35,812 bases of DNA from a virus (lineage: Duplodnaviria; Caudoviricetes). The stretch covers positions 1-35,812 of the IMG/VR virus record IMGVR_UViG_3300024181_000002; one strand, 5' to 3'. The notes beneath the pieces are model-generated. The model made no database searches and had not been told where the DNA came from. It saw only the letters and a list, made by a program, of their open reading frames with translations. Made by a program: the position numbers and the translations under genes. This document shows, in pieces, positions 1-35,812 of this stretch. The first letter of the stretch is position 1, and each line of letters opens with the position of its first letter.

Positions 1-127
1 TACAGGAGAAATCTCATGCAACTGCATCAAGCTCGTCCCCCATTCGTAGAATTTCATCAAATCGCTGTTGAGGATCGTCAGGCAACGATTGAAAGCGGTC
101 GTCGCACTACTCGCGATGTGAATATGG
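1..127. repeat. Terminal direct repeat, copy 1 (identical to 35686-35812); circular or permuted assembly overlap
   Basis: Exact 127-nt match tacaggagaaatctcatg...gtgaatatgg at both ends. Confidence 0.95.
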
Positions 128-636
128 CTTTTATCATGCAGCCAGGTGGCCGCGATCAAGTGGAAAAAGTTGCGGAAGATTGGCTTCTTCAAATCAAGCA
201 TAAGATGCTCAATGGCGCACCAGATGCATATCCGCCGGAATGGGTAGATGGTTTCCATAAGAAATATGAAATGTGGAAGCAAGGTATTGATGCTCCTGTA
301 GATGGAACCAGCTTGCGGCAGGTTAGTTTCCTGTCTCCATCGGCAGTAGAGAATTATCTCGCCATGCGTATCGTTACTGTTGAAGACCTGGCAAATATGG
401 ACGAGGTTGCAATGCAAAATGCCGGCATGGGCGCTCGCGTAGATCGCGATAAGGCTCGTGCATGGCTTGATTCAACTTCTGACCATGGAAAGACTGCTGA
501 ACAGATTGCAGCGCTAACAGCAACTGTTGAGACGCAAGCCCAAACGATTGCTGAATTACGAGATGTAATTGGCGATCTGAAATTACAATTGGATTCTTCC
601 ATTGCTCCTAAACGTGGTCGTCCTGCTGCGAATTAA
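16..636 (+). CDS. Conserved phage head-region hypothetical protein
   Basis: AGGAG RBS; lies between cement and adaptor genes on the circle; C-terminal coiled coil and KRGRP tail. Confidence 0.7.
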   Translation: MQLHQARPPFVEFHQIAVEDRQATIESGRRTTRDVNMAFIMQPGGRDQVEKVAEDWLLQIKHKMLNGAPDAYPPEWVDGFHKKYEMWKQGIDAPVDGTSLRQVSFLSPSAVENYLAMRIVTVEDLANMDEVAMQNAGMGARVDRDKARAWLDSTSDHGKTAEQIAALTATVETQAQTIAELRDVIGDLKLQLDSSIAPKRGRPAAN

Positions 637-638
637 TT

Positions 639-1340
639 ATGACTTGCCTCTCTATCATTCAGACTGCTAGCGCCCGTCTTGGATTGATTAAGCCGACATT
701 TGCTTTCAATTCTCAAGATTTGCAGGTGATGCAACTATTGGAATTATTGAATGAAGAGGGGCAAGAACTGGCTAATCGAACGAATTGGACAGCACTTAAT
801 GCACAAACCAGTTTCGTTACACTAGCAACAGAGGATCAAGGAGCGATTGCAACGATTGCTCCTAATCTGTCATTCATCATCAATGACACGATCTGGAATC
901 GTTCTTTACGCCGTCCTGTTTTTGGTCCACGAACCCCGCAAGAATGGCAGCAGCAAGAAGCCTTTGCCATTAATGGCCCGTGGTCGAATTTCCGCATTCA
1001 ACAGGGGCGTCTGCGCATGTTCCCTGTTCCAGTAGCTGGCCAGAATTGTTTCTTTGAGTATGCGTCAAAGAATTGGGCAACGAATGGCACGACGACATCT
1101 AATGTCTGGACTGCTGATACAGATACTTCTCTACTCGATGAGCAAATCATGACTCTTGGTCTGATTTGGCGTTTCCGTTCTTCTAAAGGTCTTCCATATG
1201 CTGAAGATCAAGATAAATATGAGCGCCGAGTAATGAATGCCATTAATCGTGATGGCAGCAAAGATGCTATTAATCTTGACAATGCGAAATATGACATCTT
1301 CCCTGGTGTAGTTGTACCTTCTGGCAGTTGGGGAACGTAA
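639..1340 (+). CDS. Head-tail adaptor (tail tubular protein A-like)
   Basis: 233 aa; position before nozzle; N-terminal helical MTCLSII..ARLG and C-terminal LGLIWRF..KGL.Y pattern of podovirus adaptors. Confidence 0.7.
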   Translation: MTCLSIIQTASARLGLIKPTFAFNSQDLQVMQLLELLNEEGQELANRTNWTALNAQTSFVTLATEDQGAIATIAPNLSFIINDTIWNRSLRRPVFGPRTPQEWQQQEAFAINGPWSNFRIQQGRLRMFPVPVAGQNCFFEYASKNWATNGTTTSNVWTADTDTSLLDEQIMTLGLIWRFRSSKGLPYAEDQDKYERRVMNAINRDGSKDAINLDNAKYDIFPGVVVPSGSWGT

Positions 1341-3115
1341 TGGCACAACGAAATCTTGCAGCTCGTGCACAGCCTTCTTCAGTGACTTTTAGTCTTCCTG
1401 CACCGATTGGTGGATTAAATGCTCGTGATGGTATCGGCATGATGCCGCCTACTGATGCGGTAAAACTGGAGAACTGGTTTCCTACACCATCGACTGTTGA
1501 TCTACGAGGTGGATCATCTAATTGGGCAACTGGTCTAGTCAATAATGTAGAAACATTAGCCGCATATGGCGGCTTGACTGGCAATAAGTTGCTTGCGGCT
1601 GCTGATGGGAATATTTTTGATGTTAGTACGCAAGGCGCTGTAGGTGCGGCATTATGGACAGGACAAAGCAATTCGCGCTGGCAGCATGTCAATTTTGGTT
1701 CGACTGCCGCAAATGGGCAATTCCTTTACCTAGCGAATGGTACTGATCTGCCATTGCTCTATGATGGCACGCAAATCCAGGTCATTGCGAGCACAGCAAC
1801 CGCGCTGACCATTAGTTCGATCACGAGAGTTGGAACACTAGCGACACTGACTACTGCTGCACCGCATGGTCTTGTGACCGGAAATAGCGTGACAATCAGC
1901 GGTACTACTCCTGCTGGCTTCAGTGGAACTTATCGTATTACTGTCACATCTCCGACTACTTTCACTTATGTGATGGCAGCCGATCCTGGCGGTAATGCAA
2001 CGGTGGTTGGAACATATATTGTTCTATTTGGTACGACCGGCGTAGATCCACGCCTATTCATCCAAGGAACCAGTTTCAAGCAGCGCTTGTATATGGTCGA
2101 AAAAAATAGCTCGCGATGCTGGTATATGCCTGTCAACGCTATTGGTGGTGCAGCACAATCTCTCGAATTTGGCGGCATGTTCAAACTTGGTGGCGCATTA
2201 ATGGCTGTTGCTACATGGTCTGTCGATAATAGCGCCGGAAGCCAAGAATATTTCGTTGCTATTTCGACTCTCGGAGAAGTTGTGGTCTATCAGGGTTTTG
2301 ACCCAACAAATGCTGCTAATTGGGTCATTGCTCAGCATTTCCGCATTGGTCGCCCAATTGGACGCAGATGCTTTGCGAAAATCGGCAGTGATCTGGTATT
2401 CATTACCGCTGATGGAGCCTTCCCATTATCAAAGGCATTACTTACTGACCGTGCACAAGAAAGTGATGCGTTGTCAGCAAAAATTCAAAATCTCATCAAT
2501 GCTGATGTTCAGGCATTGGGGAACAATTTTGGATGGCAAATTTTGCTATATCCTATTGGCAATAAAGTAATCATTAATGTACCCCAGTTTGAAGATATTC
2601 AAAGCTATCAGTATGTGATGAATACTATTACTGGATCATGGACAAAATTTACAGGTTGGAATGCATTTTGCTGGGAACTTTACAATGATGCTATTTACTT
2701 TGGGACCACCGGATTAGTAGTTCAAGCTGATACAGGATTCTCAGATAACGGGAATGCAATTCCATGCGAAGCATTGCAGGCATTCAATTATTTCGGAGCA
2801 TCATCACAAAAGTTCTTCACGATGATGCGACCGATCTTGTTTGGGACTACTGGGCTGTCGCCTTCATGCTTGGTAAATGTTGATTTCGATACGACGACTG
2901 CGCCTCAGGTCACAACTGTTACGGCTGGCGGTTTTACGCTTTGGGGAAGCCCATGGGGAAGCCCTTGGACGACACCTAATAGCACCGTTCGCGTTTGGCA
3001 CAATGCATCGGGTATTGGCTATGCTGGTGCTCCGCATATTGCTATGAGCGTGAAAAATACAGTCTGTAAATGGCAAAGTACGGACGTTGTCTATCAACAG
3101 GGCGGAACGTTGTGA
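1340..3115 (+). CDS. Tail nozzle / packaged-DNA stabilisation protein (P22 gp10, tubular B-like) with inserted beta domain
   Basis: PAPIGGLNARD start; beta-rich ~590 aa; TAATG coupling to adaptor gives start 1340. Confidence 0.75.
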   Translation: MAQRNLAARAQPSSVTFSLPAPIGGLNARDGIGMMPPTDAVKLENWFPTPSTVDLRGGSSNWATGLVNNVETLAAYGGLTGNKLLAAADGNIFDVSTQGAVGAALWTGQSNSRWQHVNFGSTAANGQFLYLANGTDLPLLYDGTQIQVIASTATALTISSITRVGTLATLTTAAPHGLVTGNSVTISGTTPAGFSGTYRITVTSPTTFTYVMAADPGGNATVVGTYIVLFGTTGVDPRLFIQGTSFKQRLYMVEKNSSRCWYMPVNAIGGAAQSLEFGGMFKLGGALMAVATWSVDNSAGSQEYFVAISTLGEVVVYQGFDPTNAANWVIAQHFRIGRPIGRRCFAKIGSDLVFITADGAFPLSKALLTDRAQESDALSAKIQNLINADVQALGNNFGWQILLYPIGNKVIINVPQFEDIQSYQYVMNTITGSWTKFTGWNAFCWELYNDAIYFGTTGLVVQADTGFSDNGNAIPCEALQAFNYFGASSQKFFTMMRPILFGTTGLSPSCLVNVDFDTTTAPQVTTVTAGGFTLWGSPWGSPWTTPNSTVRVWHNASGIGYAGAPHIAMSVKNTVCKWQSTDVVYQQGGTL

Positions 3116-3525
3116 GCCAGGTATATTTCGGTGATTCGGCGCGTGTTAAAGAATGGATGTCTCAACGATTGCAGCATCCCTTGGCGAATGAGGCACATAC
3201 GACAATCGCCTTGGTAGAAGGAGAGCGTATTCGCGGTGCAGTGTGGCTTGAGGGATATAATGGCGTTAGCATTTCAATTCATGTCGCAGGCGAAGGACGA
3301 CATTGGGCAACTAAAAAATATTTGACTTCAGTATTTCACTATGTTTTTGATGTACTGAAATGCAAAAAATTGCTTGGAACAGTATTAGAATCAAATTTGG
3401 CAGCACGCCGGTTTGATGAAGGATTAGGATTTAAACTTGAGGCATTCATCAAAGATGTGGCACCCGACGGTGGCCTGATTATCTACTCGATGACTCGTGA
3501 ACAATGTAAATTTTTGGAGAGTTAG
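3112..3525 (+). CDS. GNAT-like acetyltransferase (P22 gp14 / DUF2824-like)
   Basis: GTGA overlap; N..ARRF.E.LGFKLE GNAT motif; position between nozzle and ejection genes. Confidence 0.75.
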   Translation: MSQVYFGDSARVKEWMSQRLQHPLANEAHTTIALVEGERIRGAVWLEGYNGVSISIHVAGEGRHWATKKYLTSVFHYVFDVLKCKKLLGTVLESNLAARRFDEGLGFKLEAFIKDVAPDGGLIIYSMTREQCKFLES

Positions 3526-3527
3526 TC

Positions 3528-4931
3528 ATGGGATTTCTGAGCAAACCAAAACCGTCGAGTGCACAAGATACGGCGAATGCGCAGACCGGTTCGAATATCA
3601 ATACTGCGATTGCGAATGCAAACCTGAATCGTGTTGATCAATATTCGCCATTTGGGTCCAGTACCTATCAAGTTGTTGGCACTAATGCTGATGGAACACC
3701 AAAATATCAGCAAACGACTTCTCTTAATCCGCAGGTGCAAGGCATTCTTGACCAACAACTCAAGAATCAGCAGCAACAGCAAAACATCAGTGGCAATTTA
3801 CTTGGTAATGTTGCAAACCAGTATTCCAAACCTATTGATACATCAGGTGTAGGCAAATTGGATTATGGTGTATCTCCTGGTATGTCTGCTGCGCTTAATA
3901 CAGCTTATACGCATTCTGCTGGCCCTGCATCTCAGGCCGCAACCGGTAAGTATGTTACCAATGTCGGAAACGGCGGTGGAGATGTGCAACGAACTTTGGG
4001 TGATTGGAGCAATATTCCGGGTGTGATCCAGGGCGCACAGGACGCCGCCTATCAGAATCAGATGGCCTATCTGAATCCGCAATTCAAGAATCAGAGTAAT
4101 GATTTGCAGGCTCAACTTGCGGCTCAAGGTATCACGCAAGGATCAGCTGCCTATGATCGTGCGCAATCAGAACTTGCTCGTAATCAAACATTCTCGCAAC
4201 AGCAGGCACAGAATGCTGCCTTTGGTCAGGGATTGAACGCGGGGAATACGGCCTTCGGTATGAACCTACAATCTGGTCAATTTGCCAATCAGGCCCAGCA
4301 ACAAGGGTTTGATCAGGCATTGGCAAATGCTGGATTAGCCAATCATGCTGCTGATGCTCAGACGCAAATTAATCTGGCAAATATGGCAGCGCAAAATCAA
4401 CAAGGCATGTTTAATGCAAATCTGAATAATTCTGCATTGACTCAAAACTACAACAATCTGCTGAATCAAGCTGGTGTTAATAACGCTGCACATGCTCAGG
4501 GCATGCAAGATGTATATGCGCAATACAATCAGCCGCTACAGACCTATAATGCTTTGCAATCTGGAGCGCAGCCGCAAATGCCATCATTTGGTAATGTACC
4601 TGGAGCAAATGTTGCTGGGACTGATATCGCAGGCATCAATAATCAGGCTTATCAAAATCAGGTTGGATATCATAATGGACTGATGGGTGATATCGGATCA
4701 CTTGTGCAAGCGGGGTCATATCTATTCTCTGACAAACGTCTGAAGGAGAATATTGATAAAGTAGGTAAAACACCAGGCGGCAACAATGTCTATGAATATA
4801 ATTACAAAGGTGATCCAGACAAGCAACGAATGCGTGGTGTGATGGCACAGGAATTGATGAAGAAACAGCCGGATGCAGTAGCAAAAACTCCATCTGGTTA
4901 CATGGCAGTTGATTATTCGAAGGTGGCCTAA
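3528..4931 (+). CDS. DNA ejection/pilot protein with C-terminal peptidase S74-like domain
   Basis: Q/N/A/G-rich; C-terminal SDKRLKENI...GVMAQE...VDY signature. Confidence 0.75.
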   Translation: MGFLSKPKPSSAQDTANAQTGSNINTAIANANLNRVDQYSPFGSSTYQVVGTNADGTPKYQQTTSLNPQVQGILDQQLKNQQQQQNISGNLLGNVANQYSKPIDTSGVGKLDYGVSPGMSAALNTAYTHSAGPASQAATGKYVTNVGNGGGDVQRTLGDWSNIPGVIQGAQDAAYQNQMAYLNPQFKNQSNDLQAQLAAQGITQGSAAYDRAQSELARNQTFSQQQAQNAAFGQGLNAGNTAFGMNLQSGQFANQAQQQGFDQALANAGLANHAADAQTQINLANMAAQNQQGMFNANLNNSALTQNYNNLLNQAGVNNAAHAQGMQDVYAQYNQPLQTYNALQSGAQPQMPSFGNVPGANVAGTDIAGINNQAYQNQVGYHNGLMGDIGSLVQAGSYLFSDKRLKENIDKVGKTPGGNNVYEYNYKGDPDKQRMRGVMAQELMKKQPDAVAKTPSGYMAVDYSKVA

Positions 4932-6611
4932 ATGGCAGCACAAGATAATAGCTTCCTCGGGCGTCTTGATCCGAACCTAAATGCTCAGCTTGCTAATGCT
5001 GAGCAACAGTTAGCGCTTGCCCAGGCGCTTCAGGCTAAAGCATATGGAGGAGTAACGCCAGTACAGGCTAATGCTCCAATTGGCCTTGGTTCGATCATTG
5101 GGAATGCATTACTCGCTTATAAGACCCCGCAGCGTATGCAAGAAGCAAACGCGCAGATTGGTGATATCCAATCCAAGATTGGCCAACAAAGGCTGAATCT
5201 AATGGCGCAGATGCTCGGCGGTGGCGGAGAGCAGCAAACAGGTTCTCCCATGCTAGCACAGGGCGGTGCAGCACCCGCACAGGGCGATGCAAATTCAATG
5301 GCAGCAACTGGTGGCGGTGGTCAGCAACGGCCTCCGCCTGGAATCGGGCAAATGGTTCCTGATGTACGCCAAGATCCTGTATGGCGCAATTATGCAATGG
5401 GCGAGCAACTTGGTTTGCTTCCTCAGGGAACCGCTGACAAATATGCTGCCGCTCGATATAAAGCGGCTGAGCCAACTGATCAGATGAAAAATGACATTTT
5501 CTCTGGTGTATCGCCCGCTGCACGCAACGCCATTACCACAAGTGCATCACTTTCGCCAAATCAGTCGAATATTCGTTATGACGCACAAGGTAATCCTCAA
5601 CTTGCAATGGTTGGGGCTGATCCATCGAATAATCTGCAATATGGCGTTCAAAATGGTGTTGTCGGAGCCGCTCCTGTAGGTGGGGTTGCAGGTGCTCGTG
5701 CACAACTTGCAGGCGCTGAGAATGCTGCTCGTTCGGGAACGAATATCACGCAGGTAACTGGCCCGAATGGCGAGCAGGTCCCTGTATGGGCTGGCCCTGC
5801 TGCTACTGCTGGAACTCAACAGCTTGGATTGAACCCTGGTGAAGTACCTCCTTATACTGGTGGTCAACTTCCGCAGGCTCGCCTACAACAAATCCAGCAG
5901 GCAGCGAATGCAGGTAATCAACAAGCCCAAATGTTGCTGCAATCATATAATTCGGCACGCCCGCAACTTGGCCAGACTCAGACTAATAAGTTGATGACTG
6001 ATCAAGGTAATCAGCTTTATACGCAGATCAATTCTGAGAACACGAATAACGCGCAGCATCGCCAGATTCTTAATGAGATGTGGCATTTGGCGCAGGCTGG
6101 TCAGTTCGGTCCTGGCTCTGGTGGTATTGCTCGCCTCAAGGCATTGGCATCAAACGCTGGCATCGATATGACTGGCGCACAGTCAGATCAGGATGTCATG
6201 AAGAAGCTTTCCGCCAATATGGTCATGTCGCAACTTGGAAAGGGCGGAACCGGTACTGATGCGCAGCAAGCTAACATTCAGGCTGCATTCCCTAACGGCG
6301 AAATGACCAATGCAGGTATGCAAAAAGTTATTCCGATGTTGGTCAGCCAGATTGATGCACGCGAAGCACGAGGAAAAGCAGCAAATAATTTCCTGCAAAA
6401 TGGGGGGCAGCTTTCTGATCTTCAGGGCTTCCTGAGCAAATTCAATAATGCTGCCGATCCTGGGACTGTTAGCCTTGGACGTCGTCTGGCGGAAGCTAGC
6501 CAAAATGGAAATGTTCAACAAGTAGTACAGCAGATTAAGCAACAGAATCCTAGCTCATGGCAAAAAATCCTTAATAACGTGCAGAAACTCGATCAAATGG
6601 GAGCATTCTGA
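4932..6611 (+). CDS. Internal virion / DNA ejection protein
   Basis: 559 aa, Q/G/A-rich and helical; in podovirus ejection-gene position. Confidence 0.7.
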   Translation: MAAQDNSFLGRLDPNLNAQLANAEQQLALAQALQAKAYGGVTPVQANAPIGLGSIIGNALLAYKTPQRMQEANAQIGDIQSKIGQQRLNLMAQMLGGGGEQQTGSPMLAQGGAAPAQGDANSMAATGGGGQQRPPPGIGQMVPDVRQDPVWRNYAMGEQLGLLPQGTADKYAAARYKAAEPTDQMKNDIFSGVSPAARNAITTSASLSPNQSNIRYDAQGNPQLAMVGADPSNNLQYGVQNGVVGAAPVGGVAGARAQLAGAENAARSGTNITQVTGPNGEQVPVWAGPAATAGTQQLGLNPGEVPPYTGGQLPQARLQQIQQAANAGNQQAQMLLQSYNSARPQLGQTQTNKLMTDQGNQLYTQINSENTNNAQHRQILNEMWHLAQAGQFGPGSGGIARLKALASNAGIDMTGAQSDQDVMKKLSANMVMSQLGKGGTGTDAQQANIQAAFPNGEMTNAGMQKVIPMLVSQIDAREARGKAANNFLQNGGQLSDLQGFLSKFNNAADPGTVSLGRRLAEASQNGNVQQVVQQIKQQNPSSWQKILNNVQKLDQMGAF

Positions 6612-8302
6612 TGCCTGCTATTGATTGGAATGCTGTTAGTGGTCAGCCAGCTCAAAATGGAGGTGGTGGCGCTATTGACTGGAATGCGGTAACGCAAACT
6701 GCGCGCACTCCAACGCCTCAATCTGCGCCTAAATCCGGCCAGCAGCAAATTTTGGAGCAGATGAATCCTCTTGAGCGCGGATTAGCAGGTATTGGCGGCG
6801 GAATGATGGGCCTTTATCTAGGAGCAAAACAACGTCTTGGCCTAGCTGATCAGAATGAGATTAACGATTATCGCGCCAATATGGACCCCCTGGCTGCTAC
6901 GAAGGCTGGTCTTGTCGGTCAAGTTATTGGTGCTGGTGCAGCAGCGGCGCCTGCAATGCTTATTCCAGGCGCAAATACTGCATTGGGTGCGGCATTAGTT
7001 GGGGGTGGTACTGGAGCGTTGCAGCCTACAAAGGCCGATGAAAGTGTATTGCAAAATGTTGGGTTGGGTGCTGCTGGCGGTGTTGCAGGTAAATATATCG
7101 GAGATATTGCGGCGAAAGGCGCATCTACGCTCAAGAATAAAATTGGCTCAGCATTGGCAGAACGTTTGCAGCCTCAGAATATTCCTCTCGATGAAGTATC
7201 TAGCGCAGCGGCCGGTTTGACTGACGCACAGCGTTCTGCTGCTGCCGCAGGTAAGCAATTAGGGATGAAGCTAACGCCAGGTCAGGCGACAGGTAGTAAG
7301 CCTCTGCAAATGATAGAGGCCGCTGCTGAAAGCTATCCAATTACAGCCGGACCATTCAGTAATATTAAACAAACCAATCAGACTGTTCTCAATCAACAGG
7401 CGGCCAAAGCTATTGGAGAAACTTCCAAAACTGTTGACTCGACCGTACTTGGCCGAGCTGCTGACCGTATTGGCGGCGTTTATGATGAAGTTAAGGCAAC
7501 TGGTAATCGGACAATCGATCCAGATCAGTTCTTGAGCAATCTAGGTGATATCGAGAAAAATTATGAAGGACTGATTGGCGAAGGTACAAAATCAGTTGCG
7601 GATCATCCGCTAGTTAAGCGCTTGATGAATTATGCTGCAAAAGGTGATGCTAGTGCTGAGCAATTAGCCGATTTGGGAAGTAAGCTTACGAAAGCTTCGA
7701 ATCAAGCGATGACCTCACCAATGGGTGATCGTCAACTAGGGATGGCGTTGGGCGATGTGAAAAGCCAGGTAGATGATCTGCTCCAAGCTGGCCTACCGTC
7801 AGAACTTGCGCAACGATTTGGCGATGCACGCAGTCAATATCGTAACTTGATGGTGCTTACTAGTCGTCAAAACATTGTTAATCCATCAAATGGTAATGTG
7901 AACGGTCGTGCATTAGCTTCAGCACTTCAGGCAAAAGATAGAACGGGATTCCTTTTTGGCCGCAATGAATCGCCACTTTATGATGCAGCACGATTCTCAC
8001 AAGCTTTCCCTGCAATTGTAGGAGATAGCGGCACAGCTACCCGCTCTTTTAATCCTGGGAACCCAGTCAATGTTGCGCTCTCTGTCCCTGCATGGTTAGC
8101 CTCACAGCTTTATACAACAGCGCCATCTGTCGCTTTGGCACGAGGTCTTTCCGCTGGCAGTACGGCTGCTGAAAATGCGGTCTTACAAGGCGCGCAAAAA
8201 GGTGCGGCATTGACTCAGTTTGCATCACCTGTTGTAGGCGCTCCACTAGGAGCCGCGCTTCTTGAAAGTGCCGTTCCACAGAAGAAACCGGCGAAACGAT
8301 GA
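6611..8302 (+). CDS. Internal virion / DNA ejection protein
   Basis: 563 aa; G/A-rich membrane-inserting segments; TGATG coupling. Confidence 0.7.
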   Translation: MPAIDWNAVSGQPAQNGGGGAIDWNAVTQTARTPTPQSAPKSGQQQILEQMNPLERGLAGIGGGMMGLYLGAKQRLGLADQNEINDYRANMDPLAATKAGLVGQVIGAGAAAAPAMLIPGANTALGAALVGGGTGALQPTKADESVLQNVGLGAAGGVAGKYIGDIAAKGASTLKNKIGSALAERLQPQNIPLDEVSSAAAGLTDAQRSAAAAGKQLGMKLTPGQATGSKPLQMIEAAAESYPITAGPFSNIKQTNQTVLNQQAAKAIGETSKTVDSTVLGRAADRIGGVYDEVKATGNRTIDPDQFLSNLGDIEKNYEGLIGEGTKSVADHPLVKRLMNYAAKGDASAEQLADLGSKLTKASNQAMTSPMGDRQLGMALGDVKSQVDDLLQAGLPSELAQRFGDARSQYRNLMVLTSRQNIVNPSNGNVNGRALASALQAKDRTGFLFGRNESPLYDAARFSQAFPAIVGDSGTATRSFNPGNPVNVALSVPAWLASQLYTTAPSVALARGLSAGSTAAENAVLQGAQKGAALTQFASPVVGAPLGAALLESAVPQKKPAKR

Positions 8303-8404
8303 ATCTGGGAATTTATTGATGAGTTTGACTGCGGATGAACAAATGCATGAGAGAATCATAGCAATCAAGCATTGAGCAATACCGATCAGGAATACAGAGG
8401 ACAT
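8246..8404 (-). CDS. Small antisense membrane protein (52 aa), superinfection-exclusion candidate
   Basis: GAGGA RBS before ATG 8404 on - strand; MSSVFLIGIAQCLIAMILSCICSSAVKLI hydrophobic segment with basic tail. Confidence 0.5.
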   Translation of the reverse strand: MSSVFLIGIAQCLIAMILSCICSSAVKLINKFPDSSFRRFLLWNGTFKKRGS

Positions 8405-8435
8405 ATTTCCTCGCTGTGAGTTAAGGAGAAATATC

Positions 8436-9569
8436 ATGCCATGGAATGGCTCTGGCACGTTTAACCGAAAGCATAATTGGACGCAAGAAGCTGCTACCGG
8501 TATACCTATTCTACCAACAAATATGGATGATGATACGAGCGATATCACATCGGCTGGTTTAGGAAACTGCATTACTCGAGATGGGCAAGGTACGCCTACA
8601 GCTAATATTTCGTGGAACAATTTCAAACTTACCAGTCTTGCTAATCCGACATTGCCTCAAGATGCAGTGACTTTGTTGTTTATGCAGAATGCTATTACTA
8701 CTGCAACATTCAATACTGCACTTCCTTTGCAGGCTGGGAATGCCGGGAAATTCGTAACTACAGATGGTACAAATGCGAGCTGGACTGATACATTTACCAT
8801 TCCGATTACATATACATCACGTATCAATGAAGCAAAAGGTGCAGATATTGCTAGTGCTGCAACAGTTAATTTGTCAACAGCTACAGGCAATCTTGTACAT
8901 ATCACTGGGACGACTAATATCACTGCTTTTACTATCCCTAGTGGGGCAATGAGAGAAGTTGTTTTTGATGGTATTTTGACGCTAACAAACAGTGCAACAC
9001 TTATTCTTCCAACTGGTGCAAATATCACGACTGCGGTAGGAGATACAGCAACTATTCGCGGCGATGGCGCAGCAGCGCGTATTACGAAATATCAACGTGC
9101 TGATGGCAAACCGCTTGCTTTGACGCCAATTGGCGACCATGAAGTAGTTGTTCACACGGGTAATGGATTCGGATCAACGAATACGAGAATTCGGCGATAC
9201 ACAACTGTTTTGAAGAATGTCGGAACTGCTATCACATATGCCGACAGCGCTACTTTGGGATCTTCGTTCACGATCAACGAAAATGGATTCTATGCTATCA
9301 CAAACATTGCGCAAGGTGGTGGAACAGCATCGCCAACCACTGTTGGCATTTCTATCAATTCGGCTCAACTTACAACTGATATTGATGCAGTTGGCTTCAC
9401 TGCTTCAAATCGTGTTGGATCAAGTTATGCAATAGTGATTGGATCGATCACACGAACATTGAAATTAAGTGCTGGTGATGTTATTCGTTCTCATTATGGA
9501 ACTACAGCCAATGCTGTAGATGCTTTTAGTACTACGATGATGTCAATTGCGAAGGTAAATACCCCATGA
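8436..9569 (+). CDS. Tail fibre / receptor-binding protein
   Basis: AAGGAG RBS; MPWNGSGTF head-binding-type N-terminus; T/A/G-rich; C1q-like C-terminal region. Confidence 0.75.
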   Translation: MPWNGSGTFNRKHNWTQEAATGIPILPTNMDDDTSDITSAGLGNCITRDGQGTPTANISWNNFKLTSLANPTLPQDAVTLLFMQNAITTATFNTALPLQAGNAGKFVTTDGTNASWTDTFTIPITYTSRINEAKGADIASAATVNLSTATGNLVHITGTTNITAFTIPSGAMREVVFDGILTLTNSATLILPTGANITTAVGDTATIRGDGAAARITKYQRADGKPLALTPIGDHEVVVHTGNGFGSTNTRIRRYTTVLKNVGTAITYADSATLGSSFTINENGFYAITNIAQGGGTASPTTVGISINSAQLTTDIDAVGFTASNRVGSSYAIVIGSITRTLKLSAGDVIRSHYGTTANAVDAFSTTMMSIAKVNTP

Positions 9570-9928
9570 GCAAACTTCTTATAATTGATAAAATATCTGG
9601 TCGTCAATTAATCGAAATTGAAGAAGGTGGATCGTATTTTGATCCGACATTTGTTCTGTGGGATGAATCAATTGATGGTGAAATACCATCTATAGATATC
9701 ACTGGTGCGGTTCGTATTGATGGTGATCTGCTATTTAATGAAGAAGTAGCAGCAGAAGATGTAAAATTGAAATCAAAAATGGCTATTGCACAGTCAAATG
9801 CTGCAATCATCGCAGAACTGGAAAAAAATGATGCTAAGAGTATTCGTGCACTTCTTGAGGGCGATCAGGCCCGTATCGAAGAATGGAAACAAAAACAAGC
9901 TGCATTGCGGCTACAACTCGTTAAATGA
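9566..9928 (+). CDS. Tail fibre assembly/chaperone-like protein
   Basis: ATGA overlap with fibre; C-terminal L...D.KSIRAL.E...LR motif. Confidence 0.55.
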   Translation: MSKLLIIDKISGRQLIEIEEGGSYFDPTFVLWDESIDGEIPSIDITGAVRIDGDLLFNEEVAAEDVKLKSKMAIAQSNAAIIAELEKNDAKSIRALLEGDQARIEEWKQKQAALRLQLVK

Positions 9929-9939
9929 AAGGAAGAAGA

Positions 9940-10047
9940 ATGAATAAGATCAATATGGCTACAGGTGGTGGTGGTCAACAACGGCCACCAGATGAAAAAA
10001 CCTCATCTGTCCCGGTAAAAACTCAAACTCCTAAAAAAACCAAATGA
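9940..10047 (+). CDS. 35-aa peptide MNKINMATGGGGQQRPPDEKTSSVPVKTQTPKKTK
   Basis: AAGGAAG RBS; fills gap between genes; ATGA-coupled to 10044; shares 11 aa with ejection protein 4932..6611. Confidence 0.75.
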   Translation: MNKINMATGGGGQQRPPDEKTSSVPVKTQTPKKTK

Positions 10048-10439
10048 ACGGTTGGCGCTCGCGTTTATTGCTTATTGCCGTCTTTTTTATTGCGGCAAAG
10101 ATTCATGATTGGGTCATGCTAGGGTGTGCTAATACACCTCAGATGATGGCTATCTATCATGGAAGCGCGGGTGCTGTAGATTTGCTTCTGTTGTATGTCG
10201 CTCAGCATCACATCAGCGGAAGATTGTGCGATCACATACAGGCCACATGCATTGCCTCAGTGATCATTAATTTCGTAGGTTATCGCCTATACATGGCCTA
10301 TTCCCCGCCAGATTTTTACAACTATCTGATTGCGGGATTAAGCTATGTGCAATATCTACGATTACTTTATGTGGGCCGCCACGATGCTGACTATTACGAG
10401 CACGCTGTGGTTCCTGGCGCTCCTAGTGTCAGGGCTTAG
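10044..10439 (+). CDS. Small multi-pass (about 4 TM) membrane protein, function unknown
   Basis: Four hydrophobic segments in 131 aa; directly upstream of lysis genes. Confidence 0.75.
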   Translation: MNGWRSRLLLIAVFFIAAKIHDWVMLGCANTPQMMAIYHGSAGAVDLLLLYVAQHHISGRLCDHIQATCIASVIINFVGYRLYMAYSPPDFYNYLIAGLSYVQYLRLLYVGRHDADYYEHAVVPGAPSVRA

Positions 10440-10462
10440 GCTAATCATTAAGCGAAAACGAA

Positions 10463-10708
10463 ATGAACGATCAAATCGACAACGCAAAAGAAGCCATTTT
10501 CACGGCGGCTAGTAATCCGAAAGTTGCTACATTTGTTGCCGCTGGTGCTGGTGCAACCGGCGTAGCTTCAAGGATGGAGATCATTACCGGCTGGATGGGA
10601 TTTATCTCTGTGACATTAGGTATGTGTACTGCTGCTGTTGTATTGACGATTCAGATTATCAAACTTGTCAGGGAATGGCGCAGCTATCGGCAGGAGGATG
10701 AAGCATGA
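10463..10708 (+). CDS. Putative holin
   Basis: 81 aa, 1-2 TM segments, charged C-terminus, upstream of endolysin. Confidence 0.6.
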   Translation: MNDQIDNAKEAIFTAASNPKVATFVAAGAGATGVASRMEIITGWMGFISVTLGMCTAAVVLTIQIIKLVREWRSYRQEDEA

Positions 10709-10797
10709 AATTCATTCTTAAAAAGCTCCGAAAGCTTGCAGAAGATCATCCAGAGTTATTCATTTGGATTAACCTTTTCATAAATTACAAGGTTTAA
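10705..10797 (+). CDS. 30-aa amphipathic peptide MKFILKKLRKLAEDHPELFIWINLFINYKV
   Basis: GGAGG RBS at 10693; ATGA overlap with holin; fills the gap to the endolysin. Confidence 0.55.
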   Translation: MKFILKKLRKLAEDHPELFIWINLFINYKV

Positions 10798-10799
10798 TC

Positions 10800-11216
10800 A
10801 TGAATCGTGAAAAACTGATTGCCCATCTCGTCCAAGAGGAAGGTAAGGTAAATAAGCCTTATCGCGATACTGTCGGCAAATGGACAGCAGGTGTTGGCCG
10901 GAATCTAGACGATGTCGGGCTATCTGATGATGAGATCATGTACCTACTAGGCAATGATATCAATCGAGTAGAGAAACAGTTAGACACTAATCTGACATGG
11001 TGGCGCGGCATGTGCGATGCAAGGCAAAATGCTCTTGCTTCCATGTGTTTTCAGTTAGGTATTTCTGGTCTTTTGGCATTTAAAAATTCATTGCAATTGC
11101 TTCGCAATGGGCAATATTCTGCCGCAGCCGATGAATTCTTAAATAGCAAATGGGCTAGCCAAGTACCAGCCAGGGCAAAACGTGTTACCGATATGATTCG
11201 AACAGGAGAATACTAA
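10800..11216 (+). CDS. Endolysin, T4-like lysozyme (GH24)
   Basis: EEG...PYRDTVGKWTAGVGRNL catalytic E/D/T motif; MCFQLG; SKWASQVPARA. Confidence 0.92.
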   Translation: MNREKLIAHLVQEEGKVNKPYRDTVGKWTAGVGRNLDDVGLSDDEIMYLLGNDINRVEKQLDTNLTWWRGMCDARQNALASMCFQLGISGLLAFKNSLQLLRNGQYSAAADEFLNSKWASQVPARAKRVTDMIRTGEY

Positions 11217-11644
11217 TGACTGCTGCTGACCCAATTACTGCGGTTCTCAATATCGGAAGTACGCTCATCGAGCGATTGTTCCCAGATCCTGCTCAAAAAG
11301 CTCAGGCAAGCATGGAGTTGCTAAAACTTCAGCAATCAGGCGAACTTGCTCAGATGACTGCGGATACGCAACTAGCAACCGCACAGACTGATATCAATAA
11401 GGTTGAAGCTCAGAGCGCGTCCTTGTTCGTTTCAGGTTGGCGTCCATGTCTTGGATGGGTATGTAGCTTATCCTTCGGGTTTAAGTTCATTGGCGGCCCA
11501 TTGCTTGTTATGATTGCCTCATATTTTGGACATACAGTGCAGCTTCCACAGTTTGACTATTCAGAAATGTCTACCATTCTCATGGGCATTCTTGGTTTAG
11601 GTACTATGCGGACATTCGAAAAGATCCGAGGCGCATCCAAATAG
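11216..11644 (+). CDS. Holin of 3TMs (GTA-type) family protein
   Basis: FVSGWRP..GWVC and LGLG.MRTFEK signatures. Confidence 0.85.
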   Translation: MTAADPITAVLNIGSTLIERLFPDPAQKAQASMELLKLQQSGELAQMTADTQLATAQTDINKVEAQSASLFVSGWRPCLGWVCSLSFGFKFIGGPLLVMIASYFGHTVQLPQFDYSEMSTILMGILGLGTMRTFEKIRGASK

Positions 11645-11678
11645 AAAAAGCCCGCATCAATAGCGGGCTTTCTCTTTT
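11645..11678. terminator. Bidirectional intrinsic terminator between convergent arms
   Basis: AAAAAGCCCGC-atcaata-GCGGGCTTTCTCTTTT. Confidence 0.85.
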
Positions 11679-11689
11679 GCTCTTAGCGA

Positions 11690-12154
11690 TTAAGGATTGG
11701 AAATCGCTACGATACCCTGTTTGATCACACAGTTATCGTTGATGTTATCTACAGCCTGGATAGAACCCACTTGATAGGTAAGTTGCGAGAATGGGCTATT
11801 GCAACGTACCTCTACTGGAGCCTGAGCGCCAACATATTCATTGGTTGAACTAATTTGCAGGAACAGGCCGGTGCTGGTAGCCATGGTCACGAATTTACCC
11901 CAGATCAGACCAGACGAGTTGTCAACATATGCTCGGGTAGTGAACACAGTGGTGCCGGTATTATCAACAGTGGCTTTGGTCACTTGTAGGCCATTGGTGA
12001 CTTTCTTCACGCGGGTAGCGCCTTCAACGGTGAAATTAGTACCAGCAGTATCGGTGAAGTTTTGCGACAAAGTGGCAGCATGAGAGCCACCACAGGCCAG
12101 CAGGCCAAGAGCCATCAGACATGCAGACAGAGCTACAATAATTGCTTTTTTCAT
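11690..12154 (-). CDS. Exported lipoprotein (moron / exclusion candidate)
   Basis: AAGGAG RBS; MKK plus hydrophobic signal and lipobox LLAC; beta-rich mature part with Cys pair. Confidence 0.7.
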   Translation of the reverse strand: MKKAIIVALSACLMALGLLACGGSHAATLSQNFTDTAGTNFTVEGATRVKKVTNGLQVTKATVDNTGTTVFTTRAYVDNSSGLIWGKFVTMATSTGLFLQISSTNEYVGAQAPVEVRCNSPFSQLTYQVGSIQAVDNINDNCVIKQGIVAISNP

Positions 12155-12244
12155 TTAAAACTCCTTCAGGATATTCCAGGCTACCGGCCTGGTTTCGGTA
12201 CAGCAAAATTGTACATCAGCTATATTGCAAATAACGATTATTTA

Positions 12245-12820
12245 TTAATCAGTTATCTTAATTTCCCATGCCATCAAGGCATTGAAAATGCGGCTATCGA
12301 TCATTGATTGCCACTGCTTGGCAACCTCTTTGATTCGCTGTTCCTTCGCCTTCTTATAGGCGGCGAAAGCCTCTTCCTTCGTTGGGTACTTACCAAGGTA
12401 GATAGTCTTTGGCTTCACCATGATCTGCGCCACAAAACCTCGTCCATCTATCTTGATGCCAGTTGGCAGGTTTGCTTTCTTGCTCACCTTTGGGATGATG
12501 CAGGAGTTGATCTGCCCCGGCACGAAGGCGCATGTTTCTGGGCTATAGATACGATTTCCACGAACCAAAATATCCTTGTCAATCTCAAATCCGCTAACAC
12601 CGTAGCCAACTTGCTGCTCAGCCCACTCTCTGAAGAACGAGAAGCTCCAAAACCGCTGGTCAACATGGCAGTCGTTGTATTTTTCATAGTCGTACTTCCG
12701 GTATGCGCTATGGCAGCGACGCATCATGCTGTACCAAGTCTGGAAAATTTTAGTCTTCTTGGTCACAGAATCGAATTTTTCTGGATGACCAGTCAGGCAG
12801 AATAGTGGCTTCGCTTGCAT
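12245..12820 (-). CDS. HNH-AP2 type putative homing endonuclease
   Basis: W.SM.RRC, DKDIL..GNRIYSPETC.FVP..N, and AP2-like YLG.Y.T.EEAF.AY motifs. Confidence 0.8.
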   Translation of the reverse strand: MQAKPLFCLTGHPEKFDSVTKKTKIFQTWYSMMRRCHSAYRKYDYEKYNDCHVDQRFWSFSFFREWAEQQVGYGVSGFEIDKDILVRGNRIYSPETCAFVPGQINSCIIPKVSKKANLPTGIKIDGRGFVAQIMVKPKTIYLGKYPTKEEAFAAYKKAKEQRIKEVAKQWQSMIDSRIFNALMAWEIKITD

Positions 12821-13308
12821 CAGTACTCCTTTAAGGCCGTGTCATAGGCAGCGACGTGCGCAGGATTGATGCCGTCAGCCCATACGTCCTTGGCTGGCTC
12901 TTGCTGTGCGGGTGAGAGAAGTAACTTCACATCAGCAAAGCGCAAGAACCCGCCTTTTGGATTTGGCGTGCAGTAAGCATTTCCGAATTCTGGATCAACT
13001 GCTGGCGTGTAGCGCGTCAGGTCATCAGGATCAGCCGCTTGCCTTTCGGCGATGGCCTTCCAGTGATCGCGGTCGGCTACCAGTAGCTCGTATGCGCTGT
13101 CCGGCGCTTTCATGCCTTCCGCGAATGCCTCTTCCCTATCCTTTTCGCGCACGGCTTCGATGTGGGCGATGAATGCTGAGACAGTTTCGTTAAAGTCAAA
13201 GCCAAGACTGCTGGCGCGCACCGCATAAAGTCGTTCGCGGAACTCAGGCGTGTCAATCGTGCTCTCTGCTTTGCCAGAGGTGATCTGGCTTTCGGTGGTG
13301 GTATTCAT
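12820..13308 (-). CDS. Hypothetical early protein
   Basis: Coupled ORF in leftward operon. Confidence 0.65.
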   Translation of the reverse strand: MNTTTESQITSGKAESTIDTPEFRERLYAVRASSLGFDFNETVSAFIAHIEAVREKDREEAFAEGMKAPDSAYELLVADRDHWKAIAERQAADPDDLTRYTPAVDPEFGNAYCTPNPKGGFLRFADVKLLLSPAQQEPAKDVWADGINPAHVAAYDTALKEY

Positions 13309-13628
13309 ACAGAACCTTTCTCATAAACTGGCATAAATCCATGTGCATGCTCAAGACCTGCTTTGAACTGCTTGCGCATCAAATCGGCCAGCTCTTCGGA
13401 AGTCATGACGATGCAATCGGCTTGGACTTTGACGAATACCCCATCTGGTACTATCTCTACCAAATCGTTGCATTCGATGCATTTCTGCGCTATTTCTCGT
13501 GCCAGCTTTTCGCGAATGGCTATAATTTCTTGCCCAACGTTGGAAGCGAACCTGTTAGCCAGCGTCATCTGCACAATTAAACGGCGATTTGGCAGTAAAT
13601 CCATATTGAAAACTGTATGCACTTGCAC
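13305..13628 (-). CDS. Hypothetical early protein
   Basis: AAGGAG RBS; GTG start; coupled to downstream gene. Confidence 0.65.
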   Translation of the reverse strand: MQVHTVFNMDLLPNRRLIVQMTLANRFASNVGQEIIAIREKLAREIAQKCIECNDLVEIVPDGVFVKVQADCIVMTSEELADLMRKQFKAGLEHAHGFMPVYEKGSV

Positions 13629-13659
13629 AGCGTTTCTCCTTAGAGTGATGAATGGGTAG

Positions 13660-13851
13660 TTATTCGGCCAAATCGCGCAGCAAGTAATGCTTCACGATCT
13701 CAAGCGCTCCGACCGCAGCGGATAGTGAAATCTCGCCATCGTATTCGTGAACCAGATCGTTGATTCGGCGAGCTAATTCACCTGCTTTCGGATCAATCTT
13801 GGCAGGCAATGGGAGTTTTAGTTCATTATTCGCCACGACTATCTCCATCAC
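13660..13851 (-). CDS. Hypothetical small protein
   Basis: Fits operon tiling. Confidence 0.55.
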   Translation of the reverse strand: MMEIVVANNELKLPLPAKIDPKAGELARRINDLVHEYDGEISLSAAVGALEIVKHYLLRDLAE

Positions 13852-13978
13852 TCAAGACATCAAGGCCAAAGCCAAAGATGCAAGATGCGAAGATCCCCGC
13901 TAGTATCGGTCCGATAAAGAAGGTCAGCGCAACAAAAGCGCCGAGTGCCGGGATCAGCGCAAATAAAAGCTTGCTCAT
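13826..13978 (-). CDS. Small membrane protein (50 aa)
   Basis: GGAGG RBS before MSKLLFALI; two hydrophobic segments. Confidence 0.6.
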   Translation of the reverse strand: MSKLLFALIPALGAFVALTFFIGPILAGIFASCIFGFGLDVLSDGDSRGE

Positions 13979-14298
13979 TTTGCCTCCCCTGTATCCGCCT
14001 GTTCTGGCTTGGTGGTGCGCGGCGAAACTGACCACTTGAACGGGCCTTCCCATCGCGCGTATTGGCTGCTGATGCTGTCTGGTTGTCCGTGCATCAGAAA
14101 CTTCCACCACGTGCAGAGGAATTCCCACGGAAGCCGATGCCAGCGCGCCAGCCTGTGGCGACGATGACGGATCACGGCGATGACGCACATCGTGTAATAG
14201 CTGAAGGCCGCTATGAAGGATGTGAGCATAGCCAGGGCCAGGTAAAGCGCGACAATGCCCCACAGCGCCACGCCGGACCAGTAGAAGAAATCAGCCAT
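13975..14298 (-). CDS. Membrane protein (107 aa)
   Basis: GGAG RBS before MADFFYW; long hydrophobic N-terminus. Confidence 0.6.
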   Translation of the reverse strand: MADFFYWSGVALWGIVALYLALAMLTSFIAAFSYYTMCVIAVIRHRRHRLARWHRLPWEFLCTWWKFLMHGQPDSISSQYARWEGPFKWSVSPRTTKPEQADTGEAK

Positions 14299-15403
14299 GA
14301 TCTCCCTCCGCTTTATCAGCGCTTTGCGCGAGTTGAGCGGCGCAGTCTTTCCATGCCGTCCAGTATGCATTCCATTCAATTCGACGCCGTGCCTCAAGGT
14401 CGTCGTATTCATCGCCTGGGAGTTCCATGCTTGGGTCTTGGAACTTCTGGCGGAAAGCGGACTTTGCCAGAGCCAAGGAATTCTTAGGCTCGGCCTGTGG
14501 CGGATGCTTCGGGCAGGGCCAGCGCAACGAGCCATCGCCGCTTGGGCATGTACATCCCTGCTGCACGGGCTTGGCTGCATCAAAGTCTTGCAACAGGTGC
14601 GCAAACGCTGGATCACCATCACGGCGAACGGCCTCAACGATAGCAAGGGCTGCGCCATACTTTGCATCGGTTGGGGGCTGGCTGGCCTCTGCCACGACAA
14701 GGGCGGCACGGGCCTGCCATGCTAGCCATTTGCCTTGGCTGGAATCCATCTTGTATTGGTCGGTCTGACCAAGGCGGAATGGTTTGCCCCACCACTCCGC
14801 ATGCCATGCTTCAAACGCTGCTCGTTCATCGGCTGTGTTGGGGATGCTCTGCTCTTGCGCTGGAACCTGTTTAGCAAGAGTGGCAGCAGCACCCCGCGCA
14901 TCGCGGAAACCTCGGTAATACAGGCCCTTTTCCCACGAGTTGTAATCCACATCAGGATCAAACAGTGAGCCATCAGGAATCGCCAGGATCGCCTTGCTCA
15001 GATCGGTCATCTGCACTACTGCCGGAACGGAAGAGGTGGCGTCTCGTCCAGCTTTTGCTTGAGTTGCAATATCCTTGCCAAGCAGGAAGAGGAAGCCAGG
15101 AGAGGTGGTCAGCAGTGGTGCGCCAATCTCCAGCCCCCTCGCCAGTTCAGCAAGGCGCTCGGTATCGCTATGCGCTGCTTGTGGTGCTGGTGCGAACAGG
15201 CGCGCATATTCAGCGGAGGCGGTAGCTTTTTTATTCAGCGGGTGATCGTCGGTCCATACGCCGATATCAGCTTCTTGGCATGCCTCGACCGATGGGGAAA
15301 TGCAGTCGTTCGGCCAGCGGCGGGATGCGATCGTTTCGACAACTCCTTGCTGACCAAGGCCGTCAAAGTCGATAACCAGCAATTCGATTTTGTATGCTTT
15401 CAC
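14291..15403 (-). CDS. Mosaic Ea-like accessory protein
   Basis: Patchwork of short modules (ERAAFEAW...WQARA; CTCPSGDGSLRWPCPKHP) joined by A/P/Q linkers, typical of proteobacterial phage early regions. Confidence 0.7.
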   Translation of the reverse strand: MKAYKIELLVIDFDGLGQQGVVETIASRRWPNDCISPSVEACQEADIGVWTDDHPLNKKATASAEYARLFAPAPQAAHSDTERLAELARGLEIGAPLLTTSPGFLFLLGKDIATQAKAGRDATSSVPAVVQMTDLSKAILAIPDGSLFDPDVDYNSWEKGLYYRGFRDARGAAATLAKQVPAQEQSIPNTADERAAFEAWHAEWWGKPFRLGQTDQYKMDSSQGKWLAWQARAALVVAEASQPPTDAKYGAALAIVEAVRRDGDPAFAHLLQDFDAAKPVQQGCTCPSGDGSLRWPCPKHPPQAEPKNSLALAKSAFRQKFQDPSMELPGDEYDDLEARRRIEWNAYWTAWKDCAAQLAQSADKAEGDHG

Positions 15404-15437
15404 TTTGTCTCTTCCTTAGATGGTTGGGTGGCTGCCA

Positions 15438-16190
15438 TTAGGCTGCAAATAGCGATTCCTGGATCGGGGCAATCTTGCGGTCCCAGAAGGTTGGCGACTG
15501 CTGCGACTCGATGCGCTCGCGCAGCACCTGGGCGCGCGCTGCTTTGTTGGCTGGCAGGTACGTGCCCTTCCATTTCATGTCGATACCAATGTTGCGCGCC
15601 ACATTGGTGCTGTCCGCAGAAGCGAAGGGAAAGCGGGTGTACACTTCTGGGTCCAGCATCCGCAGCCCATGCAGCTTGCACACCGGGCGCCCATCGCGGT
15701 CGCACACCACGTCCATTGCCTCGGCCATGCGGTTCCACCAGGCAGATGTGCCGATGGTGGCGAAGTCTCCGGAACTGCCCAGGCAGATGCGCGGCCAAGT
15801 CAATGCGAGGCGCTCCAGCCGTTCCAGACTTTCATGCAGGTGCCAAACCGGCGCTCCGACATGCGGCGCAGTCTTTCGCCAGGGCCATTGCTCGAGTAAT
15901 GCATCATTGGCTGCCTCATCGCCATCGATAACATCCGGGATTACGGCGAAATCGAACTGTGGATAGCGATGCAGTTCAGCAATCAGTTCGTAAAAAGGCT
16001 CCCAATCAGTGATGGGATTACCTGATGTCCACGCCGAGAAACCGCCATTATCAATGGCCATCGTGGCGCAGACGTCTAGGATCAGCGCGAGCTGGTCAAG
16101 TCTTGCGAACGACGGGAAACAATGTGCATTGGTGTAAAGGCGAACGGCTGCCGTTTCCGGCGTTGCCGGGCCACCATGGTAGTGTTTCAT
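15438..16190 (-). CDS. TGT/DpdA-like transglycosylase-fold protein
   Basis: DNGGFSAW (DSG-like), PDVI, PVWH, LGSSG, LHGL, SADST motifs in TGT-barrel order. Confidence 0.6.
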   Translation of the reverse strand: MKHYHGGPATPETAAVRLYTNAHCFPSFARLDQLALILDVCATMAIDNGGFSAWTSGNPITDWEPFYELIAELHRYPQFDFAVIPDVIDGDEAANDALLEQWPWRKTAPHVGAPVWHLHESLERLERLALTWPRICLGSSGDFATIGTSAWWNRMAEAMDVVCDRDGRPVCKLHGLRMLDPEVYTRFPFASADSTNVARNIGIDMKWKGTYLPANKAARAQVLRERIESQQSPTFWDRKIAPIQESLFAA

Positions 16191-16435
16191 GCTTCACCTC
16201 GCACCGTCTCGATATCCACGCCATGGTGATGCGCGGTCAGCGTCTGCTTGCCGCCAAAACGGGCAAACAACTGGTCGGCAATCTGCTCGTGGAAACCTTC
16301 CTTGATCAGCGCCGTCGCCGTGGTGATGTGCTCCACCTGGATCATACGTCCGTCCGTCTCGATGCGCAGGCTGTAAATAATCTGCTCGCCATTGTTTGGG
16401 CATGCAGCCGCGAATTTTCGCGCGTAGACGTTCAT
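16187..16435 (-). CDS. QueF-like T-fold small protein
   Basis: N-terminal CP, IQVE and FHEQIA motif similar to QueF FHEQ; coupled to the TGT-like gene. Confidence 0.55.
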   Translation of the reverse strand: MNVYARKFAAACPNNGEQIIYSLRIETDGRMIQVEHITTATALIKEGFHEQIADQLFARFGGKQTLTAHHHGVDIETVRGEA

Positions 16436-16797
16436 TTCGGCTCCTGTTGCTTGGTCTGTTCTGCTACTTGAGGGGCGGCGCTGAACATGGCCTCATACAG
16501 ATCAGATATGGCGCAGCCGCATTCATATGCGGCCTTAAGCATTTCTTTGGTCGGCACTTCTGGCATCAGCTTCCAGCCTTCCGGCACTCCCCTTGCTGCT
16601 TTGAGTGCGGAGACTTGCGCTTCCAACTCAGTGATCCTAGCAGCGCTCTTAGCTTCTGCAGCATCTTGCATGACACAGAATGCCTCCAAAGCGCGCTCAG
16701 GATCGCCTTTGAAGTATTCCCAGTATTCGACGTGAACAACCTCACGAATCAGCGCCATTGCTTCAACTGCGCGATCACCGTAGATATCGAAGGTCAT
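16432..16797 (-). CDS. Hypothetical protein with VPEGWKLMP.VPT.EM module
   Basis: Common phage accessory module; coupled ORF. Confidence 0.65.
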   Translation of the reverse strand: MTFDIYGDRAVEAMALIREVVHVEYWEYFKGDPERALEAFCVMQDAAEAKSAARITELEAQVSALKAARGVPEGWKLMPEVPTKEMLKAAYECGCAISDLYEAMFSAAPQVAEQTKQQEPK

Positions 16798-16976
16798 TTC
16801 TGATCCCCTTTGCGATCACTCAGAAACTTCTGATACTCCGGGAACAGCGAAGAACGATAGATTGCCGAGCGAGTGCAGCCTGCCTTATTGGCAGCATCGG
16901 TAATCGTCATCGTATCTGGATACTTGCGCAGCAGCTTAAATGCCTGGCGCACTTTTTCTGTTGGCTTTGTTGTCAT
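16794..16976 (-). CDS. Small HTH DNA-binding protein
   Basis: CAGGAGG RBS; TITDAANKAGCTRSAIYR helix-turn-helix. Confidence 0.7.
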   Translation of the reverse strand: MTTKPTEKVRQAFKLLRKYPDTMTITDAANKAGCTRSAIYRSSLFPEYQKFLSDRKGDQK

Positions 16977-17000
16977 TACTTCCTCCTGTTGAATAATCAC

Positions 17001-17028
17001 AGTATACACACTTGCGACAGGAACGCAA
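17001..17028 (-). promoter_or_regulatory. Sigma70-like promoter with internal inverted repeat
   Basis: TTGCGT-16-TATACT on - strand; TTGCG-N7-CGCAA inverted repeat overlaps the -35. Confidence 0.6.
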
Positions 17029-17053
17029 CACAAAATATACAACAAAGCGGAAA

Positions 17054-17078
17054 TAAAAAGCCGCCCGAAGACGGCTTG
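17054..17078 (-). terminator. Intrinsic terminator
   Basis: AAGCCGTC-TTCG-GGCGGCTTTTT on - strand. Confidence 0.85.
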
Positions 17079-17082
17079 TTGC

Positions 17083-17376
17083 TCACTTGGGCCATGCCTT
17101 ATGCTTAAGCTCCGCTTTCTGAGCTGCTAGCTCGTTAATCTGATCAGCGCATTGCTGAATTTGATCTATGGTTGCCCGAGCATCCTTCAGAAGTCCTGAG
17201 ATGTCGCATGGCTCGCCATCTTCAGGTTGCATCAGCCGAAGAATCTGCGAGCCAGCAGAGCTAAGCTGGCCGGTCAGGATTTGCAGGCGTTTGAGTTGAT
17301 CTTCATGGGCCGCTCTCACCGTGGAGAACTGCCCACGAGCGATAATCAGCTCTTGTGGGATAGATGTCAAATCCAT
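17083..17376 (-). CDS. Coiled-coil hypothetical protein
   Basis: Heptad-rich 97 aa ORF downstream of ssb. Confidence 0.65.
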   Translation of the reverse strand: MDLTSIPQELIIARGQFSTVRAAHEDQLKRLQILTGQLSSAGSQILRLMQPEDGEPCDISGLLKDARATIDQIQQCADQINELAAQKAELKHKAWPK

Positions 17377-17378
17377 GA

Positions 17379-17723
17379 CTAGCCTTCCTGCTTCGCGCCA
17401 AGCATCTGCATTTGCTCGGCAATGATATCCGTAGCATACTTTTCAACGCCGTCCTTGTCGGTGTACTTGCGCGTCTGTAGACGGCCCTCGATGTAGACGC
17501 TACTGCCCTTCCTTAAATACTGGCCGACAATCTCAGCCAACTTTCCGAAGAAACTGATTCGATGCCACTCGGTCTGCTCTTTCTGCTCGCCGGTATTGCG
17601 GTCCTTTGATTTGAAGCTGGTTGCTACCGCGATGTTAGCGATTGGATCGCCGCTAGCTGTATAGCGTACTTCCGGATCACGGCCCAGGTTTCCAACGATG
17701 ATGACCTTATTGACGCTTGCCAT
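17379..17723 (-). CDS. ssb: Single-stranded DNA-binding protein lacking the acidic tail
   Basis: [21 protein letters not shown]...TEWHR...[11 protein letters not shown] fold. Confidence 0.95.
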
Positions 17724-17725
17724 GT

Positions 17726-18337
17726 TTAGGCTCCTTTCTTGAGTTCGGCTATACGAGCCTTGAAGTGATCGGTGTAGTGCCGTGCCTGGTCAGCCGGCAG
17801 AGAATTCATGATCTTCGTCAGCTCTGGAATGTCTTTAGCAGCTGCAAACCTGGCTAGAACATCTGGGTCATGCTCGCTAGTGGATTGCTGTCTGTTTCCT
17901 TGTGGCGTAACTTGGTGCGTTTCTGCGTCAGGATCATGACTGGTTTCTTCTGTCGGGATGCAGAAGGCTTGGAATGCTGCATATTTGTACGCAATGGACA
18001 TTGCCTTGTTTGTTGCTTTATCGCCACTGTCCATCGCTTCCCCGAACATAGAGACAGTGTGCTTTGTCCCGTCAATGGCGCTAACGAAATCGAATTCTGC
18101 CTGCACGGTGACGTAGAAAAGGACGCCACCTTTGGCTGTCGTGCGCTCGGTGCTTTCACGCGATAGGCAGCGTGGAAGGATCAGTAGCTTATGCTTTGCA
18201 AGGAGAGGGGAGAGAGTGTTATAGACTGCATCGATCCCGCGAAACATGAACCCTTGCTGCTGGTTCTTGCTTGCCTTGGCGATGCCGATTTGAGCGAGTT
18301 CGTCTTGAACTGCATTGATTGCTTTATAGACTTCCAT
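17726..18337 (-). CDS. erf: ERF-family single-strand annealing protein
   Basis: [22 protein letters not shown]...F.IPTE..D.D signature; AAGGA RBS before ATG 18337. Confidence 0.9.
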
Positions 18338-18391
18338 GATATTCCTTAGAGTTGTGTAATGCCTGGTAGGCAAAATTCCTTCTGTGGCTGC

Positions 18392-18559
18392 TTAAAAGGG
18401 CAGCCGTCCTTCTGCTACATCTTTCTTCTGCTGGTCCTCTTGTTCTTTAGTCAGTGTTGGTCGCCAGACTTTCTCTCCCATTGGGTGTAGCTTGTCAGAG
18501 TATGTCTGTACTAGGCCGAGCTTTACGGCCTTATCGTACGGCATCACGTGAGGGATCAT
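18392..18559 (-). CDS. 55-aa protein ending ...KDVAEGRLPF
   Basis: GGAGG RBS; ATGA overlap with upstream gene; below ORF-track cutoff. Confidence 0.65.
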   Translation of the reverse strand: MIPHVMPYDKAVKLGLVQTYSDKLHPMGEKVWRPTLTKEQEDQQKKDVAEGRLPF

Positions 18560-18792
18560 TCTTCCTCCATAGCCTTATCAATACATTCACGAAGATTAGC
18601 GCCAGTCCGGCATTCCCATACATAGAAATCAAGAAGGCCGTGCTGCCAATTGTTTTTCTCTAGAAAGTTCAGTCGTTCAGTATCATCGTGGGGATTCATT
18701 GCTTGCTCTAATAACCTTTCCCACGTTCCGCGACTTACGATCACCCCGTCAGCCAGGTCTTTCTTTACTTGCTCTAACTCTGTCAAAGTCAT
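18556..18792 (-). CDS. Hypothetical protein (DTERLNFLE...LRECIDKAM module)
   Basis: GAGGAG RBS; coupled ORF; common phage motif. Confidence 0.65.
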   Translation of the reverse strand: MTLTELEQVKKDLADGVIVSRGTWERLLEQAMNPHDDTERLNFLEKNNWQHGLLDFYVWECRTGANLRECIDKAMEEE

Positions 18793-19082
18793 TTTTGCAA
18801 CTCCTCATTGTCAATTTTTTCACGAACAGCTTTTGCAACCGCTGCTTCTGAGAATCCAGTGGAAATTTTCGATTTACTCAAAGATTTCCACTTTTTTACC
18901 GGACTTTCACCAGGCAGTACGGGCTTTCTATCGGAGCACATCGTACAAGTCGGCAGATCGCTTTCCTTCTCGACTTTGTAACTATTCTTCCGAAGTCCGC
19001 CAGTTGAGTACATCCGACATACAGTGTCGTATCCAGTCCAAATATGACGTGTCTTAGGTTTCTTCTTTCGTACTAGGTACAT
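18789..19082 (-). CDS. Small basic putative Zn-binding protein
   Basis: GGAG RBS; H...C...CxxC pattern. Confidence 0.65.
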   Translation of the reverse strand: MYLVRKKKPKTRHIWTGYDTVCRMYSTGGLRKNSYKVEKESDLPTCTMCSDRKPVLPGESPVKKWKSLSKSKISTGFSEAAVAKAVREKIDNEELQK

Positions 19083-19353
19083 TTACTTCTCCGTCTTATC
19101 TTAGTCTTTAGGGGAGATTGCAAGGGGCTTGAGCAGACCTAGCCCTTAATCTGAACTAAGCCTTCACAGGACAACCACTAATTGCAGTGGGGAATCGCCT
19201 GACCCGACAGTCTTTCGAGGAACCGGCACTATCTTCGCCACCGGCTTACGTGGTATTGCATCCTCTTCACCCCCTAGTACCACTTCTCGCTCATACCGCT
19301 AGGGGTTTGCATTCCCCGGTTAAGAGCCAACCAATACCAAGCCAGTACAGACG

Positions 19354-19462
19354 AAAAAAAGCCCAAAATACTTTAGGAGTCCGGGCCTGCCAGCCTCGAG
19401 GAGTAACGGACTAGGTAACGTCACTACTCGATTTTGCGGACTTCTAAAACACTTTGGGCTTA
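19354..19462 (-). ncRNA. C4/CI-type antisense RNA (copy 1)
   Basis: ~25-bp closing stem plus U-run; internal ACCTAGTC and CTGGCAGG complementary to upstream GACTAGGT and CCTGCCAG. Confidence 0.75.
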
Positions 19463-19511
19463 CATCACCTAGTCATACTTTTCATCAGAACTGGCAGGAA
19501 CTGATGAGCGC

Positions 19512-19540
19512 ATTATGGACTAACAGCAACTTGACTGCAA
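19512..19540 (-). promoter_or_regulatory. Sigma70 promoter for C4-like RNA 1
   Basis: TTGCAG-17-CATAAT on - strand. Confidence 0.7.
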
Positions 19541-19557
19541 GCACTTTGTTGCTGTTG

Positions 19558-19863
19558 CTATTCGCCAGTTGCTTTCTGGATGGCTGCGCGTGCTTTGGCG
19601 ACAGGAGTATCTTGCAGAGCAACGATTTTTCCAGTGTGTCGCTCGATAGCCTTTAAAAGTGATTGGCAAGCTTCTAAAAGCTCCGGCGCAGCAGATATCA
19701 GACGCGTATCAGCCTCAGCATTGGTCAAGCCGCCTTCATAGCTGCTGTAGTAGGTCTGCGTGATAGTCTTGCCAACTGCAGTTACTCGGTAGCGGATGCG
19801 GCCTGTTGGATCATTTTTAACTGGATCACTGTCCCAATGCCATGGTCCCGGCGTGAATTTCAT
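19558..19863 (-). CDS. Phage protein with TPGPW...ADTRLISAAPELLEA motif
   Basis: Widely seen early-gene motif; GGAG RBS. Confidence 0.8.
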   Translation of the reverse strand: MKFTPGPWHWDSDPVKNDPTGRIRYRVTAVGKTITQTYYSSYEGGLTNAEADTRLISAAPELLEACQSLLKAIERHTGKIVALQDTPVAKARAAIQKATGE

Positions 19864-19872
19864 TCTCTTCTC

Positions 19873-20097
19873 CTAGTGTTGTAGAAGCCTTTCAGCTTCA
19901 GTGTAAATACTCATCGTTTTCTTGAACGGGAAGCGCTCGTTATCGGCTCCGAACTCGTCTTCCCATTCCTTTTGAGCGAACCAGGTTGCCAGTGCATAAG
20001 CTTCGTGGAAAGCCTCATCTTGCTCGTGCTGGAGGCGAAGATACTCGTCTTGAGTGACTGGCTTCTTTCTGCCATCAGGATAGTACCAAGTAGGCAT
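19873..20097 (-). CDS. Small acidic early protein
   Basis: TAATG-coupled ORF in early operon. Confidence 0.65.
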   Translation of the reverse strand: MPTWYYPDGRKKPVTQDEYLRLQHEQDEAFHEAYALATWFAQKEWEDEFGADNERFPFKKTMSIYTEAERLLQH

Positions 20098-20201
20098 TAC
20101 AGACTCATCGCAAAATAGCCGAGAGCACTAGCTGACAGGATCAGAATCAGCAGACAGGCCGGAACGTTGAAACGTGGCCTAGTGGTGGGGATTTTGTTCA
20201 T
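20097..20201 (-). CDS. 34-aa single-TM peptide
   Basis: AAGGAG RBS before MNKIPTT; hydrophobic C-terminus. Confidence 0.6.
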   Translation of the reverse strand: MNKIPTTRPRFNVPACLLILILSASALGYFAMSL

Positions 20202-20217
20202 CTTCTTCTCCTTGGCA

Positions 20218-20436
20218 TTACGCAGGCTCTGCATCACTGAAATCAAACTCATCGCCAGCATCAAGCGAAACATCAGAATCATTGACGCCAACAAGCTTGT
20301 CGAATCCTCCGTTTCCAGCATAACCAGTTAGGCCAGGGAATTTTTCATAAGCCATTTCAATAGCTCCCTGTTCGGTTTCAGCCTCTACCTTAATGGTCAC
20401 GCCAATGGTAGCTGTACCATATACATTAAATTTCAT
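20218..20436 (-). CDS. First leftward early protein, acidic
   Basis: AGGAG RBS; VEAETEQGAIE motif; D/E-rich tail. Confidence 0.7.
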   Translation of the reverse strand: MKFNVYGTATIGVTIKVEAETEQGAIEMAYEKFPGLTGYAGNGGFDKLVGVNDSDVSLDAGDEFDFSDAEPA

Positions 20437-20484
20437 CTTCTTCTCCTAGTGTGGGAGCGCTTATGCGCTGCTTCCATGTAGAGA

Positions 20485-20576
20485 ACTATAGCCCATAAAA
20501 ATACGTTTCGCAAGAACTATTTGAAACGTACGGATGAACTAAATATCTTGCGGCCGCGAACCATATGGCATATGAT
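20485..20576. promoter_or_regulatory. Divergent early promoter pair with operator-like repeats
   Basis: Left TTGCGA-17-TATAGT (20513-20485); right TTGCGG-17-TATGAT (20548-20576); inverted repeat TACGTTTC...GAAACGTA; repeated GAACTA. Confidence 0.75.
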
Positions 20577-20605
20577 GAAGCCATCAACAAAGAACTGGAG
20601 AAATC

Positions 20606-20842
20606 GTGACACGAACCAAAGGGCCTAAGAAGCCGCATGCTTTGTTGGATGCGCTTCTTTCAGAGAATCGTCTACGTAACGATTCCCATCTTGCAGACGA
20701 AATCGGCTATACCAAGGGACGAATCTGCGAATATAGAAATGGTACACAAATGAGCGCGGAATTCATCCTGACGATCATGCGCAAGTTTGGGTGGTCACTG
20801 AAGAAAATCGATGCATTAATAGCCGAATCAAAGGAGGAATAA
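20606..20842 (+). CDS. Cro/XRE-like HTH regulator
   Basis: GGAG RBS, GTG start; NDSHLADEIGYTKGRICEYRNG HTH. Confidence 0.8.
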   Translation: MTRTKGPKKPHALLDALLSENRLRNDSHLADEIGYTKGRICEYRNGTQMSAEFILTIMRKFGWSLKKIDALIAESKEE

Positions 20843-20844
20843 TC

Positions 20845-21018
20845 ATGCTGACCTATGACGGAGTAAAGCGCGCAAACAACAATGAGCGTGCTGTATTGAC
20901 TGAGGAGCAGTCACGTAAGGCTACGCTATTGGCTCTGTATGATCGTATGGATGAGCAGGGGAAGAAATATGCGCTCGCTGTCTTTGCTTCCTTGGCTAAG
21001 CTGGCTGAGAGACATTGA
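20845..21018 (+). CDS. Small hypothetical protein
   Basis: GGAGG RBS before ATG 20845. Confidence 0.6.
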   Translation: MLTYDGVKRANNNERAVLTEEQSRKATLLALYDRMDEQGKKYALAVFASLAKLAERH

Positions 21019-21470
21019 TGCAAGGCCAATTCCCCAAGCGCGTATTCTTCCTCCGTGAAGAGCGTAACCGCGACACTCTGCTAGGGCTTATCAGGAATTT
21101 GCCGTTGGATCAGGATAAGCCTATGCAGGTGACGGTCGAGCCTTATAAGCGGCCACGTAAGCTAGACCAAAATGCCCTTTATCACGCGGGGCCGCTGAAG
21201 GATATCGCTGAACAGCTATTCATTGAAGGACGCCAGTATAGTGCGGAAGTCTTACACCGATATCTGAAAGAACAGTTCCTCCCTGAAGAGTACATTGAGG
21301 ATGAGTGCTTGGCAGGTTATCGGAAGTGGGATTACGACCCATCAGGAAATCGTGTTTTGGTTGGTAGCACGACCCAATTGACCGTGCGCGGATTCAGTAT
21401 TTTCCTTGAGCAGGTTCATGCATTCGGGGCCAATATGGGCGTTGAATTTCACACACGCGAGGAACGATGA
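21015..21470 (+). CDS. ninB: NinB-family recombination protein
   Basis: R.LDQNALYH...DIA.Q and STTQLTV..FS.FLE.V.AFGA..GV.F signatures. Confidence 0.8.
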   Translation: MMQGQFPKRVFFLREERNRDTLLGLIRNLPLDQDKPMQVTVEPYKRPRKLDQNALYHAGPLKDIAEQLFIEGRQYSAEVLHRYLKEQFLPEEYIEDECLAGYRKWDYDPSGNRVLVGSTTQLTVRGFSIFLEQVHAFGANMGVEFHTREER

Positions 21471-22234
21471 ATGACATGGCTATTCAGCAAAGCATTAATG
21501 GAGGATTACGAGAACTCGCGCTGTTCGCAGGCGCTGGCGGAGGAATATTGGGAGGCCACTTGCTCGGCTGGCGAACCGTATGCGCAGTTGAACGTGATGC
21601 CTACGCCGCACAAGTTCTGGCGCAACGACAAAACGATGGAATTCTCAGACCTTTCCCGATTTGGTCTGACGTTACGACTTTTGACGGAAGGCCATGGAGA
21701 GGCTGTATTGATGTGGTTTCAGCAGGGTTTCCTTGCCAAGGTATTTCCGTTGCTGGAAGGGGCGAAGGACTTGACGATGAAAGATCAGGATTATGGAGAG
21801 AAGTCCCCCGCATCGTTCGCGAAACTGGCGCGAGATTTGTCTGGCTGGAAAACTCACCAGCTCTCACTTCTAGGGGGCTTGGAAGAGTTCTCGCAGACCT
21901 GGCCCAAATGGGGTTTGATGCTAAATGGGGAGTGCTGGGAGCTGGACACGTCGGCGCTTGGCATTTACGAGAACGAATCTGGATATTTGCTGCCGACAAT
22001 CGGGAAAAACGAATACAAAGGCAGTTCTGCAAAACGGTTCAAAGGCTCTCCGCACTTCCGGGGTGCAAAAATGGTGGAGGGATTGAGGACTTGTTCAACA
22101 GATCCGATTTGCCTGACCCCCTCATTCGCGGAAGTGGCAATGCTGTGGCCGATTACGTGGACAGAATTGCATGCATCGGTAACGGACAGGTTCCAGCAGT
22201 GGCAGCAACAGCATGGAGGATTCTTAGCCAATGA
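21467..22234 (+). CDS. C5 cytosine DNA methyltransferase, alpha chain (motifs I-VIII and X)
   Basis: LFAGAGG, GFPCQ, ENS, RERIWI, IGNGQVP. Confidence 0.92.
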   Translation: MNDMAIQQSINGGLRELALFAGAGGGILGGHLLGWRTVCAVERDAYAAQVLAQRQNDGILRPFPIWSDVTTFDGRPWRGCIDVVSAGFPCQGISVAGRGEGLDDERSGLWREVPRIVRETGARFVWLENSPALTSRGLGRVLADLAQMGFDAKWGVLGAGHVGAWHLRERIWIFAADNREKRIQRQFCKTVQRLSALPGCKNGGGIEDLFNRSDLPDPLIRGSGNAVADYVDRIACIGNGQVPAVAATAWRILSQ

Positions 22235-22244
22235 AACGAAATAA
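21471..22244 (+). CDS. Overlapping-frame MTase beta chain (motif IX)
   Basis: 257-codon +1 frame ORF nested over the MTase; ends with LTPSFAEVAMLWPITWT, motif IX-like. Confidence 0.65.
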   Translation: MTWLFSKALMEDYENSRCSQALAEEYWEATCSAGEPYAQLNVMPTPHKFWRNDKTMEFSDLSRFGLTLRLLTEGHGEAVLMWFQQGFLAKVFPLLEGAKDLTMKDQDYGEKSPASFAKLARDLSGWKTHQLSLLGGLEEFSQTWPKWGLMLNGECWELDTSALGIYENESGYLLPTIGKNEYKGSSAKRFKGSPHFRGAKMVEGLRTCSTDPICLTPSFAEVAMLWPITWTELHASVTDRFQQWQQQHGGFLANETK

Positions 22245-22551
22245 GCCAATGAAGTCAAAGCAACGTGCTGTGACTGCAGAAGAGAAAAAGCTTTGGGATA
22301 AACTAGCTCAGCTAGGATGCATTGCTTGTATCAAGGATGGTCATTACCAGCCACATGTAAGTATCCATCATATTGATGGCCGAACTAAGCCGGATTGCCA
22401 CAAGCTAGTGTTGCCACTGTGTTCTGGTCATCATCAAGACGGAACGGGCGCACCAGGCTTGATTGCTGTGCATCCCTGGAAAGCTCGATTTGAACGTGAA
22501 TATGGATCGCAGCTTGAATTGCTGGCCCAATGCATGGAGATGATCGGATGA
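22231..22551 (+). CDS. Ref-like HNH recombination nuclease
   Basis: LGCIAC...IHHI.G......LPLC..HH...G...H..K..FE..YG. Confidence 0.75.
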   Translation: MKRNKPMKSKQRAVTAEEKKLWDKLAQLGCIACIKDGHYQPHVSIHHIDGRTKPDCHKLVLPLCSGHHQDGTGAPGLIAVHPWKARFEREYGSQLELLAQCMEMIG

Positions 22552-22847
22552 GAGCGGCGAAAATCGACGCTAATCAGCCAGAAATCGTCCAGGCGCTCCG
22601 ATCAATGGGTGCTAGCGTCCAGCACCTTCATTCAGTGGGCCAAGGCTGTCCTGACCTTCTATGCGCCATTTCAGGGGTGGGCAACTTTCTAGTTGAAATT
22701 AAAGATGGGTCTAAGCCGCCTAGCAAGCAAAAGCTAACGCCGGATCAAATCGACTGGCATAGCAAGTGGCGAGCACCGGTCTATATCGTAAACAGCATTC
22801 ATCAAGTTGTGGATTTGATACAAAAACTCAAACAGGAGGCATCATGA
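22548..22847 (+). CDS. VRR-NUC / PD-(D/E)XK resolvase-like nuclease
   Basis: DANQ.EIV, G.PDLL, VEIK, KLTPDQ. Confidence 0.85.
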   Translation: MRAAKIDANQPEIVQALRSMGASVQHLHSVGQGCPDLLCAISGVGNFLVEIKDGSKPPSKQKLTPDQIDWHSKWRAPVYIVNSIHQVVDLIQKLKQEAS

Positions 22848-22999
22848 AAGCATTTCATGGCTATCCACACACCTGCTACCGAACTGAGCGCCGCCATGCA
22901 TTGCCCCGCATCATAGGATGGCTACTAGCAGTAGCTTGCTGGATACCAGTAGTTGCTGTATGGGCGCTCACGTCAGAGCAACAACTACGGTTATGGTAG
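22844..22999 (+). CDS. Small membrane protein
   Basis: GGAGG RBS; one hydrophobic segment. Confidence 0.55.
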   Translation: MKAFHGYPHTCYRTERRHALPRIIGWLLAVACWIPVVAVWALTSEQQLRLW

Positions 23000-23011
23000 T
23001 TGCAAAATTTC

Positions 23012-23040
23012 TTGGCCGGAATTGATTTCTGAGCGATAAT
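23012..23040 (+). promoter_or_regulatory. Promoter for C4-like RNA 2 and replication genes
   Basis: TTGGCC-17-GATAAT. Confidence 0.6.
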
Positions 23041-23122
23041 AGTCGTGTTGTCGCGCAATGCGATGACGCCTGAGCACCAGTCGAAAATCTTGGAGGGTTG
23101 AGACTGGATAACTGCAACAAAG

Positions 23123-23210
23123 TAGGCGCGTAGGGATGGGTAGAGCAAGCCGCCGGGCCCTCTCCCCGAACTTTGCGGGGTTCCTCCAAGAACCCATCCC
23201 TACGCGTCTG
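23123..23210 (+). ncRNA. C4/CI-type antisense cloverleaf RNA (copy 2)
   Basis: 19-bp stem TAGGCGCGTAGGGATGGGT / ACCCATCCCTACGCGTCTG; internal CCTCCAAGA and ACTTTG complementary to upstream TCTTGGAGG and CAAAGT. Confidence 0.7.
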
Positions 23211-23219
23211 GAAGGGAAT

Positions 23220-24005
23220 ATGTACTACTTCAAAATCCATGTCGGCGACTACGCCAAAAAAACGGGACACTTGTCTCCACTTGAACATGGCATCTACTTG
23301 CTCATTCTTCATGCTTACTATGATCGTGAGCTTGCCCCGACTCTTTTAGAAGCTACTCGATGGGCAAGAGCGCGTACTGAAGAGGAAAAACAAGCTGTTC
23401 TTGGCATTCTTGATGAATTTTTTGAACTTGATGCAAATGGACGATACGTACAACACCGCGTTGAGCAGGAATTAGCTTCTTACCAAGGTAGAGCAGAAAT
23501 TAATCGATCCATAGCAATTGAGCGTGAAAAAAATAAAAAAGCACGAAAAGAGAACGAATCGTGCACGAATGGTTCACCACAAGAGCACGAAAGTAGCACC
23601 AAAGAGCAACCTAACCATAAACCACTAACCACTAACCATAAACCAATAGAGAAAGTCAAAACCATTGTCCCGCCTAGCGGCGAGACGGCAGAGGTTTTCG
23701 CCTATTGGCAAGTGAAGATGAACCATCAGCAGGCAAAATTGGATGCCAAGCGAACGAAAGCGATCACCGCCAGGCTGAAGGACGGTTACACGGTTGGAGA
23801 ACTCTGCGAGGCGATTGATGGTTGCTTGCTTTCCCCACATCACATGGGAAAAAACGAAACCAGAACGATCTATGACGACATCGAGCTGATCTGCCGTGAT
23901 GGTCCTAAGGTTGACCGGTTTATCAAACTTGCAAGACAGGATGGCCCGCAGAACGAATTGCAGGCATACATCAAGGATTTGGAAGAGTGGGGGGCTATGA
24001 AATGA
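23220..24005 (+). CDS. Replication initiator (DUF1376/YdaU-like N-terminus)
   Basis: MYYFKIHVGDY...T.HLS.LEHG.Y..L...YY signature; internal iteron-like repeats; GGAAGGG RBS. Confidence 0.85.
   Translation: MYYFKIHVGDYAKKTGHLSPLEHGIYLLILHAYYDRELAPTLLEATRWARARTEEEKQAVLGILDEFFELDANGRYVQHRVEQELASYQGRAEINRSIAIEREKNKKARKENESCTNGSPQEHESSTKEQPNHKPLTTNHKPIEKVKTIVPPSGETAEVFAYWQVKMNHQQAKLDAKRTKAITARLKDGYTVGELCEAIDGCLLSPHHMGKNETRTIYDDIELICRDGPKVDRFIKLARQDGPQNELQAYIKDLEEWGAMK
23541..23650. repeat. Iteron-like repeats, probable replication origin
   Basis: GCACGAA x3, palindrome TCGTGCACGA, AAGAGCA x2, TAACCA(T/C) x3 inside the initiator gene. Confidence 0.6.
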
Positions 24006-24652
24006 CAGCAGAAGAATTCGCAAAGGCAATGATTTTCCTGAAGGCAGAATATCCGAACATGGCTTCAATTACCGGGCCGCGCCGAGAAATGTGGTGGGCA
24101 GCACTGGCTAGCTATCCTGATGGCGTTTTGATGAATGCCGTAACGAACCACATCAAGACAAGCAGCTTTGAGCCACACCTGAACGACATACTTAAAGGAT
24201 GTGATGCACAAACTGATGGCGGTTGGCTTGGGGTCGAGGAAGCCTGGGCGCTGATGCCAAAATCCGAGCACGAGTCCGCCATGCTGACAGACGAGATTGC
24301 TCAGGCTATCGCGGTAGCAACTCCATTGATTGAAGAGGGCGACCGAGTTGCAGCTCGGATGGCATTCAAGGATGCTTACTTACGCTTGGTTGAGCGCGCC
24401 AAGCTGGAAGGCCGTAAACCGCGTTATTTCCCTTCCTATGGCACAGATAGGCATGGAGTCATCTCTATGCTCGCAAAGGCCGTGCAGGTAGGTCAAATCG
24501 CATTAGAAGCGGCTTTGGAATGGAAGCCGGAGCATGCGACCGAGATTGTGAAGATGGCAGGGATTAAAAGCCATCCATTGCTTGCTGGGCCAAGCGAAAA
24601 AGGCAAAGCGGCTGTGAAAGCTTTGCTAGCTGACCTGAGGGCTACAAAATGA
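24002..24652 (+). CDS. Putative helicase loader / replication accessory protein
   Basis: ATGA-coupled to initiator; W...L..YP.......V..H......F.P...DI loader-like N-terminus. Confidence 0.6.
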   Translation: MTAEEFAKAMIFLKAEYPNMASITGPRREMWWAALASYPDGVLMNAVTNHIKTSSFEPHLNDILKGCDAQTDGGWLGVEEAWALMPKSEHESAMLTDEIAQAIAVATPLIEEGDRVAARMAFKDAYLRLVERAKLEGRKPRYFPSYGTDRHGVISMLAKAVQVGQIALEAALEWKPEHATEIVKMAGIKSHPLLAGPSEKGKAAVKALLADLRATK

Positions 24653-24837
24653 GCGCCGTCTTGGTTGCAGAGGCAGAAGCGAAATATCCGACTTACACGG
24701 CAAACGGGATCGATCATAAAGCATGGGCAAAACGCTTTATTTATCGGGCAGAGAGACGAGATAGGGATTTACTTCCAATCCAAATCTTGTTTGCATATCA
24801 AGCGTTAGAACTAGAAGTTCCAAAAATCCCAAACTAG
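24649..24837 (+). CDS. Hypothetical protein
   Basis: Coupled ORF; DHKAWAKR motif. Confidence 0.6.
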   Translation: MSAVLVAEAEAKYPTYTANGIDHKAWAKRFIYRAERRDRDLLPIQILFAYQALELEVPKIPN

Positions 24838-24846
24838 GAGAAAGAA

Positions 24847-25032
24847 ATGGATGACGAATTTGTTGTGATTATGTTTTTAATAGTGCTAATGGGAATTGGC
24901 GCAGCAGTTGGAGCCTTTGCATCTAATGTATCTACAAACAATTCAACGTTTAAAGACTGTCAGCGATATGGGAAAACTGTATTGCGAGATAAGATTATTG
25001 AATGCAAGATTATTAGCGAGGATGTGAAATGA
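24847..25032 (+). CDS. Small membrane-anchored protein
   Basis: AGGAG RBS; N-terminal TM; two Cys. Confidence 0.6.
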   Translation: MDDEFVVIMFLIVLMGIGAAVGAFASNVSTNNSTFKDCQRYGKTVLRDKIIECKIISEDVK

Positions 25033-25361
25033 CGAAGGAATACACAGAAGCATTTGCACGCCAGGAAGTCATGCGACTACTGACAAAGGAATCGGCCGGA
25101 TTCTCTGACATGATGATGAGCCGGAAGCTTGGCATTGGACTGCCAGCTCTGCGCCTCGTATTGGAGAACATGGAGCGCGACAAGATCATCCACAAGGAGC
25201 CACTGGGCAAATGCAAGCGCTATTACATCCCGAGTGCATCTCAGCTTGCCGCAGAACAGGCCGAGAAACCGATTATGCGGCCCTTAGCGCCACGACTGCA
25301 GCACAAGGCTATCATTGAGCGCATCATGGGTGAACGCATGGCTATTGCTTCGATTGGGTGA
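25029..25361 (+). CDS. Winged-HTH protein
   Basis: MSRKLGIGLPALRLVLENME..KII...G....Y pattern. Confidence 0.6.
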   Translation: MTKEYTEAFARQEVMRLLTKESAGFSDMMMSRKLGIGLPALRLVLENMERDKIIHKEPLGKCKRYYIPSASQLAAEQAEKPIMRPLAPRLQHKAIIERIMGERMAIASIG

Positions 25362-25364
25362 TAT

Positions 25365-25643
25365 ATGTCAAAGAGCTACGCTAAGATTTCTAGCCGGATC
25401 AGAAAGAGCCGAAGAGAGACTATCTACAAGATGCTGCTTAAAAAGCATGGGCAGGTCTTATGTTTCGTATGCGGCCTGCCTGTGGATGAATCAAAAGCTA
25501 CTCTTGAACATATCAAACCACGATCCTTAGGCGGTACATTAGCTATGGATAATTTGGCTATTTCTCATGCCAAATGCAATCGCAAACGTGGTGCGAGCGA
25601 GGATATTGGAAACCGGAAGCTAACATTGGCAAATAAAAAATAA
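25365..25643 (+). CDS. HNH endonuclease
   Basis: CFVCG, TLEHIKPRSLGG, NL..SH..CN..RG. Confidence 0.88.
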   Translation: MSKSYAKISSRIRKSRRETIYKMLLKKHGQVLCFVCGLPVDESKATLEHIKPRSLGGTLAMDNLAISHAKCNRKRGASEDIGNRKLTLANKK

Positions 25644-25651
25644 GGTGATAT

Positions 25652-25930
25652 ATGAATGTGAAACCTGGAGATTTGGCGATTCAAATAAAATCGACAAGAG
25701 GGATGGAGGGGCGAATTTGCAAAGTTATTAGGTATATTGGATTTTGCATGTACGATAATCTTTCATGTGACTACGATACATGGGAATGCGAAATTCAAAG
25801 TCCTCAATTTAATATATTTGGTGTTAGATTTGATGCTGTGCCAATATCAGATTCTTGGCTCCGTCCTATATCTGGAATTCCTGATACCGATAAAGTGGAA
25901 GATGAAAAGCCTGTCAAGGAGGTAGCATGA
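25652..25930 (+). CDS. Hypothetical protein (KPGDLA...DSWLRPI family)
   Basis: AAGGTG RBS; motif common in betaproteobacterial phages. Confidence 0.7.
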   Translation: MNVKPGDLAIQIKSTRGMEGRICKVIRYIGFCMYDNLSCDYDTWECEIQSPQFNIFGVRFDAVPISDSWLRPISGIPDTDKVEDEKPVKEVA

Positions 25931-26226
25931 GCAACGACAAACAACAATCAGCATTTCCTCATCCTAAAAACGGTGGAGCATGGGGGATTGATCCGGTGCC
26001 AGGGATGACACTGAGGGATTATTTTGCAGCCCATGCGCCTGATATTCCTAACGATTTCTGCCGAGAGATCAAGTCAGAACCGACAGTGACAATACACGCG
26101 CCAGATTCGACAGGAAACACGAAAACTTTTGGTCAGCAGGCAGTTCCAGAGTCATACTGCTCTTGGCGCGCTCGATGGGCATATTTCTTTGCAGATGCAA
26201 TGATGGCTAAAAGGGAAAAGAAATGA
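25927..26226 (+). CDS. Phage protein with AFP...GMTLRDYFAA...ADAM motif
   Basis: Widely conserved phage motif; GGAGG RBS. Confidence 0.8.
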   Translation: MSNDKQQSAFPHPKNGGAWGIDPVPGMTLRDYFAAHAPDIPNDFCREIKSEPTVTIHAPDSTGNTKTFGQQAVPESYCSWRARWAYFFADAMMAKREKK

Positions 26227-26357
26227 CTGATACTCAAAACGACATCGTAACGTTTCTCATGCTACTTGGCATCGCATTTCTATTTGCTGCTTTAGCAGAA
26301 TATCTGGCAGAGAAATACTTTGGTAAGGATAAGAACGATAAGGAGGATGAGAAATGA
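26223..26357 (+). CDS. 44-aa single-TM protein
   Basis: ATGA overlaps at both ends; MTDTQNDIVTFLMLLGIAFLFAALAEYL. Confidence 0.6.
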   Translation: MTDTQNDIVTFLMLLGIAFLFAALAEYLAEKYFGKDKNDKEDEK

Positions 26358-26542
26358 GCGAAGGATATGACTATGTCGCAGAAAATTATCCTGTGACGAA
26401 AATGACAAATGCTGAGTTGATTGAAATGTACATGCGAGGCAATGGAGTTGTTGGAGGACTGCGAAATCTTGCCAACAAGGCGATTAAAAAAGCCATCGAA
26501 GACGGTCAAGTAATCATCGCTCCTGGTCAGATTGAAGGCTAA
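26354..26542 (+). CDS. Hypothetical protein
   Basis: AAGGAGG RBS. Confidence 0.65.
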   Translation: MSEGYDYVAENYPVTKMTNAELIEMYMRGNGVVGGLRNLANKAIKKAIEDGQVIIAPGQIEG

Positions 26543-26573
26543 TATAGATTCAGAGACATTTCTGATCTATAAT
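26543..26573 (+). promoter_or_regulatory. Promoter of ncRNA cluster within an inverted repeat
   Basis: TAGATT-17-TATAAT; TATAGAtTCAGA...TCTGATCTATA inverted repeat. Confidence 0.55.
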
Positions 26574-26657
26574 GGCTTAGCGATGGCCAATGTCGCATAA
26601 GCGCGTAACTTCGGGATAAGCGTCTCATGCTAGGATGAGTTAATTCTAGTAGTAAGA

Positions 26658-26762
26658 TCGGATGTGGCTGAGTGGCTTAAGGCACATTCCTGCATAGCAG
26701 GTGGCGTAGGGGAGTAAAGATAGGCAAACCTCTTACCGTGGGTTCGAATCCCACCATCCAAG
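26658..26762 (+). ncRNA. Aberrant tRNA-like RNA with long variable arm and no canonical anticodon loop
   Basis: TGGCTGAGTGGCTTAAGGCA D-arm; GTGGG-TTCGAAT-CCCAC T-arm; GGATG/CATCC acceptor; CCTGC-ATA-GCAGG in the anticodon position. Confidence 0.7.
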
Positions 26763-26813
26763 ATAGAGAGCGAATACCGCTATACAGACAAAGCCGGTGG
26801 AAGTCCGGCATAA

Positions 26814-26886
26814 GCGTGCGTGCCTGAGGCAGGCAAACACCCTTCCAAGGTGTACACAGAGGGTTCGATTCCCTCCGCCCGCTCCA
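26814..26886 (+). tRNA. tRNA-Gly(UCC) with atypical D-arm
   Basis: ACACC-CTTCCAA-GGTGT anticodon arm; GAGGG-TTCGATT-CCCTC T-arm; GCGTGCG/CGCCCGC acceptor; U73 and encoded CCA. Confidence 0.85.
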
Positions 26887-26934
26887 GTTTCCTTTGTTTC
26901 GCCCTGTTCCACCCTGCTTCACCCTCCTAGTTCG

Positions 26935-26971
26935 CCCGCTCTGGACATATGCGCTAGAGCGGGATTTTTTT
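26935..26971 (+). terminator. Intrinsic terminator
   Basis: CCCGCTCTGG-loop-CTAGAGCGGG followed by ATTTTTTT. Confidence 0.85.
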
Positions 26972-26985
26972 GAAAGGGAAGTGAC

Positions 26986-27129
26986 ATGCCGCTCAAGAAA
27001 TCAACATCACATGCTGTCTTCAAAAGTAACGTAAAAGCTGAAGTAAAGGCGGGAAAGCCAATTAAGCAAAGTTTGGCCATTGCCTACGCCGAAAAGCGCG
27101 AAGCAGCAAAGAAACAAACTAAGCGATAG
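26986..27129 (+). CDS. 47-aa basic phage protein (MPLKKS...AGKP.KQ..AIAY family)
   Basis: AAGGGAAG RBS; family commonly found near terminase genes. Confidence 0.75.
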   Translation: MPLKKSTSHAVFKSNVKAEVKAGKPIKQSLAIAYAEKREAAKKQTKR

Positions 27130-27173
27130 TTTGTCCATGATAGACTGTTGGTATCTCATCAGGAGGTGCCAAT

Positions 27174-27953
27174 ATGTACGAGCCTATTGAAGCATCATTA
27201 GGGCTATATGGAACATTCGTTAGACGTGTAACAGGTCTAGGTCAGGTAACGATTGCCGGATCTGGAGTAGCAGCGAATGACATCTGGCCCAATGCCGGTA
27301 TTTATCCATGGATGACCGGCGCAACTAGCCTGGAATTTCTCTCTGTCGGGGTTAATGCTGCGAATGACACTGCTGCAGGAACTGGCGCACAAAGCGTAAC
27401 AGTCAGCGGCCTAGATATCAATTTCAACGAGATATCCGAGACAAAACCCACTAATGGTACGACTCCAGTCGCACTAACGCAGCAATTCTACCGAATCAAT
27501 TCAGTCTCTCTCGGCGCAACGGGTAGCGGTCAGCGCAATGCAGGCCAGATTAATGTAAGAGATGCAGGCGGTGGTACTGTAAGAGCCATTATCCCAATTT
27601 CTACAGTTCCTGACCTTTCACCAGCAATCAGCAAGCAATCGCAATTTACTGTACCAGTAAACTGTACGCTTCTGATCTTCGACATCGACATACAGATCAA
27701 TAGTTCTGCTGGTGGTGGTGGATCGAGCAAAGGCGCAGATGTTCTCTTTTATTTCAAAGGCCCACTAGCTAGCAATCCTATCCGCCTACCTCGTGCGCTA
27801 AGCACAACGGATATTGTCAGCAAAAGTCTTGACCCAAAAACAATGATTCCTGTTCCTGAGAAAAACGATTTCGGCTTACGTTGCGGATATACGAGTGCAG
27901 CAGGCGTAATCCTGAGCGGATCATGGGAAGGTCTGCTATTCCGTAGAGCATAA
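27174..27953 (+). CDS. Beta-rich putative virion protein
   Basis: AGGAGG RBS; ANDTAAGTGAQSVTVSGLD motif; G/T/S-rich. Confidence 0.65.
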   Translation: MYEPIEASLGLYGTFVRRVTGLGQVTIAGSGVAANDIWPNAGIYPWMTGATSLEFLSVGVNAANDTAAGTGAQSVTVSGLDINFNEISETKPTNGTTPVALTQQFYRINSVSLGATGSGQRNAGQINVRDAGGGTVRAIIPISTVPDLSPAISKQSQFTVPVNCTLLIFDIDIQINSSAGGGGSSKGADVLFYFKGPLASNPIRLPRALSTTDIVSKSLDPKTMIPVPEKNDFGLRCGYTSAAGVILSGSWEGLLFRRA

Positions 27954-28028
27954 TCCACCAACAATATGCAAATTAGCGCAATACTCTGCTACAATTTCAT
28001 CACTTAGCCCAACAGCATAGGTGATGAA

Positions 28029-28541
28029 ATGTCCCGCAAGAAAGTCCCCGAAAAGCCATCTGAGCCGCCAAAGAAGCGCGGACCAAAATCTACATATACC
28101 GAAGAACGAGCAGCAGCAATCCTTGAGCGCATCGCATTAGGTGAGCCACTGCGTCAGATTTGTCGAGATGATGGACAACCGGCCTGGCGAACAGTATATG
28201 ACTGGATGATGGAAGAGAAAGATTTCGCCACACGCTTCGCGCGCGCCAGAGAACTCGGCGAAGATGCCATTGCCCAGGAATGCATGGATATTGCGGATAA
28301 TGCGACTAATGACTGGATGGAACAATTCGATGCACAGGGCGAATCAACAGGCTGGAAATTAAATGGCGATCATGTGCAACGATCTAAGTTACGCATTGAG
28401 ACTAGGCTGAAATTGCTTGCTAAATGGAATCCGAAGAAATGGGGAGAAAAACAGGCACTTGAGCACACCGGCGCTGATGGCGCTGCATTGACTGTCCAAC
28501 TTGTACGATTTGGCGATGCCGATAATCAGACTTCCAAATAA
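28029..28541 (+). CDS. terS: Terminase small subunit (Sf6 gp1-like)
   Basis: GPKS.YT.E....I..RIA.GE.LRQIC....P...TV..W; RSKLRIETR..L..KWNPKKWG. Confidence 0.9.
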   Translation: MSRKKVPEKPSEPPKKRGPKSTYTEERAAAILERIALGEPLRQICRDDGQPAWRTVYDWMMEEKDFATRFARARELGEDAIAQECMDIADNATNDWMEQFDAQGESTGWKLNGDHVQRSKLRIETRLKLLAKWNPKKWGEKQALEHTGADGAALTVQLVRFGDADNQTSK

Positions 28542-29880
28542 CTGGAGGCCACGCAGCTATCAGCTTCCAGCATGGGAATATCTAGAGAATGGCGGTAGAC
28601 ATGCTGAGCTAATCTGGCATCGTCGCTCAGGTAAAGACGAAATTTGTCTTCACCGAGCTGCTGTAGCTGCATTTGAACGCGTGGCTAACTATTGGCATAT
28701 GCTCCCTCAGGCTGAGCAAGCTCGTAAGGCCATTTGGAACGCTGTCAATCCGCATACCGGCCGACGCCGTATCGATGAAGCATTTCCGCTTGAGATTCGT
28801 AAGACGACGCGCAATCAAGAAATGATGATTGAATTCATCAATGGATCATCCTGGCAAGTTCTCGGATCAGATAACTTCAATTCAGCAGTCGGCTCCGCTC
28901 CTGCTGGCATCGTTTATTCCGAATGGGCATTGGCCAATCCTGCTGCTAGGGCATATCTACGACCAATCCTGACTGAAAATAATGGTTGGCAGCTATTCAT
29001 TACTACGCCACGCGGTAAAAATCACGCACATAAAACTTTCCTCGCTGCTAAGCAAAATCCGAAAGCATTTGCTCAAGTCATCAGAGCTGATCAATCCGGT
29101 GTATTTACTGCGCAACAATTAGAAGAAGAAAGACAGAACTATGAGGCTGAATTTGGCATAGAACAGGGCCATGCGCTATTTGATCAAGAATTCATGTGCA
29201 GCTTTGAGGCTGCGATCATGGGCGCTTACTACGGTGGCGAGCTACGAAGGGTAGAAGACGAAGGGCGAATGACTAGCAATCTTTGGGACGAAAATCTCAA
29301 AGTTCATGTTGCATTCGATTTGGGCTATGACGACGATACGGCAATTTGGTTCTTTCAGGTGGCGCATAATCAGGTGCGATTCATTGATTGCTATGCTGCT
29401 AGTGGAAAAGATGTCGAACATTACTCAGAGATATTGAAGGCAAAACCATATCGCTACGCTGAGCATATCTGGCTTCCACACGATGCTAAAGCGAAGACAT
29501 TGGCCGCCAGGGGAAAGAGCGTGGAGCAGCAGTTCCGTGATTTAGATTGGAAGCCGCGTATCACCCCGGACCTGAGTCTTCAAGATGGCATTCAAGCGGC
29601 ACGTAAGACATTTCCCCAAATTTGGATCGATAAAGACAAATGTGCTGATGGAATCGAAGCACTAACCCAATATCGCAGAGAATGGGATCAGGATAAAAAA
29701 TGCTTCCGTGATCGTCCTTTGCATGATTGGACATCACATTATGCAGACAGTTTCCGCTATGCTTGTATCGTTTGGCGACAGGAAATGCTACCAAAGCCAA
29801 AAGAAGTAGTAAAATTCGCTCAGCATCAGACCATTGACCAGATTATCGCGGCGCATCGCCGTCAGAAATACGGAGATTGA
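28516..29880 (+). CDS. terL: Terminase large subunit
   Basis: WHRRSGKD Walker A; IVYSE Walker B; ITTPRG; FDLG..D.T and SH.AD.FRY nuclease motifs. Confidence 0.95.
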   Translation: MPIIRLPNNWRPRSYQLPAWEYLENGGRHAELIWHRRSGKDEICLHRAAVAAFERVANYWHMLPQAEQARKAIWNAVNPHTGRRRIDEAFPLEIRKTTRNQEMMIEFINGSSWQVLGSDNFNSAVGSAPAGIVYSEWALANPAARAYLRPILTENNGWQLFITTPRGKNHAHKTFLAAKQNPKAFAQVIRADQSGVFTAQQLEEERQNYEAEFGIEQGHALFDQEFMCSFEAAIMGAYYGGELRRVEDEGRMTSNLWDENLKVHVAFDLGYDDDTAIWFFQVAHNQVRFIDCYAASGKDVEHYSEILKAKPYRYAEHIWLPHDAKAKTLAARGKSVEQQFRDLDWKPRITPDLSLQDGIQAARKTFPQIWIDKDKCADGIEALTQYRREWDQDKKCFRDRPLHDWTSHYADSFRYACIVWRQEMLPKPKEVVKFAQHQTIDQIIAAHRRQKYGD

Positions 29881-29881
29881 C

Positions 29882-30124
29882 ATGCAGACATTAGCATTGA
29901 GCTACGCATCATGGAAAACGGTAACGCCATCGGATACTACTCTATTGAGTTTTAGAGGTATTTACGTCGGTGGAACTGGTGACGTAGCCATTTCTCCTGA
30001 TGGCACTACGGCTTCAATTATCTTGAAAGCTGTGCCAACTGGCACATTGCTGCCATTTACCGCTGATCAGGGCCGTATCTTGGCAACAGGAACGACTGCA
30101 ACTAATCTGGTGGCATTAGCATGA
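29882..30124 (+). CDS. Small virion-associated beta protein
   Basis: GGAG RBS; VTPSD...RGIYVGGTGDV...ATGTTAT.LVAL family. Confidence 0.7.
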   Translation: MQTLALSYASWKTVTPSDTTLLSFRGIYVGGTGDVAISPDGTTASIILKAVPTGTLLPFTADQGRILATGTTATNLVALA

Positions 30125-32418
30125 GCGATATCACCTCTAGCACAGGTCAAATTGAGACAGTGCAGGAGATTGGCACGAGTCCAGAAATGGAGGTGCGCCG
30201 CTGGCTCTTGGAACTGGACTTGTCTGACAAACGTGAAAAAGATTGGCGTAAGCGCTGTGGCGAATTGCTGGACAAATATCGGCAGAAAGATTCCCAAAAG
30301 AATCCTTTCAACATGCTTTGGAGTAATACGGATACATTGCTACCAGCTATCTATAACAGTCAGCCTAAACCCGATGTACGTCGCCGTTTTGCTGATACTG
30401 ATCCTGTTGGCAAAGCAGTTTCTGATGTTCTTACGCGAGCGCTAGAGTTTTCCCTCGATACTTACGATTTCAATTCCATCATGGTCAGTGACGTGATGGA
30501 TATGTTGTTGCCTGGCCGTGGCATTTCCCGTGTTCGATATGTTCCCAGCCTTCGTGAGACGGCAGAAATCCGTCAAGAACTGCCTGGCGAACGAGAACAA
30601 GGCAAGCAGGCTAACGATAATGACGCTCCGCCAAACGAAGAATTGGCTTGGGAACAAGTCATTGCTGAGCACGTGCAATGGGATGACTATCGCGAAGGAC
30701 CTGGAAAGACATGGGATGAGATTCCGTGGATTGCATATCGTCATCGCATGACCCGTAACGAATTGATTGATAAATTCGGCGCTGAAAAAGGCAATGCCAT
30801 GACAATGGATGCTGCCAGCGATGAGGAAATCCATAAGCATCGTGACGATGCAGTACGAGAGCTATTTAAGACTGCGGTCGTATGGGAAATCTGGGATAAA
30901 GATTCTCGTAAAGTGATCTTTGTGAGTCCAGGCTATCGTAATTCTGTGCTGGATAAGCAAGATGATCCTTTAAAGCTTATTGGCTTCTTCCCAAGTCCTC
31001 GCCCACTGCGCGGCATTTTGGATTCTTCATCCAATGTTCCTATTCCTCTGCCTGATTATTATCGTCAGCAAGAGGAAGAGCTTAATCTCGTTACAGTTCG
31101 TATTTCGCGATTAATTCGTGGTCTAAAACTTCGTGGCGTTTATGATGCGACGATTACGGAACTGTCGGAAGTTATGCGCGGTGAAGATAATGATCTGATC
31201 GCTGCACAAAATGTTGTCGAACTGCGAGATATCGGCGGTCTTCAGAATGCCGTCTGGATGCTTCCAATCGATCAGGCCGCTAATGTTTTGCGTGAACTGT
31301 ATCAACAACGGGATCAAATCAAGCAAATCATTTACGAAATCACCGGCATCTCCGACATTATGCGCGGAGCTACTGATGCTGGTGAAACCGCAACTGCACA
31401 ACAGATTAAGGCGACAAATGGCAGTCTGCGTGTTCGTCGCCTACAAGCAGAAGTACAGCGCTATATCCGCGATATTTTGCGCATCAAGGCGGAGATTATC
31501 TCTGAACGATTCCAGCCTGAAACGCTCTATACCATGACTGGTCTGCAATTCCCGGATCAGATGGCTAAGCAACAAGCACAGATGCAATTCCAGCAAGCGC
31601 AGGCTCAATACCAGCAGCAAGCAGCAATGGCACAACAGCAGGGCCAGCAGCCACCACAAGCACCACAGCCGCCGCCAATCCTGTCCATCCCAAGTTGGCA
31701 GGAAATCATCGGCGTGATGCGTGATGATGCCCTTCGAACATTCAAGGTAGATATCGAGACTGATTCGACCGTAGCTGCATCCATGGAATCAGATATGCAA
31801 GGCCTGGAACAGGTACTAGGTGGTGTGGTTCAAGTGATGAATGGTTTCGCACCGGCAGTTCAACAAGGCATTATGCCTGTTGATGTGCTCAAAGAACTAA
31901 TGCTAACTGTCGTTCGCCGCGCTCGCATGGGTAATGCCGTCGAAGATGCGATCGACAAAATTCAGGCTCCCCCTCCGAAGCAAGATCAGACTGACCCGCG
32001 TGTGCAAGTAGCGCAGATCAAGGCGCAATCTGATGAGAAACAGTCACAAGCTGATGCTCAACAAAATGCTCAACTTGAAATGGCGAAGATTCAATCAGAG
32101 GAGCGTCTTTCTGAGAAACAGGCACAACTCGATGTATGGGTGGCTCAACAGCAGCAAGCAGCGCAACAAGCTCAAGCAGAAGCGCAGGGTCGATTTGATG
32201 CCATGCTAAAACAGCGCGAAATGCAAATGGAAATGATGCTAGAGGCTCAGCGCCGATCTGATAATGAACGGCAAGCAGCAATGCAGGCTCAATTGCAATT
32301 GATTCTTCAGCATATGAAAGGTGTACAAGCTGTTGAAGTGGCTGAAATTGGCAAACAAACGACAATGACGCCAGATCAGGCTAATGCCGCAGAAGGAGAT
32401 TTCAATGCCTCTCTATGA
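30121..32418 (+). CDS. Portal protein (P22-like, long Q-rich barrel)
   Basis: 765 aa after terL; IYEITGISDIMRG...ETATAQQIK; coiled-coil C-terminus. Confidence 0.9.
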   Translation: MSDITSSTGQIETVQEIGTSPEMEVRRWLLELDLSDKREKDWRKRCGELLDKYRQKDSQKNPFNMLWSNTDTLLPAIYNSQPKPDVRRRFADTDPVGKAVSDVLTRALEFSLDTYDFNSIMVSDVMDMLLPGRGISRVRYVPSLRETAEIRQELPGEREQGKQANDNDAPPNEELAWEQVIAEHVQWDDYREGPGKTWDEIPWIAYRHRMTRNELIDKFGAEKGNAMTMDAASDEEIHKHRDDAVRELFKTAVVWEIWDKDSRKVIFVSPGYRNSVLDKQDDPLKLIGFFPSPRPLRGILDSSSNVPIPLPDYYRQQEEELNLVTVRISRLIRGLKLRGVYDATITELSEVMRGEDNDLIAAQNVVELRDIGGLQNAVWMLPIDQAANVLRELYQQRDQIKQIIYEITGISDIMRGATDAGETATAQQIKATNGSLRVRRLQAEVQRYIRDILRIKAEIISERFQPETLYTMTGLQFPDQMAKQQAQMQFQQAQAQYQQQAAMAQQQGQQPPQAPQPPPILSIPSWQEIIGVMRDDALRTFKVDIETDSTVAASMESDMQGLEQVLGGVVQVMNGFAPAVQQGIMPVDVLKELMLTVVRRARMGNAVEDAIDKIQAPPPKQDQTDPRVQVAQIKAQSDEKQSQADAQQNAQLEMAKIQSEERLSEKQAQLDVWVAQQQQAAQQAQAEAQGRFDAMLKQREMQMEMMLEAQRRSDNERQAAMQAQLQLILQHMKGVQAVEVAEIGKQTTMTPDQANAAEGDFNASL

Positions 32419-32788
32419 AGCTCGTTGTCGAGCATGCGGCTCTGTACATGAATATGTGCGTCCGATTGCGCGGTGCATGGAAACGCCGATTTGCTGCGCT
32501 GCGCCAACTGAGAAAGTCATTCTTTCAGCTCCATTCGGACAAGTGGATATCCCTGCTTACGAATCGCCTGTCACTGGTGAATGGATCGAGGGACGGGCCG
32601 CTCGCCGCAATGATTTAGCAAAGCATGGTTGCCGTCCATGGGAAGGCATGGAGCAAGAACAAAAAGTTGCTGCTGAAGCGCGCAAGCGCATTGATGCTGA
32701 AATTGATAAGCAAATTGAGACAGCAGCAGTCGATGCATGGCAAGCCTTAAAACCAGAGCAGCGCCGTTCTCTTGAAAGCGCAGCATAA
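32405..32788 (+). CDS. FmdB-like zinc-ribbon protein
   Basis: AAGGAG RBS; MPLYE.RC..CG; YESPVTG..I..R..RR.DL..HGC. Confidence 0.75.
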   Translation: MPLYEARCRACGSVHEYVRPIARCMETPICCAAPTEKVILSAPFGQVDIPAYESPVTGEWIEGRAARRNDLAKHGCRPWEGMEQEQKVAAEARKRIDAEIDKQIETAAVDAWQALKPEQRRSLESAA

Positions 32789-32814
32789 CGATTTACCAAC
32801 CACCGGAGCACATC

Positions 32815-33873
32815 ATGGCCGACATCGATCAGGCGACCCTGGACGACGACACCAATAGCGAACCAGAGCAAACAATGGATGACACCATTGCTGCAACATG
32901 GGCAGAAATTCAAGCACGCGGAGAAGATTCTGAAGAGGAACATCCTGTTCAGGAGACTCTTTCTCGCGATGACAAAGGCCAATTCAAGCAAAAAGCTGAA
33001 GATAAGCCAGTTGATGCTGAGCAAACAGATCAACAAGCTACGCAGCAGACGGATGCGCAGCAAGGTCAAGTGCCTGGCTGGATGCAAATGGGTCTTCGCA
33101 AAGAAGAAGCTGAAGCCGTCGCGCGTGCTCCGAAAGAGGCACAAGCAGCATTTGAACGACGTATGCGCGAAAGCCAAGAAGGGCTTAAGCGCATGCACGA
33201 ACAGTTGGGACCAAAAGCTCAACAAGCAGATGTTTTTGAGCAGGCTATTGCGCCATTTCGTCAAACCATGGCACAACTTGGCGTAGAACCGCATATTGCC
33301 GTGCAAAATGTACTTGCAGCAGAACATGGTTTGCGCTATGGTAACGATCAGCAGCGTGCCACGCATGCATTGCAACTACTCAATTCCTACGGAATCAACC
33401 TGAATGCCATGTACGCAATTGCGACAGGCAATCAGGCACCAGCCCAACAGCAGGTGGCAGTCCCGCAAGCGACGGCACCAGCACAAGATTTTAATCAAGC
33501 AGTAAACCAGGCTGTCGAATCGCGTTTTGCTCAACAGGAAATCGCCCAATTCGAGTCTGAAGGTCACGCACACTTCGAAGAACTTAAGCCGCTGATGTCA
33601 TCCTTACTGATGAATGGTGCGGCAAATGGAATTCGGGATGCATATGACCAAGCTCTCCGAGCGCATCCGGTGCATGGCTCTCAATGGCTTGCAGAACAGC
33701 AAGCAGCACAAGAAGCCCAGCGTAAAGCGGAAGCACAAAAGAAAGCTCAGGAAGCCCGCCGCGCCGCAGGTCCTAATGTCGCCAAACGAGGCACATTGCC
33801 ATCTGCTAAGCCAGTGGGAACAATGGATGACACGATTCGCGACGCAGCAATGCGTCTCGGGCTGATTCAATAA
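32815..33873 (+). CDS. Capsid scaffolding protein
   Basis: Acidic N-terminus with RDDKGQF; helical; immediately before capsid gene. Confidence 0.75.
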   Translation: MADIDQATLDDDTNSEPEQTMDDTIAATWAEIQARGEDSEEEHPVQETLSRDDKGQFKQKAEDKPVDAEQTDQQATQQTDAQQGQVPGWMQMGLRKEEAEAVARAPKEAQAAFERRMRESQEGLKRMHEQLGPKAQQADVFEQAIAPFRQTMAQLGVEPHIAVQNVLAAEHGLRYGNDQQRATHALQLLNSYGINLNAMYAIATGNQAPAQQQVAVPQATAPAQDFNQAVNQAVESRFAQQEIAQFESEGHAHFEELKPLMSSLLMNGAANGIRDAYDQALRAHPVHGSQWLAEQQAAQEAQRKAEAQKKAQEARRAAGPNVAKRGTLPSAKPVGTMDDTIRDAAMRLGLIQ

Positions 33874-33885
33874 AGGAGCTAAATC

Positions 33886-34881
33886 ATGGCCTCTCCTGGT
33901 CAATCTACGCTGTTTAACAGTTTTACGGAGCTTGTCTCCACTACCTACCGCAATCACTCGAAAGAGGTAGCGGATAATGTTTCCAAGCACAATGCACTGT
34001 TCCGCCGTATGACGGAAAAGGGCAAGATTCGTTTGGAAGATGGTGGTCTGTCCATCGTCCAGCCACTGGATTATGCAAACAACTCGACCTATCAGCGCTA
34101 TTCTGGCTTTGATGTGCTGAACATCAATGCTGTAGATGTGCTGTCGGCTGCTGAATTCCCATGGCGTCAAGTAGCAGTGAACGTCGCTGCTTCTGGTCTG
34201 GAAATCCGTACTAACTCGGGTGCAAATCGCATTATCAACTTCGTGAAAGCGAAGATTAAAAATGCGCAGCGTTCGATGGCTAACGGTCTGTCGGTAGATA
34301 TCTATTCCGACGGTACTGCGGCCAACCAGATTAATGGTCTGCAAGCGCTGATTGCTGATACCGGCACTGGTACTGTTGGGGGCATCAACTCCACTACTTT
34401 CCCATTCTGGCAAAACGTGGTGCAATCTGCTGCTGCACCAATTCAAGGTGGCGGCGCAATCACTCCAAGCGCTACCACGATTGAATCGCTGATGCTGCCA
34501 ACTTATATCCGCCTGACTCGTGGTATGGATCAGCCAGATATGATCGTGATGTCTGATGATTACTTCGCATTCTTCGAACAGTCTCAAACTTCGATTAAGC
34601 GCTATTCCAGCGAAAGTGGCCCAACTAGCGGTACTGCTGGCTTCGTGAGTCTGAAATACAAGAATGCTGACGTATTCTTCGATTCTTCGGGCGGCGTACC
34701 TGCACAGCACGCATATTTCATCAATACTGATTACATGGATCTTGTTGTCCATCAGGACGCAAACATGGAAATCATGCCAGAACTGCGATCCGTGAATCAG
34801 GATGCAATCGTGATCCCAATTCTGTTCCAGGGTAATCTGTGCGTGTCCAATCGATTCCTTCAGGGCGTCATGAAGGCTTAA
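33886..34881 (+). CDS. Major capsid protein
   Basis: AAGGAG RBS; 331 aa; DNV...NALF, YSG.D.L, IYSDGT...I.GL motifs of podoviral MCPs. Confidence 0.9.
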   Translation: MASPGQSTLFNSFTELVSTTYRNHSKEVADNVSKHNALFRRMTEKGKIRLEDGGLSIVQPLDYANNSTYQRYSGFDVLNINAVDVLSAAEFPWRQVAVNVAASGLEIRTNSGANRIINFVKAKIKNAQRSMANGLSVDIYSDGTAANQINGLQALIADTGTGTVGGINSTTFPFWQNVVQSAAAPIQGGGAITPSATTIESLMLPTYIRLTRGMDQPDMIVMSDDYFAFFEQSQTSIKRYSSESGPTSGTAGFVSLKYKNADVFFDSSGGVPAQHAYFINTDYMDLVVHQDANMEIMPELRSVNQDAIVIPILFQGNLCVSNRFLQGVMKA

Positions 34882-34891
34882 GGAGAAAAAT

Positions 34892-35617
34892 ATGACTACC
34901 GCAGCAAACAACTCGGCTGTCATCGGCTTTCAAGCCGTTGGCAACTGGTTTATTCCCGATAGCACACAGCGCCAAGGTCTAGGCACTGTGCTGTCTGTTA
35001 TCGATCCATTCTGGGGCGGTCAGGAGCTGATTTACGTTAGCTTCCCTGCCTCGACTGCCGTTAAGGTTGGTACTACCGTTGTAGTAGACACAAACTTTAG
35101 CGCTACCGCAGTGCCAAATACTGCTAACTTGGGCCAACCTGTGGCATTCGTTCTGAATGCCGTGCCAAGTGTGGCAGCGGTTCAATATGGCTGGGCGCTG
35201 GTATCGGGCAAAATCCCTGCTTTCTCTAGTGCTTCTGTTGCTGCAAATGCGCAGATTGGTATTGTAGCTGCTGGTCAGCTCGGTGCTAACTCGGCAGGCA
35301 AGGAAATTGTCGGTTCCAAAGTACAGGCCGCAGCGACGACTACGGTTGCGAAAAGCAATGTTGTTACTCAGAATGGCTCTCCAACTATCCGCGCATCGAA
35401 TACTGATGGCTGGTTTGTTGGCATGGCTGTTTCAGGTACTGGCATCCCAGCTTCGACTACTCTGCTGTCGCTGGATCCTGATAACCGTACCGCAGTAATG
35501 AGCGCAAACGCAACTGCAACTGGCGCTGTGACTGTTACTGGCACTTACAACGATGGTACGAACTTCTGGAATGTTCTGTATGTAGACCGTCCAACTGCAC
35601 AGGGCGCGATTACTTAA
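34892..35617 (+). CDS. Capsid cement/decoration protein with inserted domain
   Basis: AAGGAG RBS; follows MCP; QYGW motif; insertion VGMAVSGTGIP.STT. Confidence 0.65.
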   Translation: MTTAANNSAVIGFQAVGNWFIPDSTQRQGLGTVLSVIDPFWGGQELIYVSFPASTAVKVGTTVVVDTNFSATAVPNTANLGQPVAFVLNAVPSVAAVQYGWALVSGKIPAFSSASVAANAQIGIVAAGQLGANSAGKEIVGSKVQAAATTTVAKSNVVTQNGSPTIRASNTDGWFVGMAVSGTGIPASTTLLSLDPDNRTAVMSANATATGAVTVTGTYNDGTNFWNVLYVDRPTAQGAIT

Positions 35618-35621
35618 TCGC

Positions 35622-35646
35622 GAAGGGGCTTCGGCCCCTTTATTCT
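35622..35646 (+). terminator. Intrinsic terminator after capsid genes
   Basis: AAGGGGC-TTCG-GCCCCTT followed by TATTCT. Confidence 0.85.
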
Positions 35647-35685
35647 TCTACGTCTTCCAACAAGGGCGTAGAACAATAAATCCCC

Positions 35686-35812
35686 TACAGGAGAAATCTC
35701 ATGCAACTGCATCAAGCTCGTCCCCCATTCGTAGAATTTCATCAAATCGCTGTTGAGGATCGTCAGGCAACGATTGAAAGCGGTCGTCGCACTACTCGCG
35801 ATGTGAATATGG
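35686..35812. repeat. Terminal direct repeat, copy 2
   Basis: Identical to 1-127. Confidence 0.95.

Follow-up and report, generated by a model that had tools for sequence, protein, structure and literature searches.

Peptide communication is established for temperate Bacillus phages, where the arbitrium peptide is exported and then re-imported to a cytoplasmic TPR-type (RRNPP) receptor. The AimP-AimR-AimX genes of this system place a short peptide gene beside that of a presumed cognate receptor, with allelic 'words' (PMC13389391). In T4 lysis inhibition, a periplasmic cue from the superinfecting virion, probably its DNA, restrains the holin (PMC11413866; 10.1101/2025.11.12.688109); what triggers lysis inhibition in phages other than T4 is not known (10.1101/2025.11.12.688109). 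Lysis inhibition also arises from small membrane proteins unrelated to those of T4, as with the gp63 pinholin and gp62 holin of N4 (10.1101/2025.11.12.688109) and with TeaA and ArrA of ICP1 (PMC7182436). In the Seuratvirus CSP1, the gene group CSP1_020-022, which lies by the tail-fibre gene and off the holin, suppresses lysis via a single-helix antiholin (PMC13577005). The P22 inner-membrane protein SieA is functionally tied to the ejection proteins gp20 and gp16, of which gp20 probably forms a trans-periplasmic tube and tolerates module swaps (PMC10883804).

We analysed a 35,812-nucleotide stretch of DNA from a Caudoviricetes record (IMG/VR IMGVR_UViG_3300024181_000002; the window), in which positions 1-127 and 35686-35812 are the same 127 bases, which points to a circular assembly and thus to a complete genome of about 35.7 kb. 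Using a PHROG scan we detected terminase, portal and major head genes, a short-tail module and three ejection-slot genes, with no integrase among the 60 window ORFs scanned, and the best-matching public runs for the window are soil, rhizosphere and water metagenomes. No RNA run was among the matches listed for the region, a result that carries no weight as to expression. Beside its lysis genes the window carries four overlapping genes on the plus strand, here termed P, R, X and H, and from their arrangement across loci we consider P-R-X-H to be a conserved four-gene late cassette. A preliminary description of this DNA had drawn the unit as positions 9940..10439, which correctly took in P and R but omitted the overlapping X and the holin-like H.

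P (9940..10047) encodes a basic peptide of 35 residues with no signal sequence, which reads MNKINMATGGGGQQRPPDEKTSSVPVKTQTPKKTK. A ribosome-binding site, AAAGGA, recognised from its sequence, lies at 9928..9933, and the P stop codon overlaps the start of R as ATGA, as had been described. In all 43 distinct metagenomic R genes a P gene precedes R, with a -4 overlap in 42 of the 43 loci, and nearly all of the 43 homologous peptides have an AAGG/AGGA-type ribosome-binding site 5' of them; we regard P as a real, conserved and translationally coupled gene. Alignment of 40 homologues gave lengths of 28-36 residues and a net charge of +1 to +10 (median +7), with no hydrophobic stretch in any of them (highest 7-residue hydropathy 1.44). 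Across the peptides a core with the pattern (A/V)(T/G)G-x-GG(G)-(K/Q)-Q-R-P is conserved, while their Lys/Pro/Thr tails vary, and in the window this core is ATGGGGQQRPP (9958-9990), the commoner allele being TG[AT]GGGKQRP. Some peptides carry the core as a tandem repeat, with three units in PEi21 and two or three in the Erwinia and Klebsiella phages, which is what a ligand would be expected to show. PhiPLPE has the core twice with the repeats in different frames, which probably reflects a sequencing error or a frameshift. In the PhiPLPE locus (L071, 38143-38870), the annotated gp66/gp67 boundaries also misfit the family, the R start apparently lying near 38306 and X being unannotated.

The tight coupling of P to R could also mean that P is a cis-acting leader peptide, in which stalling at the Pro-rich core or at Lys codons sets the output of R-X-H and the second copy of the core, described below, is a captured fragment. 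The near-constant overlap, the strong ribosome-binding sites, the RP or RPP found in most cores and the Lys-rich ends would all suit such a leader. However, the cores of PEi21, KpV52 and the Vibrio phages have no PP, some cores are tandemly repeated, P and R do not overlap in KpV52 and PEi21, and a leader gives no reason for selection on a copy in a virion protein, so we consider this explanation improbable.

The second copy of ATGGGGQQRPP lies in 4932..6611 (plus strand), which encodes a 559-residue protein in the middle, P22 gp20-like slot between genes of PHROG 4287 and PHROG 26400, both 'DNA ejection protein' families. The protein itself has no PHROG or Pfam match, and a virion-transglycosylase-like domain is inserted in three of the 10 homologues scanned. 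We therefore call it a predicted ejection protein from its position and the features of its homologues, which sustain the name given to it in the preliminary description, although not through a family match. The distant homologues P0040, P0042 and L078:8759-10639 carry the insert; in L078 the motif is absent and no such cassette stands before the lysis genes. The first ejection-slot protein (3528-4931, plus strand) has a C-terminal Peptidase_S74 chaperone domain.

Comparison of the two DNA copies, at 9958-9990 and 5304-5336, showed that six of the 11 codons differ, each by one nucleotide at a silent third position (6 nt), so that our recount agrees with the one made before. The copied residues are the conserved core of the P family, and in the ejection protein they sit within a 14-residue block, AATGGGGQQRPPPG (5301..5342), in a hypervariable linker. 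Among window ORFs of at least 100 residues, the next best match to the peptide is 5 residues, and in 60,000 shuffles of the 559-residue protein (windows of 20, 40 and the whole protein) the longest shared string never exceeded 8 residues. Contigs from three of four other runs cover the motif in this gene with no listed difference. The block is identical at 14 of 14 residues to that of the P0033-type homologue (78% identical over the protein) despite six synonymous changes, whereas the preceding linker is identical at only 7 of 25 residues and 124 of 185 four-fold sites (67%) differ. In the motif-less sisters P0034/P0035 (458/564 identical, 81%), the same stretch matches at 5 of 14 positions. 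Because the block stays frozen while the linker and the four-fold sites diverge, we conclude that the copy is under purifying selection in its lineage, its conservation being measured in one pairwise comparison; selection on the peptide sequence, as proposed earlier, is thereby borne out.

An ejection copy without function, arising by chance or recombination in a Gly/Gln/Pro-rich linker while the cassette acts as a lysis accessory, would be in keeping with the low complexity of that linker, with the reliance on a single pair of sequences, with the motif being present in only two of 13 homologue clusters of 4932..6611 (that of the window and P0033) and with the 6 of 23 metagenome matches to a 10-residue pattern that fell in unrelated contexts. 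It is hard to reconcile with an analytical chance expectation of 4e-6 within the window genome even for the composition of this linker, with the frozen block described above, or with the ends of the match coinciding with the borders of the family core, and we give it little credence.

The narrow distribution of the copy also bears on how far it belongs to the system. An IMG/VR scan for the core returned 22 stretches on 21 contigs. One contig is a near-identical genome that has both copies, two of P0033 type have the ejection copy, and the other 18 have the peptide alone. Scanning with TG[AT]GGG[KQ]Q[RK]P gave 33 stretches, each with a single match and none of them within a long gene; 31 are peptides of the cassette type, one of which lies at a contig end where R is missing, and the other two are unrelated. 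Five of five whole records at least 90% complete matched the core of the window once, a sixth having another allele, and in a second record set 15 of 17 records matched, 14 once and one twice with the extra match out of frame, the remaining two having alleles missed by the pattern. No true second copy of the core was found in the 20 near-complete cassette genomes whose allele the patterns matched. Apparent second copies in two records (G021 and G022) were rejected as they are out of frame inside larger genes. Furthermore, a profile of 27 distinct cores reached a core-level score in five of 603 long ORFs. Of these, two are the ejection proteins, two had been retrieved by the motif itself, and one is a peptide ORF that reads on through a long open frame. 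The preliminary description had taken the ejection-protein link as a general part of the system and had named, as grounds for refuting it, relatives with the four-helix gene whose ejection proteins have no matching motif. For the family these scans show just that, with related phages keeping P and R without the second copy, and the link as a general feature is not supported. The copy being absent from 11 of the 13 homologue clusters and from every other cassette phage examined, virion delivery by the ejection protein is not general for the system.

Two look-alikes were set aside. The word MAGGGQQPQ in an unrelated ejection protein of L003, L006 and L016 was not counted, since it scores below 10 bits against 18.7-34.9 for cores and since L039, with a different peptide, has almost the same word; the sites of MAGGGQQPQ or MAGGGQPQQ in these cassette-bearing phages are L003:4785-6395, L006:4821-6431, L016 and L039. 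A 375-codon non-cassette ORF (L068:3941-5068) ends in TGGGGQQRPP within a Gly-rich tail, and we treated this as a chance match.

The P0033 lineage probably carries the cassette with the same core as the window, via a join at an assembly break, the end of L065 (P0033-type) being 127 bases identical to the start of L035 in the same assembly. L035 carries the cassette with this core, with an R only 66% identical to that of the window, and L003 has an R 95% identical to that of the window beside a different, motif-less ejection protein. These pairings indicate that cassette and ejection gene reassort and that the copy stays with the ejection gene. The peptide occurs widely and the ejection copy only locally, so the word most likely passed from the former to the latter, a direction that also argues against the earlier suggestion that the peptide is a decoy of the ejection protein.

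R (10044..10439, plus strand) encodes a candidate receptor of 131 residues. It matches PHROG 15451, of unknown function (E 3e-7), as do 88 of 95 homologues, and an R profile recovered 104 proteins from a 50%-cluster library at E 0.001 or better. An AlphaFold2 model shows four helices (mean pLDDT 82), in line with the roughly four transmembrane segments already proposed, and its low-confidence tail is explained by X, which overlaps R beyond residue ~112. Searches with Foldseek of PDB and BFVD gave no match to the model at E 0.001 or better, the top viral matches below that standard being unnamed or uncharacterised proteins; the R profile had no match among PDB sequences, a Pfam scan had none for R, and one completed scan of bacterial genomes found no relatives. 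A tblastn match to T4-like Aeromonas phages was rejected (E 0.4, on the strand opposite to the annotated genes). AgrB-like proteases, lasso peptides and double-glycine leaders were also considered and dropped, there being no family match, no retention of His21 and Cys69 in distant R homologues, and no maturation or transporter genes nearby.

Positive-inside bias predicts that R has both termini inside and loops 1 and 3 outside, with a mean K+R of 0.25 and 0.05 in these loops versus 2.1, 1.3 and 1.65 in the inner segments. Loop 1 is acidic. The predicted outer face holds the invariant or near-invariant residues H21, N30, H39, Y83, P89 and Y92, and the predicted inner face is also conserved (W4, R5, R7, G59, L61 and R106). 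This modelled topology fits a ligand-receptor reading of P and R. Core alleles track the R tree, which demonstrates linkage, not co-evolution. The sole core switch inside the clade of the window, to GTG[NS]GGGVPERP in L039/L042, is a single event and is accompanied in R by a 2-residue loop-1 insertion and the loss of N30 and H39.

The core could bind a host envelope protein instead of R, with free P and the ejection copy sharing a host-binding word that the latter would use during DNA entry. Cores resemble one another in phages of Klebsiella, Edwardsiella, Vibrio, Iodobacter and soil hosts, as they might if the host target is conserved, and the contact between P and R is itself only a prediction. 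None-the-less, we judge a host target unlikely: in collection scans the core is almost never found apart from R, the ejection copy is the exact allele of its own R clade and not the commoner one, and the one core switch accompanies changes in an outer loop of R.

X (10384..10512, plus strand) is a predicted 42-residue, single-helix membrane protein with a basic C-terminal tail, which lies in the +1 frame and overlaps the end of R and the start of H; its start codon is inferred, with alternative ATGs at 10345 and 10369. The +1 frame is open across the R stop in all 46 distinct loci, whereas the +2 frame is open in 2 of the 46 and the control stretches in 42 of 276; the hydropathy peak of the X frame reaches 1.6 in 36 of the 46. 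H (10463..10708, plus strand; PHROG 13707) has 81 residues, with a Gly/Ala-rich and a hydrophobic segment, and, where the sequence extends that far, comes after R in nearly all loci (27 of 28 in one set). PHROG holin matches are weak (E 8e-4 to 7e-3) and occur in three of nine homologues, the H of the window itself having no holin match; the nearest named Atlas clusters are class II holins (0.82-0.84), which is a lead only, and hhalign of the H profile with the S21-type EssD gave a probability of 1.2%. H does have the layout of a class II holin or pinholin, being small with two segments and a charged C-terminus, directly before the endolysin. We describe H as only weakly holin-like.

Downstream in the window are an endolysin (10800..11216; PF00959), a GTA-type holin with three transmembrane segments as a second holin outside the four-gene unit (11216..11644; PF11351), both on the plus strand, and a terminator-like hairpin (11647..11671, plus strand; from a consensus scan only) closing the virion/lysis gene run. 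In 28 of 36 loci R is followed, at a distance of no more than about 0.5 kb, by the start of an endolysin gene, and these endolysins belong to at least four unrelated families. In the remaining eight this slot holds a protein of 162-167 residues, and the four of these that were scanned all match PHROG 3108, of unknown function, making this protein a candidate for an unrecognised endolysin family. It lies just after H in L024, L042, L079, L083, L084, L094, L098 and L101. In the window a 30-residue ORF (10705-10797) lies between H and the endolysin, probably a small insertion; similar extra spacing is seen in L004/L005, and in L002 and L006 the endolysin comes straight after H without it.

The order P-R-X-H is common to podovirus-type contigs, KpV52, PEi21, PhiPLPE, two Vibrio phages and an Erwinia phage, and myoviruses also carry the cassette. 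One R homologue matched 87 phage records, of which 64 are Klebsiella phages, and cultured carriers include Jedunavirus, Edwardsiella, Vibrio and Iodobacter phages. Taken together these searches suggest a cassette present in many unrelated phages of Gram-negative bacteria and not described before: the literature searched, which left most subscription journals outside, held no description of it and no occurrence of the string GGGGQQRP, nor, with a 2026 review included, of the name 'LydCom'. Neither KpV52 nor PEi21 has an annotated holin; both have endolysin and spanin-like genes next to the cassette. The report on the cultured carrier KB2 records a relative with no holin gene (PMC10276810). KB2 itself is reported to have a 10-min latent period with lysis within 60 min, and the available text of that report mentions no lysis delay (PMC10276810). 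Many carriers, including the window, have a separate holin, and in PhiPLPE the cassette is ~32 kb from the annotated lysozyme and holin.

The cassette can now be set against the systems described above. With T/RI/RIII of T4 it would share the logic of a virion-delivered periplasmic cue holding back a holin. However, T4 uses a T holin with a periplasmic domain and a signal-peptide-bearing RI, while the cassette has a signal-less 35-residue P, a four-helix R and two small membrane proteins. H, at 81 residues, lacks the single transmembrane segment plus large periplasmic domain of a T-type holin, P has no hydrophobic stretch that might serve as the signal peptide or anchor of a periplasmic antiholin, R has four helices, and PHROG and Pfam scans found no match of the cassette proteins to T or RI. 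N4 has two holins, as the window may have, but the available parts of the reports on N4 (10.1101/2025.11.12.688109) and ICP1 (PMC7182436) describe no peptide ligand or receptor, and family scans found no homology of the cassette to the proteins of either. The arbitrium genes resemble it in having a peptide gene adjoining that of a presumed receptor and allelic words, but these belong to temperate Bacillus phages deciding between lysis and lysogeny, whereas the cassette occurs in phages of Gram-negative hosts with a membrane protein beside lysis genes. Moreover, P has no signal sequence of an exported propeptide, and R is a four-helix membrane protein with no Pfam or PDB match where arbitrium has a TPR-type (RRNPP) receptor. 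SieA is likewise an inner-membrane phage protein linked to ejection proteins, although it is encoded by one gene, expressed from the prophage, and has no partner peptide, and R is in a late operon, also in myoviruses; R has no Pfam match and no PADLOC match to SieA or to catalogued exclusion or defence proteins, only the unnamed PHROG. Both X and the PhiPLPE layout have a precedent in CSP1_020-022, but as described in the available portion of its report that gene group works without superinfection, involves a tail-fibre protein and includes no peptide (PMC13577005), and no CSP1 record is among the matches listed in phage searches with R homologues. We infer a new kind of cassette from these missing T4, arbitrium and SieA features together with the literature search, and its function from its anatomy.

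Our preferred reading, held tentatively and at somewhat under an even chance, is that P-R-X-H is a peptide-sensing lysis-timing switch and that in the lineage of the window the selected ejection copy would inject the same signal on superinfection. P, made late and with no export signal, would leave the cell by lysis, either free or borne on virions by its basic tail. The conserved outer loops of R would then bind the Gly-rich, Arg/Lys-bearing core, and liganded R, probably via X, would restrain H or the neighbouring holin and so delay lysis at high phage density; delay is the likeliest output since known superinfection-sensing systems delay lysis. As the middle ejection protein is expected to lie across the periplasm, the copy would signal at every secondary adsorption, and the recipients would be kin and the many co-occurring phages with the same core. 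The periplasmic-DNA cue of T4 and the spanning of the periplasm by P22 gp20 make a protein in the gp20 slot a plausible carrier. The lysis-timing role of R-X-H is read from the anatomy of the cassette, and we count in its favour the endolysin after R in most loci and the missing holin annotation of KpV52 and PEi21. Against it we count the weak holin character of H, the separate holins, the eight loci with no recognised endolysin after the cassette, the distance in PhiPLPE, the conservation of the inner face of R and the KB2 lysis data, and also that the model requires a 3.8-kDa P to cross the outer membrane. The wider proposition, a peptide-coded lysis inhibition in lytic Gram-negative phages in which a word read by R gates a holin and the virions of one lineage signal to or stall infected cells with the same word, is possible but on balance doubtful.

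Tight P-R coupling would also suit a toxin/antidote pair. On this reading R-X-H would serve as a membrane device for superinfection exclusion or abortive infection at a late stage, with P as the antidote, and the ejection copy would be a password that switches the device off when the cell already harbours a phage with the same core. A core common to many co-occurring phages means that such a password would pay. However, no PADLOC match was found for any of seven proteins, the cassette comes at the close of the virion genes, ahead of the endolysins, and not in a lysogeny region, the ORFs scanned include no integrase, and most carriers are without the password yet must infect the same populations; we rate exclusion as rather unlikely. 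One of the 22 records in one set was classed as a provirus.

Should the lysis-timing reading be true, a peptide-receptor-holin cassette would join peptide signalling with lysis inhibition and extend it to lytic Gram-negative phages. It may also hold the holin reported missing from one carrier genome, and its cultured carriers make it directly testable. The ejection copy is a natural experiment that marks the 11 residues likely to be active, and it points to a virion protein acquiring a signalling ligand.

Elsewhere in the window, a gene for a 154-residue protein with a signal-peptide-like start (11690-12154, minus strand) stands head-on to the lysis genes, and in L006 the same slot holds a different 138-residue protein of similar build, suggesting a slot for a variable exported moron. 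An Rfam scan gave only sub-threshold matches. A queuine tRNA-ribosyltransferase-like gene (PHROG 887; 15438-16435, minus strand) with an overlapping 82-residue neighbour suggests deazaguanine DNA modification. Finally, two ORFs of ~255 residues at 21467-22244 (plus strand) share nearly their whole length in different frames, each with matches to DNA methyltransferase PHROGs, an arrangement that we take to resemble two-frame split methyltransferases.
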